DNA of 64,000 bases from Escherichia coli. GTDB lineage: Bacteria; Pseudomonadota; Gammaproteobacteria; Enterobacterales; Enterobacteriaceae. This document shows, one piece after another, positions 1 to 64,000 of this stretch. The position numbers and the translations under genes were made by a program. The notes beneath the pieces are model-generated. The model did not search any database. It was not told the DNA's origin and worked only from the letters and a program-made list of their open reading frames with translations. Every line of letters begins with the position of its first letter. Positions within the stretch are counted from its first letter, which is position 1. Location of the stretch: assembly GCF_003790525.1 (NCBI RefSeq), contig NZ_CP033635.1; one strand, 5' to 3'.

Positions 1-683
1 CCTTCGCCAAACGGCACATTTTTGAAGACGCCTGGTTTGGTGTCTTTCACATGCACCGCGACGATATGCCCAATTCCGGCCTGCAATTCCATCTGCACGT
101 CGTTGTCCCACGCCGACAGGTTGCCGATATCCGGGTAGAGCTGGAACCACGGGTTGTTGAGATAGTGCGCATAGCCCAGCGCCTTGCTGATGGAGTTCAT
201 CAATGGATAATCCATGATCTCCATTGCCAGCGTCACCTGCGCGCGGCTTGCCATCTCAACGCTCTCTTTCAGGCCGTCACGGAAACGACGACGCGTTTCG
301 TTATTGGCTTCCTGATAGTAAACGTCATAGCCCGCCAGTTGGATTACGCGAATGCCAACGTCCTGGGCGAACTGGATAGCTTTACGCATAATCTCCAGCC
401 CCTGCGCCCGTACCGCGTCATCTTCGCTGCCCAGCGGGAAACGACGATGAGCAGAAAGGCACATGGACGGCACGCGCACGCCGGTTTCAACAATCGCATT
501 CACCAGCGCCAGACGCTGCTCGCGGCTCCAGTCGAGGCGCGACAGGCGATCGTCAGTTTCATCTACCGACATCTCGACAAAATCGAAGCCTAATTTTTTT
601 GCCAGTTGCAGCCGTTCCAGCCAGCACTCCCCGGCGGGGAGCGCTTTTTCATAGATGCCAAGCGGGATTTGTTTGGACAACAT
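1..683 (-). CDS. ulaE: L-ribulose-5-phosphate 3-epimerase UlaE (partial, C-terminal part lies beyond window start)
   Basis: Reverse-strand translation from ATG at 683 gives [15 protein letters not shown]...; continues to window edge ([19 protein letters not shown]); position directly downstream of ulaD. Confidence 0.85.
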
Positions 684-692
684 ATCCGCTCC

Positions 693-1343
693 TTAACCCC
701 ACAGTTCGGCGATGGAACGTTTGAACTGACGTGCGGCTTCCACCGGAGAAGCGGCATCACGGATACTACGGCCCGCGATAAAGACGTGAATCGGAATGCC
801 TTTGAACAGCGGCAGATCTTCCAGCGCCAGGCCACCAGTGACGGTCACTTTGAAGCCCATATCGGAAAGACGTTTGATCGCGGTAATGTCCGCTTCGCCC
901 CACGCTACGCCTGCGGCCTGTGCGTCACGGCTGCGGTGATAAACCACCTGCTGAATGCCTGCGTCGCGCCACTGCTGCGCCTGTTCCCAGGTCCAGTAAC
1001 CGGTCAGTTCGATCTGCACGTCGCCGTTAAACTCTTTTGCCACGTCCAGCGCACCTTTGGCAGTGTTGATATCCGCACAGCAAATCACGGTCACCCAGTC
1101 AGCGTTGGCTTCGAAGCACATGCGAGAAAGGATTTTGCCTGCATCGGCAATTTTGGCGTCAGCCAGTACGATTTTGTGCGGGTACAGCGCTTTCAGGTCA
1201 CGAACCGCACGCACGCCTTCGCCTACGCAAAGAATGGTGCCCACTTCGATAATGTCGACTTCTTCGGCAATCAGGCGAGTGGTTTCGTAGGCGCTATCCA
1301 TAGTCTGGTTGTCCAGCGCGACTTGCAACATCGGTAATGACAT
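693..1343 (-). CDS. ulaD: 3-keto-L-gulonate-6-phosphate decarboxylase UlaD
   Basis: ORF 693..1496 contains [20 protein letters not shown]...; start trimmed to internal ATG giving 216 aa. Confidence 0.92.
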
Positions 1344-1356
1344 TTTCAATTCCTTC

Positions 1357-1821
1357 TTAAGCTGCCGCGTTGGTGCGGTCAATGAGATCCAGTACTTCCT
1401 GCTCGGTACGGCAGGCACGTAAACGGTCGAAATTCTCTTCATCTTCAAACAGGTTAACGATCTGCATGATGCCCACTTCCTGGTGAGTGTTGGCATCGAC
1501 CGCCGCCATGGTGATGAGGATATCCACCGGATCGTTATCTTCGTGGTTGAACTCCAGCGGCTTTTTCAGCGTTACCAGAGAGAAACCGGTTTTCTTAACG
1601 CCCTCTTCCGGACGCCCGTGCGGCATTGCCAGTCCCGGTGCGATAACGAAATAAGGACCAAACTGTTCAACGCCATCCAGAATCGCCTGGTAGTAACGCG
1701 GCTCTACCACATCTGCCGCTACCAGCAGGTCAACACCGATTTTCACCGCTTCCTGCCAGGTATTTGCTTCGGCCTGCAGGCGGATAGATTTATTTTCAGC
1801 CAGCGAATCACGTAATTTCAT
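1357..1821 (-). CDS. ulaC: ascorbate-specific PTS EIIA component UlaC
   Basis: 154-aa [29 protein letters not shown]..., PTS EIIA-like, operon position. Confidence 0.92.
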
Positions 1822-1830
1822 GGCGCGTCC

Positions 1831-2136
1831 TTACTTCACATCCTGCGGGAAATGCGCTTTGATCACTTCCAGCAGTTTCGGGCCAAAGTCAGCAGGAGAG
1901 AGCATGTTGCGCACGCCAACCACATATTTGTTGCCGGTCACGGTGATTTCGCCCGCAATGTGCGTAGAAGCGATGATGATATCCGCGCCGCTCAACTCGC
2001 TTTTGTATTCGCCAACCGCGCAGCTGTTTACCGTGTGGTCAATGTTTGATTGGGTTAAAAACTGGTCCACTTTCATCTTCATGATCATGGAACTGCCTTG
2101 TCCGTTGCCACACACAGCCAGAATACGTACGGTCAT
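1831..2136 (-). CDS. ulaB: ascorbate-specific PTS EIIB component UlaB
   Basis: ORF 1831..2142; [16 protein letters not shown]... EIIB cysteine motif; 101 aa from second ATG. Confidence 0.9.
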
Positions 2137-2151
2137 AATCAAAACTCCTTA

Positions 2152-3903
<1,752 letters not shown>

Positions 3904-4968
3904 ATGAGTAAAGTGAAAAGTATCACCCGAGAATCCTGGATCCTGAGCACTTTCCCGGAGTGGGGTAGCTGGCTGAATGAAGAAATTGAACAAGAGCAGG
4001 TCGCCCCTGGCACATTTGCGATGTGGTGGCTAGGCTGCACCGGGATCTGGCTGAAATCAGAAGGTGGCACCAACGTTTGCGTTGATTTCTGGTGCGGCAC
4101 TGGCAAACAAAGTCACGGTAACCCGTTAATGAAACAGGGTCACCAGATGCAGCGCATGGCTGGCGTGAAAAAACTGCAGCCAAACCTGCGCACCACCCCG
4201 TTTGTTCTTGATCCGTTTGCGATTCGCCAGATCGACGCGGTACTGGCGACTCACGATCACAACGATCATATCGACGTTAACGTCGCTGCTGCCGTGATGC
4301 AGAACTGTGCTGATGACGTACCGTTCATTGGGCCGAAAACCTGCGTTGATTTGTGGATTGGCTGGGGCGTACCGAAAGAGCGTTGCATCGTCGTTAAACC
4401 GGGCGACGTAGTGAAGGTAAAAGACATTGAAATTCATGCACTTGATGCTTTCGACCGCACGGCACTGATCACCCTGCCTGCCGATCAAAAAGCAGCTGGC
4501 GTACTGCCGGACGGCATGGACGATCGCGCGGTAAACTACCTGTTCAAAACCCCAGGCGGTACCCTGTATCACAGCGGCGATTCCCACTACTCTAACTACT
4601 ATGCAAAACATGGTAATGAGCATCAGATCGACGTGGCTTTAGGTTCATACGGCGAAAACCCACGCGGTATTACCGACAAAATGACCAGTGCTGATATCTT
4701 GCGTATGGGCGAAGCGCTGAATGCGAAAGTGGTTATCCCGTTCCACCACGACATCTGGTCAAACTTCCAGGCCGATCCGCAAGAAATCCGCGTGCTGTGG
4801 GAGATGAAAAAAGATCGTCTGAAGTATGGCTTCAAGCCGTTTATCTGGCAGGTGGGCGGCAAATTTACCTGGCCGCTGGATAAAGACAACTTCGAGTACC
4901 ACTATCCGCGTGGTTTCGATGATTGCTTCACTATTGAACCGGATCTGCCGTTCAAGTCGTTCCTGTAA
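3904..4968 (+). CDS. ulaG: L-ascorbate-6-phosphate lactonase UlaG (metallo-beta-lactamase fold)
   Basis: [23 protein letters not shown]..., HDHNDH metal-binding motif, 354 aa. Confidence 0.93.
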
Positions 4969-5075
4969 TCTGTCGTTTATACCGGATAGCGTGGAGTAGT
5001 TCGCGCTATCCGGCGTAGTATTTCCTGGCTATTTCAAATATCATCTAAAAAAATCAAATTTTATCGGAATAGCTC

Positions 5076-5831
5076 ATGACTGAAGCACAAAGACATCAAA
5101 TCCTCCTGGAAATGCTCGCACAATTGGGCTTTGTGACCGTTGAGAAAGTCGTTGAGCGTCTGGGAATTTCGCCTGCCACTGCACGACGCGATATCAATAA
5201 ACTTGACGAAAGCGGCAAACTGAAAAAAGTGCGCAATGGCGCAGAAGCTATTACCCAGCAGCGCCCACGCTGGACGCCGATGAATCTGCATCAGGCGCAG
5301 AATCACGATGAAAAAGTACGTATTGCTAAAGCGGCCTCGCAGCTGGTTAATACGGGCGAAAGCGTAGTCATCAACTGCGGCTCCACCGCGTTTCTGCTTG
5401 GGCGGGAAATGTGTGGCAAGCCAGTGCAAATCATCACTAATTATCTACCGCTGGCAAATTACCTGATCGATCAGGAGCATGACAGCGTGATCATTATGGG
5501 CGGACAGTACAACAAAAGTCAGTCCATCACTTTAAGCCCGCAGGGCAGCGAAAACAGTCTCTATGCCGGGCACTGGATGTTTACCAGCGGCAAAGGGCTG
5601 ACAGCAGAAGGGTTGTATAAAACCGATATGTTGACGGCAATGGCAGAGCAGAAGATGCTGAGCGTGGTAGGGAAACTGGTGGTACTGGTTGATAGCAGTA
5701 AGATTGGCGAACGCGCGGGAATGCTTTTTAGCCGTGCCGATCAAATCGATATGCTGATCACCGGCAAAAATGCTAACCCGGAAATCCTGCAACAACTGGA
5801 AGCGCAAGGGGTCAGCATTCTGCGTGTTTAA
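5076..5831 (+). CDS. ulaR: DeoR-family transcriptional repressor UlaR
   Basis: [45 protein letters not shown]... N-terminal HTH, 251 aa. Confidence 0.93.
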
Positions 5832-6577
5832 AGATGCTGGCGGAAAAATGTCACGGCAGCATCTAACGCCTCAGGCGTAATGCGGTGACGCACGCCAGGC
5901 TGCCATGAACAGGTTAGCAGTTTATCCCGTCCCGTCTCGCTTAAGGCCTGCTGCAAACGTAGTGATTCGTCGGCAGGCACGACGTCATCGTCAAGGCCAT
6001 GCCACAGCAGTAGAGGTCTGTCACCAAGTTGTTCCAGGTGGTTTGTCGCTTCCCACTCTGCCAGCGGCGCGACAATGTTATTGAATTCATTCTGCTGTGC
6101 TGCCGTTTCAGGTATCAGCGGTGGAAACAGTGAACGGGCGAGCAATGTAAAATAGCCCGATCCCATCATGCTGGCGGTACATTTCACCGTGGGGTGGCGA
6201 GCGGTAATTCCCAGTGCCGTCATCGCGCCCATCGACGCGCCACCGACTGCCAGACGGTCATCAAGCAGCCAGTTTTCTTCGGCTATTGCCGCACGTAAAG
6301 TAGTGAATTCCTGCATACTTTGTAGCAAGATTTGCCAGAATTGATTTAACCGCCGCGCTGCGTCGCCACTAAAACGACTACCGTGATCGGGCGCATCCGG
6401 CATGATCACCCGCAAACCAGCCTGCGCCAGCGCAACGGCAAAATAGCTATACACCAGACTGGACGAAGTAAAGCCGTGATAAAAAATCGCGCACGGTAAC
6501 GGGGTATCTTTTTGCCCGACAGGATAAGCATGAAGAACGGGAATATCTGCCAGCTCGCGTGATTCTATTTCAATCAT
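5828..6577 (-). CDS. yjfP: esterase YjfP (alpha/beta hydrolase)
   Basis: 249-aa [25 protein letters not shown]..., GxSxG-type motif GGASMGAM; convergent 4-bp overlap with ulaR. Confidence 0.9.
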
Positions 6578-6758
6578 CTGTCTCTCCTTTTTGTCTGGTA
6601 TGACATGAAGAAATCCTTAGCACAAGTTTCTGCTGGCGGTATTAGTTCATAATGTTGAGATGTGGGTTACGCTTTCATCACGTTTTCATTCGAAAATCGC
6701 GTACCAGGTAACAATTCGGGAACATTCCCCCAAAGTTAAATTAATAAGGCACTACACT

Positions 6759-7088
6759 ATGGTTAGCAGGAAACGTAATAGCGTTATTTACCGGTTTGCC
6801 AGTTTATTATTGGTGTTGATGTTAAGTGCCTGTAGCGCACTGCAAGGTACGCCACAGCCAGCACCGCCAGTAACCGACCATCCGCAAGAGATTCGCCGCG
6901 ACCAGACGCAAGGGTTACAGCGAATAGGTAGCGTAAGCACGATGGTTCGGGGTTCTCCGGATGACGCATTAGCAGAAATCAGAGCGAAAGCTGTCGCTGC
7001 AAAAGCTGATTATTACGTTGTCGTCATGGTGGACGAAACCATCGTGACAGGACAGTGGTATTCACAAGCCATTTTGTACCGTAAATAA
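6759..7088 (+). CDS. bsmA: biofilm stress and motility lipoprotein BsmA (YjfO)
   Basis: ORF 6660..7088; start trimmed to MVSRKRNSVIYRFASLLLVLMLSAC (lipobox LSAC), ends ...QAILYRK. Confidence 0.85.
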   Translation: MVSRKRNSVIYRFASLLLVLMLSACSALQGTPQPAPPVTDHPQEIRRDQTQGLQRIGSVSTMVRGSPDDALAEIRAKAVAAKADYYVVVMVDETIVTGQWYSQAILYRK

Positions 7089-7236
7089 ATCAGACAACTT
7101 ACATAGTCAGCTTTACATTGCTTTGCGTCCCTATGCGTTTACCTGTGCACAATAAATTACCGGCTGGAAGCCTGGGCGTTTATTACCGCGATGGAATGCC
7201 CTGCAACATGTGGGGAAACGAAAAATGGAGCTGACG

Positions 7237-7512
7237 ATGAAACAATTACTTGCCTCACCCTCGCTGCAATTAGTGACTTATCCTGCGAGCGCCACGGCAC
7301 AGTCTGCAGAATTCGCCAGTGCTGACTGCGTGACGGGCCTGAATGAAATAGGTCAGATCTCAGTTAGCAATATTTCAGGGGATCCGCAGGACGTGGAACG
7401 TATCGTGGCGTTAAAGGCCGATGAACAAGGTGCGTCATGGTACCGCATTATTACCATGTACGAAGACCAGCAGCCTGATAACTGGCGCGTACAGGCGATC
7501 CTGTATGCGTGA
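7237..7512 (+). CDS. yjfN: DUF1471 periplasmic protein YjfN
   Basis: ORF 7210..7512; MKQLLASPSLQLVTYPASA signal peptide; paralogous C-terminus to BsmA (QAILYA). Confidence 0.85.
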   Translation: MKQLLASPSLQLVTYPASATAQSAEFASADCVTGLNEIGQISVSNISGDPQDVERIVALKADEQGASWYRIITMYEDQQPDNWRVQAILYA

Positions 7513-7537
7513 GTATCATCTACAGCAAATGAACAAT

Positions 7538-7572
7538 GCCGGATGCGGCGCGAGCGCCTTGTCCGGCCTACA
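7538..7572. repeat. REP (repetitive extragenic palindromic) element
   Basis: gccggatgcggcgcgagcgccttgtccggcctaca matches the REP consensus family. Confidence 0.75.
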
Positions 7573-7628
7573 ATTTTAAAATATTTCATTTAGTTAATCG
7601 AAACCAGCGTCGCATCCGTCGTATACGC

Positions 7629-9254
7629 TTACAAACACACTCCTCCCGTCGCCCGCAGCAATAAATCATTCTGGATCTGCTCTGACAACCGTACGCCGCC
7701 GCGCGTATCTAACATCACCTGACACCACGCCTGCGCCATTGGCGGAGAGGCATATTTCAACATTTGCGCACCGCAGCCCAGCAGGAATAGCTGATGAGTA
7801 ATCTCTCGCCCCAATTCTTCAGCTGGCTTACGCAGCTGCTGCTGTAAACGACGAACCGCGCGATCAAAATAGCGATCCTGCCCTTTCACTTCCACAAATG
7901 CTTCCGACAATAAGTCGTATACGCCCGCTTGCTTATTGAGAACGCGCAGCACATCCAGGCACATAATATTGCCGGAACCTTCCCAAATACTGTTTACCGG
8001 CATCTCCCGGTAAAGCCGCGGCAGCTCGCTCTCCTCGCAATAACCAATGCCGCCCAGCACCTCCATCGCTTCGGCCACAAACGGAATACCATGTTTGCAG
8101 ATCACAAATTTCGCCGCAGGCGTAAATAAACGCGCCCACAGAGCTTCTTTGGCATCGGCACGCCGGTCCCACGCTCGCGCAAGACGAAACAGCAACGCCG
8201 TTTGCCCTTCAAGCTGAAGCGCCATGCGACTTAAGACATGACGCATAAGGGGCTGTTGGATCAATGGATTACCAAAAACATGGCGTTGATGTGCATGATA
8301 AATCGCCAGCGAAAATGCACGGCGCATCATGGCATGGCTACCCAGGGCGCAATCAAAACGCGTCATCCCACCCATTTTCAGGATCAGACGAATTCCTTCC
8401 CCTTCCTGCCCCAACAACCAGCCAATGGCATCCTGAAACTCCACTTCGCAGCTGGCGTTAGAGCGATTACCCAGCTTATCTTTCAGCCGCTCGAGGCGAA
8501 TCGCGTTGCGTTGCCCGTCAGGCAAAAAGCGCGGCACAAAAAAGCAGGACAAACCGCCCGTAGTCTGCGCCAGCACCAGATGCGCATCGCTTTGCGGCAC
8601 CGAGAAAAACCATTTATGCCCCACCAGCCGATAAGAGCCATCTTCCAGGCGCTCTGCGCGGGTGGTGTTGCTCATGACATCGGAACCGCCCTGCTTTTCC
8701 GTCATTCCCATGCCAATCAACAAACCGCGTTTTTGCCCACCTGGCAATAAGTGAGAATCGTAGCGATCGCTCAACAGCGGCGTGGTCCAGTCCTGAAACG
8801 GCGCGGGTAACATCTGTAACAGCAATGGCGTGGCGGCAAAGGTCATCGTTATCGGACATAACGACCCAGCCTCAACCTGCGCATGTAACATAAAACGCGC
8901 CGCGCGCGCCACAAATGCGCCGGAGCGAGCGTCTTCTTCCCAGGCAAGATTGTGCACCCGATTGGTACATAGCGCCTGCATCAGCAGGTGCCAGGCGGGG
9001 TGAAAACGCACATCGTCCAGACGGCGTCCTTGCGCATCGTAGCGCAATAATTCAGGCGGATTCACATTCGCCAGCCGCCCCAGTTCAAGGGATTCAGCCG
9101 TCCCTAACTGCTGACCAATACTGGCTAGAAAATCGCTATCCCAGCCAGCACCTTCACGCGTTACCGCTTCGCAGAGCGCGCCATCAGACAGGTATAAATT
9201 GCTGTTATTTAATGGTATAGGTTGATTAAAAACGGTGTGAGTTTGCCAGTGCAC
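7629..9254 (-). CDS. aidB: isovaleryl-CoA dehydrogenase-like adaptive response protein AidB
   Basis: ORF 7629..9272, acyl-CoA dehydrogenase fold; probable GTG start giving 541 aa (VHWQTHTVFNQPIPL...). Confidence 0.9.
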   Translation of the reverse strand: MHWQTHTVFNQPIPLNNSNLYLSDGALCEAVTREGAGWDSDFLASIGQQLGTAESLELGRLANVNPPELLRYDAQGRRLDDVRFHPAWHLLMQALCTNRVHNLAWEEDARSGAFVARAARFMLHAQVEAGSLCPITMTFAATPLLLQMLPAPFQDWTTPLLSDRYDSHLLPGGQKRGLLIGMGMTEKQGGSDVMSNTTRAERLEDGSYRLVGHKWFFSVPQSDAHLVLAQTTGGLSCFFVPRFLPDGQRNAIRLERLKDKLGNRSNASCEVEFQDAIGWLLGQEGEGIRLILKMGGMTRFDCALGSHAMMRRAFSLAIYHAHQRHVFGNPLIQQPLMRHVLSRMALQLEGQTALLFRLARAWDRRADAKEALWARLFTPAAKFVICKHGIPFVAEAMEVLGGIGYCEESELPRLYREMPVNSIWEGSGNIMCLDVLRVLNKQAGVYDLLSEAFVEVKGQDRYFDRAVRRLQQQLRKPAEELGREITHQLFLLGCGAQMLKYASPPMAQAWCQVMLDTRGGVRLSEQIQNDLLLRATGGVCL

Positions 9255-9337
9255 TGTGTCTCCCTCCATCAATGGCAGTCACCATTAGTATGGTCACTGC
9301 CATGGATTCATGACAGAAAGAGATTGCTAAAACATTC

Positions 9338-10501
9338 TTATCCAGCAATGTAATGCGGAACGAAACGTGAGGTGTCTTTGGTGATCAACGTGTTATCTTC
9401 ACGGATCCCCATTCCGCACGCTTCATCATCGACAATCCAGCTACCGATGAGTGTGTAGCTATCGCCAAATCGCGGCAGAGGTTGAAACGCCTGGTAGATC
9501 ATCGGTTCATCGGCGTAATCACCATCAGCGTGGTCAACGACGTTATTCTGACCGTCGAAAATGGTGACGTTTCCGCCTTCGCGCGAGTAAATCGGTTTAC
9601 GCACATAGCTTTCGCCAGCGGCAATCTGCGGTTTTTCACCCTCAAACCAGGATGCAAGAAGGTTAGGATGACCAGGGAAGAAGCGCCAAAGCAGCGGCAT
9701 TAGCCCTTTATTACTCAAGATACTTTTCCATAACGGCTCCACCCATTGCTCACGACGCTTGCGCAGCAGCGGACCGTTATCGTCACGCATCATCCACTCC
9801 AGCGGATACAGCTTAAATGCACGCTGGATGACATTATCATCAAGATCGGTCAGTACTCCGCCGACGCCCAAACCGAGATCTTCAATGTAGATAAACCGCG
9901 ACTCCTGCCCTGCCTGCTGGGCGCAGTCCTGCAAGTACAGCACGGTACTCCTGTCTTCATCGGTGTCCTGACAGCAGCAAAAATAAAACGGTTCCCGACT
10001 GTAAAGCTCACTAAAGCGCGAAATCAGGCGTTCCTGAATGGCATTGTACTGATCGGCATCACGCGGAATAACGCCGCTGCGCCGGGCATCTTCCAGCCAC
10101 AACCACTGGAAATAAGCCGACTCGTACAATGAAGTTGGCGTATCGGCGTTGTACTCCAGCAACTTAACCGGTGCATTACCACACCAGGCAAAATCCATAC
10201 GGCCATACAACGAAGGATCGCGTGCGTGCCAGCTTTCGGCGATCACATCCCAGTACAACGGCGGGATCGCCAGTTGCGTCAGGATCTCTTCATCTTTAAC
10301 CGCACGATCCACCACCTCCAGGCACATCTGATGCAGTTCCGCAGTCGGTTTTTCGATCTGCTCTTCAATCTGGCGCAAAGTAAAGCGATAAGCCCGACTC
10401 TCATCCCAATAGATTTCATTGTCGATGATATGAAAGTCAAATCCGTTATCGGCGGCAATCCGGTCCAGATCCCGCCGCACAGGAACGTTGTGTCTCAGCA
10501 T
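9338..10501 (-). CDS. yjfC: glutathionylspermidine-synthase-like ATP-grasp protein YjfC
   Basis: ORF 9338..10516, trimmed to MLRHNVPVRRDLDRIAADNGFDFH... (387 aa). Confidence 0.88.
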   Translation of the reverse strand: MLRHNVPVRRDLDRIAADNGFDFHIIDNEIYWDESRAYRFTLRQIEEQIEKPTAELHQMCLEVVDRAVKDEEILTQLAIPPLYWDVIAESWHARDPSLYGRMDFAWCGNAPVKLLEYNADTPTSLYESAYFQWLWLEDARRSGVIPRDADQYNAIQERLISRFSELYSREPFYFCCCQDTDEDRSTVLYLQDCAQQAGQESRFIYIEDLGLGVGGVLTDLDDNVIQRAFKLYPLEWMMRDDNGPLLRKRREQWVEPLWKSILSNKGLMPLLWRFFPGHPNLLASWFEGEKPQIAAGESYVRKPIYSREGGNVTIFDGQNNVVDHADGDYADEPMIYQAFQPLPRFGDSYTLIGSWIVDDEACGMGIREDNTLITKDTSRFVPHYIAG

Positions 10502-10503
10502 GA

Positions 10504-11142
10504 TTAGCCTCCCCAATGCCCACGGGCGCTGGAAGAACGACCATAGCCGCCGCGAGAAACGGTTGACGCTTTTTTGGTGGTAAAGCCGCCCGAAGAGTAA
10601 GACTCTTTTTTGCCAGAACCGGAGCGCCAGGAGTAATCACCGGAAGTGTTGCGCCAGACGGGGCGGGAAGCAAATGAGGATCCGCCGCTGTTATAGACGA
10701 ACGGCTCATCGCGATCTTTACGAATAACCCGGCTTAACAAAAATCCAGAAACGACCGGGATCCAACTCTGTTCAACATTGTCGTAGTAACAATTTTCATA
10801 CTTAGACTGACAATTCTGCTGAGTCATATTCTTCGGAACATCGGCATAAAACGCCGCTTTGGCGTTGTTCCAGCCATGAGCACAGATATCTGAATTATTA
10901 CCGTCATCAATACAATCCTGCACAGTCGAGTAAAACGTTCCGTCGCCGTCGTTATCGACATCGCCACTATCGCCACAACCTTTCAATACGAAAAAAGCGG
11001 CACCGCCCATTAGCGCCAACGTTAAGTATTTTTGTGCGTAGCGATTGCGACGCGGTTCAAAAGGATTATTCGGTCTGCCAATGCGACTGATCGCTCCGTG
11101 ACCAATTTTACTGTTATTTCTTGATTTGCGTTTTCTGGCCAT
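10504..11142 (-). CDS. yjfM: DUF1190 protein YjfM
   Basis: 212-aa ORF, basic N-terminus, Gly/Ser-rich C-terminus; operon position. Confidence 0.85.
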   Translation of the reverse strand: MARKRKSRNNSKIGHGAISRIGRPNNPFEPRRNRYAQKYLTLALMGGAAFFVLKGCGDSGDVDNDGDGTFYSTVQDCIDDGNNSDICAHGWNNAKAAFYADVPKNMTQQNCQSKYENCYYDNVEQSWIPVVSGFLLSRVIRKDRDEPFVYNSGGSSFASRPVWRNTSGDYSWRSGSGKKESYSSGGFTTKKASTVSRGGYGRSSSARGHWGG

Positions 11143-11151
11143 GATCGTCCA

Positions 11152-11550
11152 TTACCATGTCATACAAGCTGCGTTAAAAATACCACCAGCCAGTGCGGCG
11201 GTTCCCATAAACATTCCTGCTGCGGTATTGTGATTAATAATTTTTTCGCTTAATGCGGGCATATAAAGTCTGACGCCAGCAAAAACGAGTAACTGAATCA
11301 CCAGTGCAATCCCGCCCCAGGCGAAATAATCCGGAATACTCACCGCATTGATTGCCGCACTGGATAAGGGGATCACGTAACCCAACAATGTACCGCTGAA
11401 TGCCAGTGACGCCGCGGTATTATTGTTTTTGATTAATTGCCATTCGTTGTGCGGTGTAATTTTGGAGTAGATAAACAGAAAAATAATCACCATAGCCACG
11501 CCAATAAAAAAATAGGCGCTAAAGGCAAGAAGTGAATCCAGTATATGCAT
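11152..11550 (-). CDS. yjfL: DUF350 inner membrane protein YjfL
   Basis: 132-aa hydrophobic ORF MHILDSLLAFSAYFFIGVAMVIIFLF... Confidence 0.85.
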   Translation of the reverse strand: MHILDSLLAFSAYFFIGVAMVIIFLFIYSKITPHNEWQLIKNNNTAASLAFSGTLLGYVIPLSSAAINAVSIPDYFAWGGIALVIQLLVFAGVRLYMPALSEKIINHNTAAGMFMGTAALAGGIFNAACMTW

Positions 11551-11567
11551 CGTAAACGTCCTTGTAA

Positions 11568-12227
11568 TTAACCAATAATATGAAGTGATGTCAGTGGGAT
11601 ATCAACACCCAGCGCGCGCGAAAATAACCACTCCGGCTCGCCGAGATCGTTAAAAGATTCCTCACCATTTAACAGTAAATATTCACAGGTATCTTCGGTC
11701 ACCTGCCGTTCATAGCCCATGGTAAAATTATGCACTTCCCATTTGGCGTGGTTTTGATTTTCAACTTTTTCCAGCATATAGACGGGTTCGATATTCCCCG
11801 GTTCTTCGCTGTTAAAAAATCGCTGCCAGCGTTTTTCCTGCCAGTTTAAGGTTATAGCCCCCATCGCTTTGGCGTTGATCGCCTCGCGCCAGTGACTCTC
11901 TTTACTGATACCGTAGCTCTCTTCATAGACAAAGAGCTTGATATCATCAATGTCATCAATATTTTCGCCGCCGGTGGTATTGATTTGCAGAAACTCATCG
12001 CCTGAAGTGTAGTAGCGGAAAATCTGGCTACCGCCGCCCAGATCGATGCGGCTGACGGCGGCTACCGTAAATTCCTCACCCGGCAGCGCAATCAGCAATT
12101 CATCTTCCAGCAAACGAAACGCTAACGTGTCGAGCGTAAAGCCACTATTGAGATGAAGTCCCAGCGGACCACGAGCGATAGCAGGCTTATTATCCTTGCC
12201 AAACAGACGCTGGAAAAAACCAGACAT
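11568..12227 (-). CDS. yjfK: DUF2491 protein YjfK
   Basis: 219-aa ORF MSGFFQRLFGKDNKPAIARGPLGLHL... Confidence 0.85.
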   Translation of the reverse strand: MSGFFQRLFGKDNKPAIARGPLGLHLNSGFTLDTLAFRLLEDELLIALPGEEFTVAAVSRIDLGGGSQIFRYYTSGDEFLQINTTGGENIDDIDDIKLFVYEESYGISKESHWREAINAKAMGAITLNWQEKRWQRFFNSEEPGNIEPVYMLEKVENQNHAKWEVHNFTMGYERQVTEDTCEYLLLNGEESFNDLGEPEWLFSRALGVDIPLTSLHIIG

Positions 12228-12276
12228 ATTTTATCCTTATAATAGTTGCCAGCCTTGCAGTGAGGCTGGCAAAAAA

Positions 12277-12975
12277 TTACTCGCCCTGTTGGCGTTGCAG
12301 TCTTGCTAATACATCCTGGGCGATACTTTTATTGCTACCGCCAATTCCGGCTTCCGCCAGCTTTTCATCGAGATCGCGACCGTCTGCGACTTTTTCCAAC
12401 TGTGCGGCAGCATCCAGGCGAGCCTGACGTTCGGCCTGACGCGTTTGCAGGCGTTTTAAGGATTCTGCCGCTGTCGAAACGCTGGAAGATGCGCCAACGG
12501 TAGAGGTCGTTACAGCCTGTTGTGCACGCTGCATGGCTTCAGTGGCTTTAACGACTTCCATTTGCTGCTCAAACTGAGCGATACGCTGCGCTGTCGCTGT
12601 AACTGCTTTTTCCACGCCATCACGAGAGACTTCCAGATTCGACAACACTTGCTCTTCAGCGGTAATGAGATTCTCAAGGCGCGCGATTTCTTCAGCAACT
12701 TCGTTAATCAACGACGGATTCACGTTCTTGCTTAACGCTTCCAGCGCACGAGCTTCCAGACTGGCTTTGCGCTCACGTAAATCTTTCAGCTTATCGTGAC
12801 TTAATTTCACTCGCGCCAGCAGATCAACGCGAGATTTTCCGGCTTTATCGAGTTCAGCTTTAGCGTCACGAATATGCTGTTCCAGCATGCGCACGCCCTG
12901 GGTTTCTTCAATGGACTCTTCCGCCTGGGAGATAAACGATTTCCCCAGCGTAAATAAACTTTTTAAAATCCCCAT
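12277..12975 (-). CDS. yjfJ: PspA/IM30-family protein YjfJ
   Basis: 232-aa coiled-coil ORF MGILKSLFTLGKSFISQAEESIEE... typical of PspA/Vipp1 family. Confidence 0.88.
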   Translation of the reverse strand: MGILKSLFTLGKSFISQAEESIEETQGVRMLEQHIRDAKAELDKAGKSRVDLLARVKLSHDKLKDLRERKASLEARALEALSKNVNPSLINEVAEEIARLENLITAEEQVLSNLEVSRDGVEKAVTATAQRIAQFEQQMEVVKATEAMQRAQQAVTTSTVGASSSVSTAAESLKRLQTRQAERQARLDAAAQLEKVADGRDLDEKLAEAGIGGSNKSIAQDVLARLQRQQGE

Positions 12976-12993
12976 AAATACCCGTCCTTGTAA

Positions 12994-13395
12994 TTAGTGT
13001 GAATATTCTTCTGTAATTTCAGCCAGATCCAATGCGTTATCTACCAGCGAGGTTATCTCAAGCAGAATATCTTCAAGAGAAGATTTAAGCGATAACGCAC
13101 CGAAAACAATGTAATACTCTTCCTGTTGCACGCTGGAGATCCCTACCGATGACAACGGCATCATCTTCTGATTTCTTAATAAGAAGGTATTAAATTCATC
13201 TGGATTGCTGATACTACTTACCGGACAAATAAAGGTTTCGATGATCATTTGGCGGGAAGTAAAAAGAATATTGATTTGCAAATCGCCATAATCATTCATT
13301 TTAATAATTAATGCGCTTTCGCTATTTGTTACATCAATATTTTGTTCAGGTACAGTTTGCAGCGCCGTCGCCAGCGCCAACGGATTCCATGTCAT
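12994..13395 (-). CDS. yjfI: DUF2170 protein YjfI
   Basis: 133-aa ORF MTWNPLALATALQTVPEQNIDV... Confidence 0.85.
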   Translation of the reverse strand: MTWNPLALATALQTVPEQNIDVTNSESALIIKMNDYGDLQINILFTSRQMIIETFICPVSSISNPDEFNTFLLRNQKMMPLSSVGISSVQQEEYYIVFGALSLKSSLEDILLEITSLVDNALDLAEITEEYSH

Positions 13396-13471
13396 ATATT
13401 ATTCCATATAGATTAAGTTTAAATATTAATAAAATGAATATTTACAGTACGTAATTATCTTACCAGCTATA

Positions 13472-13505
13472 GACAAAAAAAAACCATCCAAATCTGGATG
13501 GCTTT
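13472..13505 (-). terminator. intrinsic terminator downstream of rlmB
   Basis: Hairpin ccatcca-aatc-tggatgg flanked by an A-run and a T-run (bidirectional potential) 17 bp after the rlmB stop. Confidence 0.75.
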
Positions 13506-13521
13506 TCATAATTCAGAGGAA

Positions 13522-14253
13522 CTAGCTGCGCTGACGAACCGCTTCAAATAAGCAAATTCCGGTTGCAACCGAAACGTTCAGGGAAGAAACACTTCCTGCC
13601 ATTGGGATGCTGATCAACTCATCGCAATGTTCACGGGTCAGGCGACGCATACCTTCACCTTCCGCGCCCATCACCAGCGCCAGGCGTCCGGTCATTTTGC
13701 TCTGATAGAGTGTATGATCCGCCTCGCCTGCCGTACCGACGATCCAGATATTCTCTTCCTGCAACATACGCATGGTGCGCGCCAGATTAGTCACCCGAAT
13801 CAGCGGAACGCTTTCTGCCGCACCACAGGCCACTTTTTTCGCCGTGGCGTTGAGCTGTGCGGAGCGATCTTTCGGCACAATCACCGCATGAACACCAGCG
13901 GCGTCCGCGCTACGCAGGCACGCGCCGAGGTTGTGCGGATCGGTTACGCCGTCGAGGATCAGCAGGAACGGTTGATCGAGCGAAGCGATCAGATCCGGCA
14001 GATCGTTTTCCTGATACTGCCGTCCTGGCTTCACACGAGCGATAATGCCCTGATGCACGGCACCGTCGCTTTTCTCGTCGAGATATTGGCGGTTTGCCAG
14101 CTGGATAACCACGCCCTGGGACTCAAGGGCGTGAATCAGCGGCAACAGACGTTTATCTTCACGGCCTTTTAAAATAAAGACTTCCTGAAAACGTTCAGGG
14201 GCGCGCTCCAGCAGGGCCTGCACTGCGTGGATGCCGTAAATCATTTCGCTCAT
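13522..14253 (-). CDS. rlmB: 23S rRNA (guanosine2251-2'-O)-methyltransferase RlmB
   Basis: 243-aa [33 protein letters not shown]..., SpoU family. Confidence 0.93.
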
Positions 14254-14277
14254 TAATGTACTCGTTGTTTACGTTTT

Positions 14278-14376
14278 GCCTGATGCGCTACGCTTATCAG
14301 GCCTACATGATCCCTGCAATGTATTGAATTTGCGTGATTATGTAGGCCGGATAAGGCGTTCACGCCGCATCCGGCA
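14278..14376. repeat. pair of inverted REP elements (BIME-like) between rnr and rlmB
   Basis: gcctgatgcgctacgcttatcaggcctaca and tgtaggccggataaggcgttcacgccgcatccggca in opposite orientation. Confidence 0.75.
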
Positions 14377-14433
14377 TGAACAAAGCGCATTTTGTCAGCA
14401 ATCTAACCCTCTTCTGTTTGAAGAGGGTAATGA

Positions 14434-16875
14434 TCACTCTGCCACTTTTTTCTTCGCCGCACGCTTCGCTTTGGTCGCTGCGGCTATTTTCTGCGTTTTC
14501 GCCGATGGCTTTTTCGCTTTTCTCGCGTCTTTCTTCGCCGCTTTCGGCTTCGTTTTTTTCTCGCCGCGGAAAGCGCTGTCTGGCTCAAAGTTTACCTTTT
14601 TACCGACCTGACGACGCTTGCCGCCTTTTTTACCTGCATCGCCTTTTTTCGCTTTCTCGCGCGCCGTTTTACCGACGTTGCGCGGTGCGCGTTCGCTGGA
14701 GATCAGGCTAAAGTCGATTTTACGCTCGTCCATATTAACCGCTTCGACGCGAACTTCCACGCGATCGCCCAGGCGATAAGTCTGGCCGCTGGATTCACCC
14801 ATCAGGCGTTGCCCTACCTGGTCAAAGCGATAGTAGTCATTGTCCAGCGAAGAGACATGGACCAGACCATCAATGAACAAGTCGTCCAGACGGACGAAGA
14901 AGCCAAAGCCAGTGACGCTGGAAATTACGCCTTTAAAGACGTTACCTACCTGGTCGAGCATGAAGTCACACTTCAGCCAGTCAGCTACATCGCGTGTTGC
15001 TTCGTCGGCACGACGTTCCGCCATCGAACAGTGCTGACCCAGTTGCAGCATCTCTTCCATCGAATAATGGTAGCCGCCGGTTTCAGTGGTGTTGCCCTGA
15101 TGCCCCTGCTCTTTCGCCAGCAGATATTTAATGGCGCGGTGCAGCGTCAGGTCAGGATAACGACGAATCGGCGAAGTAAAGTGCGCATAGGACTGCAATG
15201 CCAGACCGAAGTGACCACGGTTTTCCGGATCGTAAATCGCCTGTTTCATCGAGCGCAGCAGCATAGTTTGCAGCATTTCTGCATCAGGACGATCGGCAAC
15301 CGATTCCAGTAACTCTGCATAGTCGCGCGGTTCCGGCTTGTTACCGCCCGGCAATTCCAGCCCCAGCTCCGCCAGCACTGAACGGAAAGAGGTAATCGCT
15401 TCGGTGCTCGGCTTGTCGTGAATACGGAACAGTGCCGGTTCTTTGGCTTTCTCAACGAAACGCGCCGCCGAGATATTCGCCAGAATCATGCACTCTTCAA
15501 TTAACTTGTGGGCGTCGTTACGCTGAGTCTGTTCGATACGTTCAATACGGCGTTCAGCGTTGAAAATGAACTTCGCTTCTTCGCTCTCAAATGAGATCCC
15601 ACCGCGTTCTTCACGGGCTTTATCCAGCACTTTATAGAGGTTATGCAACTCTTCGAGATGCTTAACCAGCGGGGCGTACTGCTCGCGCAGATCCTGATCG
15701 CCCTGCAGAATATGCCAGACTTTGGTGTAGGTCAGACGTGCGTGAGAGCTCATTACCGCTTCATAGAATTTGTAGCCAGTCAGGCGGCCTTTCGACGAAA
15801 CCGTCATCTCGCACACCATACACAGGCGGTCTACCTGCGGGTTGAGCGAGCACAGGCCGTTAGAGAGCACTTCCGGCAGCATCGGGATAACCTGCGAAGG
15901 GAAGTACACCGACGTACCACGGTTACGCGCTTCTCTGTCCAGCGGTGTTGGCGGACGCACATAGTAGCTGACGTCGGCAATCGCGACCCATAAACGCCAG
16001 CCGCCGCCGCGTTTTTTCTCACAGTAAACTGCATCGTCAAAGTCACGGGCGTCTTCGCCATCAATGGTGACCAGCGGTAAATCGCGCAAATCGACACGGC
16101 CCGCTTTTGCTTCTTCCGGCACTTCTTCTTTCAGCCCGGCAACTTGTTGCTCAACAGCCTGCGGCCAGATATACGGAATTTCATGGGTACGCAGAGCGAT
16201 ATCAACCGCCATGCCGGTGCCCATATTGTCGCCAAGTACTTCGACGATTTTACCCACCGCTTTGGTACGGCGAGTCGGGCGTTGGGTCAGTTCAACCACC
16301 ACCACAAAGCCCATCCGCGCGCCCATGATCTGATCGGGCGGGATTAAGATATCGAAGCTCAAACGACTGTCGTCAGGAACCACAAAGCCGACGCCCGCTT
16401 CGGTAAAGTAGCGACCAACAATCTGGCTGGTTTTTGGCACCAGTACGCGGACAATACGCGCTTCACGACGACCTTTACGGTCAGCGCCCAGCGGCTGCGC
16501 CAGCACCTGATCGCCATGAATGCAGGTTTTCATCTGCTCGCTGGAGAGATACAAATCATCTTTACGCCCTTCAACCCGCAGAAAGCCGTAGCCATCACGG
16601 TGGCCAATAACGGTACCTTTCACCAGGTCGAGGCGTTCCGGCAGCGCATAGCACTGACGACGAGTGAAGACCAGTTGACCATCGCGCTCCATCGCGCGCA
16701 GGCGGCGACGCAGGCCTTCAAGCTGCTCTTCGCCTTCAATGTGCAGTTCTACCGCCAGCTCATCACGGCTGGCCGGTTTTTCACGTTTGGTTAAATGTTC
16801 GAGGATAAATTCCCGACTAGGGATGGGATTCGCGTATTTTTCAGCTTCGCGTTCCTGGAAAGGATCTTGTGACAT
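14434..16875 (-). CDS. rnr: ribonuclease R (3'-5' exoribonuclease, RNB family)
   Basis: ORF 14434..16917 trimmed to [28 protein letters not shown] (813 aa); lysine-rich C-terminal tail. Confidence 0.95.
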
Positions 16876-16913
16876 CTCGGTTCCTCCGTTGTCATCTCTG
16901 ATGAAGATTTTCG

Positions 16914-17339
16914 TCACTCCACCAGCAATAATTTATAAAGCGGTTGATTCTCTTCAACCAAATCGGCAAGCGTGTAGTTATCCAGTTCCGTAAGAAAACT
17001 TTGCACGGCCTTAGAAAGTGCCTGTTTCAACCGACAGGCAGGTGTAATGTGGCAAAACTCACTGCTGCAATTCACCAGCGATAAGGGCTCCAGCTCGCGC
17101 ACCACATCACCAATACGTATCGCACTCGCCGGTTTACCCAGACGAATGCCGCCATTTTTTCCACGAACAGCAGTCACGTAGCCGGCACGACTAAGTTGAT
17201 TGATTATTTTGACCATATGATTACGGGAGACGCCGTAGACGTCAGTCACTTCAGAAATACTGGTCATCCGCCCTTCTGGCAATGACGCCATGTAGATCAG
17301 CGCACGTAATCCGTAATCAGTGAAACTCGTTAACTGCAC
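16914..17339 (-). CDS. nsrR: nitric-oxide-sensing Rrf2-family repressor NsrR
   Basis: 141-aa [35 protein letters not shown]..., three-Cys cluster motif. Confidence 0.95.
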
Positions 17340-17543
17340 ATCAACCTCAAAAGGGAAATCGGGAAAAAATACATTTATATTGATGATAAACCAGCCACAA
17401 GCTGTGTCGCTAATTTATTTCAGTTCGGGGAAGGAAAAAAGCGAGGATTTAACACTGTGTCGGATAGCGTAATGGCTTACCCGACACAGCAATGTATCAC
17501 ACTGTTAGCCCGGCAGGCAAAATATCTGCCAGGCGTACCAGAA

Positions 17544-18845
<1,302 letters not shown>

Positions 18846-18945
18846 TCAAAATCACCGTTTGCTTAAAAATGGATTCTACCATCGCTTTTTCAGAGTTACA
18901 GCACTTTTTGCACTCAAAAATGACCTCGATCAGTCTGTTTTTTGT

Positions 18946-19143
18946 TCAGCCAATCGTTTTCCTCAACATGTAGTAGACCACAACGCCCGCAACCACAAGT
19001 CCACCGCCAAAACGACGTAAAATATTATCGGGCAAATTGGTCATCGCAGAGATCATCTTCTTCCATGCCTTCGGGTAAAGCATCGGCCCTAAACCTTCCA
19101 GTACCAAAACCAGGGCAAGCGCCAGCCAGATTGTCGAATTCAT
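18946..19143 (-). CDS. yjeT: DUF2065 small membrane protein YjeT
   Basis: 65-aa hydrophobic ORF MNSTIWLALALVLVLEGLGPMLYPKAWKKMI... Confidence 0.85.
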   Translation of the reverse strand: MNSTIWLALALVLVLEGLGPMLYPKAWKKMISAMTNLPDNILRRFGGGLVVAGVVVYYMLRKTIG

Positions 19144-19224
19144 TCATTATCCTTATAGAAAAAGAAAACCACCGACATCCCTGAGGATGCGGTGGCTTTA
19201 TTGACCTGTACCGCAGTCGTTATA

Positions 19225-20229
19225 TTAACGCGTTGCGGAGGTCGGCGTCTTCATGTAGCGGAAGAAATCGCTGTCCGGGCTCATGACCATCACGTCCTGA
19301 TTGCCAGAGAAGCTGTTCTCATAAGCACGCAGGCTACGGATGAATGCGTAGAAGTCCGGATCTTTACTGAATGCATCAGCAAACAGTTTGGCTGCTTCGG
19401 CATCGCCTTCACCGCGCATGATGCGGCCCTGACGCTCAGCTTCTGCCAGCGTTCTGGTCACTTCATAGTCGGCAGTTGCACGCAGTTTTTCCGCTTCTTC
19501 CTGACCTTGTGAACGGTGACGACGCGCTACCGCTTCACGCTCGGCGCGCATACGGTTGTAGATCGCTTCAGACACTTCGGTCGGCAGGTTGATCTGCTTA
19601 ATTCGCACATCGACAACTTCAATACCCAGCGCCGCCATACTGTTCGGGTTGATGACCGGAACTTTGCCCTTCGTCTCAGCCGTTACGCGCTCTGCCGCTT
19701 CGGCAATGGCGTTATCTGCCGCCGGGGTAGTAACTTCATCTTCTGTACCCGCAGAACCGGAGTTCAGCGCGTCACGTACTTCGAGGGTCAGACGACCACG
19801 GGAATCGGTGACGATGTCTTTCACGTCCAGGCGACCAATTTCAGAACGCAGACGGTCAGAGAACTTACGTTTCAACAGCACTTCCGCTTGCGAAATGTCG
19901 CCACCGCCCGTTGCCAGGTAGTAACGGCTGAAATCGCTGATGCGCCATTTGATGTAAGAGTCGACGATCAGGTCTTTCTTCTCTTTGGTCACAAAGCGGT
20001 CGGCCTGGTTGTCCATGGTCTGAATACGTGCGTCGAGCATTTTCACCGTTTCAATGAACGGTATCTTGAAATGCAGACCCGGCTCATAAACCAGAGGTTT
20101 GTTGTCATCGTCACGCAGTACCTTACCAAAACGCAGCGTAATACCGCGCTCACCTTCTTTGACGACAAAGACAGACATGTAAAGCACTACCAGCACGATG
20201 ATGATAATCGCGATAACTGACTTACGCAT
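19225..20229 (-). CDS. hflC: FtsH modulator HflC (SPFH/band-7)
   Basis: 334-aa ORF MRKSVIAIIIIVLVVLYMSVFVVKEGERGITLRFGKV... Confidence 0.96.
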   Translation of the reverse strand: MRKSVIAIIIIVLVVLYMSVFVVKEGERGITLRFGKVLRDDDNKPLVYEPGLHFKIPFIETVKMLDARIQTMDNQADRFVTKEKKDLIVDSYIKWRISDFSRYYLATGGGDISQAEVLLKRKFSDRLRSEIGRLDVKDIVTDSRGRLTLEVRDALNSGSAGTEDEVTTPAADNAIAEAAERVTAETKGKVPVINPNSMAALGIEVVDVRIKQINLPTEVSEAIYNRMRAEREAVARRHRSQGQEEAEKLRATADYEVTRTLAEAERQGRIMRGEGDAEAAKLFADAFSKDPDFYAFIRSLRAYENSFSGNQDVMVMSPDSDFFRYMKTPTSATR

Positions 20230-20231
20230 CG

Positions 20232-21491
20232 TTATTCCCCCTGACGCTGGTAGTCGTTACGCTGCGCGTTGGCGCGGCGTTGGTCCATAATATCGCCCTG
20301 ACTGGTGGACGACGTGTTGCTTGCTCCACTGGTTGTGGAGGAAGAGGCTGGCGGCAGACGCAGCAGATTGCTGGCACCGTTATCGCTCTTCGCCGCAGGG
20401 GCGTTACCACCTTTCAGCATCTGGTCTAACGGCAGAACCATCAGGTTGCCACCTTTGTCGTTAACCAGCACTTTGCGGGTGTTGCCCAACACTTTTTCCA
20501 TCGTCTCGATATACAGACGCTCGCGAGTAATTTCCGGCGCAGCTTTATATTCCGGCAGAAGTTTAGCAAAGCGCGCCACTTCACCCTGAGCTTCCAGGAT
20601 GGTCTGGGCCTTGTACGCACGCGCCTCTTCGAGGATACGTTGCGCCTGACCGTTCGCACGCGGCTGAACTTCGTTGGTATACGCTTCTGCTTCACGAATG
20701 TATTGCTGTTCGTTTTCACGCGCGGCAATCGCATCGTCAAACGCCGCTTTTACTTCTTCCGGCGGACGAGCTGCCTGGAAGTTGACGTCCAGCAGAGTGA
20801 TACCCATATCATACGGACGAATCGTCTCTTCCAGTTCGCGCTGAGTATCGCTACGAATCACGGTACGACCTTCCGTCAGAATGCGGTCCATGGTGTATTT
20901 ACCGATAACCCCGCGCAGGGCGCTGTCGGTAGCCTGACGCAGACTGTCATCCGGGCTGGTCACGCTATACAGATATTTTTCCGGATCGGTGACGCGGTAC
21001 TGCACGTTCATCTCAACGCGCACTACGTTCTCGTCCGACGTCAGCATCACACCAGAAGCGGCCAGTTCACGCACGGCTTCCACGTTCACCGGTTTGACTT
21101 CGTCGATAAACGTCGGTTTCCAGTTCAGACCCGGCTCAACCAGATGGCTGAATTTACCAAAGCGTGTTACCACGCCGCGTTCGGCTTCTTTAATGGTATA
21201 GAAACCACTGGCCGCCCAGATAATGACAATCGCTGCCGCTGCGATGGTAACGACGCGACCGCCAAGCTGCGGGCGCGGGCCTTGCGATGAACTGCCACCG
21301 CCAGATCCGGTGCCTTTACCGCCGCCCAGACCACCGAGCTTTTTGCTCAGTTTGCGGAAGATATCATCTAAATCAGGTGGCCCTTGATCGCGACCGCCTT
21401 TGTTTCCATTTCCCTCAGAGTTGCCGCCAGGTTTGCTGCTTCCCCACGGGTCGCGGTCTTGTCCGTTATTACCGGGCTGATTCCACGCCAT
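20232..21491 (-). CDS. hflK: FtsH modulator HflK (SPFH/band-7)
   Basis: 419-aa ORF MAWNQPGNNGQDRDPWGSSKPGG..., Gly-rich N-terminus, 2-bp gap to hflC. Confidence 0.96.
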   Translation of the reverse strand: MAWNQPGNNGQDRDPWGSSKPGGNSEGNGNKGGRDQGPPDLDDIFRKLSKKLGGLGGGKGTGSGGGSSSQGPRPQLGGRVVTIAAAAIVIIWAASGFYTIKEAERGVVTRFGKFSHLVEPGLNWKPTFIDEVKPVNVEAVRELAASGVMLTSDENVVRVEMNVQYRVTDPEKYLYSVTSPDDSLRQATDSALRGVIGKYTMDRILTEGRTVIRSDTQRELEETIRPYDMGITLLDVNFQAARPPEEVKAAFDDAIAARENEQQYIREAEAYTNEVQPRANGQAQRILEEARAYKAQTILEAQGEVARFAKLLPEYKAAPEITRERLYIETMEKVLGNTRKVLVNDKGGNLMVLPLDQMLKGGNAPAAKSDNGASNLLRLPPASSSTTSGASNTSSTSQGDIMDQRRANAQRNDYQRQGE

Positions 21492-21576
21492 GTTTGTGCT
21501 CCATATTTGTTATGCGGTGATCCCTGTTGTCTTTCGACGCCAGAGGATATGACTCCACGCTTCAGACGCTACGCCG

Positions 21577-22857
21577 TTAGATCAGGTAATCGATCAACGC
21601 CGGTTCTTGTTTACAGAGGCGACGCCAGTCAACGATCGGCATACGAACTTGCAGACTTACGCTGCCGTCCTCCTCCATCCACTCTTTTTCTATTGCCTGA
21701 AGCTGATAAAAACGACTTCTCAGACGCCCTTCCTGCGGTGGCAGACGCAATGTATGCTGCGCCACCTCGCCGGAAAGCCGCTCCGTCAAAGCCTGAAAAA
21801 GCTGTGGTATCCCCGCTCCGGTCTGTGCGGAAAGCCAGACACGGATCGGTTTGTTCTCTTCGTCCCGATCAATACGCGGTTCGAAATCTTCCAGCATATC
21901 GATCTTGTTCATCACCAGCAGGGTTGGGATCTCGTGAGCGTCGATCTCTTCAAGAACCGTATTCACCGCTTCGATGTTTTCTTGTACACGTACATCCGCC
22001 GCATCAATGACGTGCAGCAGCAATGTGGCTTGCCGCGTCTCTTGTAACGTGGCTTTAAATGCCGCCACCAGATCGTGCGGCAGGTGGCGAATAAACCCTA
22101 CGGTATCTGCAAGTACGGTTTCACCGACATCTGCAACGTCAATACGCCGCAACGTCGGGTCGAGGGTGGCAAACAACTGGTCTGCCGCGTAGACCCGCGC
22201 TTCGGTGATGCGATTGAAAAGGGTAGATTTACCGGCGTTGGTATATCCCACCAGCGAAACAGTAGGAACGTCGGCTTTGATACGCGATTGCCGCCCCTGC
22301 TCACGCTGCTTTTCAACTCTTTCCAGGCGCGACTGTATCTGCACGATGCGATTACGCAACAAACGACGGTCGGTTTCGAGCTGGGTTTCACCCGGACCAC
22401 GCAAACCTATCCCGCCTTTCTGTCTTTCAAGGTGGGTCCAGCCACGCACCAGGCGCGTAGCCAGATGGCGCAACTGCGCCAGCTCAACCTGCAACTTACC
22501 CTCATGGGTACGCGCACGTTGGGCGAAAATATCTAAAATAAGGCCGGTGCGGTCGATGACACGACACTCGCACAAACGCTCCAGGTTACGCTCCTGCGCC
22601 GGGCTCAGGGCATGGTCAAAAAGAACGACCGAAGCTCCCGTCGCTTTTACGGCTTCCGCAATTTCAACTGCTTTACCTTCACCTACAAAATACTTTGGGT
22701 GCGGCGCTTTACGGCTACCGGTAATCACCTGCAATGCTTCGACACCGGCGGAAGAGACCAGAGATTCAAACTCCTGGAGGTCTTCCATATCTTTGTCTTG
22801 CGTAAAATAGATGTGTACCAGTACCGCCTGCTCACCAGCATCATAACGGTCAAACAA
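21577..22857 (-). CDS. hflX: ribosome-associated GTPase HflX
   Basis: 426-aa [26 protein letters not shown]..., G-domain GYTNAGKST. Confidence 0.96.
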
Positions 22858-22932
22858 GCGTATAACCCTCTAAATAGATCAGCGGGGAACGCAGGATCGC
22901 TGGCTCCCCGTGTAAAAAAACAGCCCGAAACC

Positions 22933-23253
<321 letters not shown>

Positions 23254-23326
23254 TTATATGCTTATTTGTACTTTGAACCTTTCGATTCTGAAAAAATTGC
23301 GCACGATACGTCTCAATTGTACACAT

Positions 23327-24277
23327 TCAGCCTGCGATAGCACCAACAACCTGTAATACTTCGTCACGCGCTTGTTCTGGTTTTTCACTGTCAAGCCAGT
23401 GAACCCCTTCCCAACCACGCAGCCAGGTTATCTGCCGCTTCGCCAACTGTCTCGTGGCGCAAACACCTCGATAAACCATTTCATCGTATGAGATTTCGCC
23501 TTCAAGGTAAGACCACATCTGGCGATAACCCACGCAACGAATGGAAGGCAAATCCGTATGCAAATCTCCTCGGGCAAAAAGCGCCCGGACTTCTGCTTCA
23601 AAACCTGAAGCCAACATCTGATGAAAACGCTGCTCAATTCGTTGATGGAGCAGTTCACGGCTCGCCGGGGCGATGGCGAACTGATGCACCTGATACGGTA
23701 GAGCGTCTCCTGACGTTTGCGTCAGTTCCGTTAAAGTTTTACCCGAAATGAAAAAAACTTCCAGTGCCCGGGAAAGCCTTTGTGGATCATTTGGATGAAT
23801 CCTTGCTGCCGCAACCGGATCGATCTCCTGAAGTTGACGATGCAATGACTCCCAACCTTGCTCTGCCGCCTGTTGCTCAATTCTGGCCCGCACTTCCGGG
23901 TCTGCCGACGGTAGCGGCGACAACCCTTCCAGCAATGCCTTGAAATACAACATCGTACCGCCCACTAACAGTGGGATCCGCCCCGCCGCGGTGATATCGG
24001 CCATTTCCGCCAGCGCATCGCGGCGAAAATCAGCAGCCGAGTAAGCCTGCGACGGATCGCGAATATCCAGCAATCGGTGCGGCGCGGCGAGTAACTCTTC
24101 AGCGTTCGGCTTCGCCGTCCCGATATCCATCCCTTTGTAAATAAGGGCAGAATCAACGCTTATCAACTCTACTGGTAAAATTTTACGCAGCTCAATGGCT
24201 AACGCCGTTTTACCGGAGGCCGTCGGCCCCATCAAAAAAATCGCCTTAGGCAGGCTCGCCTTACTGATATCACTCAT
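23327..24277 (-). CDS. miaA: tRNA dimethylallyltransferase MiaA
   Basis: 316-aa [35 protein letters not shown] (P-loop). Confidence 0.96.
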
Positions 24278-26117
24278 CTTTCAGGGCTTTTATCGCCGGA
24301 TGTAAATCAACAGATTGTAACAGACCACCCGGCGGCGTTTTCACAAGTTGCGGACATAACCGTTCCACGTCCGCCAGCAGGGTTATGGCCTGTGCCATTG
24401 ACCACTGCGCATGTTCGCTCATCAGATTTCGTGCAATCCACTGCGCAATATTGCCAGGTTCGAATACGGACTGCTTCGCCAGGTAGCCTATCAGTTCAGG
24501 AATCAAGATTTGTAAATTTTGTTGGCGTAAGGGTAAAGGCACGGCCCTGATGGTCACATGCTGCGCATCGGACTGGAAATCAATACCCAATTCCGCCAGG
24601 GCAGACTGCGCTTTTTCTAATGCCGATTTTTCTTCGCCAGAAACTTTTAGCCGCAACGGAATAAGCAGCGGTTGGGCGCAAACTGGCGCTTCACCCGGCG
24701 TCAGTTGCGCCTGACGCAGCCAACGTTCTGCCACTGGCAAGGCTAAAAGTGAAATGTTTCCGTCGCGCTCCAGCAAGGCACAGTCGGAATGGACGATAGT
24801 CAGTACCCGACCAAAACTCTGACTGTTCGCCGCAAGTGCAGGTTCCTGCGGTTCTGGCGCTTTTGGTTTTTGCATCGGCGCGGGCGTTTGCAAAAGCTGG
24901 CGATACACTTCACCTTGCTGTTTCTGGTAACCTGGCTGCGCATTCGGCCAGGGGGCAGCCGGACGACTGCCTGAGGCGGGCGCAGGAGTGTAACGCGGAG
25001 CTACTGGCTCACGAACTGCCGGTTCAGCAAAATGATTGCGCCCCGCCGCCACGCGGTTTTCCGGAATAGCACGCGGTGCAGGTTGGGGTTCATCGTCCAG
25101 CGGTAGCGGCGTTTCCAGTTGCTGTTGTAGCACGCTCAGCACGCCCTGATAGATAAAATCATGCACCAGACGCGACTGATGGAAACGCACTTCGTGTTTG
25201 GCAGGGTGCACGTTGACGTCCACCTGATGTGGGTCGATCTCCAGATACAACACAAATGCCGGTTGCTGATCGGCCCCCAGTTTGTCTTCACAGGCCTGGC
25301 GGATCGCGTGATTGATCAGGCGATCGCGCATCATGCGACCGTTCACGTAGCAATACTGAATTTCTGCCAGGGCGGGCGTGGTGTGATTCGGATCGGCCAC
25401 CCAGCCGCGCAGGGTGAGATCGCCGTGTTGCCATTCAATCGCCAGCGCTTGTTCGAGAAAAGCGGTGCCGCAAATCGCGCCTAAGCGCCGTTCTTTTTGC
25501 CCGCCTTCCGGCACTGCACGGTACTGACGCACAATTTTACCGTTATGCGACAGGTTGATCGTGACGTCGAAACGCGCCAGCGCAATGCGGCGAATAATTT
25601 CATCGATATGGTTAAATTCGGTTTTCTCGGTGCGCAGGAATTTGCGCCGCGCCGGGGTGTTGTAGAACAGATCCAGCACCTCCAGCGTCGTTCCCACCGG
25701 ATGCGCCGCCGGTTTAACCGTCACGTCCATATCGCGCCCTTCGGCATAGGCCTGCCAGGCTTCCTGCTGTTCTGCGGTGCGTGAAGTGAGCGTCAGGCGG
25801 GAAACCGAACTGATACTCGCCAGCGCCTCACCGCGAAAGCCCAGGCTGATAATGGCTTCGAGATCGTCCAGAGAGGCGATTTTACTGGTGGCATGACGAG
25901 CCAGCGCCAGCGCCAGCTCATCTTTTTTGATACCGCAGCCGTTATCACGAATGCGGATAAGTTTCGCCCCGCCACGTTCGATATCAATATCGATACGCGT
26001 CGCACCTGCATCGAGGCTGTTTTCCACCAGTTCTTTGACTACCGACGCAGGTCGCTCGACCACCTCACCTGCGGCAATCTGGTTCGCCAGTTGTGGCGGT
26101 AAGACCTGAATTGGCAT
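24270..26117 (-). CDS. mutL: DNA mismatch repair protein MutL
   Basis: ORF 24270..26120; [39 protein letters not shown] (GHKL ATPase); 8-bp overlap with miaA. Confidence 0.96.
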
Positions 26118-26126
26118 CAATCGTCC

Positions 26127-27464
26127 TTAGTTTGGCAGCGTACGATCTGGCGTCGTCACCGTACTGGCAGTTTGTGCCGTTGCACCCTGCGGCGCAGATT
26201 GCATCGGATGCGCAAGGAAATAATTGCGCAGACCTTTATAAATGGCTTCTGCCAGCTGTTGTTGGTAATCGTCGCTCGCCAGCAAACGTTCTTCGCTGTT
26301 GTTGCTGATAAAACCGGTTTCGACCAGTACTGATGGGATATCCGGCGAACGCAGAACGCCAAGGCTGGCGTGTTCTGGTCGACGTTTATGAATTTCGCCA
26401 ATGCGTTGCAACTGACTGATCATACTGGTCGCTACATCATACCCTACCCGCTGGGAATGACCGAACTGTAAATCCAGCACCGCCTGGCTCAAATAGGGGT
26501 CAGACTGACTGTTCGCCAGCACATCGCCCGCTCCGCCCAGTAGCTCCGACTGTTTCTCATGCTGTTCCAGCCAGCTTGCCATCTCGCTGTTTGCACGACG
26601 GTTAGAGAGCACCCATACGGAAGCGCCAGTCGCACTGCGGTTTGGTGCGGCATCAGCGTGAATCGACACGAGGAAATTGGCGTTTTGCTTACGTGCCACA
26701 TCGCTGCGCCCCATCACCGAAATAAAGTAATCCCCGTCACGGGTTAAAACGCCTTTAAACATTGGATCGTCATTGAGCAAAGTACGTAATTTACGTGCGA
26801 TGGCGATGGTGACATTTTTCTCCCGCGTACCACCGGGGCCGATAGCGCCAGGATCCTGACCGCCGTGTCCGGCATCAATAGCGATGATAATTTTATCGCC
26901 AGTGTTAGCCGTCGCGCGCGCTGCCGGACGCGTTACCGTATTACTGCTGATAACACCCGTAGTGCGGTTACTTTCCGTTTTAAACGGATTGCGCGCCGGT
27001 TCGCTGACGCGCGGTGCGCCAACCGCAGGCGTTTCAACGCGTTTCGCAACCACAGGCGGCGGAGGAGGCGGTGGCGGCGCATCGGCGTTAATCGTAAAGA
27101 CGACAGTGTAATTGCTGCCATTCTGCCGCTTCACCGCTTCGGTTTTACCATTTTCGGTAAGATCGACCACCAGCCGTAGCGTTTGTGCATCTTTAGGCGT
27201 TCCAGAGCGAATCGCCTTCACCAGATTATTGCCGCTGAACAACAACGGCAGTCCCTGAATCACGCCCGTTTGTTTGATATCGAGCGCCACGATGCGTTTG
27301 CTTTGATGGCTAAACGCATAATCAGGATCGCCAATAAAACTCAACGTTATCCGCGCCTGTTGGTTGCCGTTAGAAACCTGAATATCAGAGAGCGTCGCGG
27401 CACCCACCTGCGCGCACAGCAGCAGCAACGTCGCTACCAACCAATTTCTGATGCGATACATCAT
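26127..27464 (-). CDS. amiB: N-acetylmuramoyl-L-alanine amidase AmiB
   Basis: ORF 26127..27479 trimmed to [23 protein letters not shown] signal peptide; poly-Pro linker; amidase_3 domain. Confidence 0.93.
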
Positions 27465-27482
27465 CCCGCCACCTTTCAAAGG

Positions 27483-29461
<1,979 letters not shown>

Positions 29462-29463
<2 letters not shown>

Positions 29464-30601
29464 GTCAGAGCCCCTCGATCTCAATCAGTTAGCGCAAAAA
29501 ATTAAACAGTGGGGGCTGGAACTGGGCTTTCAGCAGGTAGGTATTACCGATACCGATCTCAGCGCGTCCGAGCCCAAACTGCAAGCATGGCTGGACAAAC
29601 AATACCACGGCGAAATGGACTGGATGGCGCGTCACGGTATGCTGCGTGCTCGTCCTCACGAATTATTGCCCGGTACGCTGCGCGTGATCAGCGTGCGGAT
29701 GAATTACCTTCCTGCTAACGCCGCATTTGCCAGCACGCTGAAAAACCCCAAACTCGGCTATGTTAGCCGTTATGCGCTGGGCCGTGACTATCACAAACTT
29801 CTGCGCAACCGACTCAAAAAGCTGGGCGAGATGATTCAGCAACATTGTGTTTCGCTGAATTTTAGACCGTTTGTCGATTCTGCGCCTATTCTTGAGCGCC
29901 CGTTAGCTGAAAAAGCTGGGCTCGGCTGGACAGGTAAGCACTCACTTATCCTCAATCGCGAGGCCGGCTCGTTCTTCTTTTTAGGCGAATTGCTGGTCGA
30001 TATTCCGCTACCCGTGGATCAACCAGTCGAGGAAGGATGCGGTAAATGCGTGGCCTGTATGACGATTTGCCCGACCGGTGCCATCGTCGAGCCATATACC
30101 GTCGATGCTCGCCGCTGTATCTCTTATCTCACCATCGAACTGGAAGGGGCGATCCCGGTAGAGTTGCGACCATTAATGGGAAACCGTATTTACGGTTGCG
30201 ATGACTGCCAGCTTATCTGCCCGTGGAATCGCTATTCGCAACTCACTACAGAAGACGATTTCAGCCCGCGTAAGCCGCTACACGCACCGGAACTCATTGA
30301 GTTATTCGCCTGGAGCGAAGAGAAGTTTTTAAAAGTCACGGAAGGTTCGGCGATTCGCCGTATAGGTCACCTGCGTTGGCTGCGTAATATCGCCGTAGCC
30401 TTAGGCAATGCCCCCTGGGATGAAACGATTTTGACAGCGCTGGAAAGTCGTAAAGGTGAGCACCCACTTCTTGATGAGCACATAGCGTGGGCGATTGCGC
30501 AGCAAATCGAGAGGCGAAATGCGTGCGTGGTCGAAGTGCAATTACCGAAAAAACAGCGTCTGGTTCGGGTGATTGAAAAAGGGTTACCGCGTGACGCCTG
30601 A
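29462..30601 (+). CDS. queG: epoxyqueuosine reductase QueG (YjeS)
   Basis: ORF 29354..30601 trimmed to MSEPLDLNQLAQKIKQWGLELGF (379 aa); 4Fe-4S ferredoxin Cys motifs CGKCVACMTICP, CDDCQLICP. Confidence 0.93.
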
Positions 30602-30870
30602 TTCATCCACAGCTTGTGAATAAAAATAAAAACGCATTGCAATTCAAGCCGGAAAAAATCGTCAAGTGATCGATACGACAAAACGAAATCTTAATTTTTA
30701 ACTTATCTATCAATAGGTTAAAAAAATACTATTCACCGTGCGAAGTTTCTTTGAAATTAAGATTACGGCCTGAGGCTGTGGATAACTCTGTTTACAAGAG
30801 TTTGTCAGAGACAACAAAAACCAGCAATAACGCATCGCGTCGCTGTGGATATTTTATTGAGAGAAGAATT

Positions 30871-30946
<76 letters not shown>

Positions 30947-30981
30947 TTGGGTGGTCTGTGCTTTACAGCACTTTCAAATTT

Positions 30982-31057
<76 letters not shown>

Positions 31058-31178
31058 TTAATCTTCGTCTTTCGAACTGCTACTACCTTGGCTGCCTTCA
31101 CTCACCTTAGTCACTTACTTTTGTAAGCTCCCAAGGATTCGTTCAGTTGCCGCCTTGTCGCAATTCGAAATACTGCGA
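31058..31178 (-). other. 121-bp extra spacer segment inside the tRNA-Gly array, with weak tRNA-Gly-like blocks (possible decayed tRNA copy or small insertion)
   Basis: Spacer between second and third tRNA-Gly is 157 nt versus 35 nt for the other; the conserved 36-nt trailer repeat is present at 31179..31214, so 31058..31178 is extra; contains GCCAAGGT and AGTTCGA in tRNA order. Confidence 0.4.
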
Positions 31179-31214
31179 TTGGGTGGTCTGTGCTTTGCAG
31201 CACTTTTCAAATTT

Positions 31215-31290
<76 letters not shown>

Positions 31291-31500
31291 GTACTACTTA
31301 ATTTTGCTTTCGTAATTTTCGCATTTCTGCGTCGTTACGGGAGGCGCATTATACGAGAAATCTTTCCCTCTGCAACCCCCCTAAAAAATTTTTTTTGAGT
31401 TTTTATCTCAAGTGCTGAAATTATCGGCAAGACGTTCAATTTAGCGTCAAAATCACGCCACCGCAAGTGGATTACGGCGCTTACGTGACCAGGAAAAAAT

Positions 31501-32046
31501 TTACAGCTTGATAAAATGCTCGCGGTAGTAAGCCAGCTCCGCCACCGATTCACGGATATCATCCATCGCCTGATGCGTCCCCTGCTTGGTAAAACCATCA
31601 AGAATTTCCGGCTTCCAGCGGCGCGCCAGCTCTTTCAGGGTGCTGACATCGAGATAACGGTAGTGGAAGTAGGCTTCCAGCTCCGGCATGTATTTAAACA
31701 GGAAGCGACGGTCCTGACCGATGCTGTTACCACAAATCGGCGATTTTCCCGCAGGCACCCACTGTTTTAAGAATTCGAGCGTTGCCAGTTCAGCTTCACG
31801 ATCGCCCATCGTGCTCGCTTTCACGCGCTCCACCAGCCCGCTGGCGGTATGGGTGCGCACGTTCCAGTCATCCATCAGCGCCAGCTGTTCATCGGACTGA
31901 TGTACTGCAATGGTCGGCCCTTCTGCCAGAATATTCAGGTTGGCATCGGTCACCAGCGTGGCAATCTCAATAATGCGATCGCGCTCGGGATCCAGACCGG
32001 TCATCTCAAGATCGATCCAAATCAGGTTGTTTTCATTGGCACTCAT
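31501..32046 (-). CDS. orn: oligoribonuclease Orn
   Basis: ORF 31501..32190 trimmed to [29 protein letters not shown] (DEDDh exonuclease, 181 aa). Confidence 0.95.
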
Positions 32047-32140
32047 GCTATTTTCCACCCATTCACAGTGACTATATTGATCCACAATTGCGTGTATCAT
32101 AGATGTTTTGCCCATCAGGGGCGACCAGGAGTCTGTACGA

Positions 32141-33193
32141 TTGAGTAAAAATAAACTCTCCAAAGGCCAGCAGCGCCGCGTGAACGCCAATCACCAGCGT
32201 CGTCTTAAAACGTCTAAGGAGAAGCCCGACTACGACGACAATCTGTTTGGCGAGCCTGATGAAGGTATCGTCATCAGCCGCTTTGGTATGCACGCTGATG
32301 TGGAATCCGCAGATGGCGACGTTCACCGCTGCAATATTCGCCGTACCATCCGTTCGCTGGTGACCGGCGACCGCGTAGTCTGGCGTCCGGGTAAACCGGC
32401 GGCGGAAGGCGTAAATGTCAAAGGGATCGTGGAAGCGGTGCATGAGCGCACTTCAGTGTTAACGCGCCCGGACTTCTACGATGGCGTGAAACCTATTGCC
32501 GCCAACATCGACCAGATTGTCATTGTCTCCGCCATTTTGCCGGAGCTGTCGCTCAATATTATCGACCGTTACCTGGTGGCCTGCGAAACCTTGCAGATTG
32601 AGCCGATTATTGTGCTCAACAAAATAGACCTGCTGGACGACGAAGGTATGAAGTTCGTCAACGAGCAGATGGACATCTACCGCAATATCGGTTATCGCGT
32701 ATTGATGGTTTCCAGTCATACACAGGATGGGCTGAAACCGCTGGAAGAGGCGTTGACCGGGCGCATCAGCATTTTTGCCGGGCAGTCTGGCGTTGGCAAA
32801 TCCAGCCTGCTGAACGCGTTGCTGGGGCTGCAAAAAGAGATCCTGACCAACGATGTCTCTGACAACTCGGGGCTTGGTCAGCACACCACGACCGCCGCTC
32901 GGCTGTATCACTTCCCGCACGGCGGTGATGTGATTGACTCCCCAGGAGTGCGTGAGTTCGGCCTCTGGCACCTGGAGCCGGAACAAATCACTCAGGGCTT
33001 TGTCGAATTCCATGACTATTTAGGTCTGTGTAAATATCGCGATTGCAAACACGATACCGATCCGGGCTGCGCTATCCGGGAAGCGGTTGAGGAAGGGAAA
33101 ATCGCGGAAACCCGTTTCGAAAACTATCACCGTATTCTGGAAAGCATGGCGCAGGTAAAAACGCGTAAAAACTTTTCTGATACGGATGACTGA
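32141..33193 (+). CDS. rsgA: small ribosomal subunit biogenesis GTPase RsgA (YjeQ)
   Basis: ORF 32108..33193; start assumed at in-frame TTG giving [21 protein letters not shown]; G-motifs [10 protein letters not shown]; Cys cluster at C-terminus. Confidence 0.9.
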
Positions 33194-33288
33194 CAATTAA
33201 GCTAACCGTCGTTAGAATCGTCCCCTTTTTTCAGGATCCGGCATGTAGGCCGGATCAGGAACGACAAAACAATGGCCTGGAGGCTACC

Positions 33289-34257
33289 TTGTTAAATTCA
33301 TTTAAACTTTCGCTACAGTACATTCTGCCGAAACTATGGCTTACTCGCCTGGCGGGTTGGGGCGCAAGCAAGCGGGCAGGATGGCTGACAAAACTGGTTA
33401 TCGATCTGTTCGTTAAATACTACAAGGTCGACATGAAAGAGGCGCAAAAGCCGGATACCGCCAGCTACCGCACCTTTAACGAATTCTTTGTCCGTCCGCT
33501 GCGTGACGAAGTACGCCCAATCGATACCGATCCGAATGTACTGGTTATGCCTGCCGATGGCGTTATCAGCCAGTTGGGTAAAATCGAAGAAGATAAAATC
33601 CTGCAAGCCAAAGGCCACAACTACAGCCTCGAAGCCCTGCTGGCAGGCAACTATCTGATGGCGGACCTGTTCCGCAACGGTACGTTTGTGACCACTTACC
33701 TCTCCCCGCGTGACTACCACCGCGTACACATGCCGTGCAACGGTATTCTGCGTGAGATGATCTACGTGCCGGGCGATCTCTTCTCCGTTAACCATCTCAC
33801 CGCTCAGAACGTGCCGAATCTGTTTGCCCGTAACGAACGCGTGATCTGCCTGTTCGATACCGAATTTGGCCCAATGGCGCAGATTCTGGTCGGGGCGACG
33901 ATTGTAGGCAGCATTGAGACGGTCTGGGCGGGCACCATTACGCCGCCGCGCGAAGGTATCATCAAGCGCTGGACCTGGCCTGCCGGGGAAAACGACGGTT
34001 CTGTGGCACTGCTGAAAGGCCAGGAAATGGGTCGCTTTAAACTCGGTTCCACCGTTATCAACCTGTTTGCACCGGGTAAAGTGAATCTGGTTGAGCAACT
34101 GGAAAGCCTGTCTGTCACGAAAATTGGCCAGCCGCTGGCAGTATCTACCGAAACCTTTGTTACGCCAGACGCTGAACCCGCCCCGCTTCCTGCTGAAGAG
34201 ATCGAAGCAGAACACGACGCCAGCCCATTGGTTGACGACAAAAAAGACCAGGTCTAA
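33289..34257 (+). CDS. psd: phosphatidylserine decarboxylase proenzyme Psd
   Basis: 322-aa [27 protein letters not shown]..., LGST autocleavage motif. Confidence 0.96.
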
Positions 34258-34278
34258 TCCATCAAAGGAAACGCTGAC

Positions 34279-37200
34279 GTGCGCCTGATTATCACTTTTC
34301 TGATGGCCTGGTGCCTCAGTTGGGGGGCGTACGCCGCGACGGCCCCCGATAGCAAACAAATCTCACAAGAACTGGAGCAGGCAAAAGCGGCGAAACCCGC
34401 GCAACCGGAAGTCGTAGAGGCGCTCCAGTCTGCCTTAAATGCGCTTGAGGAACGGAAAGGTTCCCTTGAGCGCATCAAGCAATATCAAGAAGTCATTGAT
34501 AATTATCCGAAACTCTCCGCTACTCTGCGCGCGCAATTAAACAACATGCGTGACGAGCCGCGCAGCGTGTCACCGGGAATGTCTACCGACGCGCTGAATC
34601 AGGAAATTCTCCAGGTCAGCAGCCAGTTGCTGGATAAAAGCCGTCAGGCCCAGCAAGAGCAGGAACGCGCCCGCGAGATTGCCGATTCGCTGAATCAACT
34701 GCCGCAACAGCAAACCGATGCCCGCCGTCAGTTAAATGAAATCGAGCGCCGCCTGGGGACGCTTACCGGCAATTCCCCGCTCAATCAGGCACAAAATTTC
34801 GCGTTGCAGTCTGACTCCGCACGCCTGAAAGCGCTCGTCGATGAACTGGAACTGGCGCAGCTGTCCGCCAATAACCGCCAGGAATTAGCGCGCTTACGCT
34901 CAGAGCTGGCGGAAAAAGAGAGCCAGCAACTGGATGCATATTTGCAGGCCTTACGTAATCAGTTGAACAGCCAACGTCAGCTTGAGGCGGAGCGGGCGCT
35001 GGAAAGTACCGAATTACTGGCAGAAAACAGTGCCGATTTGCCGAAAGATATCGTCGCGCAATTCAAAATTAACCGCGAACTATCGGCAGCGCTGAATCAA
35101 CAGGCGCAGCGGATGGATCTCGTTGCCTCGCAACAGCGTCAGGCTGCCAGCCAGACGTTACAGGTCCGGCAGGCGTTGAATACGCTGCGTGAACAGTCGC
35201 AATGGCTGGGCTCGTCCAACCTGCTCGGCGAAGCGTTGCGGGCGCAGGTGGCACGGCTGCCGGAAATGCCAAAACCACAACAGCTTGATACCGAAATGGC
35301 GCAGTTGCGTGTGCAACGGTTACGTTATGAGGATCTGCTTAATAAACAGCCGCAGCTAAGGCAAATTCATCAGGCCGACGGTCAGCCGCTGACCGCCGAG
35401 CAAAACCGTATTCTGGAAGCACAGCTACGCACTCAGCGTGAGTTGCTGAACTCATTGTTGCAGGGTGGCGACACGCTACTACTGGAACTGACCAAGCTGA
35501 AAGTCTCCAACGGGCAACTGGAGGATGCGCTGAAAGAGGTGAATGAAGCGACGCACCGCTATCTGTTCTGGACCTCTGACGTGCGCCCGATGACCATCGC
35601 CTGGCCGCTGGAAATCGCCCAGGATCTGCGTCGTCTCATTTCGCTGGACACCTTCAGTCAGTTGGGCAAAGCCAGTGTGATGATGCTGACCAGTAAAGAG
35701 ACAATTTTACCGCTGTTTGGCGCGTTGATTCTGGTCGGTTGCAGTATTTACTCACGCCGCTATTTCACCCGTTTTCTTGAACGTTCGGCGGCGAAAGTCG
35801 GCAAAGTGACTCAGGATCACTTCTGGCTGACGTTACGCACTCTTTTCTGGTCGATTCTCGTCGCGTCACCGCTACCGGTGCTGTGGATGACGCTGGGTTA
35901 CGGCTTGCGCGAGGCGTGGCCTTATCCGCTGGCGGTCGCGATTGGCGATGGTGTAACGGCCACCGTGCCGCTGCTGTGGGTAGTGATGATTTGCGCTACC
36001 TTTGCCCGCCCGAACGGCTTGTTTATCGCTCATTTTGGCTGGCCGCGCGAACGCGTTTCCCGTGGGATGCGCTACTACCTGATGAGCATCGGGCTTATTG
36101 TGCCACTGATTATGGCGCTGATGATGTTCGATAACCTCGACGACCGCGAATTTTCCGGTTCGCTGGGACGGCTTTGCTTTATCCTCATTTGCGGTGCGCT
36201 GGCGGTGGTCACCCTCAGCCTGAAAAAGGCCGGGATCCCGCTGTATCTCAACAAAGAAGGCAGCGGCGACAACATTACCAACCATATGCTGTGGAACATG
36301 ATGATTAGCGCACCGCTGGTCGCTATTCTGGCGTCGGCGGTGGGTTATCTGGCAACGGCGCAGGCACTGTTAGCGAGGCTTGAAACCTCGGTTGCCATCT
36401 GGTTCCTGCTACTGGTGGTTTATCACGTTATCCGCCGCTGGATGCTGATCCAGCGCCGCAGGCTGGCGTTTGACCGGGCGAAGCATCGCCGGGCAGAGAT
36501 GTTAGCGCAACGTGCGCGTGGCGAAGAGGAAGCGCATCATCACAGTAGCCCGGAAGGAGCAATTGAAGTCGATGAAAGCGAAGTCGATCTCGATGCCATC
36601 AGTGCGCAATCCTTGCGGCTGGTGCGCTCAATTTTGATGTTGATCGCCCTGCTTTCGGTCATTGTGCTGTGGTCAGAAATCCATTCCGCTTTCGGCTTCC
36701 TCGAAAATATTTCGCTGTGGGATGTCACTTCCACGGTACAGGGCGTAGAAAGCCTGGAGCCGATTACCCTCGGTGCGGTACTGATTGCCATTCTGGTGTT
36801 TATCATCACCACGCAGCTGGTGCGCAACCTGCCCGCGCTGCTGGAACTGGCGATTCTGCAGCACCTGGATTTAACGCCGGGTACGGGCTACGCCATCACC
36901 ACCATCACCAAATATCTGCTGATGCTGATTGGCGGGCTGGTCGGCTTCTCGATGATTGGTATTGAGTGGTCGAAATTGCAGTGGCTGGTCGCCGCGCTCG
37001 GTGTTGGTCTCGGTTTTGGTTTGCAGGAAATTTTCGCCAACTTTATCTCTGGCCTGATTATCCTGTTCGAAAAACCGATTCGCATTGGCGATACGGTAAC
37101 GATCCGCGATCTTACCGGTAGTGTGACGAAAATTAACACCCGCGCCACCACCATCAGCGACTGGGACCGCAAAGAAATTATCGTGCCGAACAAGGCGTTT

Positions 37201-37602
37201 ATTACCGAGCAGTTTATCAACTGGTCGCTCTCTGACTCGGTCACGCGCGTGGTGTTGACGATTCCGGCCCCTGCCGATGCCAACAGTGAAGAAGTGACGG
37301 AAATCCTGCTCACCGCAGCGCGTCGCTGCTCGCTGGTGATCGACAACCCGGCACCGGAAGTCTTCCTGGTGGATCTGCAACAGGGGATTCAGATTTTCGA
37401 GCTGCGTATTTACGCCGCAGAAATGGGTCACCGCATGCCGCTACGCCATGAGATTCACCAGCTAATTCTGGCAGGCTTCCATGCCCACGGTATCGATATG
37501 CCATTCCCGCCCTTCCAGATGCGTCTGGAAAGCCTGAATGGTAAACAAACGGGGAGAACATTAACTTCTGCGGGCAAAGGTCGTCAGGCGGGAAGTTTGT
37601 AA
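34279..37602 (+). CDS. mscM: miniconductance mechanosensitive channel MscM (YjeP)
   Basis: 1107-aa ORF, GTG start, signal peptide, long coiled-coil periplasmic domain, C-terminal MscS-like domain. Confidence 0.93.
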   Translation: MRLIITFLMAWCLSWGAYAATAPDSKQISQELEQAKAAKPAQPEVVEALQSALNALEERKGSLERIKQYQEVIDNYPKLSATLRAQLNNMRDEPRSVSPGMSTDALNQEILQVSSQLLDKSRQAQQEQERAREIADSLNQLPQQQTDARRQLNEIERRLGTLTGNSPLNQAQNFALQSDSARLKALVDELELAQLSANNRQELARLRSELAEKESQQLDAYLQALRNQLNSQRQLEAERALESTELLAENSADLPKDIVAQFKINRELSAALNQQAQRMDLVASQQRQAASQTLQVRQALNTLREQSQWLGSSNLLGEALRAQVARLPEMPKPQQLDTEMAQLRVQRLRYEDLLNKQPQLRQIHQADGQPLTAEQNRILEAQLRTQRELLNSLLQGGDTLLLELTKLKVSNGQLEDALKEVNEATHRYLFWTSDVRPMTIAWPLEIAQDLRRLISLDTFSQLGKASVMMLTSKETILPLFGALILVGCSIYSRRYFTRFLERSAAKVGKVTQDHFWLTLRTLFWSILVASPLPVLWMTLGYGLREAWPYPLAVAIGDGVTATVPLLWVVMICATFARPNGLFIAHFGWPRERVSRGMRYYLMSIGLIVPLIMALMMFDNLDDREFSGSLGRLCFILICGALAVVTLSLKKAGIPLYLNKEGSGDNITNHMLWNMMISAPLVAILASAVGYLATAQALLARLETSVAIWFLLLVVYHVIRRWMLIQRRRLAFDRAKHRRAEMLAQRARGEEEAHHHSSPEGAIEVDESEVDLDAISAQSLRLVRSILMLIALLSVIVLWSEIHSAFGFLENISLWDVTSTVQGVESLEPITLGAVLIAILVFIITTQLVRNLPALLELAILQHLDLTPGTGYAITTITKYLLMLIGGLVGFSMIGIEWSKLQWLVAALGVGLGFGLQEIFANFISGLIILFEKPIRIGDTVTIRDLTGSVTKINTRATTISDWDRKEIIVPNKAFITEQFINWSLSDSVTRVVLTIPAPADANSEEVTEILLTAARRCSLVIDNPAPEVFLVDLQQGIQIFELRIYAAEMGHRMPLRHEIHQLILAGFHAHGIDMPFPPFQMRLESLNGKQTGRTLTSAGKGRQAGSL

Positions 37603-37610
37603 GGTCTTTG

Positions 37611-37632
37611 TGGCCGGATGAACCCATCCGGC
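37611..37632. terminator. bidirectional hairpin between convergent mscM and yjeO
   Basis: gccggatg-aaccc-atccggc hairpin lying between the two convergent stop codons. Confidence 0.6.
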
Positions 37633-37947
37633 TTATAAGCAAAACTGATAGCGCAGAAAAAACTGCCACAGCCAATAGCCGAAAATAGCCAGCGCGGTGG
37701 CGTACATAAACCAGCCGCGTTTTTTTCGCCACAAAGCGAACCAGAGAAAAGGGAAAAAGAGCGGTAACGTCATTATCACACCGACATCACGGGTATCGTC
37801 ATCTTCGAGATACATCAGCACATCGCAGACGTTATTAATCCCGCGTCCATCAATCATCCACTCTTTGTCCAGCGCGGAAGTGATGGTTATCCAGAGGAAC
37901 GCCACAATAAACCAGATGCAGCACAAGATAAACATGCGCGCACTCAT
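37633..37947 (-). CDS. yjeO: inner membrane protein YjeO
   Basis: 104-aa hydrophobic ORF MSARMFILCCIWFIVAFLWITITSALDKEW... Confidence 0.85.
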   Translation of the reverse strand: MSARMFILCCIWFIVAFLWITITSALDKEWMIDGRGINNVCDVLMYLEDDDTRDVGVIMTLPLFFPFLWFALWRKKRGWFMYATALAIFGYWLWQFFLRYQFCL

Positions 37948-38258
37948 GAGATAATCGGTCGCTTAATTTCGCTATAGCGCATACGAAACAAATCGCCGTA
38001 TCCCACTAATTCTCCGCGAAAAACCAGACATCTAATAAGATAAGCGCAATAGATATCCGGCAGGTTTCCCCACCGCGGACCATCGCGCTCTTTGAGGGTA
38101 TTAATAGTGTTACCCACCACCATCGCTACTTTGCGGGTGTGGCGGGTATCGACAAAAGAGAGGACCGTTTGCTCTATTTCCGCCACATCCCCGGCAGAAA
38201 AGTGCAGCTCCCTGATTTCATCTTCGGTTATCACTGGATCCCGACTAGCGTCGTCCAT
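37944..38258 (-). CDS. yjeN: uncharacterised protein YjeN
   Basis: ORF 37944..38279; start placed at MDDASRDPVITEDEIRELHF (104 aa); 4-bp overlap with yjeO. Confidence 0.75.
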   Translation of the reverse strand: MDDASRDPVITEDEIRELHFSAGDVAEIEQTVLSFVDTRHTRKVAMVVGNTINTLKERDGPRWGNLPDIYCAYLIRCLVFRGELVGYGDLFRMRYSEIKRPIIS

Positions 38259-38320
38259 AACGTCTTCCTTTCCAGACAACTCATCGCCGGAGAGACGATG
38301 AGTTGCAGGATTTCATATGA

Positions 38321-39823
38321 TCAGTCGAGAGCTAACTCAGGTTTGTTCGCCATGCGACTGCAATAGTTCTGGTAAATCGCCATCGCTAACAGCGAGAAGA
38401 AGACAGGGCCGCCAATCATCCACAATGTGCTGTCCCAGTCTCCAGCTTCAACCACAGGTTGAATGATGGTGAAGACGTTCGCAAATGTCACCACCAGTAC
38501 GACAACCACTGTTGCAATCATTGCCGACATATGCGTTTTGAAAATCACAAACGGTCTGTCGAGATCCTGACGTGCTTTAAAAAATGGGAAAGCCAGCGCG
38601 AGGAACAGGTAAGGAAGCGTCATAGACACGTTCGCCATCAGCGTCAGCTTGTTAAAGAACGCCGATGCGGTACCGCCACCAAACGAAACCAGCAGAATGA
38701 AGATAGTAACCAACCCGCACTGCATCCACATGGCAATAGACGGCATCCCCATCGTATTCAGGCGCGTCATCGGTTCCGGCCACAATGCTTTCGGCGTTCC
38801 CTGGATGATGGCTTTCAGCGGTGAATAGCAAAGCGTAAAGAACGCACCGGTATAAGCGAGGAACATCGACAGTCCGGTAATACGCGCAAACCATACGCCC
38901 AGCGACAATGACGCTTCAGGTGAAAAATGCAGTGCGTTACCCAGCGTCACCCCGAGGCTCTTCATCAGCACATAGGTAATATTGCCGAGGTTAACGGAAC
39001 CATTACTTAATACCTGCTGCCAGTTTGTGCTGACGCCCCATAAAAATATTGCCAGCGAATAACCGATTGAAATAACAATAGCGGCAAAAACAATACCTTT
39101 GGCAAAGTTCTTTTCTGGATTTTCCGTTTTATCGACCAGACCACCCACCGCTTCAATTCCGCCATAGGCAAAAATAGCAAATACCACAAACGATAGCATT
39201 GCCAGACCGGACTGATAACCTGGGTTCGGTGATGCAAGGAAATTAATATCCTGCGCGAAATGCCCACCATTTAATAACAAAATAGTAATGCTTACTAACA
39301 GCAATACTAAATTCAGACACATTACTGCAATACCGCCCACCGCAGTAATGCGGGCAATTTTATTAATCCCCTTTGAAGCAACGACGGTGACCAGAATCAT
39401 CCATGCCACTGCCAGCAGACCAACCACCTGCGTAGGCTCCAGTCCGGCAATACGCCAGTGCTGGGTCATGTCGCTACCATAGAGGAATGTTGAGAACGGT
39501 ACCCAAACTTTCGCTGAGGTACTCACCATCCAGATGATATAAGAGGAAAACCACATAAATGTACCAATGAAGGCAAAACGTGGTCCGACACTATTATTCA
39601 TCCAGGAATAGATACCACCTTCTTCTTTGCGATAAGCCGCTCCCATTTCAGCCATCATTAAGGCGAATGGAATAAAGAATAACAATGCAGAAAATATATA
39701 AAAGGGAATCGCACTATAACCCATTAAGTAATAAGCCGATGGGCTATTGGCAAATCCAAATACGGAAGTAAAGATCATCAATATGAGTCCTATCAGACTC
39801 ATCTTTTTTATCGTGTGAGGCAT
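38321..39823 (-). CDS. yjeM: APC-superfamily amino acid transporter YjeM
   Basis: ORF 38321..39865 trimmed to MPHTIKKMSLIGLILMIFTSVFGF; polytopic membrane protein about 500 aa. Confidence 0.88.
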   Translation of the reverse strand: MPHTIKKMSLIGLILMIFTSVFGFANSPSAYYLMGYSAIPFYIFSALLFFIPFALMMAEMGAAYRKEEGGIYSWMNNSVGPRFAFIGTFMWFSSYIIWMVSTSAKVWVPFSTFLYGSDMTQHWRIAGLEPTQVVGLLAVAWMILVTVVASKGINKIARITAVGGIAVMCLNLVLLLVSITILLLNGGHFAQDINFLASPNPGYQSGLAMLSFVVFAIFAYGGIEAVGGLVDKTENPEKNFAKGIVFAAIVISIGYSLAIFLWGVSTNWQQVLSNGSVNLGNITYVLMKSLGVTLGNALHFSPEASLSLGVWFARITGLSMFLAYTGAFFTLCYSPLKAIIQGTPKALWPEPMTRLNTMGMPSIAMWMQCGLVTIFILLVSFGGGTASAFFNKLTLMANVSMTLPYLFLALAFPFFKARQDLDRPFVIFKTHMSAMIATVVVVLVVTFANVFTIIQPVVEAGDWDSTLWMIGGPVFFSLLAMAIYQNYCSRMANKPELALD

Positions 39824-40041
39824 GAAACCATCCTTCATTTCAGCGCGTGTATAAAACGCGCCCACTGAACTGCACTGCCCAACATTGAGCGGGCAGCGTA
39901 AAAACCAATACAGAATTGATACCTGGATGATATCAAATATCCAGTCTTAAATTGTGGCCTTTAGCGGAAAAATGAAAACATATGCTACAGAATGGCGCTT
40001 ATCACGCCATTCTTCGCGGTTAATTCAGTAATTTTTCAGAA

Positions 40042-41019
40042 TTATGCCCGGTCAACGCTAAAGGCGATGACTTCAGCCAGTGTCTCCGCGCCCAGCGCCA
40101 ACATCACCAGACGATCAACGCCTAATGCCACGCCGGAACAGTCAGGCATACCGACTTTCAAGGCTTCAATCAGATTCTGGTCAATGGGGTGCTGCGGCAA
40201 ACCGCGCGCCGCGCGCTTACGGTTATCTTGTTCAAAGCGTTGTTGCTGCTCACGGGCATCCGTCAATTCATGGAAACCATTCGCCAGCTCAATACCTTTA
40301 TAATAAACCTCAAAGCGTTCAGCGACCCGATGATCTTCGGTACTGATTTGCGCCAGTGATGCCTGGCTGGCTGGAAAGTGGTACACAAAGGTCGGTTTTT
40401 CTTTGCCAATATTTGGCTCTACGCCAAAGGTAAACAGCAATTGTAGCAACGTGTCGCGGTCTTCTTCGGTATCTGCAACGTTGCTCAAATCCAGTTTCGC
40501 TGCCACTTCCCGCAGTTGCGTTTTGTCGGCAGAGAGCGGGTCAATTTCCAGATAACGCAAGAAAGCTTGTTGATAAGAAAGGCTTTCTGCTGCCGGGCAG
40601 TCCAGCACTTGTTGTAAGAGATCGTCCACCTCGTTCATCAACCGGTACATATCATAGTGCGGTCGATACCACTCAAGCATAGTGAACTCAGGGTTGTGAT
40701 AACGCCCCATCTCTTCATTACGGAAGCTGCGGCACAGCTGGAATACCGGCCCACAACCAGCAACCAGCAGGCGTTTCATATGGTATTCAGGGCTGGTCAT
40801 TAACCAGAGATTCATCCCCTGCGAATGCCCGGGGCCAACGAAACGTGTCTCAAACGGGACCAAATGAATATCGGTTACCGTCGCCTGGCTCATACAAGGC
40901 GTCTCCACCTCCAGCACTCCACGATCGGCAAAGAAACGACGGATCTCCGCCATAATCGCCGCGCGTTTTAATAAGTTAGGAATGGATGCGCTCGGCTGCC
41001 AGGATGCCGTTTCGCTCAT
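40042..41019 (-). CDS. epmA: EF-P lysine-34 lysyltransferase EpmA (PoxA/YjeA, LysRS class II paralog)
   Basis: ORF 40042..41064 trimmed to [30 protein letters not shown] (325 aa). Confidence 0.93.
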
Positions 41020-41192
41020 AGTTAAATCTCCAGTTTTTGACAAGGGCACGAAGTCTACTCGCAACGCGACGGCGAGACAAATTTTACGCAGGAATCAAAC
41101 AACGGTGGGCAGTGACTAAAAAAAGCACGATCTGATGGTTTAGTAATTAAATTAATCATCTTCAGTGATAATTTAGCCCTCTTGCGCACTAA

Positions 41193-41214
41193 AAAAATCG
41201 ATCTCGTCAAATTT
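41193..41214 (+). promoter_or_regulatory. frdA promoter-proximal FNR-box-like site
   Basis: aaatcgatctcgtcaaattt about 130 bp upstream of the frdA start, resembling a TTGAT-N4-ATCAA half-site arrangement. Confidence 0.5.
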
Positions 41215-41343
41215 CAGACTTATCCATCAGACTATACTGTTGTACCTATAAAGGAGCAGTGGAATAGCGTTCGCAGACCGTAACTTTCAGGCACTTACCC
41301 TGAAGTACGGGGCTGTGGGATAAAAACAATCTGGAGGAATGTC

Positions 41344-43144
41344 GTGCAAACCTTTCAAGCCGATCTTGCCATTGTAGGCGCCGGTGGCGCGGGATTACGT
41401 GCTGCAATTGCTGCCGCGCAGGCAAATCCAAATGCAAAAATCGCACTAATCTCAAAAGTATACCCGATGCGTAGCCATACCGTTGCTGCAGAAGGGGGCT
41501 CCGCCGCTGTCGCGCAGGATCATGACAGCTTCGAATATCACTTTCACGATACAGTAGCGGGTGGCGACTGGTTGTGTGAGCAGGATGTCGTGGATTATTT
41601 CGTCCACCACTGCCCAACCGAAATGACCCAACTGGAACTGTGGGGATGCCCATGGAGCCGTCGCCCGGATGGTAGCGTCAACGTACGTCGCTTCGGCGGC
41701 ATGAAAATCGAGCGTACCTGGTTCGCCGCCGATAAGACCGGCTTCCATATGCTGCACACGCTGTTCCAGACCTCTCTGCAATTCCCGCAGATCCAGCGTT
41801 TTGACGAACATTTCGTGCTGGATATTCTGGTTGATGATGGTCATGTTCGCGGCCTGGTAGCAATGAACATGATGGAAGGCACGCTGGTGCAGATCCGTGC
41901 TAACGCGGTCGTTATGGCTACCGGCGGTGCGGGTCGCGTTTATCGTTACAACACCAACGGCGGCATCGTTACCGGTGACGGTATGGGTATGGCGCTAAGC
42001 CACGGCGTTCCGCTGCGTGACATGGAATTCGTTCAGTATCACCCAACCGGTCTACCAGGTTCCGGTATCCTGATGACCGAAGGCTGCCGCGGTGAAGGTG
42101 GTATTCTGGTCAACAAAAATGGCTACCGTTATCTGCAAGATTACGGCATGGGCCCGGAAACTCCGCTGGGCGAGCCGAAAAACAAATATATGGAACTGGG
42201 TCCACGCGACAAAGTTTCTCAGGCCTTCTGGCACGAATGGCGTAAAGGCAACACCATCTCCACGCCACGTGGCGATGTGGTTTATCTCGACCTGCGTCAC
42301 CTCGGCGAGAAAAAACTGCATGAACGTCTGCCGTTCATCTGCGAACTGGCGAAAGCGTACGTTGGCGTCGATCCGGTTAAAGAACCGATTCCGGTACGTC
42401 CGACCGCACACTACACCATGGGTGGTATCGAAACCGATCAGAACTGTGAAACCCGCATTAAAGGTCTGTTCGCCGTGGGTGAATGTTCCTCTGTTGGTCT
42501 GCACGGTGCGAACCGTCTGGGCTCCAACTCGCTGGCGGAACTGGTGGTCTTCGGTCGTCTGGCCGGTGAGCAAGCTATGGAACGCGCATCTACTGCCGGT
42601 AATGGCAACGATGCAGCAATCAATGCTCAGGTTGCTGGCGTTGAACAGCGCCTGAAAGATCTGGTTAACCAGGATGGCGGCGAAAACTGGGCTAAGATCC
42701 GCGACGAAATGGGCATGGCCATGGAAGAAGGCTGCGGTATCTACCGTACGCCAGAACTGATGCAGAAAACCATCGACAAGCTGGCAGAATTGCAGGAACG
42801 CTTCAAGCGCGTGCGCATCACCGACACTTCCAGCGTGTTCAACACCGACCTGCTCTACACCATTGAACTGGGTCACGGTCTGAACGTTGCTGAATGTATG
42901 GCGCACTCCGCAATGGCACGTAAAGAGTCTCGCGGCGCGCACCAGCGTCTGGACGAAGGTTGCACCGAGCGTGACGACGTCAACTTCCTCAAACACACCC
43001 TCGCCTTCCGCGATGCTGATGGCACGACTCGCCTGGAGTACAGCGACGTGAAGATTACTACGCTGCCGCCAGCTAAACGCGTTTACGGTGGCGAAGCGGA
43101 TGCAGCCGATAAGGCGGAAGCAGCCAATAAGAAGGAGAAGGCGA

Positions 43145-43152
<8 letters not shown>
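41344..43152 (+). CDS. frdA: fumarate reductase flavoprotein subunit FrdA
   Basis: 602-aa ORF, GTG start, [29 protein letters not shown]-binding fold. Confidence 0.97.
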
Positions 43153-44285
<1,133 letters not shown>

Positions 44286-44295
44286 GGAGCCTGAG

Positions 44296-45851
<1,556 letters not shown>

Positions 45852-45938
45852 AATTTCATCGGGTCCGAATTTTCGGACCTTTTCTCCGCTTTTCCTTGCT
45901 GTCATCTACACTTAGAAAAAACCAGTAAGGAAACATTT

Positions 45939-46472
45939 ATGCGCCTGCTCCCTCTCGTTGCCGCAGCGACAGCTGCATTTCTGGTCGTTGCCTGCAGTTC
46001 TCCTACGCCGCCGCGTGGCGTGACCGTAGTGAATAATTTCGACGCTAAACGCTATCTCGGCACCTGGTATGAGATTGCCCGTTTTGATCACCGCTTTGAA
46101 CGTGGACTGGAAAAAGTCACCGCAACATACAGCCTGCGGGATGACGGCGGCCTGAATGTCATTAATAAAGGCTATAACCCTGACAGAGGAATGTGGCAGC
46201 AGAGTGAAGGGAAAGCGTACTTTACCGGCGCACCAACTCGCGCTGCGCTGAAAGTGTCATTCTTTGGTCCTTTCTATGGCGGTTATAACGTTATTGCACT
46301 CGATCGGGAATACCGCCATGCGCTGGTTTGCGGCCCGGACCGCGACTACCTGTGGATACTCTCTCGCACGCCAACCATTTCTGACGAAGTGAAACAGGAG
46401 ATGCTGGCAGTCGCGACCCGGGAAGGGTTTGATGTCAGTAAGTTTATTTGGGTACAGCAGCCCGGTAGTTAG
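45939..46472 (+). CDS. blc: outer membrane lipocalin Blc
   Basis: 177-aa [24 protein letters not shown] lipobox. Confidence 0.94.
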
Positions 46473-46786
46473 TGAGTGCTGAGTTTCAGACCAATAATCC
46501 CCAATACGATTAACGCCAGACTCGCCAGGCGCATCGGGTTAGCGGACTCACCGAGCAGCACAATGCCGGTGATGGCCGCGCCGACTGCGCCAATACCCGT
46601 CCACACGGCATAAGCCGTCCCTACTGGTAACGATTTCATCGCCCAGGCAAGTAGCGCCATACTGACAATCATCGCCATCACGGTAATAACACTTGGCGTC
46701 AAACGACTAAAGCCGTGGGTATATTTCAGGCCAACGGCCCATACCACTTCCAGCAGACCAGCAATAACTAAGATAATCCAGGACAT
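46469..46786 (-). CDS. gdx: guanidinium exporter Gdx (SugE, SMR family)
   Basis: ORF 46469..46849 trimmed to [26 protein letters not shown] (105 aa). Confidence 0.93.
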
Positions 46787-46804
46787 ATCAGGCTCCGGAG
46801 AATT

Positions 46805-46850
46805 GGGGCCGTCCCCGGTGAAAAGAGGCGTTTGCAGGTCGTCCTGCAAA
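46805..46850 (-). ncRNA. guanidine-II (mini-ykkC) riboswitch in the gdx leader
   Basis: On the minus strand: two short hairpins with ACGR loops, gcagg-ACGA-cctgc and gggg-ACGG-cccc, about 20-65 nt upstream of the gdx ATG. Confidence 0.7.
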
Positions 46851-46960
46851 GCTGATGGTTGAACGGATATTTTGCCAGGTGGCAGGGGAATTTCAACTAT
46901 TACCTTTGTGACTATTGCAAAAAAACAAACGGCACGACATAACTGTCGTACCGTTATTGC

Positions 46961-47107
46961 TTACTGCTGCGCTTTCGTTGCTGCGCCAGAAATCGCGTTA
47001 CCGCCATCAGAAATGTCTTCACCAACGCCACGCGTGGTGTTGCAGGCAGTTAATACTGTTGAAAGCACCAGAACAGAAAAGATCGCTGCAATTGTCTTCT
47101 TCACCAT
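46961..47107 (-). CDS. ecnB: entericidin B lipoprotein
   Basis: Manual reverse-strand translation [48 protein letters not shown] (not in ORF track because under 60 aa). Confidence 0.9.
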
Positions 47108-47217
47108 AACGTCTTCCTTTTAGGTAATGTTATTTATGTTTGCCTATAGCAAATTAATAATAGACAACATCACCAAAAATGATGGAAATCTGATGATTTT
47201 TCGGAAGAGAAGAAAAA

Positions 47218-47343
47218 TTAGCTGGCAGCGCGGGAGATGGAATTACCGAGATGTTTAATGTCTTCACCAAAACCGCGAGCGGTGTTACAGCCCGTGAGCA
47301 GCGCACTGGCAAGCAAAACAAGAACGATAAGGCGTTTCATCAT
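47218..47343 (-). CDS. ecnA: entericidin A lipoprotein
   Basis: Manual reverse-strand translation MMKRLIVLVLLASALLTGCNTARGFGEDIKHLGNSISRAAS. Confidence 0.9.
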   Translation of the reverse strand: MMKRLIVLVLLASALLTGCNTARGFGEDIKHLGNSISRAAS

Positions 47344-47394
47344 CTCTGACCTGAATAAGTGATGGTGCAGCCTGCAGGCCGCACCACAACCGCA

Positions 47395-47961
47395 TTACTT
47401 CACGCGAGAGACGTATTCACCAGAGCGGGTATCCACTTTGATGACTTCGCCGATCTGCACGAACAGCGGAACTTTAACCACAGCGCCAGTAGACAGGGTA
47501 GCTGGTTTGCCGCCAGTACCTGCGGTATCACCTTTCAGGCCCGGATCGGTATCAACGATTTCCAGTTCAACGAAGTTCGGCGGAGTAACGGAGATCGGCT
47601 GACCATTCCACAGAGTTACGATACACTCTGCCTGATCAAGCAGCCATTTCGCGTTGTCGCCAATTGCTTTTGCGTCAGCAGACAGCTGCTCGAAAGTTTC
47701 GTTGTTCATGAAGTGCCAGAACTCACCGTCGTTGTACAGGTAAGTCAGGTTCATATCGACAACATCAGCGCCTTCAGCGGAATCAGTAGATTTGAAGGTT
47801 TTTTCTACGCGAGTACCGGTCAGCAGACGACGCAGTTTAACGCGAGCAAATGCCTGGCCTTTACCCGGTTTTACGAATTCACTCGCTTCAACCGCGTAAG
47901 GTTCGCCGTCTAACATGATTTTAAGACCAGCACGAAAATCGTTGCTATAGTACGTTGCCAT
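47395..47961 (-). CDS. efp: elongation factor P
   Basis: 188-aa [52 protein letters not shown]. Confidence 0.97.
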
Positions 47962-48002
47962 AAGGCCCTCTGAAATTTGTTAATTGGTAGCTAAGCCACA
48001 AA

Positions 48003-49031
48003 ATGGCGCATATTGTAACCCTAAATACCCCATCCAGAGAAGATTGGTTAACGCAACTTGCCGATGTTGTGACCGATCCTGATGAACTTCTGCGTCTTTT
48101 GAATATAGACGCGGACGAAAAACTGTTGGCCGGACGCAGCGCCAAAAAGCTGTTTGCCCTGCGTGTGCCCCGCTCATTTATCGATCGCATGGAGAAAGGC
48201 AATCCGAACGATCCGCTTTTGCGTCAGGTAATTACCTCGCAAGATGAGTTTGTCGTCGCGCCCGGATTCTCCACCGACCCGCTGGAAGAACAGCACAGCG
48301 TAGTGCCAGGTTTGTTGCATAAATACCACAACCGGGCGCTTTTGCTGGTCAAAGGCGGCTGCGCGGTAAATTGCCGCTATTGCTTCCGTCGCCACTTCCC
48401 CTATGCCGAAAATCAGGGCAACAAGCGTAACTGGCAGATTGCACTTGAGTATGTTGCTGCGCATCCGGAACTGGACGAGATGATTTTCTCCGGCGGCGAT
48501 CCGCTGATGGCGAAAGATCACGAGCTGGACTGGTTGCTCACACAACTGGAAGCCATCCCGCATATCAAACGTCTGCGGATTCACAGCCGTCTGCCGATTG
48601 TGATCCCGGCACGCATCACAGATGCGCTGGTTGAACGCTTTTCACATTCTACGCTGCAAATCTTGCTGGTGAATCACATCAACCATGCCAATGAGATAGA
48701 TGAAACATTCCGTCAGGCGATGGCTAAGTTGCGCCGGGTAGGCGTTACTTTGCTCAACCAGAGCGTTCTGTTACGTGATGTGAACGATAACGCACAAACG
48801 CTGGCAAACCTGAGTAATGCGTTGTTCGATGCCGGCGTGATGCCGTATTACCTGCATGTGCTCGATAAAGTACAGGGCGCGGCGCATTTTATGGTGAGTG
48901 ATGACGAAGCACGGCAGATTATGCGTGAGTTGCTGACACTGGTGTCGGGATATCTGGTGCCTAAACTGGCGCGAGAAATTGGCGGCGAACCCAGCAAAAC
49001 GCCGCTGGATCTCCAGCTACGCCAGCAGTAA
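48003..49031 (+). CDS. epmB: EF-P beta-lysylation lysine 2,3-aminomutase EpmB (YjeK)
   Basis: 342-aa ORF, radical-SAM motif CAVNCRYC. Confidence 0.95.
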   Translation: MAHIVTLNTPSREDWLTQLADVVTDPDELLRLLNIDADEKLLAGRSAKKLFALRVPRSFIDRMEKGNPNDPLLRQVITSQDEFVVAPGFSTDPLEEQHSVVPGLLHKYHNRALLLVKGGCAVNCRYCFRRHFPYAENQGNKRNWQIALEYVAAHPELDEMIFSGGDPLMAKDHELDWLLTQLEAIPHIKRLRIHSRLPIVIPARITDALVERFSHSTLQILLVNHINHANEIDETFRQAMAKLRRVGVTLLNQSVLLRDVNDNAQTLANLSNALFDAGVMPYYLHVLDKVQGAAHFMVSDDEARQIMRELLTLVSGYLVPKLAREIGGEPSKTPLDLQLRQQ

Positions 49032-49265
49032 CTGATTAAACAGGGAAGTTTAATCTTTGCCCGTTGCATAACCTTTAATTATTCATATACATTGCTGTTG
49101 TTACTCTTTATATAACCAACACCAATAATTAACCTTTCTTTTCTGTTTATATAGAGTGAGCACGGCTATTTATGTTATTTTAACAACTATTACTACCAAG
49201 CCCATTTATCTGGCTTATAAACTAAAATTAATTATTTAATTGAGAAATGGTTAGGGAGAACCTAC

Positions 49266-50135
49266 ATGGCCATAAGCATCAAGGGTGTTAATACCGGTGT
49301 TATTCGCAAGAGTAATAATTTCATTGCACTGGCGCTGAAAATTAAAGAGCCTCGCAATAAAGAATCGTTGTTCTTTCTGTCTGTCATGGAACTGCGCGAC
49401 CTTCTGATTGCGCTGGAAAGCCGTTTGCATCAAAAGCATAAACTGGATGCTGCTGCACGCCTTCAGTATGAGCAAGCTCGCGATAAAGTCATTAAGAAAA
49501 TGGCAGAAAATATCCCAGAAATTCTGGTTGATGAGCTTAAAAATGCCGATATTAATCGTCGGGTTAACACGCTGGAACTTACCGATAATCAGGGTGAAAA
49601 TCTTACCTTCGTATTAACGCTACATGACGGTAGCACATGTGAGTTAGTCATCAATGAATTGCAGATTGAAATGCTGGCGCGAGCAATCATTCATGCAATT
49701 AATAATGCGGAAATGCGTGAACTGGCATTACGTATTACCTCACTGTTAGATTTCCTGCCGTTATACGACGTTGACTGCCAGGACAATGGCAATCTGGAAT
49801 ATGACACCTATTCCCAACCGGAATGGAAACATAACTTGTTCAACCATTATCTGGCGGTGCTTTACCGCTTTAAAGATAAAAGTGGCAAAGAACAATTTAG
49901 CGGCGCAGTGGTGAAAACGCGTGAAGCAACGCCGGGTAAAGAAGTGGAGGCGATCACTCGCCGAATGCTTGATTTCAGCCCCCGACTGAAAAAACTCGCG
50001 GGTGTGCCATGTCAGGTCTATGTTCGCACCGTAGCGGCAAATAATGCCCAACCGCTAACCCAGGATCAATGCTTACGCGCGCTGCATCACTTACGTGTTC
50101 AATCCACCAGCAAAACTGCACCGCAGGCGAAATAA
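49266..50135 (+). CDS. yjeJ: uncharacterised protein YjeJ
   Basis: 289-aa ORF MAISIKGVNTGVIRKSNNFIALALKIKEPRNKESLFFLSVMELRDL; preceded by about 230 bp of very AT-rich DNA. Confidence 0.85.
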   Translation: MAISIKGVNTGVIRKSNNFIALALKIKEPRNKESLFFLSVMELRDLLIALESRLHQKHKLDAAARLQYEQARDKVIKKMAENIPEILVDELKNADINRRVNTLELTDNQGENLTFVLTLHDGSTCELVINELQIEMLARAIIHAINNAEMRELALRITSLLDFLPLYDVDCQDNGNLEYDTYSQPEWKHNLFNHYLAVLYRFKDKSGKEQFSGAVVKTREATPGKEVEAITRRMLDFSPRLKKLAGVPCQVYVRTVAANNAQPLTQDQCLRALHHLRVQSTSKTAPQAK

Positions 50136-50153
50136 TCCCATCTGTTTTACTAC

Positions 50154-50175
50154 GAGGCTGGAAGTATCCAGCCTC
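50154..50175. terminator. hairpin between convergent yjeJ and yjeI
   Basis: gaggctgga-agta-tccagcctc perfect 9-bp stem; no clear U-tract. Confidence 0.45.
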
Positions 50176-50184
50176 TGGATCCCA

Positions 50185-50538
50185 TCAGTTCGGGCACTTA
50201 TATACCTGGCCGATAATCTGGCTATCCGTCGGGACAAAACTGGACAACATTCCCTGCGACGGGCTGCTGATGCCATAAATCACGTTACCGCCCATTGCAG
50301 CCGCCTGGTTGCGCAGATCGTTTGCTGCGCCGCGCATAGAACCGCCTTCTTCACCGTGTTGCCCGGAAAGCCAGTTGCTTTGCTTACCTGTCGCAGTACC
50401 AATCAGCTGGCACTCTGCGCCTGGCTGCTCGTCCACAATGCGTACACTCTGACCGGCAGCACTCAATTCGTTGCTGGAGCCACAACCCGCCATCAGTAGC
50501 GCGGCACCGACAATCCCTGCTAAGTATTTTACGTGCAT
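50185..50538 (-). CDS. yjeI: DUF4156 lipoprotein YjeI
   Basis: ORF 50185..50571 trimmed to MHVKYLAGIVGAALLMAGCGSS lipobox (117 aa). Confidence 0.85.
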   Translation of the reverse strand: MHVKYLAGIVGAALLMAGCGSSNELSAAGQSVRIVDEQPGAECQLIGTATGKQSNWLSGQHGEEGGSMRGAANDLRNQAAAMGGNVIYGISSPSQGMLSSFVPTDSQIIGQVYKCPN

Positions 50539-50606
50539 GTTATTCCCCATAATCAATGAGCTGGACGCCACTCGCGTCTGTGTGTGAATCTTATACTAAA
50601 AAGATG

Positions 50607-50646
50607 ACTAAAAGAAAAACCCCCAGACATTTCTGCCCGGGGGTTT
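50607..50646 (-). terminator. groESL operon intrinsic terminator
   Basis: Minus strand: GC-rich hairpin cccccgggcag-aaat-gtctggggg followed by tttttctttt, about 25 nt after the groEL stop. Confidence 0.85.
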
Positions 50647-50672
50647 GTTTATTTCTGCGAGGTGCAGGGCAA

Positions 50673-52331
<1,659 letters not shown>

Positions 52332-52362
52332 TTAAATTCGTATGTTCAGTGTCGTGCGCGGA

Positions 52363-52707
<345 letters not shown>

Positions 52708-52735
52708 TTACGTGGTTTCCCGGCTGGTGACCAGA

Positions 52736-52765
52736 GAAATGGGGATGAGGCTTCGCCCCTTCAAG
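52736..52765 (-). promoter_or_regulatory. groE sigma-32 heat-shock promoter
   Basis: Minus strand reads CTTGAAGgggcgaagcctcatCCCCATTTC, matching the sigma-32 -35 CTTGAA and -10 CCCCATnT consensus. Confidence 0.8.
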
Positions 52766-52931
52766 GGGGAAAAAGAAAAAAAATTCTGATCAGCACAAAA
52801 TCGGGTGAAAACCCTGATTCACCTCACATTTCATCGCAATTTCTTCATCACCGTCATAAGCGAATCTGATTGTGCTACCATCGAAAATCTACGCAGTTGC
52901 CCATAATTTGGGCGCAATCGGACATCAACCC

Positions 52932-54188
52932 ATGAGTGGACTCAAACAAGAACTGGGGCTGGCCCAGGGCATTGGCCTGCTATCGACGTCATTATTAGGC
53001 ACTGGCGTGTTTGCCGTTCCTGCGTTAGCTGCGCTGGTAGCGGGCAATAACAGCCTGTGGGCGTGGCCCGTTTTGATTATCTTAGTGTTCCCGATTGCGA
53101 TTGTGTTTGCGATTCTGGGTCGCCACTATCCCAGCGCAGGCGGTGTCGCGCACTTCGTCGGTATGGCGTTTGGTTCGCGGCTTGAGCGAGTCACCGGCTG
53201 GTTGTTTTTATCGGTCATTCCCGTGGGTTTGCCTGCCGCGCTACAAATTGCCGCCGGGTTCGGCCAGGCAATGTTTGGCTGGCATAGCTGGCAACTGTTG
53301 TTGGCAGAACTCGGTACGCTGGCGCTGGTGTGGTATATCGGTACTCGCGGTGCCAGTTCCAGTGCTAATCTACAAACAGTTATTGCCGGACTTATCGTCG
53401 CGCTGATTGTCGCTATCTGGTGGGCGGGCGATATCAAACCTGCGAATATCCCCTTCCCTGCACCTGGTAATATCGAACTTACCGGGTTATTTGCTGCGTT
53501 ATCAGTGATGTTCTGGTGCTTTGTCGGTCTGGAGGCATTTGCCCATCTTGCCTCGGAATTTAAAAATCCAGAGCGTGATTTTCCTCGTGCTTTGATGATT
53601 GGTCTGCTGCTGGCAGGATTAGTCTACTGGGGCTGTACGGTAGTCGTCTTACACTTCGACGCCTATGGTGAACAAATGGCCGCGGCAGCATCGCTTCCAA
53701 AAATTGTAGTGCAACTGTTCGGTGTAGGAGCGTTATGGATTGCCTGCGTGATTGGCTATCTGGCCTGCTTTGCCAGTCTCAACATTTATATACAGAGCTT
53801 CGCCCGCCTGGTCTGGTCGCAGGCGCAACATAATCCTGACCACTACCTGGCACGCCTCTCTTCTCGTCATATCCCGAATAATGCCCTCAATGCGGTGCTC
53901 GGCTGCTGCGTGGTGAGCACGTTGGTGATTCATGCTTTAGAGATCAATCTGGACGCTCTTATTATTTATGCCAATGGCATCTTTATTATGATTTATCTGT
54001 TATGCATGCTGGCAGGTTGTAAATTATTGCAAGGACGTTATCGACTACTGGCGGTGGTTGGCGGGCTGTTATGCGTTCTGTTACTGGCAATGGTCGGCTG
54101 GAAAAGTCTCTATGCGCTGATCATGCTGGCGGGGTTATGGCTGTTTCTGCCAAAACGAAAAACGCCGGAAAATGGCATAACCACATAA
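52932..54188 (+). CDS. yjeH: APC-family amino acid exporter YjeH
   Basis: ORF 52872..54188 trimmed to MSGLKQELGLAQGIGLLSTSLLGTGVF (418 aa). Confidence 0.9.
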   Translation: MSGLKQELGLAQGIGLLSTSLLGTGVFAVPALAALVAGNNSLWAWPVLIILVFPIAIVFAILGRHYPSAGGVAHFVGMAFGSRLERVTGWLFLSVIPVGLPAALQIAAGFGQAMFGWHSWQLLLAELGTLALVWYIGTRGASSSANLQTVIAGLIVALIVAIWWAGDIKPANIPFPAPGNIELTGLFAALSVMFWCFVGLEAFAHLASEFKNPERDFPRALMIGLLLAGLVYWGCTVVVLHFDAYGEQMAAAASLPKIVVQLFGVGALWIACVIGYLACFASLNIYIQSFARLVWSQAQHNPDHYLARLSSRHIPNNALNAVLGCCVVSTLVIHALEINLDALIIYANGIFIMIYLLCMLAGCKLLQGRYRLLAVVGGLLCVLLLAMVGWKSLYALIMLAGLWLFLPKRKTPENGITT

Positions 54189-54203
54189 TCCGGCGTTTCG
54201 ACA

Positions 54204-54680
54204 TTAATCCTGGCGATCGTCTTTATGATCAAGGCGGTCGCGGTCATCATCCTTTCTCTGGTACTCACCATCAAAAGTATTACCGCCACCGGTCCCGGCG
54301 CTAAAACCGCCGCCTGGCATGCGAGAAAAGCGCAAATGTGGCATCAACTTCACTGTCAGATGCTTTTGCACCGGCGGCAATAAAAGTAGAAGACCGAGGA
54401 AGTCGGTAAAAAAGCCCGGTAATAAAAGCAGCAAACCGGCAATGATCAGCGAAACACTTTTAATCATCTCCGCCGCTGGGTTTTCACCCGCCGCCATTTT
54501 TTGCTGCATCAGCACGAAATTCTTAAAGCCCTGGTTGCGTACCAGTGACATACCGATAACTGACGTGAATATAACCAGCACGAGGGTCAGCAATACCCCC
54601 AATACATGGGCAACCTGAATAAAGATTGAAATCTCAATATAGACATAAAGGAAAATGGCAATAAAAGGTAACCAGCGCAA
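54204..54680 (-). CDS. fxsA: inner membrane protein FxsA
   Basis: 158-aa ORF MRWLPFIAIFLYVYIEISIFIQVAHVLGV ... acidic C-terminus. Confidence 0.92.
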   Translation of the reverse strand: MRWLPFIAIFLYVYIEISIFIQVAHVLGVLLTLVLVIFTSVIGMSLVRNQGFKNFVLMQQKMAAGENPAAEMIKSVSLIIAGLLLLLPGFFTDFLGLLLLLPPVQKHLTVKLMPHLRFSRMPGGGFSAGTGGGNTFDGEYQRKDDDRDRLDHKDDRQD

Positions 54681-55016
54681 AGGTTTCTCCTGTAATAGCA
54701 GCCGGTTAACCCCGGCTACCTGAATGGGTTGCGAATCGCGTTTAGCTTATATTGTGGTCATTAGCAAAATTTCAAGATGTTTGCGCAACTATTTTTGGTA
54801 GTAATCCCAAAGCGGTGATCTATTTCACAAATTAATAATTAAGGGGTAAAAACCGACACTTAAAGTGATCCAGATTACGGTAGAAATCCTCAAGCAGCAT
54901 ATGATCTCGGGTATTCGGTCGATGCAGGGGATAATCGTCGGTCGAAAAACATTCGAAACCACATATATTCTGTGTGTTTAAAGCAAATCATTGGCAGCTT
55001 GAAAAAGAAGGTTCAC

Positions 55017-56453
55017 ATGTCAAACAACATTCGTATCGAAGAAGATCTGTTGGGTACCAGGGAAGTTCCAGCTGATGCCTACTATGGTGTTCACACTCTG
55101 AGAGCGATTGAAAACTTCTATATCAGCAACAACAAAATCAGTGATATTCCTGAATTTGTTCGCGGTATGGTAATGGTTAAAAAAGCCGCAGCTATGGCAA
55201 ACAAAGAGCTGCAAACCATTCCTAAAAGTGTAGCGAATGCCATCATTGCCGCATGTGATGAAGTCCTGAACAACGGAAAATGCATGGATCAGTTCCCGGT
55301 AGACGTCTACCAGGGCGGCGCAGGTACTTCCGTAAACATGAACACCAACGAAGTGCTGGCCAATATCGGTCTGGAACTGATGGGTCACCAGAAAGGTGAA
55401 TATCAGTACCTGAACCCGAACGACCATGTTAACAAATGTCAGTCCACTAACGACGCCTACCCGACCGGTTTCCGTATCGCAGTTTACTCTTCCCTGATTA
55501 AGCTGGTAGATGCGATTAACCAACTGCGTGAAGGCTTTGAACGTAAAGCTGTCGAATTCCAGGACATCCTGAAAATGGGTCGTACACAGCTGCAGGACGC
55601 AGTACCGATGACCCTCGGCCAGGAATTCCGCGCTTTCAGCATCCTGCTGAAAGAAGAAGTTAAAAACATCCAACGTACCGCTGAACTGCTGCTGGAAGTT
55701 AACCTTGGCGCAACAGCAATCGGTACTGGTCTGAACACGCCGAAAGAGTACTCTCCGCTGGCAGTGAAAAAACTGGCTGAAGTCACTGGCTTCCCATGCG
55801 TACCGGCTGAAGACCTGATCGAAGCGACCTCTGACTGCGGCGCTTATGTTATGGTTCACGGCGCGCTGAAACGCCTGGCTGTGAAGATGTCCAAAATCTG
55901 TAACGACCTGCGCTTGCTCTCTTCTGGCCCACGTGCCGGCCTGAACGAGATCAACCTGCCGGAACTGCAGGCGGGCTCTTCCATCATGCCAGCTAAAGTA
56001 AACCCGGTTGTTCCGGAAGTGGTTAACCAGGTATGCTTCAAAGTCATCGGTAACGACACCACTGTTACCATGGCAGCAGAAGCAGGTCAGCTGCAGTTGA
56101 ACGTTATGGAGCCGGTCATTGGCCAGGCCATGTTTGAATCCGTTCACATTCTGACCAACGCTTGCTACAACCTGCTGGAAAAATGCATTAACGGCATCAC
56201 TGCTAACAAAGAAGTGTGCGAAGGTTACGTTTACAACTCTATCGGTATCGTTACTTACCTGAACCCGTTCATCGGTCACCACAACGGTGACATCGTGGGT
56301 AAAATCTGTGCCGAAACCGGTAAGAGTGTACGTGAAGTCGTTCTGGAACGCGGTCTGTTGACTGAAGCGGAACTTGACGATATTTTCTCCGTACAGAATC
56401 TGATGCACCCGGCTTACAAAGCAAAACGCTATACTGATGAAAGCGAACAGTAA
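55017..56453 (+). CDS. aspA: aspartate ammonia-lyase AspA
   Basis: ORF 54972..56453 trimmed to [30 protein letters not shown] (478 aa); [10 protein letters not shown] signature. Confidence 0.97.
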
Positions 56454-56467
56454 TCGTACAGGGTAGT

Positions 56468-56496
56468 ACAAATAAAGAAGGCACGTCAGATGACGT
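56468..56496 (+). terminator. aspA intrinsic terminator
   Basis: ggcacgtc-agat-gacgtgcc hairpin followed by tttttt. Confidence 0.85.
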
Positions 56497-56570
56497 GCCT
56501 TTTTTCTTGTGAGCAGTAACTTAAAAATAACAATCTAATATCAACTTGTTAAAAAACAAGGAAGGCTAAT

Positions 56571-57872
56571 ATGCTAGTTGTAGAACTCATCATAGTTTTG
56601 CTGGCGATCTTCTTGGGCGCCAGATTGGGGGGAATAGGTATTGGTTTTGCAGGCGGATTGGGGGTGCTGGTTCTTGCCGCTATTGGCGTTAAACCCGGTA
56701 ACATCCCGTTCGATGTCATTTCCATTATCATGGCGGTTATCGCCGCTATTTCTGCCATGCAGGTTGCTGGCGGTCTGGACTATCTGGTTCATCAGACAGA
56801 AAAGCTGCTGCGCCGTAACCCGAAATACATCACGATCCTCGCACCGATCGTGACCTATTTCCTGACTATCTTTGCTGGTACTGGCAACATCTCTCTGGCG
56901 ACACTGCCAGTTATCGCTGAAGTTGCGAAGGAACAAGGCGTTAAACCTTGCCGTCCGCTGTCTACTGCAGTGGTATCCGCGCAGATTGCGATCACCGCAT
57001 CGCCAATCTCAGCAGCAGTGGTTTACATGTCTTCCGTGATGGAAGGTCATGGCATCAGCTACCTCCATCTGCTCTCCGTGGTCATCCCGTCCACCCTGCT
57101 GGCGGTTCTGGTGATGTCCTTCCTGGTCACTATGCTGTTCAACTCCAAACTCTCTGACGATCCGATTTATCGCAAGCGTCTGGAAGAGGGCCTGGTTGAA
57201 CTGCGCGGTGAAAAGCAGATTGAAATCAAATCCGGTGCAAAAACGTCCGTCTGGCTGTTCCTGCTGGGCGTAGTTGGCGTGGTTATCTATGCAATCATCA
57301 ACAGCCCAAGCATGGGTCTGGTTGAAAAACCGCTGATGAACACCACCAACGCAATCCTGATCATCATGCTCAGCGTTGCAACTCTGACCACCGTTATCTG
57401 TAAAGTCGATACCGACAACATCCTCAACTCCAGCACCTTCAAAGCAGGTATGAGCGCCTGTATTTGTATCCTGGGTGTTGCGTGGCTGGGCGATACTTTC
57501 GTTTCCAACAACATCGACTGGATCAAAGATACCGCTGGTGAAGTGATTCAGGGTCATCCGTGGCTGCTGGCCGTCATCTTCTTCTTTGCTTCTGCTCTGC
57601 TGTACTCTCAGGCTGCAACCGCAAAAGCACTGATGCCGATGGCTCTGGCACTGAACGTTTCTCCGCTGACCGCTGTTGCTTCTTTCGCTGCGGTGTCTGG
57701 TCTGTTCATTCTGCCGACCTACCCGACGCTGGTTGCTGCGGTACAGATGGATGACACGGGTACTACCCGTATCGGTAAATTCGTCTTCAACCATCCGTTC
57801 TTCATCCCGGGTACTCTGGGTGTTGCCCTGGCCGTTTGCTTCGGCTTCGTGCTGGGTAGCTTCATGCTGTAA
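56571..57872 (+). CDS. dcuA: anaerobic C4-dicarboxylate transporter DcuA
   Basis: 433-aa polytopic ORF MLVVELIIVLLAIFLGARLGGIGIGFAGGLGVL. Confidence 0.96.
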   Translation: MLVVELIIVLLAIFLGARLGGIGIGFAGGLGVLVLAAIGVKPGNIPFDVISIIMAVIAAISAMQVAGGLDYLVHQTEKLLRRNPKYITILAPIVTYFLTIFAGTGNISLATLPVIAEVAKEQGVKPCRPLSTAVVSAQIAITASPISAAVVYMSSVMEGHGISYLHLLSVVIPSTLLAVLVMSFLVTMLFNSKLSDDPIYRKRLEEGLVELRGEKQIEIKSGAKTSVWLFLLGVVGVVIYAIINSPSMGLVEKPLMNTTNAILIIMLSVATLTTVICKVDTDNILNSSTFKAGMSACICILGVAWLGDTFVSNNIDWIKDTAGEVIQGHPWLLAVIFFFASALLYSQAATAKALMPMALALNVSPLTAVASFAAVSGLFILPTYPTLVAAVQMDDTGTTRIGKFVFNHPFFIPGTLGVALAVCFGFVLGSFML

Positions 57873-57881
57873 TGATCAATC

Positions 57882-57908
57882 GCGGGGCGTTCACGCCCCG
57901 CTTTCTTT
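57882..57908 (+). terminator. dcuA intrinsic terminator
   Basis: gcggggcg-ttca-cgccccgc hairpin followed by tttcttt. Confidence 0.8.
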
Positions 57909-57987
57909 CCCGCCGACTAACATCCTTCCCCCGTCCGTTGTATAGTGACCTCTCTCTTGCGGTTCCATCTGTTCTTGCGAGGTGTTT

Positions 57988-58326
57988 ATGCTTGATGAAA
58001 AAAGTTCGAATACCGCGTCTGTCGTGGTGCTATGTACCGCACCGGATGAAGCGACAGCCCAGGATTTAGCCGCCAAAGTGCTGGCGGAAAAACTGGCGGC
58101 CTGCGCGACCTTGATCCCCGGCGCTACCTCTCTCTATTACTGGGAAGGTAAGCTGGAGCAAGAATACGAAGTGCAGATGATTTTAAAAACTACCGTATCT
58201 CACCAGCAGGCACTGCTGGAATGCCTGAAGTCTCATCATCCATATCAAACCCCGGAACTTCTGGTTTTACCTGTTACACACGGAGACACAGATTACCTCT
58301 CATGGCTCAACGCATCTTTACGCTGA
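57988..58326 (+). CDS. cutA: divalent-cation tolerance protein CutA
   Basis: ORF 57982..58326; [45 protein letters not shown] (112 aa). Confidence 0.94.
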
Positions 58327-59999
58327 TCCTGCTACTTTGCAGCACTTCCGTTTTTGCCGGATTATTCGACGCGCCGGGACGTTCACAATTTGTCCCCGCG
58401 GATCAAGCCTTTGCTTTTGATTTTCAGCAAAAGCAACATGACCTTAATCTGACCTGGCAGATCAAAGACGGTTACTACCTCTACCGTAAACAGATCCGCA
58501 TTACGCCGGAACACGCGAAAATTGCCGACGTGCAGCTGCCACAAGGCGTCTGGCATGAAGATGAGTTTTACGGCAAAAGCGAGATTTACCGCGATCGGCT
58601 GACGCTTCCCGTAACCATCAACCAGGCGAGTGCGGGAGCGACGTTAACTGTCACCTACCAGGGCTGTGCTGATGCCGGTTTCTGTTATCCGCCAGAAACC
58701 AAAACCGTTCCGTTAAGCGAAGTGGTCGCCAACAACGCAGCGTCACAGCCTGTGTCTGTTCCGCAGCAAGAGCAGCACACCGCGCAATTGCCCTTTTCCG
58801 CGCTCTGGGCGTTGTTGATCGGTATTGGTATCGCCTTTACGCCATGCGTGCTGCCAATGTACCCTCTGATTTCTGGTATCGTGCTGGGCGGTAAACAGCG
58901 GCTCTCCACTGCCAGAGCATTGTTGCTGACCTTTATTTATGTGCAGGGGATGGCACTGACTTACACGGCGCTGGGTCTGGTAGTTGCCGCCGCAGGGTTA
59001 CAGTTCCAGGCGGCGCTACAGCACCCATACGTGCTCATTGGCCTCGCTATCGTCTTTACCTTGCTGGCGATGTCAATGTTTGGCTTGTTTACCCTGCAAC
59101 TCCCCTCTTCGCTGCAAACGCGCCTCACGCTGATGAGCAATCGCCAACAGGGCGGCTCACCTGGCGGTGTGTTTGTTATGGGAGCGATTGCCGGACTGAT
59201 CTGTTCACCATGCACCACCGCACCGCTTAGCGCGATTCTGTTGTATATCGCCCAAAGCGGGAACATGTGGCTGGGGGGCGGCACGCTTTATCTCTATGCG
59301 TTGGGCATGGGCCTGCCGCTGATGCTAATAACCGTCTTTGGTAACCGCCTGCTGCCGAAAAGCGGCCCGTGGATGGAACAAGTCAAAACCGCGTTTGGTT
59401 TTGTGATCCTCGCACTGCCGGTCTTCCTGCTGGAGCGAGTGATTGGTGATATATGGGGATTACGCTTGTGGTCGGCGCTTGGTGTCGCATTCTTTGGCTG
59501 GGCCTTTATCACCAGCCTACAGGCCAAACGCGGCTGGATGCGCGTGGTGCAAATAATCCTGCTGGCAGCGGCATTGGTTAGCGTGCGCCCACTTCAGGAT
59601 TGGGCATTTGGTGCGACGCATACCGTGCAAACTCAGACGCATCTCAACTTTACACAAATCAAAACGGTAGATGAGTTAAATCAGGCGCTCGTTGAAGCCA
59701 AAGGCAAACCAGTGATGTTAGATCTCTATGCCGACTGGTGCGTCGCCTGTAAAGAGTTTGAGAAATACACCTTCAGCGACCCGCAGGTGCAAAAAGCGTT
59801 AGCAGACACGGTCTTACTTCAGGCTAACGTCACTGCCAACGACGCCCAAGATGTGGCGCTGTTAAAGCATCTTAATGTCCTTGGCCTACCGACAATTCTC
59901 TTTTTTGACGGACAAGGCCAGGAGCATCCACAAGAACGCGTCACGGGCTTTATGGATGCTGAAACCTTCAGCGCACATTTGCGCGATCGCCAACCGTGA
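58302..59999 (+). CDS. dsbD: thiol:disulfide interchange protein DsbD
   Basis: ORF 58221..59999 trimmed to [20 protein letters not shown] (565 aa); C-terminal thioredoxin CVAC motif; 25-bp overlap with cutA. Confidence 0.95.
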
Positions 60000-60035
60000 A
60001 CGACACTTGCAGTGGGAAAGACGGAGGAAAATAGC

Positions 60036-60611
60036 GTGCAACGTGAAGATGTACTGGGAGAAGCCCTGAAATTATTAGAATTACAAGGGATTGCCAACAC
60101 CACGCTGGAGATGGTTGCTGAACGTGTGGATTATCCACTGGACGAGCTGCGCCGCTTCTGGCCAGACAAAGAGGCAATCCTCTACGATGCGCTGCGTTAT
60201 CTTAGCCAACAGATAGATGCCTGGCGTCGTCAGCTGATGCTGGACGAAACGCAAACCGCCGAACAAAAGTTGCTGGCACGTTATCAGGCGTTATCGGAGT
60301 GCGTTAAAAACAACCGCTATCCGGGCTGTCTGTTTATCGCTGCCTGTACGTTTTATCCCGATCCTGGCCACCCTATTCATCAACTAGCCGATCAGCAAAA
60401 AAGCGCGGCCTACGATTTCACCCACGAACTGTTAACCACGCTGGAAGTTGACGATCCGGCGATGGTAGCAAAGCAGATGGAACTGGTGCTGGAAGGCTGT
60501 TTAAGCCGAATGCTGGTGAATCGTAGCCAGGCGGATGTCGACACCGCACATCGGCTGGCGGAAGATATCCTGCGCTTCGCCCGCTGCCGCCAGGGTGGCG
60601 CACTGACCTGA
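60036..60611 (+). CDS. yjdC: TetR-family transcriptional regulator YjdC
   Basis: ORF 60012..60611; GTG start at 60036 gives 191 aa (V)[30 protein letters not shown]. Confidence 0.85.
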
Positions 60612-60678
60612 CAGAAACACAGAAAAGAAGCGATTTGCCGCAATCTTAAGCAGTTGAATCGCTTTTACTGAAATTAGG

Positions 60679-60707
60679 TTGACGAGATGTGCAGATTACG
60701 GTTTAAT
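60679..60707 (+). promoter_or_regulatory. pheU promoter
   Basis: TTGACG -35, 17-bp spacer, TTTAAT -10, ending 10 bp before the mature tRNA 5' end. Confidence 0.7.
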
Positions 60708-60717
60708 GCGCCCCGTT

Positions 60718-60793
60718 GCCCGGATAGCTCAGTCGGTAGAGCAGGGGATTGAAAATCCCCGTGTCCTTGGTTCGATTCCGAGTCCGGGCACCA
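60718..60793 (+). tRNA. pheU: tRNA-Phe (anticodon GAA)
   Basis: GCCCGGATAGCTCAGTCGGTAGAGCAGGGGATTGAAAATCCCCGTGTCCTTGGTTCGATTCCGAGTCCGGGCACCA; pheU rather than pheV because of the yjdC/dsbD context. Confidence 0.96.
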
Positions 60794-60868
60794 CTTTCAC
60801 TTCCAGATTCATCTCCCGAACTCCACGAAACTCAAGTATAATCACATCGTTACAAGCAATCTGAACAT

Positions 60869-60899
60869 CCTGAACTCCACCGAACTCTACTGAACTCTC
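60869..60899 (+). repeat. three tandem 10-bp direct repeats (tgaactccac / cgaactctac / tgaactctct) in the integrase leader
   Basis: Read directly; 10-bp periodicity; a fourth copy (gaactccac) at 60818; consensus TATAAT hexamer at 60837..60842. Confidence 0.6.
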
Positions 60900-60969
60900 T
60901 CTCAATCAAGCGTTCATTGGGGGCACCGGTGGGGGCTCATTGTGTTCAGTCAGTTTCAGGAGCCCCCAT

Positions 60970-62154
60970 ATGGCACTTACAGCCAGACAGGTCGAAACAG
61001 CCAGACCTAAAGAAAAAGACTATAAACTCTCTGACGAACGTGGTTTATATCTGCTGGTAAAAACCACGGGTGCCCGCTACTGGCGGCTTAAATACCGGAT
61101 AGCAGGAAAAGAGAAAAAACTGGCCCTCGGCGTCTATCCCGACGTCTCCCTTGCTGAAGCCAGAATCAAACGCGACGATGCCCGAAAAATTATCTCCGAA
61201 GGTGGCGACCCGGGCGAAAAGAAGCGAAAGGAAAAACTCACTCAGAAAATCTCTGCCACCAATACGTTCCATGCCCTTGCTACGGAATGGCATCAGCATA
61301 AATCTTTGTCATGGTCTGAAAGTTACGCCAGAAGCGTACTGGAGGCTCTGGATAAAGATATTTTCCCGTATCTGGGCAAACGAAGCGTTACTGATATCCT
61401 CCCGCTGGAAATGCTGGAAATTCTGCGCCGCATAGAAAAACGTGGCTCGCTGGAAAAACTTCGTAAGGTGCGTCAATACTGTAATCAGATTTTTCGTTAT
61501 GCCATCGCCACCGGACGAGCCACTGTCAATCCGGCATCTGAACTGACCAGTACGCTGGCGGCGCCAAAAGCTGCACATTTCCCCCACCTGAGAGCAGATG
61601 AGCTCCCTGTTTTTCTCCGGAAGCTCGCTGAATATCATGGCAGTCCTGTTACCCGCATGGCGACAAATCTGCTGCTTCTGACAGGCCTCAGAACGATTGA
61701 ACTACGGTCCGCTGAATGGTCAGAAATTGATTTTGATAATGCCCTGTGGACAATCCCTGAAAGCCGCATGAAAATGCGACGTAAACATGTCGTACCACTG
61801 TCACGACAGGCCACTGACATTCTGCTGCAGCTCAAAACTTTCTCCGGACAATACCGGCTGGTTTTCCCGGGACGTTGTGATATCAACAAGCCAATGAGCG
61901 AAGCCAGCATCAATATGGTGCTCAAACGTATCGGTTACGATGGCAGGGCAACCGGTCATGGTTTTCGTCACACCATGAGTACCATTCTGCACGAACAGGG
62001 CTTTAATTCTGCCTGGATTGAAATGCAGTTAGCTCATGTGGATAAAAATTCCATCAGGGGTACCTATAATCATGCCCTGTATCTCGATGGTCGCCGTGAA
62101 ATGATGCAATGGTACGCTGACTACATTGATTCACTTTCCATCCAGGAGAGTTAA
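60970..62154 (+). CDS. P4-type tyrosine integrase (phage/genomic-island integrase)
   Basis: ORF 60940..62154 trimmed to MALTARQVETARPKEKDYKLSDERGLYLLVKTTGARYWRLKYR; C-terminal catalytic region HGFRHT...LAHV...Y; directly 3' of a tRNA gene. Confidence 0.9.
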   Translation: MALTARQVETARPKEKDYKLSDERGLYLLVKTTGARYWRLKYRIAGKEKKLALGVYPDVSLAEARIKRDDARKIISEGGDPGEKKRKEKLTQKISATNTFHALATEWHQHKSLSWSESYARSVLEALDKDIFPYLGKRSVTDILPLEMLEILRRIEKRGSLEKLRKVRQYCNQIFRYAIATGRATVNPASELTSTLAAPKAAHFPHLRADELPVFLRKLAEYHGSPVTRMATNLLLLTGLRTIELRSAEWSEIDFDNALWTIPESRMKMRRKHVVPLSRQATDILLQLKTFSGQYRLVFPGRCDINKPMSEASINMVLKRIGYDGRATGHGFRHTMSTILHEQGFNSAWIEMQLAHVDKNSIRGTYNHALYLDGRREMMQWYADYIDSLSIQES

Positions 62155-62196
62155 TTACACTTTGTCCTGAAATTATTCTCACAATCAATAACCTTT

Positions 62197-62221
62197 CCCT
62201 CTGATCTGTAAGATCAGAGGG
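62197..62221. promoter_or_regulatory. perfect 10-bp inverted repeat (ccctctgatc-tgtaa-gatcagaggg) between integrase and regulator
   Basis: Read directly; no adjacent U-tract, so either a protein-binding palindrome or a non-canonical terminator. Confidence 0.5.
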
Positions 62222-62303
62222 ATTCCGTTAACTTACAATAAGTGATATTGGTTGTCTGGAGATTTAGGGGGACGGTCTACTATAATAATTAGCAGGAGAT
62301 AAT

Positions 62304-63314
62304 ATGTCACTTAAGGCGATTGCCACTGCACTCGGAGTTTCTGTCACCACTGTCAGTCGGGCTCTTGGAGGCTATGCAGATGTGTCAGCTTCCACCCGTG
62401 CACGGGTGGAAGCTGAAGCTCGTCGACGCGGTTACCGTCCTAATACTCAGGCAAGAAGACTCAAAACCGGTAAAACCGATGCTGTCGGTCTGGTTTATCC
62501 TGGACGTGATGTGCCATTTAACAGTGGTGTTTTTATGGATATGGTCAGTTGCATCAGCCGGGAACTTGCTCACCATGATATTGACTTACTACTGATAGCT
62601 GATGATGAGCATGCCGATTGCCACAGCTATATGCGGCTTGTTGAAAGTCGCAGGGTTGATGCTCTCATCATTGCACACACTCTGGATGACGATCCCCGTA
62701 TCACACACCTTCATAAAGCAGGTATTCCATTTCTGGCTCTTGGTCGGGTACCATCTGGTCTGCCCTGTGCGTGGTTTGACTTTGATAATCATGCCGGGAC
62801 TGGACAGGCAACCCAGAAACTGATTGCTTTGGGACATAAACGTATTGCATTGTTGAGTGAAGACACTTCACATAGCTATGTTGTTGCAAGACGTCAGGGA
62901 TGGCTTGATGCACTGAATGAGCATGAACTGGAAGATACATGGCTGCGGCTGGTTTCTCCCACACGGCGAGCAGGATATCAGGCCGTGATGGAGTTAATGT
63001 CACTACCGATACCACCAACAGCTATTATTACTGACAATGACCTGAGTGGAGATGGTGCTGCCATGGCACTGCAGTTGAGCGGTCGTCTTTCAGGAAAAGA
63101 TGCGGTATCTCTGGTTGTATATGATGGTTTGCCACAGGACAGTATTATTGAGCTGGATGTGGCTGCAGTTATTCAGTCAACACGAAGCCTCGTTGGTCGC
63201 CAGATTTCCGAGATGATATATCAGATAATTACTGATTCATCATCAAAACCACTACAGGTTGTCTGGAACCCGGTATTTTATCCGGGAAAGACGATTCATC
63301 CTCCTTGCTCCTGA
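62304..63314 (+). CDS. LacI-family transcriptional repressor (RafR-like)
   Basis: 336-aa ORF MSLKAIATALGVSVTTVSRALGGYADVSASTRARVEAEARRRGYRPNTQARRL, N-terminal HTH plus periplasmic-binding-protein-like fold. Confidence 0.85.
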   Translation: MSLKAIATALGVSVTTVSRALGGYADVSASTRARVEAEARRRGYRPNTQARRLKTGKTDAVGLVYPGRDVPFNSGVFMDMVSCISRELAHHDIDLLLIADDEHADCHSYMRLVESRRVDALIIAHTLDDDPRITHLHKAGIPFLALGRVPSGLPCAWFDFDNHAGTGQATQKLIALGHKRIALLSEDTSHSYVVARRQGWLDALNEHELEDTWLRLVSPTRRAGYQAVMELMSLPIPPTAIITDNDLSGDGAAMALQLSGRLSGKDAVSLVVYDGLPQDSIIELDVAAVIQSTRSLVGRQISEMIYQIITDSSSKPLQVVWNPVFYPGKTIHPPCS

Positions 63315-63337
63315 TTTTTTTATCCAGCTCACATATC

Positions 63338-63372
63338 CGAAACGTTTTGGTTGATACCCGAAACGTTTCGGA
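63338..63372 (+). promoter_or_regulatory. twin palindromic operators flanking a TTGATA -35-like hexamer
   Basis: ccgaaacgttttgg (63338..63351) and perfect palindrome ccgaaacgtttcgg (63359..63372), centres 21 bp apart, with ttgata between them. Confidence 0.75.
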
Positions 63373-63409
63373 TCAACAGTAAGGCATCCCTGAGAAAGGA
63401 GAATGTCTT

Positions 63410-64000
63410 ATGGTTTCAAAGTACTGCAGACTGAGCAGTCCTCGCTCTGATTTAATTATTAAAACCCGTCCACATGCAGAAATTATCTGGTGGGGCTCTG
63501 CACTGAAACATTTCTCACCGGATGACTGTGCCAGCCTGGAAAGACCGGTTGCGAATGGTCGTCTGGATATTGATACGCCACTAACACTGATGGCTGAAAA
63601 TGCCCTGGGACTTTTTAGCTCTCCGGGACTGGAAGGACACAGGAATGGGCTGGATGCATCTCCTGTTTTTTATACAGTTGACGTGGAACATACCGAAAAC
63701 ACTCTGAGACTTACCAGTGAAGATTCGGTAGCCGGCCTGCGTCTGGTCAGCGAGCTGGTGATGACGCCATCAGGAATTCTGAAAGTTCGTCATGCACTGA
63801 CCAACCTCAGAGAGGGGGACTGGCAGATAAATCGTTTCGCCATCACTTTACCTTTAGCGGAACGTGCGGAAGAAGTCATGGCTTTTCACGGACGCTGGAC
63901 TCGTGAATTTCAGCCGCACAGGGTACGTCTCACTCATGATGCTTTTGTTCTGGAAAATCGCAGAGGGCGGACATCTCATGAGCATTTTCCGGCGCTGATT
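63410..64000 (+). CDS. GH36 alpha-galactosidase (RafA-like), N-terminal 197 codons; continues beyond window end
   Basis: Manual translation MVSKYCRLSSPRSDLIIKTRPHAEIIWWGSALKHF...ENRRGRTSHEHFPALI, open to window edge; not in ORF track because it has no stop. Confidence 0.7.
   Translation, partial: MVSKYCRLSSPRSDLIIKTRPHAEIIWWGSALKHFSPDDCASLERPVANGRLDIDTPLTLMAENALGLFSSPGLEGHRNGLDASPVFYTVDVEHTENTLRLTSEDSVAGLRLVSELVMTPSGILKVRHALTNLREGDWQINRFAITLPLAERAEEVMAFHGRWTREFQPHRVRLTHDAFVLENRRGRTSHEHFPALI

Follow-up and report, generated by a model that had tools for sequence, protein, structure and literature searches.

The yjfIJKLMC locus of Escherichia coli as a nested composite of a PspA-like membrane-protection pair and a peptide-spermidine ligase set, with the YjfM tail as a possible ligase substrate

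The system found at the yjf locus was described by Ravi et al. 2024 (mSystems, PMC11237479) as a PspA-CesT/Tir "third group" operon. The genes listed there comprise a DUF2170-PspA dyad, a glutathionylspermidine (Gsp) synthetase-like ATP-grasp enzyme, a K+ channel, DUF350, DUF1190 and DUF2491, with DUF1190 regarded as a metal-chelating lipoprotein and DUF2491 as a predicted enzyme. DUF2170 also comes first, followed by the PspA homologue, in bacABCDEF of Pseudomonas aeruginosa (BacA = PA3732, BacB = PA3731). In that system the structure of BacA is CesT-like, a BacA-BacB interaction has been reported, and deletion of bacA leads to higher levels of the other Bac proteins (PMC10948618). The literature describes the downstream bac genes as different from those of yjf, with no Gsp-like ligase noted and with biofilm and rhamnolipid phenotypes. 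At the other end of the locus, YjfC itself has been studied as an enzyme: in vitro peptide-spermidine ligase activity is attributed to Pederick et al. 2023 in PMC11762307, according to which YjfC joins spermidine to peptides, not glutathione, and Sui et al. 2012 found no Gsp synthetase activity for it.

The yjfIJKLMC genes are an already catalogued cluster, consisting of a PspA-like membrane-protection pair and a peptide-spermidine ligase set. The original prediction called them functionally unassigned, which is partly outdated for YjfC, given structures 7UK6 and 7UK7 and the published ligase activity, and too strong for DUF2170, whose CesT-like structure is known (8Q8O), and for yjfIJKL, which are co-regulated and confer a benefit in heat. 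Its remark that a mechanism has yet to be established still holds. What the sequences add to a feature that is already known is a testable idea, namely that YjfC may act on the tail of YjfM.

The window analysed here is a 64,000-nucleotide stretch of E. coli contig NZ_CP033635.1. An ORF check identified six real, closely spaced ORFs at 9338-13395, all on the minus strand, separated by 18, 49, 17, 9 and 2 bp in the order yjfI to yjfC (Table 1), and RefSeq annotates the identical set with nsrR-rnr-rlmB upstream and aidB on the far side. The tight co-directional packing and the position relative to nsrR-rnr-rlmB were as predicted, and the family names proposed for the six products were all recovered far above Pfam cut-offs; the prediction was silent on the minus-strand orientation and on the strong rlmB terminator that separates rlmB from the module. 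The mechanical yjfC ORF begins with a TTG at 10516. Of 5426 complete E. coli genomes, 5425 contain the stretch carrying the locus, and in 5326 of them 80% or more of it lies together at a single place. Comparison with a divergent allele from E. coli gave dN/dS values of 0.02-0.11 across the six genes, which are therefore functional genes under purifying selection and not chance ORFs.

Table 1. Features of the yjf locus, in window coordinates.
Feature	Position	Strand	Description
yjfC	9338..10501	-	387 aa from annotated ATG; GSP_synth (Pfam 6.3e-149)
Gly211-Gly212 codons, YjfM C-terminus	10507..10512	-	proposed acceptor carboxylate for spermidine ligation
RGGYG codons (YjfM 197-201)	10540..10554	-	conserved RGGFG tail motif; predicted YjfC docking site
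yjfM	10504..11142	-	212 aa; DUF1190 (Pfam 1.3e-17)
yjfL	11152..11550	-	132 aa; DUF350 (Pfam 1.3e-33); four-helix inner-membrane protein
yjfK	11568..12227	-	219 aa; DUF2491 (Pfam 3.6e-70); all-beta; travels with yjfIJ
Hairpin, 10-bp stem	12246..12272	-	inside 49-bp yjfJ-yjfK gap; dG -19.7 kcal/mol, z -2.8
yjfJ	12277..12975	-	232 aa; PspA_IM30 (Pfam 4.9e-58, full length)
yjfI	12994..13395	-	133 aa; DUF2170 (Pfam 1.5e-44); CesT/T3SS-chaperone-like, cytoplasmic
yjfI leader/promoter region	13396..13477	-	AT-rich; 11-nt inverted repeat at 13420-13444
rlmB intrinsic terminator, strong	13478..13507	-	12-13 bp stem, then T9 run 13483..13475; upstream module boundary

A survey that took the ligase gene as its anchor covered 80 loci at species level and independently reproduced the gene set of Ravi et al. 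In 78 of these loci the ligase gene is immediately preceded by DUF1190, usually at a distance of 0-10 bp or with an overlap; DUF350 is added to this pair in about 43, directly upstream of DUF1190, an arrangement that recurs in the distant loci L083 and L086; and DUF2170-PspA-(K+ channel)-DUF2491 is added in about 24, with constant order and orientation. The full order I-J-(Kch)-K-L-M-C, whose genes overlap or nearly touch, occurs among others in Alteromonadales, Vibrio, Marinomonas, Endozoicomonas, Dyella and a Desulfurivibrionaceae MAG, and a reciprocal check of distant DUF1190 proteins (24-34% identity) found them again flanked by DUF350 and GSP_synth. About 50 of the 80 loci contain L-M-C or M-C without I-J-K, and in close enterobacterial relatives, among them Siccibacter and an Enterobacteriaceae MAG, the equivalent chromosomal site reads rlmB-yjfLMC-aidB, without yjfIJK. 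The locus is a nested composite in which M-C is contained in L-M-C and this in turn in I-J-(Kch)-K-L-M-C, with DUF1190 and the ligase as its core. The predicted co-conservation is real and extends to distant lineages, but a single, indivisible six-gene module is not supported, and the six-gene form is itself a derived state.

The derivation can be read from the gap between yjfJ and yjfK. In the seven-gene form this gap, at the site of the hairpin, is occupied by a K+ channel gene, and the 46 bp found there in the window show no relation to the channel gene at loci L002 and L082. The channel is kept in only 19 of those 5426 genomes; the window's six-gene operon derives from a seven-gene ancestor from which it was deleted, and E. 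fergusonii and Citrobacter also retain the six-gene form. As for the proteins on either side, YjfI matches the BacA crystal structure 8Q8O (E=4.4e-17) and the NCBIfam BacA model, the latter below that model's cut-off, and the DUF2170 gene directly precedes the PspA homologue in 23 of the surveyed loci; YjfI is predicted to be a partner or regulator of YjfJ. The YjfJ family profile matches Vipp1/PspA chains of known structure (about 3e-11, residues 1-227), so YjfJ, as a member of the PspA/IM30/Vipp1 (bacterial ESCRT-III) family, is presumed to be the membrane-binding effector. Neither the YjfI nor the YjfK sequence contains a signal peptide.

A 1-nt deletion "80 bp upstream of yjfI" turns on yjfIJKL (PMC12492005), and we infer from this ALE mutation that the yjfI leader functions as a promoter region, in which a sigma-70 consensus scan gave no match reaching the scan threshold; the deletion itself probably maps onto the T-run of the rlmB terminator. 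Activation of yjfIJKL aids growth at 42-45 °C (PMC12492005, PMC11472167).

By its sequence, YjfC is an ATP-grasp carboxylate-amine ligase of the Gsp synthetase family: it matches PDB 7UK6/7UK7 ("acid-amine ligase YjfC") with E=3.9e-273 and is alignable to Gss only over residues ~253-613, the amidase domain being absent. Its constant neighbour YjfM begins with a basic N-terminus and a membrane anchor, continues with an acidic domain containing four Cys and a hydrophobic motif rich in Met, and ends in a basic tail rich in S, G and R; its charge dipole is -7.3/+9.7. The YjfL sequence shows four hydrophobic segments. A new observation made here is that DUF1190 proteins end, nearly without exception, in [W/F/M]-G-G-COOH. 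Among 76 aligned C-termini, position -2 is Gly in every case and position -1 is Gly in 71 and Ser in 5; position -3 is W, M, F or Y, position -4 is Ser in 57, and further upstream the entropy climbs to 2.5-3.4 bits. Across 122 representatives at 50% identity, drawn from about 15 billion proteins, 96 end in GG and 14 in GS (G-[GS] in 110). The RGGFG motif of the tail is nearly invariant in DUF1190 alignment A3 and present in 98 of the same 122. Also new is the predicted ordering of the TxSRGGFG tail motif when AlphaFold2 (AF2) is given YjfC joined to the YjfM tail by a GS linker: tail residues 186-205 (GFTTKKASTVSRGGYGRSSS) were modelled at pLDDT 75-80 with a beta strand, the linker at 30-38, and the last 7 residues, GG included, were left unplaced (pLDDT <50). 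The ordering was judged from this one fusion model, by pLDDT and secondary structure.

These features can be combined, tentatively and at somewhat less than even confidence, into a composite inner-membrane homeostasis or stress operon of two layers. In the first, YjfJ would bind and stabilise the cytoplasmic face of the inner membrane, and YjfI, a CesT-like dimeric chaperone, would bind and restrain YjfJ and exert feedback on expression of the operon; the two would be accompanied by YjfK, which is cytoplasmic and all-beta with an unsolved fold, and in the ancestral form also by a ligand-gated K+ channel. The second layer would be the ancient core, made up of the 4-TM DUF350 protein YjfL, membrane-anchored YjfM and the cytoplasmic ligase YjfC. 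YjfC would dock on the TxSRGGFG motif in the basic tail of YjfM and, with ATP, amidate the C-terminal Gly-Gly carboxylate with spermidine, chemistry that would equal what Gsp synthetase does to glutathione at its glycine. YjfM would thereby gain a membrane-tethered tail tipped with a polyamine, and through the state of this tail membrane protection could respond to polyamine, ion or envelope status. In standard E. coli, with the channel deleted, the operon would stay quiet until a mutation in the promoter region, and would then help at high temperature. We infer YjfI-YjfJ binding, YjfM as substrate, a cytoplasmic tail and coupling of the layers; that the C-terminal glycine of YjfM is the physiological substrate of YjfC is a plausible though not probable element. 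A eukaryotic precedent exists in SUMO/ubiquitin C-terminal GG-spermidine conjugates (PMC12270671). The paralogue gene ygiB is induced by the Cpx envelope-stress response, and YgiC has been recovered in inner-membrane proteomes. The original suggestion of a membrane-stress or conjugation pathway fits the evidence and was reached independently in the literature by Ravi et al. (PMC11237479).

The main objection to the YjfM tail as substrate is membrane topology. YjfC is cytoplasmic and ATP-dependent, whereas DUF1190 is mostly exported, because it carries a signal anchor or lipobox (strict in 65 of 76 proteins, degenerate or absent in the YjfM clade) and an acidic domain with four conserved Cys; return of the tail would need the Met-rich segment, which is weakly hydrophobic (KD17 ~0.9; ~+5 kcal/mol on the Hessa scale, estimated by hand). 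Also counted against the two-layer reading are the unplaced last residues of the AF2 fusion model, the reported lack of large PspA-type rings in YjfJ (PMC5333519) and the iModulon, which comprises yjfIJKL without yjfMC (PMC12492005), and since L-M-C and M-C are widespread without I-J-K, the layers may lack mechanistic coupling. The same lipobox, cysteines, iModulon and loci without I-J-K (Siccibacter and the Enterobacteriaceae MAG included) would fit a plausible though not probable arrangement of two independent adjacent units, in which yjfI-yjfJ-[K+ channel]-yjfK is a PspA-type unit and yjfL-yjfM-yjfC serves polyamine conjugation. YjfC might then, much as in the making of glutathionylspermidine, join spermidine to a peptide or metabolite to give a diffusible product, and YjfM might be an exported lipoprotein able to bind metal or that product after its own export, its GG end serving a periplasmic purpose. 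This would accord with the location of the paralogous ygiBC beside the export-channel gene tolC in about 33 loci, with detection of YgiB in vesicle proteomes (literature), and with a CesT-PspA dyad described as combining with other partner sets (PMC11237479). Such independence is harder to reconcile with the constant, near-touching gene order in about 24 species, distant lineages among them, and with a co-regulated yjfIJKL that spans the proposed K/L boundary; nor would a diffusible product explain the ligase-DUF1190 linkage in 78 of 80 loci, the extreme C-terminus being the best-conserved part of a low-complexity tail, or the modelled ordering of the tail motif next to YjfC.

Two further readings seem improbable. 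Rychel et al. 2025 proposed pore-like envelope structures, with YjfJ as an ESCRT-III ring, YjfK as a primitive outer-membrane beta-barrel porin, YjfL as an inner-membrane hexameric channel and YjfI as a periplasmic lipoprotein, whose overproduction would raise membrane protein density or viscosity in heat or release misfolded proteins. YjfL is indeed a multi-pass membrane protein, yjfIJKL are up in heat-evolved strains, for which structure models are given (PMC12492005), and their forced expression improves growth at 42 °C (PMC11472167), but YjfK and YjfI lack signal peptides, YjfI is homologous to a cytoplasmic protein (BacA), insertion of YjfK into a membrane is unconfirmed by the authors themselves (PMC12492005), and yjfMC and the conserved K+ channel are left out, so that we regard this reading as very unlikely. 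Only a little less remote is a decaying remnant in E. coli, silent, with its channel lost and drifting towards pseudogenes, without a current role. It would account for yjfIJKL being uninduced in >1000 RNA-seq samples, the promoter mutant excepted (PMC12492005), for the near-total loss of the channel, and for the frameshifted yjfM alleles in circulation (cluster P0001, 130 member sequences) and the IS1 insertions seen in the locus of some strains. Against it stand the near-universal presence of the cluster, the low dN/dS of all six genes, maintenance of the six-gene form in E. fergusonii and Citrobacter, and the fitness gain at high temperature on expression.

Compared with known systems, the locus resembles the classical phage-shock (pspF-pspABCDE) and LiaIH systems in combining a PspA/IM30/Vipp1 (ESCRT-III) effector with small membrane proteins and in a published phenotype tied to envelope and heat stress. 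It differs in having a CesT-like chaperone instead of PspF, PspB/C or LiaI/FSR partners, in a YjfJ that is the most divergent family member, and in its link to a polyamine ligase set and, in the ancestral form, to a K+ channel. The Ravi et al. operon differs from the window in possessing that channel, and the nested hierarchy, the GG terminus and the substrate relationship are not described in the accessible part of PMC11237479. The E. coli paralogue pair tolC-ygiB-ygiC shares the DUF1190 and ATP-grasp core at equal spacing: YgiB ends in ...SMGG and carries RGGFG, and YgiC has structures 7UK8/7UKA and published peptide-spermidine ligase activity (PMC11762307); ygiBC and yjfMC together are cited as worsening the tolC growth defect (Dhamdhere & Zgurskaya 2010). 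That locus, unlike yjf, has no DUF350, PspA, DUF2170 or DUF2491, adjoins tolC and is Cpx-regulated, and YgiB has a canonical lipobox. With Gss and trypanothione synthetase, which form an ATP-dependent amide between a C-terminal glycine carboxylate and spermidine, YjfC shares a homologous ATP-grasp synthetase domain, but it lacks the N-terminal CHAP amidase domain and is reported in the literature with no glutathione activity. The proposed action of YjfC would be like that of RimK on ribosomal protein S6, Pup-PafA and SUMO/ubiquitin GG-spermidine conjugation, in that an ATP-dependent carboxylate-amine ligase would act on the conserved extreme C-terminus of a disordered tail. The likeness is one of analogy only; PafA and E1/E2 are different enzyme families, and the putative modification would fall on a membrane-anchored protein whose gene adjoins that of the ligase.

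The yjfIJKLMC cluster consists of six head-to-tail ORFs on the minus strand, separated by gaps of 18, 49, 17, 9 and 2 bp, and RefSeq annotates the identical six genes with rlmB and aidB as flanks. The original prediction had named a protein family for each product, and those names coincide with the Pfam assignments (E-values 1e-17 to 1e-149); the cluster itself is borne out by the ORFs, the annotation, the Pfam families, its presence across E. coli and its dN/dS values. The description is thus accurate but not new, as the module, taken as a sequence feature, is an ordinary E. coli operon that has been described before. The window is E. coli chromosome: several complete E. coli genomes match the stretch from 9200 to 13600 at 100% identity and 5425 of 5426 contain it. 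All six genes have dN/dS values of 0.02–0.11 against a divergent E. coli allele (rlmB, 0.01). In some E. coli (e.g., NZ_CP135712.1 and NZ_CP190349.1), IS1 lies inside the module, and the genome match falls into two pieces with about 777 bp extra. The longest yjfC ORF has a TTG start overlapping the yjfM stop (10502–10516; 392 aa), while the annotated gene and the crystallised protein begin at the ATG at 10501 (387 aa).

Coordinates of the yjf genes and associated features (window positions unless a locus, L002, L082 or L090, is named)
Feature	Position	Strand	Description
yjfI	13395..12994	-	ORF (DUF2170)
yjfJ	12975..12277	-	ORF (PspA/IM30)
yjfK	12227..11568	-	ORF (DUF2491)
yjfL	11550..11152	-	ORF (DUF350)
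yjfM	11142..10504	-	ORF (DUF1190)
yjfC	10501..9338	-	ORF (ATP-grasp)
rlmB intrinsic terminator	13507..13478	-	strong, T9 run at 13475-13483
11-nt inverted repeat TAAATATTAAT / ATGAATATTTA	13420-13444		91% complementary, 25-49 bp upstream of yjfI start
yjfJ-yjfK hairpin	12246-12272		10-bp stem, dG -19.7 kcal/mol, z -2.8, unique in window
18-nt inverted repeat	9268-9307		between yjfC stop and aidB start, 89% complementary, 4-nt spacer, without T-run
K+ channel gene	L082 3571-4641; L002 3070-4140; L090 7116-8186		between yjfJ and yjfK

Because the rlmB terminator is strong, the module is a unit separate from nsrR-rnr-rlmB. The inverted repeat ahead of yjfI could be a candidate operator, or perhaps a chance occurrence in a very AT-rich region, and no GG-N10-GC element of the sigma-54 type reported for bac, the P. 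aeruginosa operon, was seen by eye upstream of yjfI. At the other end, the repeat following yjfC closely precedes the start codon of aidB (9254) and probably belongs to the control of aidB, not to termination of yjfC. An Rfam scan of the region, including its intergenic stretches, returned no structured RNA or riboswitch match at E<=1. Consensus scans gave 4 promoters (6.1 in shuffled sequences) and 8 terminators (5.1 in shuffles); these sites, which do not stand above the shuffles, give no support to an operon split by internal promoters or terminators.

The label “functionally unassigned” in the original prediction is partly outdated, since structures and an activity are available for YjfC, a structure for BacA, the P. 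aeruginosa DUF2170 protein, a published account of the neighbourhood and a phenotype for yjfIJKL. Rychel et al. (2025) reported that deletion of 1 nt, 80 bp ahead of yjfI, turns yjfIJKL on in heat-evolved strains, and that these four genes form one co-regulated unit that is silent in all other PRECISE-1K samples (PMC12492005). Plasmid-driven activation of yjfIJKL increased the growth rate at 42 °C 1.21-fold (PMC11472167). The deletion would fall in the T9 run (T9 to T8), which doubles as the U-tract of the rlmB terminator, so its effect could be rlmB read-through or a changed promoter geometry instead of a classical promoter-up event. It is also the case that yjfK and yjfL are co-induced by this mutation upstream of yjfI (PMC12492005), and therefore transcription must run past the yjfJ-yjfK hairpin, downstream of which no U-tract is found. 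In laboratory E. coli the operon is quiet, and its expression brings a benefit at high temperature.

A neighbourhood survey with one genome per species, anchored on an alignment of YjfC homologues, yielded 80 loci in which partner genes were identified with iterated HMMs from the E. coli proteins and all other flanking ORFs were clustered. In 78 of the 80 the ligase gene is immediately preceded by a DUF1190 gene, a DUF350 gene precedes this pair in about 43, and DUF2170, PspA and DUF2491 genes are found further upstream in about 24, the order always being I-J-(X)-K-L-M-C, where X is a K+ channel gene site. Loci with the full order include those of Alteromonadales, Vibrio, Marinomonas, Endozoicomonas, Dyella and a Desulfurivibrionaceae MAG. 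The tolC-ygiB-ygiC type (ygiBC being the paralogous DUF1190-ligase pair of E. coli) accounts for about 33 loci, about 14 have L-M-C only and 3 have channel-L-M-C; in Siccibacter and an Enterobacteriaceae MAG, I-J-K is missing and rlmB-yjfLMC-aidB occupies the same place in the chromosome. Viewed reciprocally, distant DUF1190 proteins (24–34% identity) are again flanked by DUF350 and GSP_synth genes. This nested hierarchy, together with the reciprocal view, indicates that the genes are co-conserved, as had been predicted, but as a composite of M-C, L-M-C and full forms rather than as one six-gene block: an ancient M-C (or L-M-C) core has repeatedly been joined to, and parted from, an I-J-(X)-K block. 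The neighbourhood type is not itself new; Ravi et al. (2024) describe exactly this type, a CesT-like-PspA dyad with a Gsp-synthetase-like ATP-grasp enzyme, a K+ channel, DUF350, DUF1190 and DUF2491 (PMC11237479).

Two further genes accompany the full module in some species. In 12 species a small rhomboid-family intramembrane protease gene (PF01694) sits beside it, placed divergently upstream or right after the ligase gene (6073-6627 in locus L063; also L009, L016, L018, L024, L030 and L034, among others). Its product is a candidate for processing membrane-anchored proteins of the module, for instance DUF1190, in which the Met/Pro/Gly-rich segment resembles a rhomboid substrate. In 10 species the yjfI homologue is preceded by a divergent DUF6471 gene (~96 aa; e.g., 4069-4359 in L057); absent from E. 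coli, it is a candidate dedicated regulator.

In 18 loci the position between yjfJ and yjfK is occupied by a K+ channel gene of ~350 aa (Ion_trans_2 plus a TrkA_N/RCK-like domain), which in E. coli is found in only 19 of 5426 complete genomes, annotated as “potassium channel family protein”, with its start overlapping the yjfJ stop and its stop overlapping the yjfK start; the gene is translationally coupled between the two. The window has 46 unrelated bases in place of the 1071-bp gene, and these fold into the yjfJ-yjfK hairpin. Enterobacter sp. ENT03 shows the seven-gene form here, with the channel gene likewise coupled, and only six genes are present in E. fergusonii and Citrobacter tructae. 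The simplest reading of these comparisons would be an ancestral seven-gene operon from which the channel was lost repeatedly, making the window a channel-deleted derivative and the 19 strains with the full operon a guide to strain choice for experimenters; EC42405 (NZ_CP043414) is one seven-gene strain. In E. coli alleles that carry the channel, the flanks differ from the window to an unusual degree (dS 0.11–0.39).

YjfJ matches PF04012 over residues 2-232 (model positions 1-220; E=4.9e-58), and a profile built from 21 homologues matches Vipp1/PspA chains (8QBR, 8QBW, 6ZVR and others) at 3e-11 over residues 1-227; as a single sequence, it found no solved Vipp1/PspA chain at E<=0.01. The full-length model and profile matches place YjfJ, as far as sequence can, in the PspA/IM30/Vipp1 (bacterial ESCRT-III) family. 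It has been counted among the bacterial ESCRT-III proteins, named the least studied of them and reported not to form large rings (PMC13051332, PMC5333519), and a 48-mer homology model exists (PMC12492005). YjfI matches PF09938 (1.5e-44) and the BacA structure 8Q8O_A (E=4.4e-17, residues 3-128), and a CesT-like fold is described for DUF2170 (PMC10948618, PMC11237479). BacA is a dimer resembling T3SS chaperones (CesT) that heads the bac operon, with a PspA homologue next, and its deletion makes other Bac proteins more abundant (PMC10948618). A yjfI homologue adjoins a PspA homologue in 23 loci of the survey and this adjacency, along with a BacA-BacB interaction cited as unpublished, makes YjfI a putative dimer that binds its cognate PspA homologue. 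A search with YjfI aimed at BacA-type operons recovered only close relatives from Escherichia, Citrobacter and Enterobacter. Neither YjfI nor YjfK has a signal peptide; for YjfK, a published suggestion that it is an outer-membrane porin was ruled out on this ground and for want of a significant porin match. Most YjfK homologues end in glycine (...IIG, ...ING, ...IHG in the last columns of their alignment), less strictly than DUF1190. YjfL has four hydrophobic helices. An anti-phage defence system was likewise ruled out, as PADLOC models gave no match for five of the proteins and, for YjfJ, nothing beyond coiled-coil noise (E about 1e-3).

DUF1190 proteins begin with a basic N-terminus and a hydrophobic anchor, which in 65 of 76 homologues ends in a strict lipobox ([LVI][ASTVI][GAS]C). 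In the YjfM clade this motif is degenerate or lacks Cys: the window has VLKGC, with Lys at -2, and the Cys-less forms are VVKGW in the channel-bearing E. coli allele and VLRGN in Siccibacter. Next comes an acidic domain (mean net charge -7.3) in which four Cys are conserved, then a Met-rich hydrophobic motif that is also conserved (GSFFMPLMAGYMxG), and last a basic, low-complexity S/G/R-rich tail (mean net charge +9.7). The tail is variable (entropy of 2.5–3.4 bits at positions further upstream of the terminus) except for two fixed elements, RGGFG at 10–40 residues from the end and the extreme C-terminus itself, where position -2 is Gly in 76/76, -1 is Gly in 71/76 (Ser in the other 5), -3 is W/M/F/Y in most and -4 is Ser in 57/76. 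When 1.84 billion cluster representatives were searched exhaustively with phmmer, 157 relatives emerged, of which the 122 of at least 150 aa were scored: 96 end in GG, 14 in GS, 3 in GE and 1 in GA. The G-[GS] terminus is therefore present in 76/76 surveyed loci and 110/122 family representatives, and several of the exceptions are frameshifted fragments. Natural DUF1190-ligase fusions of about 546–601 aa in E. coli were considered as topology evidence and ruled out, being yjfM-tail frameshifts that run into the yjfC frame (proteins P0001, P0002 and P0049); one such cluster has 130 member sequences, so that tail-less yjfM alleles circulate in the population.

YjfC matches the ATP-grasp synthetase domain PF03738 (6.3e-149) as well as PDB chains of Gss and trypanothione synthetase (1e-32 to 1e-37), and corresponds over residues 1-387 to 7UK6/7UK7, “Putative acid-amine ligase YjfC” (E=3.9e-273); structures of its paralogue YgiC are 7UK8/7UKA. 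Its score of 163.7 is far below the NCBIfam Gss equivalog cut-off of 882. When the ligases of L002-L081 are clustered, the architectures interleave; the enterobacterial YjfC clade stands apart and is more divergent, and the larger group comprises YgiC and the marine full-operon enzymes. The DUF1190 tail follows type at position -3, with Met in ygiB and Trp or Phe in yjfM and full-operon loci. Peptide-spermidine ligase activity is attributed to YjfC and YgiC by Pederick et al. (2023), as cited in PMC11762307 and PMC12568646.

The gene that is welded to the GG terminus thus encodes a ligase of the family that joins a C-terminal Gly to spermidine, with spermidine-peptide ligation in vitro, and it is on this basis that we propose, tentatively, the C-terminus of YjfM (and YgiB) as the physiological substrate of YjfC (YgiC). 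An AF2 model of YjfC fused through a 20-residue GS linker to the last 40 residues of YjfM, run with 24 locus-paired sequences, left the linker disordered (pLDDT 30–38), gave pLDDT 75–80 to YjfM 186-205 (GFTTKKASTVSRGGYGRSSS) with a beta strand at TVSR, and kept the last seven residues (ARGHWGG) below 50. The pLDDT of this single fusion supports predicted docking of the tail motif on YjfC and neither places the GG in the active site nor excludes it. The main objection, which holds our confidence at this tentative level, is that most of DUF1190 is exported whereas the ligase needs cytoplasmic ATP. Perhaps the Met-rich motif crosses the membrane as a putative second transmembrane helix and the basic tail stays inside, which the positive-inside charge dipole favours, although the hydropathy of the motif is weak. 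Alternatively, the tail would be modified before export. Docking, if real, would also require a cytoplasmic encounter; that YgiC turns up in inner-membrane proteomes fits this weakly. More speculatively, YjfM and YgiB would be ribosomally made, membrane-anchored substrates whose invariant C-terminal Gly-Gly carboxylate is amidated with spermidine by the adjacent YjfC or YgiC, and the basic tail with its polyamine tip would, in the ancestral operon of seven genes, have a ligand-gated K+ channel and a PspA-type membrane protector as neighbours, so that it could serve as a tethered polyamine, gating or blocking the channel or marking stressed membrane for YjfJ; in this complete form we think the scheme rather unlikely to be right.

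Overall, the locus may best be read as a two-layer inner-membrane homeostasis operon, in which the PspA-type effector, a CesT-like chaperone and YjfK, ancestrally with the K+ channel, would form one layer, and the DUF350-DUF1190-ligase core, probably producing a polyamine-tipped, membrane-tethered tail, the other. The same nested anatomy can be envisioned as two independent units that happen to be adjacent, with a diffusible ligase product, and this is a possibility that we take seriously, short of expecting it to hold. That the module is a decaying remnant is contradicted by its near-universal presence and by the strong purifying selection on its genes, and is very unlikely; the published pore and crowding model we likewise judge very unlikely.

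What remains of value is the modular anatomy, the channel-deletion polymorphism and a concrete substrate hypothesis. E. coli has in YjfJ a second ESCRT-III/PspA-type protein, which is almost unstudied, the physiological substrate of the structurally solved YgiC and YjfC is an acknowledged gap, and a link exists between the ygiBC/yjfMC pairs and the metabolic collapse of tolC mutants, so far without explanation. If the proposal is true, it would constitute a new bacterial protein modification, C-terminal polyamination, with a dedicated system to perform it; the substrate question would be answerable from two C-terminal peptides, ...ARGHWGG of YjfM and ...SMGG of YgiB, and there would be a handle on the link between polyamines, K+ flux and PspA-type membrane repair.

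Several known systems provide points of comparison. The classical Psp regulon has control genes for PspF, PspB and PspC, whereas none of these is among the genes neighbouring the yjf module. YjfC shares the ATP-grasp synthetase domain of Gss but lacks its N-terminal CHAP amidase domain, aligning only to Gss residues ~253 to 613, and while Gss uses glutathione, glutathionylspermidine synthetase activity was absent in YgiC and YjfC according to Sui et al. (2012), as cited in PMC11762307 and PMC12506659. Like pairs of the RimK-S6 and PafA-Pup type, DUF1190 and its ligase combine a conserved extreme C-terminus with genetic linkage to the ligase gene, and AF2 gives a hint of docking between the two. 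For the proposed polyamination of a GG terminus, the documented spermidine conjugates of eukaryotic SUMO and ubiquitin, likewise formed at GG, stand as precedent (PMC12270671).

Follow-up and report, generated by a model that had tools for sequence, protein, structure and literature searches.

The 180-bp spacer between rnr and rlmB in this Escherichia coli genome almost certainly carries a canonical E. coli BIME-1, spanning positions 14277-14405 of the window, that is, of the whole 64,000-nucleotide stretch that was analyzed. This copy is an ordinary element of an already known kind and is also present in K-12; lists of E. coli BIME-1 elements go back decades. In the reading that we consider probable, what is specific to the BIME is a passenger that the cell can do without and no dedicated RNase R regulator, and an effect as an RNA barrier or attenuator, which we put at somewhat less than an even chance, would be generic. 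The discovery value is small. What the analysis adds is a corrected view of the rnr–rlmB junction in three layers: a universal, unique hairpin behind the rnr stop codon, a polymorphic BIME-1 add-on specific to Escherichia (carried by about 71% of E. coli genomes, absent from about 29%), and an ancient rlmB-proximal REP.

The spacer occupies exactly 14254-14433, and the minus strand of the window encodes both flanking genes. The rnr gene, encoding RNase R (CDS 16875..14434; profile NF008648, 1789 bits; K-12 annotation), ends with a TGA at 14436-14434, and rlmB (14253..13522; profile NF008386, 490 bits) starts with an ATG at 14253-14251. On the same strand, nsrR (17339..16914) is found upstream and yjfI (13395..12994) downstream. 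The ORF call for rnr runs to a GTG at 16917 (827 aa) and overlaps the nsrR stop codon (window 16914-16917). We set the start 42 nt downstream, at 16875, because the profile match, which begins at residue 15, and the gene as annotated in K-12 (2442 nt, 813 aa) both place it there; the overlap is thus an ORF-calling artefact. The rlmB leader AAACGUAAACAACGAGUACAUUA (14254..14276, minus strand, 23 nt) contains a weak Shine-Dalgarno sequence (GAG) and was unchanged across the four E. coli alleles aligned. Over 501 bp, the window matches strain FDAARGOS_497 at 100% identity, and genomes in the thousands at 97-99%.

The genes nsrR-rnr-rlmB(yjfH)-yjfI are treated in the literature as one operon (PMC3534368 Table 1; PMC12360218), and a known cold-shock control of this operon acts at its leader via Rho and CspA (PMC12360218). 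A sigma-70-like site upstream of nsrR (17383..17410, minus strand), a consensus match only, is a candidate operon promoter. The minus strand of 14254-14433 contained neither a promoter-like nor a terminator-like site, so that an internal rlmB promoter and an in-gap intrinsic terminator were both rejected; no hairpin in the gap has a U tract on its 3' side, and none qualifies as an intrinsic terminator. These results support the view of the initial annotation that rnr and rlmB, lying on the same strand, are probably co-transcribed. The nearest terminator is a canonical intrinsic one between rlmB and yjfI (13507..13478, minus strand), whose stem of 13 pairs leads into a run of T. It is strong and apparently bidirectional. 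A large share of the transcripts probably terminates behind rlmB, even though yjfI is assigned to the same operon in the literature. Because of this terminator, the levels of RlmB and YjfI should not be lumped together, as they had been in the initial annotation.

In the sense of the mRNA, the spacer reads post-stop hairpin, external motif, y REP, L linker, z1 REP and rlmB leader. The y-type REP (UGCCGGAUGCGGCGUGAACGCCUUAUCCGGCCUAC on the mRNA strand; 14376..14342, minus strand) has, in plus-strand reading, a GTAG at 14342-14345 and the stem GCCGGATAAGGCGTTCACGCCGCATCCGGC at 14346-14375. Its minus-strand reading is GCCGGATGCG...CTTATCCGGCCTAC (14375..14342), which corresponds to the iREP orientation on the mRNA strand in the Ton-Hoang convention. 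The z1-type REP (GUAGGCCUGAUAAGCGUAGCGCAUCAGGCA on the mRNA strand; 14306..14277, minus strand) reads TGCCTGATGCG...CTTATCAGGCCTAC on the plus strand (14277-14306), with the stem GCCTGATGCGCTACGCTTATCAGGC at 14278-14302 and a CTAC at 14303-14306 that is GTAG on the minus strand. The repeat finder returned the two stems and the REP-to-REP inverted repeat. The inverted REP pair proposed earlier for this gap is therefore real, with the REPs lying tail to tail at 14277-14306 and 14342-14376, 35 nt apart, and its description as BIME-like can be narrowed to BIME-1 (y REP, L linker, z1 REP). The REP tail CTTATCMGGCCTAC occurs in two exact copies in the gap, and four matches with at most two mismatches were found window-wide, versus 0.41 expected. 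Together, the two REPs and the linker make up 100 of the 180 nt. Elsewhere in the 64-kb window, the only other canonical REP is a y-type copy, GCCGGATGCGGCGCGAGCGCCTTGTCCGGCCTAC (7538-7571, plus strand), and a degenerate REP tail is located at about 33245-33258. The K-12 RefSeq feature table contains no REP feature at the rnr–rlmB gap, which lies at 4409096-4409274 in that genome.

BIME-1 elements are defined by inverse z1 and y REPs, GTAG, imperfect stems and a single unit, and their L linker is long, well conserved and often provided with an IHF site (PMC3333891). The element in this spacer shows all of these structural traits: its two REPs, one y and one z1, are inverse, a GTAG lies at the foot of each palindrome, each stem carries an internal mismatch or bulge, the linker is the long L linker shared with other loci, and the y-L-z1 unit is single in the 180-bp gap and does not form a tandem array. 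The single unit and the long linker rule out a BIME-2, the gyrase-binding type with y and z2 REPs, a short S linker and a tandem arrangement; a gyrase site was rejected as well, as this property belongs to BIME-2. The assignment to z1 and not z2 follows from the L-linker context and from what we take to be the z1 consensus. A TGCC|TGAT site occurs in z1 and z2 and is missing from y (PMC3333891).

The L linker (14307..14341, 35 nt) contains a core, GCAAATTCAATAYATTG, that is conserved at the yhjG/yhjE and gcd/cueO loci. A 69-nt query made of tail, L linker and tail was found in a median of at least 39 places per genome. The 29 nt preceding the y REP (UAGAUUGCUGACAAAAUGCGCUUUGUUCA; 14405..14377, minus strand) form an external motif that accompanies the y REP at other BIME-1 loci and occurs in a median of 4 places per genome. 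It could be aligned with the yhjG/yhjE and gcd/cueO gaps, where the same motif lies 5' of the y REP. It therefore belongs to the repeat, and the BIME-1 unit spans 14277-14405, or 129 of the 180 nt. A REP structure in the message of RNase R had initially been singled out as special. K-12 carries 584 REPs (PMC3333891) and the linker region recurs in at least about 40 places per genome; given this abundance of REP and BIME repeats, its occurrence in rnr mRNA is unremarkable.

The junction is polymorphic within E. coli. The long allele was found in about 71% of complete genomes, including K-12 and O157, and a short allele with a 91-bp gap in 1,580 of 5,426 (about 29%), including APEC O1, S88 and 536. 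The short gap contains the post-stop hairpin and a single REP, GTAGGCCGGGCAAGCGTGGCGCTCCCGGCA, at the position taken by the z1 REP in the long allele; the external motif, the y REP and the L linker are missing. Only the portion of the hairpin query that does not depend on the allele has a match in strain Nissle, which appears to belong with the short-allele strains. Seven substitutions, of which several are compensatory, separate the shared REP of one allele from that of the other, and the sequence at the junctions is not the same either. Judged from this alignment, the long and short alleles are not related by clean excision. The copies compared also indicate that the element is drifting between strains. 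In K-12 MG1655 (L001 6077-6295), the rlmB-proximal REP is a hybrid, GCCGGATAAACGTAGTGCATCAGGC (GCCGGAT...ATCAGGC), whose arms have lost their perfect pairing. A divergent short allele with a REP devoid of GTAG occurs in E. coli strain A10 (wood-wren), where rlmB is annotated as a frameshifted pseudogene.

A pattern scan using one genome per species was run on the Enterobacteriaceae, covering 120 loci and yielding 86 species with a measurable gap. The rnr–rlmB gap measures 59-100 nt in most genera, for example 63 nt in Salmonella diarizonae, 64-72 nt in most Citrobacter species, 63-68 nt in most Enterobacter species and 81-88 nt in Klebsiella. It measures 180 nt in E. albertii, E. whittamii, Escherichia sp. 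MOD1-EC7003 and E. coli, and in these four species the BIME-1 is colinear and nearly identical. At this junction, the external motif, the y REP and the L linker were found in Escherichia and in no other genus examined, and by this distribution they look like an Escherichia addition. A REP-like hairpin of the form GCCGGG...CCCGGC occurs at one and the same position, just upstream of rlmB, in Salmonella, in Citrobacter and in the short allele of E. coli. This common position makes the rlmB-proximal REP an old one. The layout in C. koseri, a post-stop hairpin followed by a GTAG-REP, is that of the short allele, which resembles the ancestral layout. Gap expansion occurred independently in some Kluyvera and Leclercia species (285-712 nt), and gaps of 113-173 nt with their own palindromic repeats were found in Buttiauxella, Pseudocitrobacter and others. 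Repeats seem to have landed at the rnr–rlmB junction on several occasions.

In folding predictions, a stem-loop domain of -10 kcal/mol or lower is present in the gap of all 86 species, and one of -14 kcal/mol or lower in 83 of them, with a median z of -3.7. Of the species with a short gap (roughly 59-100 nt), most have their strongest domain beginning 0-16 nt downstream of the rnr stop. The sequence families forming these stem-loops are unrelated: a CCCTCTCCC/GGGAGAGGG type in Enterobacter and its relatives, a REP type in Salmonella and Citrobacter, and others elsewhere. In 32 of the species scanned, the rnr stop is followed by a CCCTCT/AGAGGG hairpin similar to the post-stop hairpin of E. coli. 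The persistent feature of the junction is thus a strong hairpin after rnr, and not the BIME. The Enterobacter-type CCCTCACCC...CCCTCTCCC/GGGAGAGGG hairpins presumably resemble a dispersed repeat family of those genera, which makes the orthology of the post-stop hairpins uncertain.

On this basis, we propose that the external motif, the y REP and the L linker were inserted in the Escherichia lineage upstream of the older rlmB-proximal REP and downstream of the older post-stop hairpin. In the nsrR-rnr-rlmB transcript, the gap region would fold into very stable stem-loops: the predicted fold of the whole gap has a z of -6.7 relative to shuffled sequence, the y REP hairpin reaches -21.3 kcal/mol (z = -4.8) and the z1 REP hairpin -12.9 kcal/mol (z = -2.5). 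These stem-loops could be a barrier to 3'-to-5' exonucleases, a weak attenuator, or both, and this would favor nsrR-rnr RNA over rlmB RNA. Stabilization of upstream mRNA is the classical, documented role of REPs (PMC3333891). By analogy, a generic effect of this sort is the most likely one, at somewhat less than an even chance, and a contribution of the BIME to mRNA stabilization or differential expression is plausible. In strains and genera devoid of the BIME, the older hairpins would give the same effect, and the BIME would add to them where it is present. At the DNA level, the L linker would provide a putative IHF site. About 29% of E. coli genomes and all other genera examined lack the BIME part, so any role it has is non-essential, and its absence from 29% of strains makes a BIME-specific function unlikely. 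Two counterpoints should be mentioned. The long allele is little changed in E. albertii, E. whittamii and another Escherichia, which could reflect selection rather than neutrality. Conversely, the presence of a hairpin in every genus could mean that such gaps are permissive to palindromic repeats, with no function attached.

The initial annotation had suggested a stronger role, in which the REP pair would uncouple RNase R from RlmB. The BIME would then be a dedicated intra-operon stabilizer, perhaps with a feedback since RNase R degrades REP RNA. We regard this as unlikely. RNase R and PNPase are reportedly able to clear REP-containing decay intermediates, a finding attributed to Cheng and Deutscher in 2005 that counts for such a role. 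The stability of the predicted folds, the position of the element inside an operon and the conservation of the long allele across several Escherichia species also argue in its favor, as does the known stabilization of upstream mRNA by REPs (PMC3333891). However, the y REP and L linker are dispensed with in the short-allele strains, the BIME is confined to one of the genera examined, the known cold-shock control sits at the operon leader with Rho and CspA (PMC12360218), and REPs are too common for their presence beside rnr to mean much. Published transcript ends add a weak argument on the same side. Among the curated Term-seq 3' ends of Adams et al. 2021, none falls in rnr, rlmB or yjfI, and none at the REPs. 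Nominally, a lack of 3' ends at the REPs is what the initial annotation had named as speaking against its proposal; as the strong terminator after rlmB was missed too, this lack is uninformative. By name and b-number, rnr, rlmB and yjfI are absent from the SMRT-Cappable-seq, RepRanger and Chen 2015 half-life supplements. Further upstream, the Adams 2021 data set maps 3' ends to the 5' leader of nsrR and Rho-dependent termination to a region within this gene (K-12 positions 4406080, 4406146 and 4406232, corresponding to about 17297-17449 of the window), which is consistent with the leader control by Rho and CspA (PMC12360218).

A function exerted on DNA or transcription is likewise improbable. 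According to this hypothesis, the L linker binds IHF and the element serves as a nucleoid-architectural site or as an attenuator lowering read-through into rlmB. The conservation of the L core between loci points in this direction, and an IHF-like site, ATTCAATACATTG, lies at 14317-14329 with one mismatch to the consensus WATCAANNNNTTR. Matches to this consensus are nevertheless as frequent in the window as expected by chance (57 versus 50.7), and the match is no evidence by itself; that the linker probably binds IHF is suggested by its membership in the BIME-1 family. Against a DNA-level role also stand the documentation of gyrase enrichment for BIME-2 and not for BIME-1, the lack of a U tract after every gap hairpin, and again the 29% of strains that do without the element.

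A third element of the gap had been overlooked: a non-REP hairpin at 14406-14428, ACCCUCUUC-AAACA-GAAGAGGGU (14428..14406, minus strand; -14.5 kcal/mol, z = -4.95), which begins 5 nt after the rnr stop codon and has no U tract on its 3' side. It matches once in the window, versus 0 expected, and as a single-copy sequence it was found in 5,424 of the 5,426 complete E. coli genomes. Its loop differs in K-12 MG1655 (TTT-AAA-A). In the minimum-energy fold, the rnr stop codon lies inside an outer stem (14438-14432 paired with 14403-14397) that is partly built from the external motif of the BIME. The post-stop stem of the short allele is longer and reaches directly to the stop codon. As reported in PMC12306157, which cites Liang, Rudd and Deutscher 2015, REPs located less than 16 nt from a stop codon down-regulate translation via trans-translation. 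The stem of the y REP begins 58 nt after the rnr stop codon, so that the REPs of this gap fall outside the limit given in that source, and the only structure within 5 nt is the unique non-REP hairpin. This hairpin, and not the BIME, might then be the functional part of the gap: by obstructing terminating ribosomes on rnr, it would feed RNase R synthesis into the tmRNA-SmpB pathway and lower RNase R levels. Its near-universal presence in E. coli, its proximity to the stop codon and the 0-16 nt spacing of the strongest stem-loop in most short-gap species are in keeping with this idea, and the stability of RNase R itself depends on tmRNA-SmpB (PMC4042491). Even so, we consider it very unlikely: the effect published for stop-proximal repeats, as cited in PMC12306157, concerned REPs and the rnr hairpin is not one, and hairpins near stop codons are common, with 446 palindromes in K-12 by one count. 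If the idea is true, RNase R and trans-translation would be connected by autoregulation, and the BIME would only modulate the hairpin through the outer stem.

That the gap encodes a product of its own, either a REP-derived small RNA similar to naRNA4 or ES036 or a peptide from a 45-codon ORF (14390..14253, minus strand), is hardly credible: the Rfam matches of naRNA4 to the y REP (38.2 bits; gathering threshold 59.5) and of ES036/CssrF to the L linker (33.2 bits; gathering threshold 37.6) are partial and sub-threshold, reflecting repeat paralogy and not family membership, so that a small RNA gene was rejected, and the ORF, although it traverses both REPs and its TAA overlaps the rlmB ATG (TAATG), lacks a Shine-Dalgarno sequence, takes its ATG from the external motif where paralogous copies have GTG, is missing from the short allele, has no promoter match in the gap and is, from its sequence, probably spurious.

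The ordinary BIME-1 with a generic effect on the transcript thus remains our preferred reading. The long/short polymorphism offers a natural experiment for the effect of a BIME on the expression ratio of two co-transcribed genes. Among known systems, the intercistronic REP stabilizers of the malE-malF type likewise consist of stably folding REP hairpins located between co-transcribed genes, 3' of the protected gene; in contrast to these, the BIME part at rnr–rlmB is missing from 29% of strains. Stop-proximal REP regulators share with this locus a stable hairpin close to the stop codon, here 5 nt after that of rnr, but the rnr hairpin is of unique sequence and not a REP. The small RNAs naRNA4 (REP325, CssrE) and ES036 (CssrF) are similar to the y REP and the L linker, respectively, but they are paralogous repeats at other loci. 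With regard to REPIN/RAYT systems, TnpA-REP recognizes as substrates REP pairs that carry GTAG and a mismatch in the stem (PMC3333891), and the rnr–rlmB pair is of this type; the long and short alleles are not separated by clean excision, but their presence or absence between strains fits slow repeat dynamics. Finally, the rnr–rlmB copy does not differ in kind from BIME-1 elements, also called RIP or RIB elements, a peculiarity being the short upper stem-loop of its z1 REP (25-nt palindrome).

Follow-up and report, generated by a model that had tools for sequence, protein, structure and literature searches.

ERIC repeats have been fingerprinting targets for decades, and their biology is poorly understood. 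Reviews describe the ERIC (or IRU) element as a MITE-like imperfect palindrome of about 127 bp with terminal inverted repeats, TA termini and a target duplication, and its transcripts as long stem-loops (PMC2229807, PMC3184786). In Yersinia, ERICs are reported to modulate the stability of the mRNAs with which they are co-transcribed, and to do so via RNase E (De Gregorio et al. 2005, as described in PMC2229807 and PMC10969869). The leuZ-3′ETS is reported to be an sRNA sponge cut from a tRNA precursor, also by RNase E (Lalaouna et al. 2015, as described in PMC5222698 and PMC7154689). Rickettsia RPEs lie in the genes for tmRNA and M1 RNA, and the Correia/NEMIS hairpins of Neisseria are cut by RNase III (PMC2229807, PMC10969869). 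Finally, the K-12 glyVXY precursor has been transcribed in vitro and is cleaved efficiently by RNase E (Kime et al. 2014; PMC3985628).

We examined the counterpart of glyVXY in a 64-kb stretch of E. coli DNA, referred to here as the window. Comparison with E. coli genomes identifies the locus as the orn-glyVXY-queG region, and strain 2014C-3075 is 100% identical to the window across 701 nt. Read in the direction of the tRNA genes, the features are as follows.

31348..31375, minus strand: putative operon promoter (TTGCAG, 16 nt, TATAAT, then GC-rich GCGCCTCCC)
31215..31290, minus strand: tRNA-Gly(GCC) copy 1, at the glyV position (ARAGORN; Rfam tRNA, 69.1 bits)
31179..31214, minus strand: 36-nt trailer and spacer, equal to K-12 spacer 1 (K-12 alignment; fold)
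31058..31180, minus strand: ERIC/IRU-family element of the tRNA-Gly-linked lineage (alignments, folding, covariation)
31160..31170, minus strand: left arm of the outer stem, UUUCGAAUUGC, pairing with 31070-31080
31113..31128, minus strand: apical stem-loop GCUUAC-AAAA-GUAAGU, the ERIC core (alignment of copies)
31070..31080, minus strand: right arm of the outer stem, GCAGUUCGAAA, which holds an AGTTCGA motif
31058..31069, minus strand: conserved 3′ tail GACGAAGAUUAA, adjoining tRNA position +1
30982..31057, minus strand: tRNA-Gly(GCC) copy 2 (ARAGORN; Rfam tRNA, 69.1 bits)
30947..30981, minus strand: 35-nt spacer, element-free (sequence; K-12 alignment)
30871..30946, minus strand: tRNA-Gly(GCC) copy 3 (ARAGORN; Rfam tRNA, 69.1 bits)

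The original prediction, made from the letters alone, described three identical tRNA-Gly genes whose spacers differ by an extra 121 bp. Both points hold. ARAGORN and Rfam find all three genes, each matching one identical 76-nt sequence, and the spacers measure 157 nt (31058-31214) and 35 nt (30947-30981). Alignment with K-12 C600 leaves a single gap of exactly 121 bp in otherwise nearly identical sequence, and the K-12 spacers of 36 and 35 nt bear out the statement that its copies are evenly spaced. The conserved trailer of roughly 36 nt that was thought to follow every copy does follow the first two tRNAs, but unrelated sequence comes after the third. Within the trailer is a small hairpin, GUGCU-GCAA-AGCAC, at about 31190-31203. 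The trailer terminates in AA, and AA recurs at the far side of the insert; because of this AA on both flanks, the boundary of the insert is ambiguous by 2 nt (31058-31178 or 31060-31180). The empty K-12 site reads ...GACCACCC↓AAGCGGG..., with the arrow at the junction, and the element-free 35-nt spacer of the window, which ends ...CACCCAA, resembles it. The putative promoter is based on a block upstream of the array, TCTCGTATAATGCGC, that is conserved in other genera; a scan for consensus promoters did not flag it at 31348..31375.

By homology and architecture, the 121-bp segment is an imperfect palindrome of the ERIC/IRU family. As a hairpin the element spans 123 nt, AATCGCAG...GAAGATTAA, and adds a net 121 bp to the K-12 sequence; this long imperfect hairpin runs right up to the first base of the next tRNA. 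The predicted fold of the spacer RNA has an energy of −50.7 kcal/mol (z = −4.84), a stability reached by none of 200 shuffles, and the element folded alone gives −43.4 kcal/mol. The GAUU in the tail forms weak pairs with the 5′ AAUC when the fold of lowest energy is considered. The left arm of the outer stem is retained in internally deleted variants from other species, and the apical stem-loop is invariant across 40 cross-species copies. This apical region is that of the ERIC1R and ERIC2 primers: at the centre of the insert, ERIC2 matches at 19 of 22 positions and the reverse complement of ERIC1R at 16 of 22 (primer sequences as in PMC11040821). A BLAST search of 5,426 complete E. coli genomes located relatives sharing roughly 70-80% identity, with a median of 8 places in each genome; the examples listed fall in unannotated stretches. 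The insert aligns over its full length with four E. coli ERICs (puuR-puuC, queA-acpH, yeiL-psuT and metE-metR); against one dispersed ERIC its local score is 79, compared with 15.8 ± 2.4 for shuffles, none of 1,000 reaching it. The 64-kb window contains no other copy of the element.

Size, palindrome, core homology and a transcribed intergenic position thus all agree with ERIC. The insert lacks the TATAC...GTATA ends of dispersed copies and their TA duplication: it ends AATC...GATTAA, the empty site CCCAA↓GCGGG is without TA, and the sole flanking repeat is AA. Rfam assigned the element to no known RNA family, the V_AS5 model (RF02818) scoring below threshold at 16.8 against 96 bits. We discarded a YrlA match of 40.3 bits as an artefact of two adjacent tRNAs. 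A check for coding potential returned nothing credible, only sense ORFs of 30-38 amino acids and antisense ORFs running through the tRNA genes.

The original prediction took the insert for a possible decayed fourth tRNA, citing GCCAAGGT and AGTTCGA as anticodon-arm and T-arm segments. Both motifs are present and in tRNA order, but they start 14 nt apart, compared with 19 nt in the tRNA. Neither ARAGORN nor the Rfam tRNA model found anything in the insert, and an Rfam search of 31050-31195 returned no match at E ≤ 10. The local score of the insert against tRNA-Gly is 18, with dinucleotide shuffles at 13.8 ± 2.1 and 58 of 1,000 shuffles equalling it; a cloverleaf or covariance score and similarity beyond chance are thus both lacking. 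Among 40 related copies, GCCAAGGT occurs in one, the window's own, and AGTTCGA in two. The usual form is GCCAACGC...GCTTGAA/GTTCGAA, and the GCTTGAA/GTTCGAA differences go together with changes in the opposite hairpin arm. A few recent point changes, private to these copies, therefore account for the tRNA resemblance, and the idea of a decayed tRNA falls. The spacer should be annotated as an ERIC-family repeat and not as a tRNA pseudogene.

Within E. coli, the filled site is found in about 1,606-1,622 of the 5,426 complete genomes (~30%), and ~70% are without the element. K-12 derivatives, O157:H7 and CFT073 all carry empty sites. The suggestion that the segment is strain-specific is correct in that it is absent from K-12 and polymorphic, with ~30% carriers; it does not extend to recency, because the element is common to other Escherichia species and to other genera. 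None of the 5,426 genomes holds a second copy at 90% identity or more, and the window copy is therefore not part of a recent burst; the best non-gly matches lie at 60-90% identity. At ten E. coli loci sampled, filled and empty states are interspersed among local flank haplotypes (the flank tree was used without rooting; outgroup flank L021 aligned poorly). For example, the filled window and the empty JBEHAAB-19-0176 differ at 18 positions in ~2.6 kb of flanks, and the empty K-12 differs from the filled HS-C and H8 at 10-12 flank positions, compared with 40-63 for unrelated pairs. Either the state has switched on more than one occasion or recombination through the identical tRNA flanks has moved it, and we therefore rejected a single-event origin of the E. 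coli polymorphism.

With ~70% of genomes lacking it, the element is dispensable in E. coli. HS-type alleles carry two changes in the otherwise invariant core, GAGCTTAC to GAACTTAC and GTAAGT to GTATGT, the latter of which breaks a pair, and the E. whittamii copy has two pair-breaking changes there. Such changes suggest relaxed constraint in Escherichia. The E. coli genomes used by Wilson and Sharp in 2006 were reportedly K-12, O157:H7 and CFT073. Since all three are empty, the glyVXY copy is probably missing from that catalogue. Differences in ERIC content among strains are already known, with 14 extra elements outside K-12 (PMC10969869). The K-12 reference under-represents the structure of glyVXY in E. 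coli.

Other genera share the element. Scanning one genome for each species, we looked for the exact GAGCTTAC core 55-75 nt upstream of the start of tRNA-Gly and obtained 38 contigs, which come from about 30 species and nearly all share the 65-nt core offset of the window; because the pattern required the element, these contigs give neither its prevalence nor its exclusivity to tRNA-Gly, and the pattern misses the common E. coli GAACTTAC allele. Carriers belong to Citrobacter, Klebsiella, Kluyvera, Leclercia, Yokenella, Trabulsiella, Buttiauxella, Silvania, Pluralibacter, Superficieibacter, Pantoea and other Escherichia species. All scanned copies end ...GACGAAGATTA(A/T)↓GCGGG. At the scan-selected loci, 101 tRNA-Gly(GCC) 5′ flanks comprise 42 with a full element, 10 with an internally deleted form that retains the outer stem and tail, and 49 with none. 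Full copies occupy internal spacers (29), the leader of glyV-type operons (7), the leader of the Gly-Cys-Leu operon (4) and unclear positions (2).

Neighbour-joining sets the tRNA-linked copies apart, as a clade, from seven dispersed Escherichia and Citrobacter ERICs. Identity averages 0.844 inside this clade and 0.718 among the dispersed ERICs, but 0.654 from one group to the other. The copy in the window shares 98.7% identity with that of Escherichia sp. MOD1-EC7003, 96.9% with that of E. whittamii, ~93% with Citrobacter and Yokenella copies and ~70% with the dispersed ERICs of E. coli. Each carrier E. coli genome has one copy of this sub-lineage, seen only beside tRNA-Gly; loci in other species were preselected for that feature. 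MOD1-EC7003 and E. whittamii also have the 157-nt spacer after copy 1, MOD1-EC7003 has the 35-nt second spacer as well, and orn adjoins the array in 21 loci, which are therefore orthologous. Given orthologous loci and shared spacers, the filled state came first at this locus, and the empty site of K-12 is most simply explained by loss. From these sequence comparisons, the element appears to have been inherited vertically across Enterobacteriaceae and Erwiniaceae. Its position within the array differs by species (between copies 1 and 2, between copies 2 and 3, or in the leader), and copy number varies. The left edge is sharp in three upstream contexts, namely the inter-tRNA spacer, the glyV-type leader and the Gly-Cys-Leu operon leader, so simple duplication of a unit fails as an explanation. 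Possible explanations are site-specific insertion at position −1 of tRNA-Gly or repeated precise deletion of the hairpin from an ancestor in which all sites were filled.

Across the 21 orthologous loci, mean identity to the window is 0.84 in the element and 0.58 at four-fold degenerate sites of orn. RNAalifold applied to 40 distinct copies gave 33 pairs, 16 of them with compensatory double changes. Standard pairs fill 97.0% of cells; the corresponding figure is 87.6% for shuffles and falls to 25-42% once partners are displaced by 1-3 columns. Double changes appear in 142 cells, where 38.6 would be expected, and none of 500 shuffles matched on any of five measures; these cells count sequences, not events. 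Parsimony, which counts events, requires no fewer than 35 independent switches from one Watson-Crick pair to another on a tree built from all columns, and no fewer than 40 on one built from unpaired columns. The residues of the unpaired tail and internal loop are invariant. Purifying selection, accompanied by many compensatory changes, has preserved the hairpin and its short tail in lineages from Escherichia to Pantoea.

The constraint is also directional. Read on the tRNA-sense strand, the alignment contains 119 G·U cells at 18 pair positions and only 7 A·C cells at 6, and in every one of the 40 copies the predicted fold is stronger for the sense RNA (mean −41.0 kcal/mol) than for the antisense (mean −28.1 kcal/mol). 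The strand bias points to a constraint on the tRNA-sense transcript and not on a DNA cruciform. Processes acting on DNA could in principle maintain symmetry; the G·U asymmetry argues against them, although its cell counts are inflated by shared ancestry. With dozens of independent compensatory changes, the element is one of the clearest comparative cases of an ERIC-type hairpin under constraint at the RNA level.

Both primers that Kime et al. (2014) used for the in vitro K-12 precursor have matching sites in the window; they delimit 31340-30837, which places the element within the glyVXY precursor. No promoter- or terminator-like site was found within it. In the predicted fold of the 504-nt precursor, the element keeps 40 of its 40 own pairs (mean probability 0.88) and makes one outside pair. 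It would be transcribed with the tRNAs as a structured internal spacer, predicted to form an autonomous hairpin of ~120 nt. Cloverleaf pair probabilities are predicted to be equal with the element (0.22-0.26) and without it (0.19-0.28), which gives no sign of a role as a folding insulator, and thermodynamic predictions are poor for tandem identical tRNAs. The proposal that extra sequence here could matter as RNA was a reasonable one, given its place in a co-transcribed operon and its pairing and G·U constraint.

The tail suggests how such a spacer might be removed. AAGATTA(A/T) is found in 37 of 42 full copies and 6 of 10 deleted forms, with AAGAATAT in 2 more of the deleted forms. The in vivo RNase E consensus is RN↓WUU (PMC5222698), and AG↓AUUA of the tail fits it; the motif is short and degenerate, and GAUU is weakly paired in the minimum-energy fold. 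By analogy with K-12 glyVXY and the Yersinia ERICs, RNase E may cut the A/U-rich single-stranded stretches that flank the element, in the AAAUUUGAAAA trailer and in the AG↓AUUAA tail. RNase P would then trim the downstream tRNA at +1, with the hairpin released as a by-product. Empty sites most likely arose by precise loss, either through recombination of near-identical repeat units or through hairpin-promoted deletion between the flanking AA dinucleotides, and filled and empty states would be swapped by homologous recombination through the identical tRNA flanks. Selection most likely maintains either a modest influence on how the downstream tRNA-Gly is processed or how much of it is made, or some activity that the hairpin has once released.

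Taken as a whole, we think it probable that the segment belongs to an old tRNA-Gly-linked ERIC sub-lineage, constrained as RNA and co-transcribed as a structured spacer, and is not a tRNA relic. A bolder version, which we offer tentatively, is that the ERIC hairpin has been domesticated as a 5′-flanking RNA module of tRNA-Gly(GCC) genes in Enterobacteriaceae and Erwiniaceae, where selection would keep it because it acts in RNA, either in tRNA-Gly maturation or yield or, by analogy with the leuZ-3′ETS sponge, as a stable excised RNA of ~120-155 nt with an activity of its own. Carrier and non-carrier E. coli should then differ measurably in tRNA-Gly supply or in their small-RNA network. The ~70% of E. 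coli without the element and the pair-breaking alleles argue against a strong function, at least in Escherichia.

Could the element instead be a selfish ERIC-type MITE that inserts precisely at −1 of tRNA-Gly(GCC), is gained and lost, and is conserved only to the extent that its mobilisation requires? The ERIC family is regarded as MITEs, the right end falls exactly at tRNA +1, the left end is sharp in three upstream contexts, a 2-bp AA repeat stands on both sides of the insert, the distribution over species and strains is patchy, and tandem and duplicated copies occur. An active, recently mobile MITE was rejected: near-identical second copies are absent from the 5,426 E. coli genomes, and the target duplication (AA, 2 bp) is ambiguous. 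To our knowledge, no ERIC transposase has been described and ERIC mobility has never been directly shown. E. coli genomes hold no second close copy, with the best non-gly matches at only 60-90% identity; the copy tree broadly tracks taxonomy and the loci are orthologous, as with vertical descent; TA target duplication and TATAC ends are missing; and the strand-specific G·U bias indicates constraint at the level of RNA. We therefore regard this reading as unlikely.

Still less probable, in our judgment, is a neutral relic, that is, an ancient ERIC insertion shuffled within the array by unequal crossing-over or gene conversion and under no selection. Arrays do turn over, with position and copy number varying between species; in E. 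coli the element can be dispensed with, and some Escherichia alleles carry pair-breaking changes. An unselected sequence would not be expected to stay 84% conserved where four-fold degenerate sites of the adjacent gene are at 58%, to go through at least 35 independent compensatory switches with 97% of cells still paired, to keep unpaired tail and internal-loop residues invariant, or to retain the outer stem and tail in its deleted variants. A decayed fourth tRNA-Gly copy, the first idea, is hardly credible, since two short motifs in tRNA order (14 nt apart and not 19) are set against no tRNA or tRNA-like match at E ≤ 10, similarity that 58 of 1,000 shuffles equal, motifs that are recent point changes in 1 and 2 of 40 related copies, and collinearity with ERIC copies along the whole length.

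With ~30% carriers and ~70% non-carriers in E. coli, sometimes on almost identical flanks, the locus is a natural experiment. The role of an ERIC hairpin in transcripts can be tested here directly, in a tRNA operon whose processing by RNase E has been studied in K-12.

How does the element compare with described systems? V_AS5 (RF02818, Vibrio RNA AS5), the sole Rfam family with a match to the element, aligns end to end, model positions 1-129 on window 31061-31182, and forms a similar long hairpin; the element is not a member of that family and is at most a distant relative, consistent with reports of ERIC-like repeats in Vibrionaceae (PMC10969869). The Rickettsia RPEs and the Correia/NEMIS hairpins are likewise MITE-like hairpins in a stable-RNA unit, presumably removed or tolerated during processing, but they belong to other repeat families and hosts, and our element sits between mature RNAs and not within one. 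The leuZ-3′ETS is a non-tRNA segment of a polycistronic tRNA transcript excised during maturation, as we presume the element to be, and some Pantoea-group genomes carry the element in the leader of the Gly-Cys-Leu operon, from which leuZ-3′ETS derives in E. coli. The leuZ-3′ETS is a 3′ trailer, whereas the element is an internal or 5′ spacer, is far more structured and is not known to bind Hfq or a partner RNA; for its RNA to act in trans, by analogy, would be pure conjecture.

With the Yersinia ERICs the element shares a co-transcribed ERIC hairpin, RNA behavior that depends on orientation, and a candidate site for RNase E in the 3′ arm or tail. There the host is an mRNA; here it is a tRNA precursor, with no ribosome. 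With ERIC/IRU/RU-1 itself (Sharples & Lloyd 1990; Hulton et al. 1991, as summarised in PMC2229807 and PMC3184786) it shares a length of about 120-127 bp, an imperfect palindrome, a long stem-loop transcript and differences in presence between E. coli strains. The central core, the collinear full-length alignment and the transcribed intergenic position are shared as well. Identity to the family is only ~65-70%, the tRNA-linked copies form a separate clade, and their ends are AATC...GATTA(A/T). ERICs are dispersed, whereas every copy of the element that we saw, among loci selected for this feature, abuts the 5′ end of tRNA-Gly(GCC). The searchable literature yielded no report of an ERIC linked to glyV or tRNA-Gly, and an earlier description is possible; a sub-lineage tied to tRNA-Gly and bearing distinct termini, its vertical inheritance in Enterobacteriaceae and Erwiniaceae, and strong strand-specific covariation appear not to have been described before. 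In residing at one tRNA gene in at least two bacterial families with its RNA fold preserved, this sub-lineage departs from the textbook ERIC.

The core of the ERIC element, the tRNA-Gly-linked hairpin of the ERIC/IRU family, is altered within E. coli by one allele and is otherwise invariant. This allele is common to strains 12867, H8, and HS-C (loci L050, L051, and L052) and carries two core changes, GAGCTTAC to GAACTTAC and GTAAGT to GTATGT, at element positions 53 and 66. One of the two disrupts a base pair. With this change, the predicted stability of the element is weaker, moving from -43.7 to -39.3 kcal/mol.

Outside E. coli, the copy number and length of the element vary. Three elements are found in a seven-copy tRNA-Gly array on a contig named "Enterobacter ludwigii EnVs2" (L019:640-1900), and a tandem pair, one member of which is partial, lies ahead of a single tRNA-Gly in L023 and in L040:1-460. 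Internally deleted "mini" elements of about 45 to 60 nt were found at the following loci:

L016:700-1300, minus strand, internally deleted "mini" elements
L013:5940-6100, minus strand, internally deleted "mini" elements
L043:6250-6800, minus strand, internally deleted "mini" elements

These have lost everything but the outer stem and, adjoining the tRNA, the GACGAAGATTA tail. Citrobacter amalonaticus has a full copy of the element in the leader together with two "mini" spacers.

The EnVs2 record (L019/L020) and that of "Enterobacter cancerogenus M004" (L030/L031) group with Pantoea in the element tree, and their Orn proteins are 87 to 88% identical to that of the window, the same as in Pantoea. 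Since both the tree and Orn identity place these records with Pantoea, the species names they carry are probably wrong. In Escherichia sp. MOD1-EC7003 (L021), about 35% of the aligned columns in the array flanks differ from the E. coli flanks, despite an orn gene that is 96.7% identical, and one flank of this array is probably rearranged or non-homologous.

Elsewhere in the window, two further features were located:

46804-46850, minus strand, guanidine-II (mini-ykkC) riboswitch aptamer (50.4 bits with Rfam RF01068, whose gathering score is 32)
60718-60793, plus strand, tRNA-Phe at the pheU site

Beside this tRNA-Phe, the 100%-identical strain, E. coli 2014C-3075, has only a 160-bp integrase pseudogene, followed by cadC/cadB; in CFT073, the same tRNA-Phe is the site of a pap-fimbrial island whose integrase is intact.

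Around the array, Rfam returned two sub-threshold matches. The match to YrlA (Y RNA-like) at 30894-31032 on the minus strand (40.3 bits; gathering score 69) covers parts of two neighboring tRNA-Gly genes, and we rejected a YrlA RNA at this site as an artifact of the tRNA-like module in the YrlA model. The other match, to Vibrio RNA AS5 (V_AS5, RF02818), runs end to end along the element (model 1-129; window 31061-31182, minus strand) and scores 16.8 bits, far below the gathering score of 96. The Vibrio V_AS5 family may be a distant relative of ERIC.

Follow-up and report, generated by a model that had tools for sequence, protein, structure and literature searches.

A guanidine-II riboswitch in the gdx leader of Escherichia coli and a candidate OFF state involving its second hairpin

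The leader of the gdx gene (also named sugE) in the stretch of Escherichia coli DNA analysed here, a 64,000-nucleotide window, carries on its minus strand two small hairpins capped by ACGR tetraloops. This arrangement raises the question of whether the two hairpins form a riboswitch and, if they do, how such an RNA would hide the ribosome-binding site of its associated ORF. A sequence-only reading had assigned them to the guanidine-II (mini-ykkC) class and had named, as a check, the Rfam mini-ykkC model in Infernal; run on the window, this check clearly agrees with the assignment. When the whole window was scanned on both strands against Rfam 15 with cmscan, RF01068 (Guanidine-II) matched positions 46850-46804 of the minus strand over its full length (model positions 1-48), with a score of 50.4 bits (E-value 5.2e-7) against a gathering score of 32 bits. 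This is the single match in the window to a family other than tRNA, and the same scan of the window with Rfam 15 returned no match to the other guanidine riboswitch families (guanidine-I, -III and -IV). The window has a single occurrence of the pattern GGACGRCC-N10-40-GGACGRCC versus 0.01 expected from shuffles, and of the 23 hairpins on its two strands that combine an ACGR cap with a stem of 4 bp or more, those in the gdx leader are the sole tandem pair. We consider it virtually certain that the element at 46850-46805 is a guanidine-II (mini-ykkC) riboswitch controlling gdx. Taken as a whole, we judge the best explanation of the locus to be a guanidine-II riboswitch of gdx that functions as a translational ON switch, and we give this reading a probability of roughly 95%; the account of P2 refolding described below, which we attach to it, is far less certain.

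Both hairpins are present as the earlier reading had described them, with ACGA in the first loop and ACGG in the second. Pairing element 1 (P1; 46850-46831, minus strand) comprises the 5′ strand UUUGCAGG (46850-46843), the ACGA loop (46842-46839) and the 3′ strand CCUGCAAA (46838-46831). Its stem had been quoted as 5 bp, which proved too short, as the Rfam alignment indicates an 8-bp stem that is also present in every computed fold. A 14-nt linker, CGCCUCUUUUCACC (46830-46817), separates P1 from P2 (46816-46805), whose 4 bp between GGGG (46816-46813) and CCCC (46808-46805) enclose the ACGG loop (46812-46809); these pairs, likewise taken from the Rfam alignment, are those originally quoted. The conserved loop-closing G-C pairs (GG-ACGR-CC) are found in both hairpins, as GGACGACC and GGACGGCC. 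[quoted passage not shown] The Shine-Dalgarno (SD) sequence itself, GGAG (46796-46793), was read from the sequence 8 nt 3′ of P2 and 6 nt 5′ of the start codon, and the same GGAG motif has been labelled as the SD in a published figure (PMC13064478, Fig. 1). Between the end of P2 and the start codon (46786-46784) lie 18 nt, for which ‘about 20 nt’ had been a fair estimate. On the other side of P1, the 5′ tail of the leader (46862-46851) includes AUCAG (46856-46852), which is the complement of CUGAU (46791-46787) and could form a candidate P0b-type helix with it. By energy scoring, Escherichia alone has a strong complementarity here, and that of Citrobacter, Cedecea and Kluyvera is weak. The parts thus follow each other on the minus strand in the order ...AACCAUCAGC-UUUGCAGG-ACGA-CCUGCAAA-CGCCUCUUUUCACC-GGGG-ACGG-CCCC-AAUUCUCC-GGAG-CCUGAU-AUG.

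The adjacent gene (46786-46469, minus strand) codes for a protein of 105 amino acids that both the NCBIfam SugE equivalog and the RefSeq annotation identify as an SMR-family guanidinium/H+ antiporter. With 192 bits against the NCBIfam NF008512 model (cut-off 126), the product bears out the SugE/Gdx exporter that had been proposed as the downstream gene, and all Qac and EmrE models score far under their cut-offs. By its sequence, the protein belongs to the SugE/Gdx clade of SMR transporters and not to the EmrE/Qac drug-exporter subfamilies; the corresponding K-12 product is named ‘guanidinium exporter’ in RefSeq. A consensus scan places a putative sigma-70 promoter at 46896-46869 (minus strand), consisting of a −35 box TTGAAA (46896-46891), a 16-nt spacer and an extended −10 element TG-n-CAAAAT whose putative hexamer CAAAAT occupies 46874-46869, and this promoter implies a putative transcription start at approximately 46864-46860. 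The TTGAAA...GGCAAAAT motif is also kept in Citrobacter leaders. A strong intrinsic terminator of the upstream ecnB gene, with a 12-bp stem and then a T-run (46955-46928, minus strand), directly follows the ecnB stop codon and, by consensus scan, would bound the gdx transcription unit on its 5′ side.

The locus has the gene order ampC-blc-gdx(sugE)-ecnB-ecnA-efp-epmB. The region is part of the E. coli chromosome, shares 100% identity with several complete genomes, and was found in 5,424 of 5,426. Set against E. coli SMS-3-5 at a simple offset, the window showed 2,399 mismatches in 50 kb, and so it and that genome are not base-identical. Elsewhere in the window are three identical tRNA genes in tandem (30874-31290, minus strand; 69.1 bits each) and one further tRNA gene (60718-60790, plus strand); the matching SMS-3-5 region is annotated with three tRNA-Gly genes and one tRNA-Phe gene, the latter adjoining a frameshifted integrase fragment. 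The RefSeq feature tables of SMS-3-5 and K-12 MG1655 list coding genes only at the gdx locus, with no riboswitch feature, as had been suspected of protein-centric annotation. It was also observed that a TTG codon at 46849 (minus strand) opens an ORF of 126 amino acids (46849-46469) that runs through the riboswitch into gdx, and that many public SugE gene calls are extended at the N-terminus to 124-176 amino acids. Most likely, the start sites of these extended calls have been misplaced across the riboswitch. Since the element is absent from RefSeq-style annotation and is read through by some gene callers as part of sugE, windows of this kind merit an RNA-family pass.

This riboswitch is not new. 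It is already known down to the individual locus and is among the best-characterised small riboswitches, in a bacterium better characterised than any other, and the leader is identical, base for base from the −35 box to the ATG, to that of K-12 MG1655, the sequence used in published studies; the earlier label of a ‘known element class’ was apt. As a finding the locus therefore adds nothing new, and what is left to discuss are its expression platform and its natural variants. The E. coli sugE/gdx representative of RF01068 is the same element, with the ACGA loop in P1, the ACGG loop in P2 and the gdx context all shared; the aptamer of the window does not differ from it, and a C-to-G variant in the linker occurs in approximately 20-40% of E. 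coli genomes. For the 49-nt E. coli aptamer, an NMR/SAXS study reported a KD for guanidinium of approximately 130 µM, with P1 (ACGA) as the stronger guanidinium site and with the appearance of two new G-C pairs that are consistent with loop-loop kissing (PMC9300104). In the same study, P2 was formed without ligand, in a construct that lacks the SD region. Single-molecule FRET and simulation revealed a P1-P2 kissing state in cis that depends on ligand and Mg2+ (PMC9094411), and the same paper gives the P1 crystal structure 5NDI as this E. coli sequence, which was used for NMR/SAXS in a further study (PMC12117010) as well. According to the literature on this sequence, each ACGR loop binds one guanidinium ion, the loops kiss via their C and G bases, and translation rises. 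Reviews list E. coli among the guanidine-II hosts (PMC12186494). The guanidine-I (ykkC), -III and -IV classes respond to the same ligand and control an overlapping set of genes, including those for Gdx/SugE exporters and guanidine carboxylase (PMC12186494), but they have unrelated folds, and guanidine-I and -IV act on transcription.

Genetic data from the same locus also bear on gene control. E. coli ZX-1 carries a 20-bp deletion upstream of gdx that results in constitutive gdx expression, and added guanidinium raises Gdx-dependent Cs+ resistance (PMC13064478). The ZX-1 expression data are from RNA-seq with n=1, and the authors call their own explanation presumptive (PMC13064478). The published deleted string, CCGGGGACGGCCCCAATTCT, maps exactly onto 46818-46799 (minus strand) of the window. 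By this exact string match, the deleted segment, CCGGGGACGGCCCCAAUUCU, consists of two nucleotides of the linker, all of P2, and AAUUCU.

Comparison with related species indicates which parts of the leader are held constant. When gdx orthologues were picked by protein only, RF01068 scored above its gathering score in all 10 chromosomal loci (E. fergusonii, E. albertii, three Citrobacter, Enterobacter, three Cedecea-type and Kluyvera), and also in two plasmid copies, one on a Chimaeribacter plasmid and one on an IncC blaCMY-2 plasmid. No RF01068 element was found upstream of an SMR gene with 48% identity. For nine enterobacterial aptamers (Chimaeribacter was left out of the column counts because MAFFT placed its P1 out of register), 95.8% of the cells are paired versus 38-58% when the partners are slid. 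Three pairs of P1 have changed on both sides among the nine orthologues (U-A/C-G, G-C/A-U and A-U/G-C), and P1 has a higher covariation score than 499 of 500 shuffles and every slid control. P2 is invariant in eight of the nine leaders, and this invariance is uninformative on covariation; apart from P2 of E. albertii, the loop-closing G-C pairs are unchanged. The stems hold while the linker drifts both between genera and inside E. coli, and the riboswitch-gdx unit is constant while its flanking genes vary by genus. Upstream, in the part equivalent to 46900-47350 of the window, lie ecnA/ecnB in Escherichia, ecnB in Kluyvera, and a divergently transcribed gene for a GerE/LuxR-type regulator in Citrobacter, Enterobacter and Cedecea; 3′ of the unit lies blc in every case but Kluyvera, where frdD is found.

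Some relatives imperfectly reflect the consensus. The exceptional P2 of E. albertii reads GGGU-ACGG-CCCC, in which the loop-closing G-C pair has become a U·C mismatch; the element (637-683 of the retrieved piece) scores 34.7 bits, just over threshold, the gdx gene is called at 102 amino acids, and this switch may be weakened or decaying. Upstream of an SMR gene on a Rahnella sikkimica plasmid, whose product is 52% identical to Gdx, are two ACGA hairpins, CUGG-ACGA-CCAG and CAGGG-ACGA-CCCUG (530-577 of the retrieved piece). Their combined score of 26.2 bits is under the Rfam gathering score of 32, and the pair is probably a real member of the guanidine-II class that default thresholds miss. In high-GC genomes, the bare GGACGRCC-N10-40-GGACGRCC pattern is abundant by chance, with at least 12 occurrences per Nocardiopsis, Arthrobacter or Solirubrobacter genome among the matches listed. 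The pattern is specific in this window of 52% GC, but loop-motif matching alone cannot identify this riboswitch outside genomes of moderate GC content.

Within E. coli, the leader is conserved in at least 5,406 of 5,426 complete genomes. Position 46827 of the linker is polymorphic, with either C or G on the minus strand (CGCCUCUUUU or CGCGUCUUUU). Exact leader matches with the window allele were counted in 3,152 genomes and with the G allele in 1,124, including O157:H7, and the latter count is a lower bound. The G is also present in E. albertii and C. sedlakii, and the variant is located inside the proposed linker anti-SD.

The remaining question is how the SD is hidden in the ligand-free state. 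Nearest-neighbour folding, in which neither ligand nor kissing complex can be represented, predicts that the weak 4-bp P2 hairpin would lose, without ligand, to an alternative helix spanning 46815-46780 (minus strand) in the minimum-free-energy fold. Bases of P2 (GGGACGGC.CC) would pair with the SD region (GG.GCC) as well as with codon 2 and the preceding G of the start codon (GUCCU), and would thereby hide the ribosome-binding site. The predicted pairs join 46815-46811 (GGGAC) with 46784-46780 (the G of AUG plus UCCU), 46810-46808 (GGC) with 46793-46791 (GCC), and 46806-46805 (CC) with 46796-46795 (the GG of the SD). Ligand-stabilised kissing would then lock the P2 hairpin and free the SD and AUG, whereupon Gdx could be made and guanidinium pumped out of the cell. 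This P2-refolded structure has a predicted free energy of −27.2 kcal/mol. A structure that keeps P1 and P2 intact and forms a local hairpin around the start codon (UCCGG:CUGGA) is predicted at −25.7 kcal/mol, and a P0-type structure with P1 and P2 intact plus AUCAG:CUGAU and CUCU:GGAG at −21.3 kcal/mol.

Comparative folding and control calculations are consistent with a role for P2 in hiding the SD. Each of the ligand-free folds has the SD predicted as paired, and its main predicted partner in nine of nine Enterobacteriaceae leaders is the P2 segment, which accounts for 2.4-3.0 of its 4 nt, versus 0-0.5 for the linker. Forcing P1 and P2 to form costs 1.5-7.5 kcal/mol in these nine leaders. Enterobacter and Cedecea have an altered SD-AUG spacer and codon 2, yet pairing with P2 is predicted there in a new register. 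When 44 other annotated E. coli start regions were grafted onto the same aptamer as a control, none exceeded 6.1 expected base pairs with P2, whereas the native gdx start region has 8.5; this native value was reached by seven of 200 shuffles. P2, the SD and codons 2-3 are all held fixed by constraints of other kinds, so that true covariation of the OFF helix cannot be shown. Judging from these models, we put the prospects of an OFF state in which P2 is refolded on the SD and AUG, as opposed to one built on the linker and P0, at about even. The wider proposal that P2 itself serves as anti-SD and anti-start-codon in Escherichia, Citrobacter, Enterobacter, Cedecea and Kluyvera, as a toggle between P2 and P2:SD/AUG, we advance still more tentatively and rate at slightly below an even chance.

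The OFF state drawn in the literature differs from this arrangement. With P1 and P2 folded, the linker anti-SD (CUCU) would pair with GGAG, and AUCAG in the 5′ tail would pair with CUGAU to form P0b, until kissing pulls P0 apart. [quoted passage not shown] The P. aeruginosa riboswitch (Reiss & Strobel 2017, PMC5558903; PMC10351892) belongs to the same aptamer class, likewise switches translation ON for an SMR/SugE-type target, and like the E. coli RNA has its SD just 3′ of P2. The P0/anti-SD arrangement, with the anti-SD in the linker, is also the one drawn for E. coli (PMC9300104, PMC9094411); moreover, the exact 5-bp complement AUCAG:CUGAU is present in E. coli, and the isolated aptamer has P2 folded without ligand by NMR (PMC9300104). 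However, for E. coli and its relatives, as distinct from P. aeruginosa, folding predicts that pairing with the SD and AUG uses up P2, and the linker anti-SD is weak and polymorphic. In E. coli, the predicted stability of the P0-type structure falls 5.9 kcal/mol short of that of the P2-refolded fold. Its P0a helix has just 4 bp, one of which is a G·U pair, and at least 1,124 E. coli genomes, as well as E. albertii and C. sedlakii, have a G in place of the linker C of its C-G pair. The loss of this SD-pairing nucleotide was counted in favour of P2 refolding over the linker/P0 arrangement. Beyond Escherichia, the tail complementarity is weak, at −2.2 to −4.0 kcal/mol. ZX-1 bears on the same choice, since its RNA could still form P0 (predicted at −14.0) and cannot kiss, and would be expected to be locked OFF if P0 were the OFF state, whereas it is observed to be constitutively ON. 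As this strain has lost P2 and kept the linker, SD and tails, its phenotype was likewise counted for P2 refolding. On balance, we regard the P0-based OFF state as unlikely for the gdx leader of E. coli.

The P2-refolding account is not without difficulties of its own. In E. coli, just 1.5 kcal/mol separates the P2-refolded fold from the one that keeps both P1 and P2, and there too the SD is hidden, by codons 2-4 in a local hairpin that would mask it in the ‘ON’ fold and in ZX-1 as well. The predicted accessibility of the SD in ZX-1 remains low, and therefore P2 refolding alone fails to reproduce the phenotype. With these caveats in mind, the comparative and control analyses offer a specific and testable alternative to the textbook drawing of the OFF state. 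If true, one aptamer class would operate with at least two expression-platform designs, and the toggle would explain the de-repression of gdx on deletion of P2, in ZX-1 and as a candidate in a natural clinical isolate described below.

A precedent for such mutually exclusive helices is the add adenine riboswitch of Vibrio vulnificus, a translational ON switch in which a strand of the aptamer doubles as the sequestrator of the SD and the ligand selects the aptamer fold. The favoured OFF state of gdx would resemble it in that helices exclude one another in both; the aptamer, the ligand and the architecture differ, and thus the likeness, offered as an analogy, would be one of mechanism only.

Control at the level of transcription, with P1 and the U-rich linker acting as an intrinsic terminator and attenuator in place of translational control, is very improbable. 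A consensus scan does mark P1 plus CGCCTCTTTT (46850-46821, minus strand) as terminator-like, and gdx mRNA is increased in ZX-1 by RNA-seq (PMC13064478). However, the U-run begins 6 nt past the P1 stem, the terminator scan yields two such sites where 0.9 are expected by chance, and the run is absent in Enterobacter, Cedecea and Kluyvera, all of which have the riboswitch. The ZX-1 deletion leaves P1 and the U-run untouched, a raised mRNA level is explicable by translation protecting the transcript, and the guanidine-II class has been described as exclusively translational (PMC10351892). We rejected this reading on account of the distance of the U-run from the stem and its lack of conservation, and the terminator-like call is probably incidental.

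The weakest alternative, in which the hairpins are a chance occurrence or relic, or are coding sequence of the TTG-initiated 126-residue SugE (46849-46469), can draw on the fact that this ORF does cross the aptamer and that several database calls of SugE (124-176 amino acids) are extended in the same way, but we consider its probability negligible given the Rfam E-value of 5e-7, a structure that compensatory changes preserve from genus to genus alongside a drifting linker, the published ligand binding, indels between leaders that leave the extended frame unconserved, and the 105 amino acids assigned by both RefSeq and the NCBIfam equivalog, and we accordingly rejected the extended ORF as a gene-calling artefact.

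Natural lesions of the leader are of separate interest. The transporter controlled by the riboswitch influences tolerance to guanidinium, to Cs+ and, reportedly, to quaternary ammonium and ionic-liquid compounds, and natural deletions or truncations of the leader, as seen in one clinical isolate and on IncI1-type blaCMY-2 plasmids, could alter resistance phenotypes. E. coli strain 167 (NZ_CM132950.1), a clinical urine isolate, has a natural 29-bp deletion equivalent to 46829-46801 of the window, in which the whole linker, P2 and AAUU are lost while P1, the SD and the ATG are kept; it resembles the deletion of the laboratory strain ZX-1. Approximately 6-20 of the 5,426 genomes have a partial leader match or none, and may hold similar lesions.

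We considered, and rejected, the proposition that every blaCMY-2-blc-sugE module carries a truncated riboswitch, given that the copy on the IncC blaCMY-2 plasmid is intact (47.2 bits) and that P1 is cut at the IncI1-type junction only. Our literature search found no paper joining sugE, blaCMY-2 and a riboswitch. On the IncI1-type blaCMY-2 plasmid pAR-0404-2 of Salmonella Heidelberg (549-600 of the retrieved piece), the blaCMY-2-blc-sugE insert, which derives from Citrobacter, has its boundary within the P1 loop. The 5′ strand and loop of P1 are thus lost to sugE, and what is kept is the P1 3′ strand together with the linker, P2 and the SD. An Rfam search of this sugE leader gave no match, and the pAR-0404-2 junction is common to 64 plasmid records.

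Follow-up and report, generated by a model that had tools for sequence, protein, structure and literature searches.

The yjeJ gene of Escherichia coli and its AT-rich leader as a probable relic of a fimbrial and microcin island

In E. coli, the gene yjeJ and the very AT-rich leader in front of it are probably the relic of an old AT-rich accessory island at the junction between epmB and yjeI, and yjeJ is best read as the orphaned last gene of an island that encoded fimbriae and a microcin. We read it in this way because an island that ends in yjeJ lies intact at the same junction in relatives of E. coli. The window, by which we mean the whole 64-kb stretch of E. coli DNA analyzed here, carries efp, epmB, a 234-bp spacer, yjeJ, yjeI, groEL, and groES in this order (Table 1). 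Class II microcin cluster genes for a precursor, an adaptor, and an exporter are absent from the window and present in loci from Budvicia (L020), Entomohabitans (L024), and the Klebsiella oxytoca complex (L033), and in a metagenome contig (L023).

While yjeJ is a known, annotated gene, its function is unassigned. As the original prediction had said, nothing in the literature searched assigns one: yjeJ serves as a neutral linked marker where it was deleted, as an entry in promoter and proteome tables, and as the boundary of an ampC amplicon. No paper naming PF15922 or the YjeJ family was found. The decay of an island to one retained gene is a phenomenon of a known kind, and the compositional observation taken alone, like the idea of silencing by H-NS, is ordinary. 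The weight of the case lies in the link to microcins.

Table 1. Positions of the features around yjeJ in the 64-kb window
Feature	Position	Strand	Remarks
efp	47395-47961	-	gene in window
epmB, EF-P beta-lysylation radical-SAM enzyme	48003-49031	+	342-aa ORF; conserved left flank
AT-rich yjeJ leader with promoter, 5' UTR, and ribosome-binding site	49032-49265	+	29.9% GC
Sigma-70 promoter TTAACC-17-TAGAGT	49129-49157	+	-35 at 49129-49134, -10 at 49152-49157
Shine-Dalgarno AGGGAGA	49253-49259	+	read from sequence, 6 nt before ATG
yjeJ coding sequence, 289 aa, PF15922	49266-50135	+	ORF and Pfam
GC-rich hairpin GAGGCTGGAAGTATCCAGCCTC between convergent yjeJ and yjeI	50154-50175		predicted fold
yjeI, DUF4156 lipoprotein	50185-50538	-	Pfam PF13698, E 1.7e-33; conserved right flank
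groEL, groES	beyond yjeI	-	window gene order

The island at the epmB/yjeI junction

In the K. oxytoca complex and in Entomohabitans, the gap between epmB and yjeI holds an AT-rich island of 11-13 kb whose left edge is the epmB stop codon. The intact island consists of a CadC-like regulator, chaperone-usher fimbriae, one to three class II microcin precursors with double-glycine leaders, an HlyD-type adaptor, an ABC exporter with a C39 peptidase (PCAT), and, closing the island 3-31 bp after the exporter, yjeJ. For example, two loci of the K. oxytoca complex (L033 and L034) run from efp and epmB through the regulator, four fimbrial genes, a 122-aa precursor, the adaptor, PCAT, and YjeJ to yjeI and groEL; this island is intact, measures 11.4 kb, and has a single precursor. 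This precursor is common in the assembly collection, where 739 blocks index it. Entomohabitans teleogrylli (L024) has about 13.4 kb in the gap, ordered as in the K. oxytoca complex, with a Trans_reg_C regulator, a four-gene chaperone-usher operon, three tandem precursors, and a YjeJ homolog 23 bp behind the Peptidase_C39 transporter. What appears by eye to be a fragment of an IS630-type transposase follows the fimbrial operon in this genome. In K. pneumoniae the components are rearranged, the order being regulator, adaptor, PCAT, yjeJ, yjeI, fimbrial operon, precursor, and groEL.

The association of yjeJ with the exporter extends beyond this site. Budvicia diplopodorum (L020) and a metagenome contig (L023) both carry an usher, an adhesin, a precursor, an adaptor, PCAT, and YjeJ in succession, and the genes flanking the Budvicia cluster mark a different chromosomal site. 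The PCAT-yjeJ pair stands away from epmB and groEL in these two loci and in L030. In three further contigs the gap between PCAT and YjeJ is 3-18 bp, and two of them have yjeI directly downstream. Each of the seven chromosomal subfamilies examined has PCAT directly before yjeJ, among them that of L029, where the upstream ORF is 89% identical to PCAT. On the other side, a convergent yjeI lies directly 3' of the yjeJ homologs of Atlantibacter, Entomohabitans, K. oxytoca, K. pneumoniae, Salmonella, and two metagenome contigs.

The island precursors are 101-124 aa long, with double-glycine leaders (MKELTVSEMEEIAGG and MRELSVFEMNEIAGG), Gly/Ala-rich cores, and a conserved C-terminal ...NG(K/S/T)F(V/I/R)PW motif. 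Homologs occur in K. grimontii, K. oxytoca, K. variicola, K. quasipneumoniae, and Leclercia, and all are annotated as "hypothetical protein" save one, in Entomohabitans, which is called a "Blp family class II bacteriocin." We found the motif in the main text of no paper. Two microcin-mining papers show no trace of the cluster: neither K. oxytoca nor K. grimontii is named in their main texts, and the available supplements of PMC9746304 do not contain the motif. The exporter matches bacteriocin PCAT models (E 3e-145), and the adaptor matches HlyD. The nearest relative of the exporter in E. coli is mchF, with 64% DNA identity over half the gene, and the island PCAT itself was found in none of the 5426 complete E. 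coli genomes.

At the same junction, Escherichia, Salmonella, Citrobacter, and Atlantibacter have only yjeJ of the island genes. An ancestral island would thus have stood between epmB and yjeI in Enterobacteriaceae, with the lineage of Escherichia, Salmonella, and Citrobacter losing all of it but yjeJ. Two kinds of comparison detected no remnants of island genes in the spacers. Run by tblastn against the loci of E. coli, Citrobacter, and Atlantibacter, the proteins of the regulator, fimbriae, precursor, adaptor, and PCAT gave nothing below E 0.2, and local nucleotide alignment of the E. coli leader with the Klebsiella and Entomohabitans island DNA gave scores within the shuffled range. Since no such remnants and no homology in the leader were detected, the deletion in E. 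coli is deduced from synteny and not from a scar. Consequently, the original prediction of a single-gene islet describes the present state of E. coli, but what was acquired would have been a multigene island of which yjeJ was the last gene.

The YjeJ protein and its possible role

YjeJ has 289 aa and no hydrophobic segment, and it matches PF15922 along its full length (residues 1-283 on profile positions 1-283, E 1.4e-173, 576 bits against a cut-off of 27); no NCBIfam family covers it. Structure prediction, a check that the original prediction had named, gave a confident fold. The AlphaFold2 model (pLDDT 93.3, pTM 0.88) is a soluble alpha/beta protein built of three beta-beta-beta(-beta)-alpha units. 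Foldseek returned nothing significant for this model in the PDB, where the best E was 0.04 and the highest probabilities went to PURA entries, or among viral structures. A sequence profile search of the PDB gave no match, hhalign detected no significant internal repeats, and PADLOC and PHROGs gave nothing meaningful.

More can be learned from how fast the island proteins diverge. Across seven loci with the exporter, pairwise identity is 67-90% for PCAT and 67-80% for the adaptor, compared with 35-56% for the microcin core and 21-50% for YjeJ. Because the core and YjeJ are both hypervariable and the exporter is conserved, YjeJ diversifies like the toxin and unlike the machinery, which suggests the pattern of an immunity protein. 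No other candidate ORF for immunity was evident in four of the five intact clusters. In K. pneumoniae, an unannotated, hydrophobic ORF of 69 aa with two helices follows the precursor and could be an alternative immunity gene. Its homologs are uninformative on this point, as none is diverged and only near-identical copies exist.

We therefore consider, tentatively and at somewhat less than an even chance, that YjeJ may be a soluble, cytoplasmic, microcin-specific partner whose role would most likely be self-protection, that is, immunity. The estimate is kept this low because the large size and solubility of YjeJ and a plasmid homolog without microcin genes count against such a role. Known class II microcin immunity proteins of the Cvi, MchI, and MceB type are small inner-membrane proteins encoded beside the precursor. 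In contrast, YjeJ is large, soluble, and without a hydrophobic segment, and its gene stands after the exporter rather than beside the precursor. Under orphan immunity, E. coli would keep yjeJ as protection against microcins still made by Klebsiella, Leclercia, and relatives. The fuller version of this idea is more doubtful: YjeJ would be a new kind of soluble microcin-neutralising protein, directed at undescribed Gly-rich class II microcins of about 100 aa from Klebsiella, Leclercia, and Entomohabitans, and a core orphan immunity gene in Escherichia, Salmonella, and Citrobacter.

The main functional rival to immunity is a nucleic-acid-binding, regulatory, or chaperone role. YjeJ would then be a PUR/Whirly-like protein that binds single-stranded nucleic acids and either regulates the island or plasmid or chaperones the precursor, and E. 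coli would have kept it for a regulatory role to which it was co-opted. The PURA entries at the head of the Foldseek probabilities do not reach significance, and this is one reason why we regard such a role as unlikely; neither the viral library nor the PDB sequence search supplied a match to strengthen it, and the protein lacks a repeat at the sequence level. Compared with the PUR repeat and Whirly folds (Pur-alpha, plant Whirly, and trypanosome MRP1/2), YjeJ differs in having only about 10-12% identity to them. Moreover, a general regulator or chaperone would hardly be expected to outpace the toxin in divergence next to an exporter that is still 67-90% identical.

Conservation, composition, and expression of yjeJ

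Of 5426 complete E. coli genomes, 5425 have the 1104-bp segment of leader and yjeJ in some form, and 5380 have at least 80% of its length; the segment occurs at 100% identity in E. coli 2014C-3075, and throughout the complete genomes its gene is annotated as a "YjeJ family protein." Within Escherichia, dN/dS of yjeJ is 0.04-0.07 (about 0.05), as in the neighboring genes, with dN and dS both approximately twice those of epmB. yjeJ is a core gene held under purifying selection. Homologs occupy the epmB/yjeI junction in Escherichia, Salmonella, Citrobacter, Atlantibacter, an Enterobacter sp., Klebsiella, and Entomohabitans, and the order epmB-yjeJ-yjeI-groEL is kept in Citrobacter, Enterobacter sp. 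ENT03, Atlantibacter, and Salmonella. Given this shared junction in sister genera, the core status, and the purifying selection, yjeJ is old and not a recent stand-alone insertion.

The family is small and restricted. There were 341 matches among 5.8 billion clustered proteins, and an exhaustive HMMER pass over 1.84 billion representatives yielded 98 clusters at 50% identity. Its named members were traced to Escherichia, Citrobacter, Atlantibacter, Scandinavium, Entomohabitans, Budvicia, Klebsiella, Salmonella, and Serratia plasmids, and those examined (10 clusters and the fetched loci) are all from Enterobacterales, some being plasmid-borne. The homologs on Serratia plasmids are full-length. 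A half-length homolog lies behind parA/parG on E. coli plasmids of about 30 kb, with no microcin genes near it.

The predicted stretch of about 230 bp of very AT-rich DNA before yjeJ was located correctly. The leader, at 29.9% GC in a window of 51.6%, is the lowest 234-bp stretch of the 64 kb; only 0.03% of 234-bp stretches are as low, and all of them lie there. Among the 30 intergenic spacers of at least 80 bp (median 45.1%), it has the second lowest GC. yjeJ itself is also AT-richer than its neighbors, as had been claimed, at 45.3% compared with 52.8% for epmB and 53.1% for groEL (yjeI has 56.2%), and falls at about the 6th percentile of 870-bp windows. GC is 42.5% in the first 600 bp of the gene and 51.5% in the last 270 bp, so that its end is of ordinary composition. 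Across about 57 ORFs tabulated in the window, its GC3 of 0.457 is within the three lowest and its GC2 of 0.332 is the second lowest. Codon usage, however, did not follow the low GC: ranked by the mean log-likelihood of synonymous choice under the pooled usage of the window, yjeJ stands 35th of 56 and is not atypical. Amino-acid composition therefore accounts for part of the low GC.

These features lend some appeal to the view that yjeJ is a native, fast-evolving gene, inherited vertically in Enterobacteriaceae, and that Klebsiella and Entomohabitans later gained the fimbrial and microcin genes in front of it. The link to microcins would then be positional only, and the low GC would come from amino-acid composition and weak codon bias, in keeping with the unremarkable synonymous codons and very low GC2. 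The occupation of the same junction in at least eight genera also fits, as does the course of divergence. Measured against the E. coli protein, YjeJ is 69-75% identical in Citrobacter, 58% in Salmonella, 46% in Enterobacter sp. ENT03, 43% in Atlantibacter, and 33% in Entomohabitans, and this rank order across genera is that of EpmB. YjeJ diverges four to five times faster than EpmB between genera; EpmB is 79-94% identical over these comparisons, and its orthologs in the fetched loci are 79-97% identical to the E. coli protein. We consider native descent rather improbable, as the PCAT-yjeJ pair with its gap of 3-31 bp also occurs off epmB/groEL (Budvicia, L023, and L030), full-length homologs sit on Serratia plasmids, and no family member with an identifiable source comes from outside Enterobacterales. 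In addition, the GC of yjeJ is that of the island and unlike that of the flanks in every host. Island and flank have 45.4% and 53.6% GC in the K. oxytoca complex and 40.7% and 52.6% in Entomohabitans. In K. pneumoniae the island genes have 37-42% and epmB, as the flank, 58%, while yjeJ has 44.9% in Salmonella with flanks of about 55%, and in E. coli its 45.3% stands against 52.8-56.2%.

For the island relic, then, the low GC of the surviving piece would be the island's own composition, preserved. The spacer before the K. oxytoca precursor, at 30% GC, resembles the E. coli leader in composition. That the composition of leader and gene is foreign is supported, and the old horizontal acquisition that had been predicted gains from this composition together with the restricted family, the plasmid homologs, and the shared junction across several genera.

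A constitutive RpoD promoter, TTAACC-17-TAGAGT, is listed for yjeJ in the yjeJ/epmB spacer by Shimada et al. (PMC3946193), whose Fig 3e shows a SELEX-chip peak for it, and we located this promoter in the window sequence (Table 1). A consensus promoter scan misses it, as it scores 8/12, below the scan threshold. From its position, transcription would start near 49164 and leave a 5' UTR of about 100 nt. The promoter-proximal 130 bp or so of the leader are kept between Escherichia and Citrobacter, as is the block GGTTAGGGAGA at the Shine-Dalgarno sequence, and Rfam had no match in the leader. Beyond the gene, the hairpin GAGGCTGGAAGTATCCAGCCTC has a predicted energy of -18.8 kcal/mol (z = -3.2 against shuffles) and no clear U-tract; we infer that it may act as a terminator. 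According to the literature, the sigma-70 promoter inside the AT-rich leader drives yjeJ by itself, and the product is made in normal culture: proteomics of LB-grown cells quantifies YjeJ (PMC9508795). yjeJ is also among listed Nac-regulated genes, being down in long nitrogen starvation.

H-NS silencing, as originally proposed for this locus, is not supported by these data. The yjeJ/epmB spacer is not flagged among 987 H-NS sites of in vitro genomic SELEX, while the neighboring rows for cadB, adiA, and yjcF do bear the mark (PMC3946193). A silent yjeJ fits poorly with the mapped promoter, the protein in LB, and this missing SELEX mark. The least probable of the explanations, that a stand-alone, laterally acquired yjeJ and its leader are silenced by H-NS bound to the AT-rich leader, can draw on the low GC of both, the tiny and restricted family, and the plasmid-borne homologs, but it also has against it the Nac regulation, the homologs that end a multigene island at the same site, the core status of yjeJ in E. 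coli, and its presence in sister genera.

Significance and comparison with known systems

Placing yjeJ at the end of a class II microcin export operon provides a cheaply testable hypothesis for a core gene of E. coli and draws attention to a microcin family that carries only the label "hypothetical" in public databases. It also suggests that microcin clusters can hold a large soluble fourth component. The locus is a clean case of a multigene island reduced to one surviving gene, whose foreign composition persists across genera. If yjeJ is an orphan immunity gene, it would help to shape who kills whom among gut Enterobacteriaceae.

Compared with AT-rich xenogeneic islands silenced by H-NS, yjeJ is alike in being AT-rich relative to the genome, in the extreme AT content upstream, and in its foreign origin. 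It is unlike them in having a sigma-70 promoter, no SELEX mark, and a protein product in standard culture.

Well-studied class II microcin clusters include that of colicin V (cvaC-cvi-cvaA-cvaB) and those of MccH47/M with MchEF. The loci of the relatives resemble such clusters in combining double-glycine precursors, an HlyD-type adaptor, and a C39-peptidase ABC exporter in one operon, and mchF, from the MccH47/M exporter MchEF, is the nearest E. coli homolog of the island exporter. However, the relatives' precursors are long (101-124 aa) and of a family annotated as "hypothetical," and no canonical small membrane immunity gene is evident, a soluble YjeJ of 280-290 aa being there instead. The E. 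coli window differs further in holding only the last gene of the operon.

Orphan immunity genes are known from colicin, contact-dependent inhibition (CDI), type VI secretion (T6SS), and bacteriocin systems. Like them, yjeJ has outlasted the toxin and export genes and is kept by purifying selection, has homologs within a putative toxin/export operon (3-31 bp 3' of PCAT in seven independent subfamilies), is hypervariable between lineages in the manner of a toxin, and has stand-alone copies on plasmids. It is unlike them in that its product is soluble and far exceeds known microcin immunity proteins in size, its protective role is predicted, and the gene is core to the whole species and not a variable accessory. 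A fourth component of class II microcin clusters that is large and soluble, and that E. coli retains as a core orphan gene, is possibly a new element among these systems.

The epmB–yjeJ spacer as a junction

The intergenic region between epmB and yjeJ bounds five of the ampC amplicons listed in a study of evolution under amoxicillin (PMC12625342), and the AT-rich yjeJ leader, which fills this spacer in the window, may be a recombination-prone junction. A chromosomal-type yjeJ is also present on a 24.5-kb E. coli record filed as a plasmid (NZ_CP048309.1). Our guess is that this "plasmid" is an excised amplicon of the ampC type.

The length of the spacer varies among relatives. In cryptic Escherichia clades, E. 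whittamii, and E. coli E69 (loci L002, L003, L004, and L010), it measures 368–392 bp, versus 234 bp in the window, with approximately 150 extra bp lying directly 3' of epmB. Judged by its sequence, this addition looks like a palindromic element of the REP/BIME type (gcctgatgcg...cttatcaggcctaca ... tgtaggccggataaggcg...). The E. albertii spacer is of another version, 259 bp long. In Citrobacter youngae ATCC 29220 (locus L008), an ORF of 572 aa sits between epmB and yjeJ and lengthens the spacer to 1967 bp; the GC content of this spacer is 49.8%, and that of the ORF is ordinary. The ORF is a further sign that insertions are tolerated at the epmB/yjeJ junction.

Coordinates of features in the window and in related loci
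Feature	Location	Remarks
yjeJ leader	window 49032-49265	
ORF	window 12994-13395	38.6% GC, GC3 0.406
Spacer after that ORF	window 13396-13521	24.6% GC, below the yjeJ leader
ORF between epmB and yjeJ	L008 (C. youngae) 4060-5778	
Half-length YjeJ-family gene	L027 (E. coli plasmid pLAU-OXA4, NZ_CP045281.1) 7001-7492	163 aa; Pfam match weak, E 7e-4
Microcin precursor copies	L024 (Entomohabitans) 8229-9802	

Low-GC stretches and a binding peak

Several other stretches of the window fall below the GC level of yjeJ, with starts near 2981–3581, 10671–13051, 38831–39541, and 54111–54821. Within yjeJ itself, a SELEX study of minor sigma factors reported a binding peak at W3110 coordinate 4371850 with an intensity of 4.9, tabulated in the section on heat-shock sigma (PMC5493296).

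YjeJ homologs on plasmids and in mislabelled records

On pLAU-OXA4, the half-length YjeJ-family gene lies 27 bp 3' of parA/parG, and its carriers form a group of non-mobilizable E. coli plasmids of approximately 29–35 kb. The yjeJ genes assigned to Bacillus coahuilensis m4-4 (L001, a contig of 1358 bp) and to the Bacteroidales MAG H10 (L013) encode proteins 97–98% identical to that of E. coli, and both assemblies are almost certainly contaminated with E. coli. Among the PLSDB records CP125156.1 (5.37 Mb), NZ_CP134663.1 (4.9 Mb), and NZ_OM317741.1 (452 kb, IncHI2), several are chromosomes filed as "plasmids." The last of these, from Salmonella, includes a piece of chromosome that extends from epmA to dcuA, with frd, efp, epmB, yjeJ, groEL, and aspA in between; either the assembly is chimeric, or the plasmid has captured part of a chromosome.

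Microcin precursors and fimbriae in the islands of relatives

In the Entomohabitans island, the microcin precursor is present in three nearly identical tandem copies, one of them split, and each is followed by an AT-rich repeat of approximately 420 bp. In K. pneumoniae (L031), the fimbrial-plus-precursor block is placed across yjeJ–yjeI, on the other side of these two genes; several genes of this locus look frameshifted, which may reflect sequencing errors. Linkage between the microcin cluster and a chaperone-usher fimbrial operon recurs at four independent loci, namely those of Budvicia (L020), a metagenome contig (L023), Entomohabitans (L024), and the K. oxytoca complex (L033), and two of these lie away from groEL. 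This recurrence suggests that fimbriae and microcin move together as a single module.

Follow-up and report, generated by a model that had tools for sequence, protein, structure and literature searches.

A raffinose operon at the left end of an integrative island in the tRNA-Phe gene pheU of Escherichia coli

The locus at pheU

The tRNA-Phe(GAA) gene pheU occupies positions 60718-60793 of the window, that is, of the whole 64,000-nucleotide stretch of Escherichia coli DNA that was analysed, and is recognised by both ARAGORN and the Rfam tRNA model. It is followed, on the same (plus) strand as all features described here, by a spacer, a complete integrase gene and the beginning of a raffinose (raf) operon. 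When the K-12 region dsbD-yjdC(dicD)-pheU-cadC was aligned to the window by BLAST, the match halted at 60793; core synteny therefore ends at the final base of the tRNA gene, as an earlier note on this DNA had read it. The last 23 bases of pheU (60771-60793) serve both as the core of the attachment site and as the direct repeat on the left side of the island. The distal repeat that the note had anticipated lies beyond the window: in relatives sharing the left end (DETEC-P881 and CM2), a second copy of the 23-mer, TTTCATTCCGAGTCCGGGCACCA, matching at 21/23 bases, marks the opposite boundary of the island, and K-12-like sequence with the yjdQ integrase relic and cadC follows directly after it. 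Since K-12-type sequence resumes behind the distal repeat, the island was added to a K-12-like site. Integration at a tRNA 3' end and a distant direct repeat are thus both present, the latter outside the window. A search of the island for additional copies of the tRNA end, allowing up to 5 mismatches and serving as a test for tandem accretion, found none besides those at the two ends. Base composition displays no sharp island edge, with a GC content of 0.44-0.52 in the island part vs 0.48-0.56 before it.

The attL arm spacer between the tRNA and the integrase gene (60794-60969, 176 bp) contains four copies of GAACTC, detected by a repeat search at 60818, 60872, 60882 and 60892 and embedded in 20-nt repeat units that span 60814-60897. 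From the window-wide frequency of the motif, 0.06 copies would be expected per 176 bp. These repeats are conceivable candidates for arm-type integrase binding sites; GAACTC was not found on the attR side of DETEC-P881, and the role of the motif therefore stays speculative.

With a probability of about 0.9, we consider 60794-64000 to be the left, attL-side end of a large integrative island, inserted in the 3' end of pheU by the arm-type tyrosine integrase encoded at its edge, and with rafRABDY as its first cargo. The window ends 591 bases into rafA; what lies beyond, the rest of the operon and the far boundary of the island, is deduced from other genomes.

The integrase

The island opens with an intact tyrosine integrase gene of 394 codons (60970-62154), whose ATG at 60970 lies 176 bp past the tRNA, at the distance previously noted, and whose stop is at 62154. 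The predicted protein consists of an arm-type DNA-binding domain (Arm-DNA-bind_3, PF13356, 1.7e-26), a central domain (Phage_int_M, PF22022, 2.5e-30) and a catalytic domain (Phage_integrase, PF00589, 7.7e-26), and matches the NCBIfam integrase domain PRK09692 at 3.4e-92. The catalytic motifs GLRTIE (from residue 239), HGFRHT (330) and GTYNH (364) supply the R, H-x-x-R and Y residues of arm-type tyrosine recombinases. Assignment to the P4 family, as the earlier note had it, is borne out by these Pfam and NCBIfam domains, 'P4-type' referring here solely to domain architecture. The best phage matches among those listed are to Pseudomonas phiAH14b, to Klebsiella phages and to the Sf6/HK620 IntS type, the integrases of which are 46-47% identical to that of the island.

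An identical integrase protein is encoded on approximately 1000 contigs, and the open reading frame is 100% conserved over many unrelated hosts. Related integrases, with 95.8% DNA identity over the int region, occur at both tRNA-Phe genes. An integrase relic in the interior of the island was also considered; it is distinct from the yjdQ relic and displays only 45% identity over 31 amino acids to the integrase at the island edge.

The raffinose operon

A spacer (62155-62227) lies behind int and includes a perfect 10-bp hairpin at 62197-62221, with arms CCCTCTGATC (62197) and GATCAGAGGG (62212). It is followed by a solo relic of an IS2 terminal inverted repeat (IRL end, 62228-62279), directly upstream of rafR, and a promoter scan detected a promoter-like site (TGGAGA, 18 nt, TATAAT) at 62257-62286, which overlaps the relic and may drive rafR.

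The rafR gene (62304-63314) encodes a repressor of 336 amino acids. Its assignment to the LacI family is based on NCBIfam LacI-family matches and on Pfam, the precomputed Pfam domains of its protein cluster being PF00356 (LacI HTH) and PF13377/PF00532. In NCBIfam, which holds no raf-specific equivalog models, RafR matches generic LacI models only, below cut-off, and neither the RafA fragment of the window nor RafY has a match. A large protein search with RafR likewise returned generic names only, and it therefore offers no direct link to a curated RafR entry.

Downstream of rafR, two 14-bp palindromes, O1 (CCGAAACGTTTTGG, 63337-63350) and O2 (CCGAAACGTTTCGG, 63358-63371), are spaced 21 bp centre to centre on either side of a -35-like TTGATA (63351-63356). 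They are the sole exact matches to their pattern in the 64 kb; one further site, at 13569, carries two mismatches, where 1.24 matches with at most two mismatches are expected by chance over the same 64 kb. We take the palindromes at 63337-63371 to be putative RafR operators flanking the -35 element of the operon promoter. In raffinose metabolism, RafR holds the operon off via a pair of palindromic operators, one on either side of the -35 element, until an alpha-galactoside inducer is present. RafY, a porin, and RafB, a proton symporter, then bring raffinose into the cell, the alpha-galactosidase RafA cuts it to galactose and sucrose, and the invertase RafD cuts the sucrose.

The 5' part of rafA, which encodes a GH36 alpha-galactosidase, covers 63410-64000 (197 codons) and is open to the end of the window; repressor, putative twin operators and truncated alpha-galactosidase gene are thus all located where the earlier note had placed them. 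The translation is the N-terminus of the 708-aa WP_000253907.1 of identical genomes. The RafA protein contains Glyco_hydro_36N, Melibiase (6e-113) and Glyco_hydro_36C domains and matches the solved GH36 alpha-galactosidases AgaSK and AgaA at about 1e-97. A disruption of rafA shortly past the window edge, a possibility raised beforehand, is not seen in relatives: the gene is whole, with 708 codons, in every same-left-end genome examined (KOr019, DETEC-P881, CM2 and W2-5).

In same-left-end genomes the genes continue as rafR-rafA-rafB-rafD-rafY on one strand, and encode intact proteins of 336, 708, 425, 476 and 464 amino acids, respectively. RafB scores above the cut-off of the oligosaccharide MFS model TIGR00882 (678 bits), RafD above that of the GH32 scrB_fam model (460 bits), and RafY matches Pfam PF16966, 'glycoporin RafY', at 4.3e-148. 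The full family set of a raf operon (LacI repressor, GH36 enzyme, LacY-type MFS symporter, GH32 invertase and RafY glycoporin) is therefore represented. [quoted passage not shown] What had been described as a raf-like module can accordingly be named more precisely as the raf operon rafRABDY: its DNA is 98.8% identical to that of plasmid copies, and in relatives all five proteins are intact. Judged by gene order and protein families, the island cargo is a canonical raffinose catabolic operon, rafR-rafA-rafB-rafD-rafY, and raffinose catabolism is predicted.

The island in related genomes

The genome closest to the window is that of the chicken strain CM2, with 100.0% identity over 25 kb, where the island measures 82,408 bp and adjoins cadC; in DETEC-P881 it measures 72.1 kb. 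In these relatives the rest of the island is composed of IS elements, resistance genes, a type I restriction-modification system, toxin-antitoxin modules and a CP4-like end module (YfjI, antirestriction, RadC and CbeA/CbtA). The resistance genes comprise CTX-M-14 in CM2, and CTX-M-55 together with floR-tet(A)-sul2 in DETEC-P881. Numerous IS elements and pseudogenes, along with the internal integrase relic, are found in the island, which may have lost the ability to move as a whole.

A chromosomal insertion of 69.2 kb with rafRABDY, relE/parE, yeeV/yeeU and a resistance cluster was described in the ST167 strain Sanji, in a passage that names rafR within the operon and reports the rafRABDY insertion in six further strains (PMC6392093). 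The pheU-int-raf part of the window is matched over its full length by the Sanji chromosome at 100.0%, and the stretch dsbD-yjdC-pheU-int-rafR-rafA is likewise matched in full at 99.4-100%. The modules listed for the Sanji insertion in that passage are those of the DETEC-P881 and CM2 islands, whereas tRNA-Phe attachment, the integrase, the pheV site, the IS2 relics and a plasmid link do not figure in it (PMC6392093). Island size and resistance inserts vary by strain (69.2 kb as given for Sanji, 72.1 kb in DETEC-P881, 82.4 kb in CM2). The expectation that the unseen part would harbour novel cargo was not upheld, the relatives displaying a familiar mosaic in an island that had already been noted (PMC6392093). 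Literature searches on raffinose together with pheU or genomic islands brought up no E. coli-specific work other than the Sanji paper.

Other islands of E. coli and its relatives with P4-family integrases at tRNA-Phe genes, such as LEE at pheU in E. albertii (PMC4700944), share the attachment genes, the kind of edge integrase, the far tRNA repeat and the CP4-like end module. An afa/dra adhesin island at pheV likewise has a closely related integrase (95.8% DNA identity) at its head. The compared tRNA-Phe islands carry virulence genes; here, in contrast, the cargo beside int is a sugar-utilisation operon.

Distribution

The pheU-int-raf junction is present at pheU in 102 of 5426 complete E. coli genomes, and the same element is found at pheV in 191 of the 5426, so that the island occurs in approximately 5% of complete genomes and uses alternative target tRNA copies. 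The island is accordingly accessory, as the earlier note had proposed, and the integrase and the genes behind it are not core in most E. coli. Occupation of both pheU and pheV need not reflect integrase action, as related resident islands could have exchanged the element by homologous recombination. The raf genes as such occur in 469 complete genomes, at 314 chromosomal and 191 plasmid places, and on 453 plasmids of PLSDB.

Poultry or other birds are the source of 29 of the 60 best pheU-type matches (a raw count), and raf genes have been associated with chicken E. coli (PMC12987596; PMC12815263). The island may favour growth where the diet is soy-based and thus rich in raffinose; such a benefit would be consistent with how often it is met in poultry isolates.

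Plasmid copies and IS2 relics

The sequence 62160-64000 is covered to at least 80% in 171 plasmids. The plasmid copies are informative because of what lies upstream of rafR: on approximately 184 PLSDB plasmids, which make up the main raf lineage on plasmids, the last 760 bp of int (61395-62154) persist as a truncated remnant, joined to rafR through the same spacer and IS2 relic as in the window. The breakpoint falls at base 602 of the query 60794-62303, that is, at window position 61395, in all plasmids but one among the matches listed, the exception being at query base 611. In the IncF plasmid pIP1206 (NC_010558), a complete IS2 abuts the start of a single alignment to the chromosome, which begins at this breakpoint and extends over 8642 bp at 98.8% identity, a near identity to a recognised plasmid raf module. 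RafR differs from the pIP1206 copy at 4 of 336 residues, and the raf proteins show 3-7 differences each. The pRSD2-type plasmid operon of pIP1206 is alike in gene order, protein sizes, the pair of putative operators and the spacer upstream of rafR. It retains only the final 760 bp of the integrase gene, cut by IS2, where the window has a complete int; unlike the pIP1206 operon, that of the window is chromosomal and lies behind this int at a tRNA site, in an island of 70-80 kb.

Islands that possess the same integrase and lack raf indicate where the operon may have entered. In AF60, int leads straight to a TPR gene, and in BY63 it does so past insertions of IS5/IS1; this TPR gene comes after raf in raf-bearing islands. 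A BLAST comparison of the raf-less pheU island of BY63 with a raf-bearing island ends at a point equivalent to about window position 62186, within the spacer behind int. The IRL relic matches the IS2 terminus over 33 bp at 97%, and alignment with pIP1206 reveals a full IS2 end at this position, where the window has an 8-bp deletion; some 240 plasmids match the relic stretch alone, through IS2 copies of their own. On the other side, a 307-bp fragment of the IS2 IRR end is located 566 bp past rafY, in the same orientation. Since IS2 relics lie on both sides, raf looks like an old IS2-bounded insertion behind int, and we infer that the 8.2-kb segment entered a pre-existing island at this point as an IS2-bounded unit. 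The evidence for such a composite origin comprises two short relics, the left one a mere 50 bp or so in length, and no duplicated target site came to light.

Origin and direction of transfer

Whether the segment is an acquired island at all is scarcely in doubt. That it might be ancestral core DNA, lost by K-12 and most other strains, is a reading to which we give almost no credence: the small integrase relic yjdQ between pheU and cadC of K-12 does testify to past events at the site, but the junction at pheU is confined to the 102 genomes, the segment is bounded by the tRNA-end repeat, the same element resides at pheV in other strains, and K-12-type sequence including a yjdQ-like relic resumes behind the distal repeat. 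Distribution and repeat-bounded structure together refute it. Somewhat better placed, although we would still bet against it, is a fixed and degenerate island with an inactive integrase, in which homologous recombination, in the flanking core or in island sequence held in common, carried the raf block from strain to strain and between islands at pheU and pheV. The many IS fragments, the pseudogenes and the internal integrase relic speak for decay, the content downstream of raf varies between KOr019 on the one hand and DETEC-P881 and CM2 on the other, and the related integrases at both tRNA-Phe genes offer substrates for recombination. Against it stand the integrase gene, which is complete, retains every domain and catalytic motif and is 100% conserved in many unrelated hosts, the clean tRNA-derived direct repeats, and the occurrence of one and the same left end at both pheU and pheV.

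The direction of exchange with plasmids is a separate matter. Raffinose genes have historically been known as plasmid-borne, and the earlier note regarded the chromosomal operon as relocated from a plasmid. Part of that proposal holds, inasmuch as the IS2 relics on both sides suggest arrival as a mobile, IS-bounded unit; as a statement of direction it is incomplete, given that about 184 PLSDB plasmids carry a 5'-truncated island integrase fused to raf. A plasmid raf module placed beside a resident integrase, with plasmids as the source and the chromosomal copy as a derived dead end, appears unlikely to us. It can draw on the long plasmid association and the 453 PLSDB plasmids, on relics compatible with IS-bounded arrival from a plasmid, and on a porcine ETEC plasmid whose divergent raf genes (91% DNA identity; RafR 87.5% identical) have no integrase fragment. 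It has to contend with the shared breakpoint at 61395, from which the one exception lies 9 bp further on, with an integrase native to raf-less tRNA-Phe islands, and with the excess of chromosomal over plasmid places in complete genomes. Since the truncated integrase on these plasmids is that of the island, the copies descend from an island-borne copy, and because this integrase is native to raf-less tRNA-Phe islands, the int-raf junction must have formed in an island, with the plasmid lineage derived from it.

We give even odds to a more far-reaching scenario in which the IncF raf genes are not the source but descend from the island through an IS2 in int, by one jump followed by spread, and in which the island still moves between pheU and pheV and is under selection by soy raffinose in poultry. 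The IS2-bounded raf segment would have entered a resident tRNA-Phe island behind int, IS2 would later have inserted into int, and the resulting block of truncated int and raf would then have moved onto IncF plasmids.

Significance

The kind of island, its genes and their function are textbook matter, and the sequence is found in hundreds of public genomes; with the same island in about 5% of complete genomes, the finding is real but ordinary. Its practical value is modest. Raffinose use in E. coli is, in complete genomes, more often chromosomal than plasmid-borne. The integrase remnant on plasmids provides a neat marker for gene flow from island to plasmid. Furthermore, the raffinose trait rides on an island that also gathers resistance genes; in poultry, selection linked to diet might thus favour these resistance genes as well.

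Left boundary and attachment site

The left end of the genomic island lies at a tRNA-Phe(GAA) gene, pheU (60718-60793, +), which was called by ARAGORN with Rfam in agreement. When the lysU-cadCBA-pheU-dicD(yjdC)-dsbD region of K-12 MG1655 was aligned to the window, dsbD, yjdC and the tRNA matched at 98.9% and the match ended at 60793, the final base of the tRNA, which is where an earlier note on this DNA had ended the core synteny. The elements that it had listed, namely the tRNA, an integrase, a LacI-type repressor, twin operators and an alpha-galactosidase gene, were all found where it had placed them. The integrase ORF (60970-62154, +) starts at the RefSeq-annotated ATG, 176 bp past the tRNA, and encodes a complete protein with arm-type DNA-binding, central and catalytic domains, in which the catalytic motifs to be expected are present. 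The IntS-type integrases of phages Sf6 and HK620, as well as certain integrases from phages of Klebsiella and Pseudomonas, share 46-47% identity with it. In the 176-bp spacer the motif GAACTC occurs four times within 20-nt repeat units (60814-60897; 0.06 expected), and these copies are possible, if speculative, candidates for arm-type integrase sites; the motif was also sought at the attR end in DETEC-P881 and was not found there. Elsewhere, the window holds a guanidine-II (mini-ykkC) riboswitch match (46804-46850, -; 50.4 bits), assigned to the sugE/blc region by synteny with annotated relatives, and, outside the island, a tight cluster of three identical-scoring tRNA genes (30874-31290, -).

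The raf operon

The cargo behind the integrase is the raf operon rafRABDY. A LacI-family regulator gene, rafR (62304-63314, +; 336 codons), is followed by two 14-bp palindromes, CCGAAACGTTTTGG (63337-63350, +) and CCGAAACGTTTCGG (63358-63371, +), located exactly by pattern match and separated by TTGATA, and then by the 5' part of rafA (63410-64000, +, open at the window end). The full RafA is a GH36 alpha-galactosidase of 708 aa with the Pfam domains Glyco_hydro_36N, Melibiase and Glyco_hydro_36C; its matches to GH36 enzymes of solved structure reach about 1e-97. Genomes in which the left end of the island matches the window at 99.9-100% carry three further genes downstream of rafA, encoding the oligosaccharide MFS symporter RafB (425 aa; TIGR00882 at 678 bits), the GH32 invertase RafD (476 aa; scrB_fam at 460 bits) and the porin RafY (464 aa; Pfam 'glycoporin RafY' at 4e-148). 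Over 8.6 kb the operon shares 98.8% DNA identity with its counterpart on the IncF plasmid pIP1206, with 3-7 residue differences per protein; together with the gene families, this turns what had been described as a raf-like module into the raf operon itself.

Raffinose is imported by RafY and RafB and split by RafA into galactose and sucrose, the latter being cleaved by RafD, while RafR is a repressor that acts through twin operators around the -35 element. The functions of the genes described here follow from this established knowledge and from the confirmed families. The palindromes at 63337-63371 are predicted, from sequence alone, to be the RafR operators, which is how we take them. RafB (P0046) has Arg at position 139, where the title of a cited RafB paper names Ser-138 and Ser-139, and the remaining four residues named in that title agree; the mismatch could be a difference of numbering or of allele.

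Probable insertion of raf into an older island

Where an island has this integrase, or a close relative of it, but no raf, the integrase gene leads to a TPR gene, directly in AF60 (at pheV, the second tRNA-Phe gene, with afa/dra adhesins) and with IS5 and IS1 insertions between them in BY63 (at pheU). Homology between raf-less and raf-bearing islands stops at window position 62186, 32 bp past the stop codon of the integrase gene, and picks up again at the TPR gene that lies behind raf in strains DETEC-P881, CM2 and W2-5. This argues that raf was inserted into an older island.

Both sides of the operon bear relics of IS2. Directly upstream of rafR lies a solo IRL terminus (62228-62279, +; 97% match over 33 bp); the IS2 terminus is complete in pIP1206 and has an 8-bp deletion in the window. 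To the right of the operon in DETEC-P881, at a distance of 566 bp from the rafY stop, the first 307 bp of IS2 from the other terminus are found in the same orientation as the left relic (locus L005, 29863-30166), cut off by IS1; the annotated gene layout at this relic is the same in CM2 (L010) and W2-5 (L013). Two direct IS2 copies around an 8.2-kb passenger have the layout of a composite transposon, and from this sequence arrangement we infer that raf probably came in as a unit bounded by IS2, although a target duplication was not found for it. A promoter scan returned a promoter-like site spanning the left relic (TGGAGA, 18 nt, TATAAT; 62257-62286, +), and rafR may be driven from it as a hybrid promoter derived in part from the IS.

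The island beyond the window

The chicken strain CM2 has the genome most similar to the window (100.0% over 25 kb). Its island measures 82,408 bp and ends where the 3' end of the tRNA recurs in 21 of 23 bases (TTTCATTCCGAGTCCGGGCACCA). As in K-12, a yjdQ-like relic of an integrase and then cadC lie beyond this repeat. DETEC-P881 has the same island structure over 72.1 kb, so the distal direct repeat anticipated in the earlier note exists in both strains beside K-12-like sequence; in the source genome, a copy of ATTCCGAGTCCGGGCACCA would adjoin the yjdQ-like relic and cadC. A small pseudogene of an integrase separates the attachment site at pheU from cadC in K-12 (yjdQ; L004, 8192-8354) as well as in island carriers (L007, 2102-2261; L011, 15272-15431), which shows that an older element had occupied the site before this island.

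The part of the island outside the window had been expected to hold any novel cargo; in the relatives, the cargo past raf is a familiar mosaic. It comprises IS1 and IS2 fragments, genes for the TPR protein and a phosphoethanolamine transferase, blaCTX-M inserted with ISEcp1, the gene of an outer membrane protein and the relic of an integrase. Further parts are a type I restriction-modification locus in which an AAA ATPase is embedded, genes for a MazG-like protein and a thymidylate synthase, resistance genes in DETEC-P881, and a CP4-like end module (YfjI, antirestriction, RadC, CbeA/CbtA and ParDE). KOr019 has other content downstream of raf than CM2 and DETEC-P881. The restriction-modification locus spans L005 39495-43401 and L006 1-5874 in DETEC-P881, with the same genes at L010 16168-24945 in CM2. 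Its AAA ATPase (540 aa) matches PDC-M55A (1e-40), NsnB and AriA in PADLOC; the adjoining 298-aa protein had no match in PADLOC, and the two could be a pair of defence genes sitting within the hsd locus.

Distribution and mobility

Among 5426 complete E. coli genomes, 526 carry the integrase at a coverage of at least 80%, 282 the integrase-raf junction, and 469 raf in any form (314 chromosomal and 191 plasmid places). The junction occurs with 1.4 kb of pheU flank in 102 genomes and with 1.4 kb of pheV flank in 191, and W2-5 carries an identical island, with the same protein accessions, behind yqgA-pheV. The element is clearly accessory, as had been supposed, and uses both tRNA-Phe genes, pheU more rarely than pheV. 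Chickens or other birds were the source of 29 of the 60 best pheU-type matches, a raw count uncorrected for sampling, and this share fits the published association of raf genes with chicken isolates (PMC12987596; PMC12815263).

That the island has an integrase and tRNA-derived repeats and occupies both pheU and pheV speaks for its site-specific integration, a prediction made from genes and repeats; exchange by recombination among related islands is a serious rival to it. A helix-turn-helix protein of 78 aa, WP_000958154.1, is a possible excisionase.

Plasmid copies of raf

In about 184 PLSDB plasmids, homology to the integrase region begins only at window position 61395, a breakpoint common to all except one, in which it lies 9 bp away. 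In pIP1206 the breakpoint abuts a complete IS2, and from there one continuous alignment covers the final 760 bp of the integrase gene, the spacer, the IS2 relic and all of the operon. Since tRNA-Phe islands have this integrase with or without raf, the integrase-raf junction would have formed in an island, and the plasmid lineage with the truncated integrase would therefore derive from an island. Raf is indeed found on plasmids as well as chromosomes; what these plasmids correct is the one-way picture, in which a plasmid-borne module had moved to the chromosome. A porcine ETEC plasmid carries a third, more distant raf lineage (91% DNA identity; RafR 87.5% identical), which is without the integrase piece and has the relic of another IS3-family element upstream of rafR.

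The pig-derived plasmid NZ_CP137739.1 (35955-37312) carries the complete integrase and the 176-bp spacer at 99.3%, without raf. That spacer is the stretch that follows the tRNA in the window, and the locus is either a captured island left end or an assembly artefact.

Significance

The observation is confirmed and its core interpretation is right, and the element is a raffinose island, of a kind that is well known, which has been both sequenced and reported before. [quoted passage not shown] Small additions are the dual occupancy of pheU and pheV, the IS2 relics bracketing raf, and the integrase remnant, which marks the plasmid copies that bear it as probable island descendants. The island also carries resistance genes: ISEcp1-blaCTX-M-14 in CM2 (L010, 27645-31372), and floR, tet(A), strAB and sul2 with ISEcp1-blaCTX-M-55 in DETEC-P881 (L006, 17405-24269 and 44644-47034). 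With blaCTX-M and other resistance genes aboard, a putatively diet-linked sugar island doubles as a chromosomal resistance platform.
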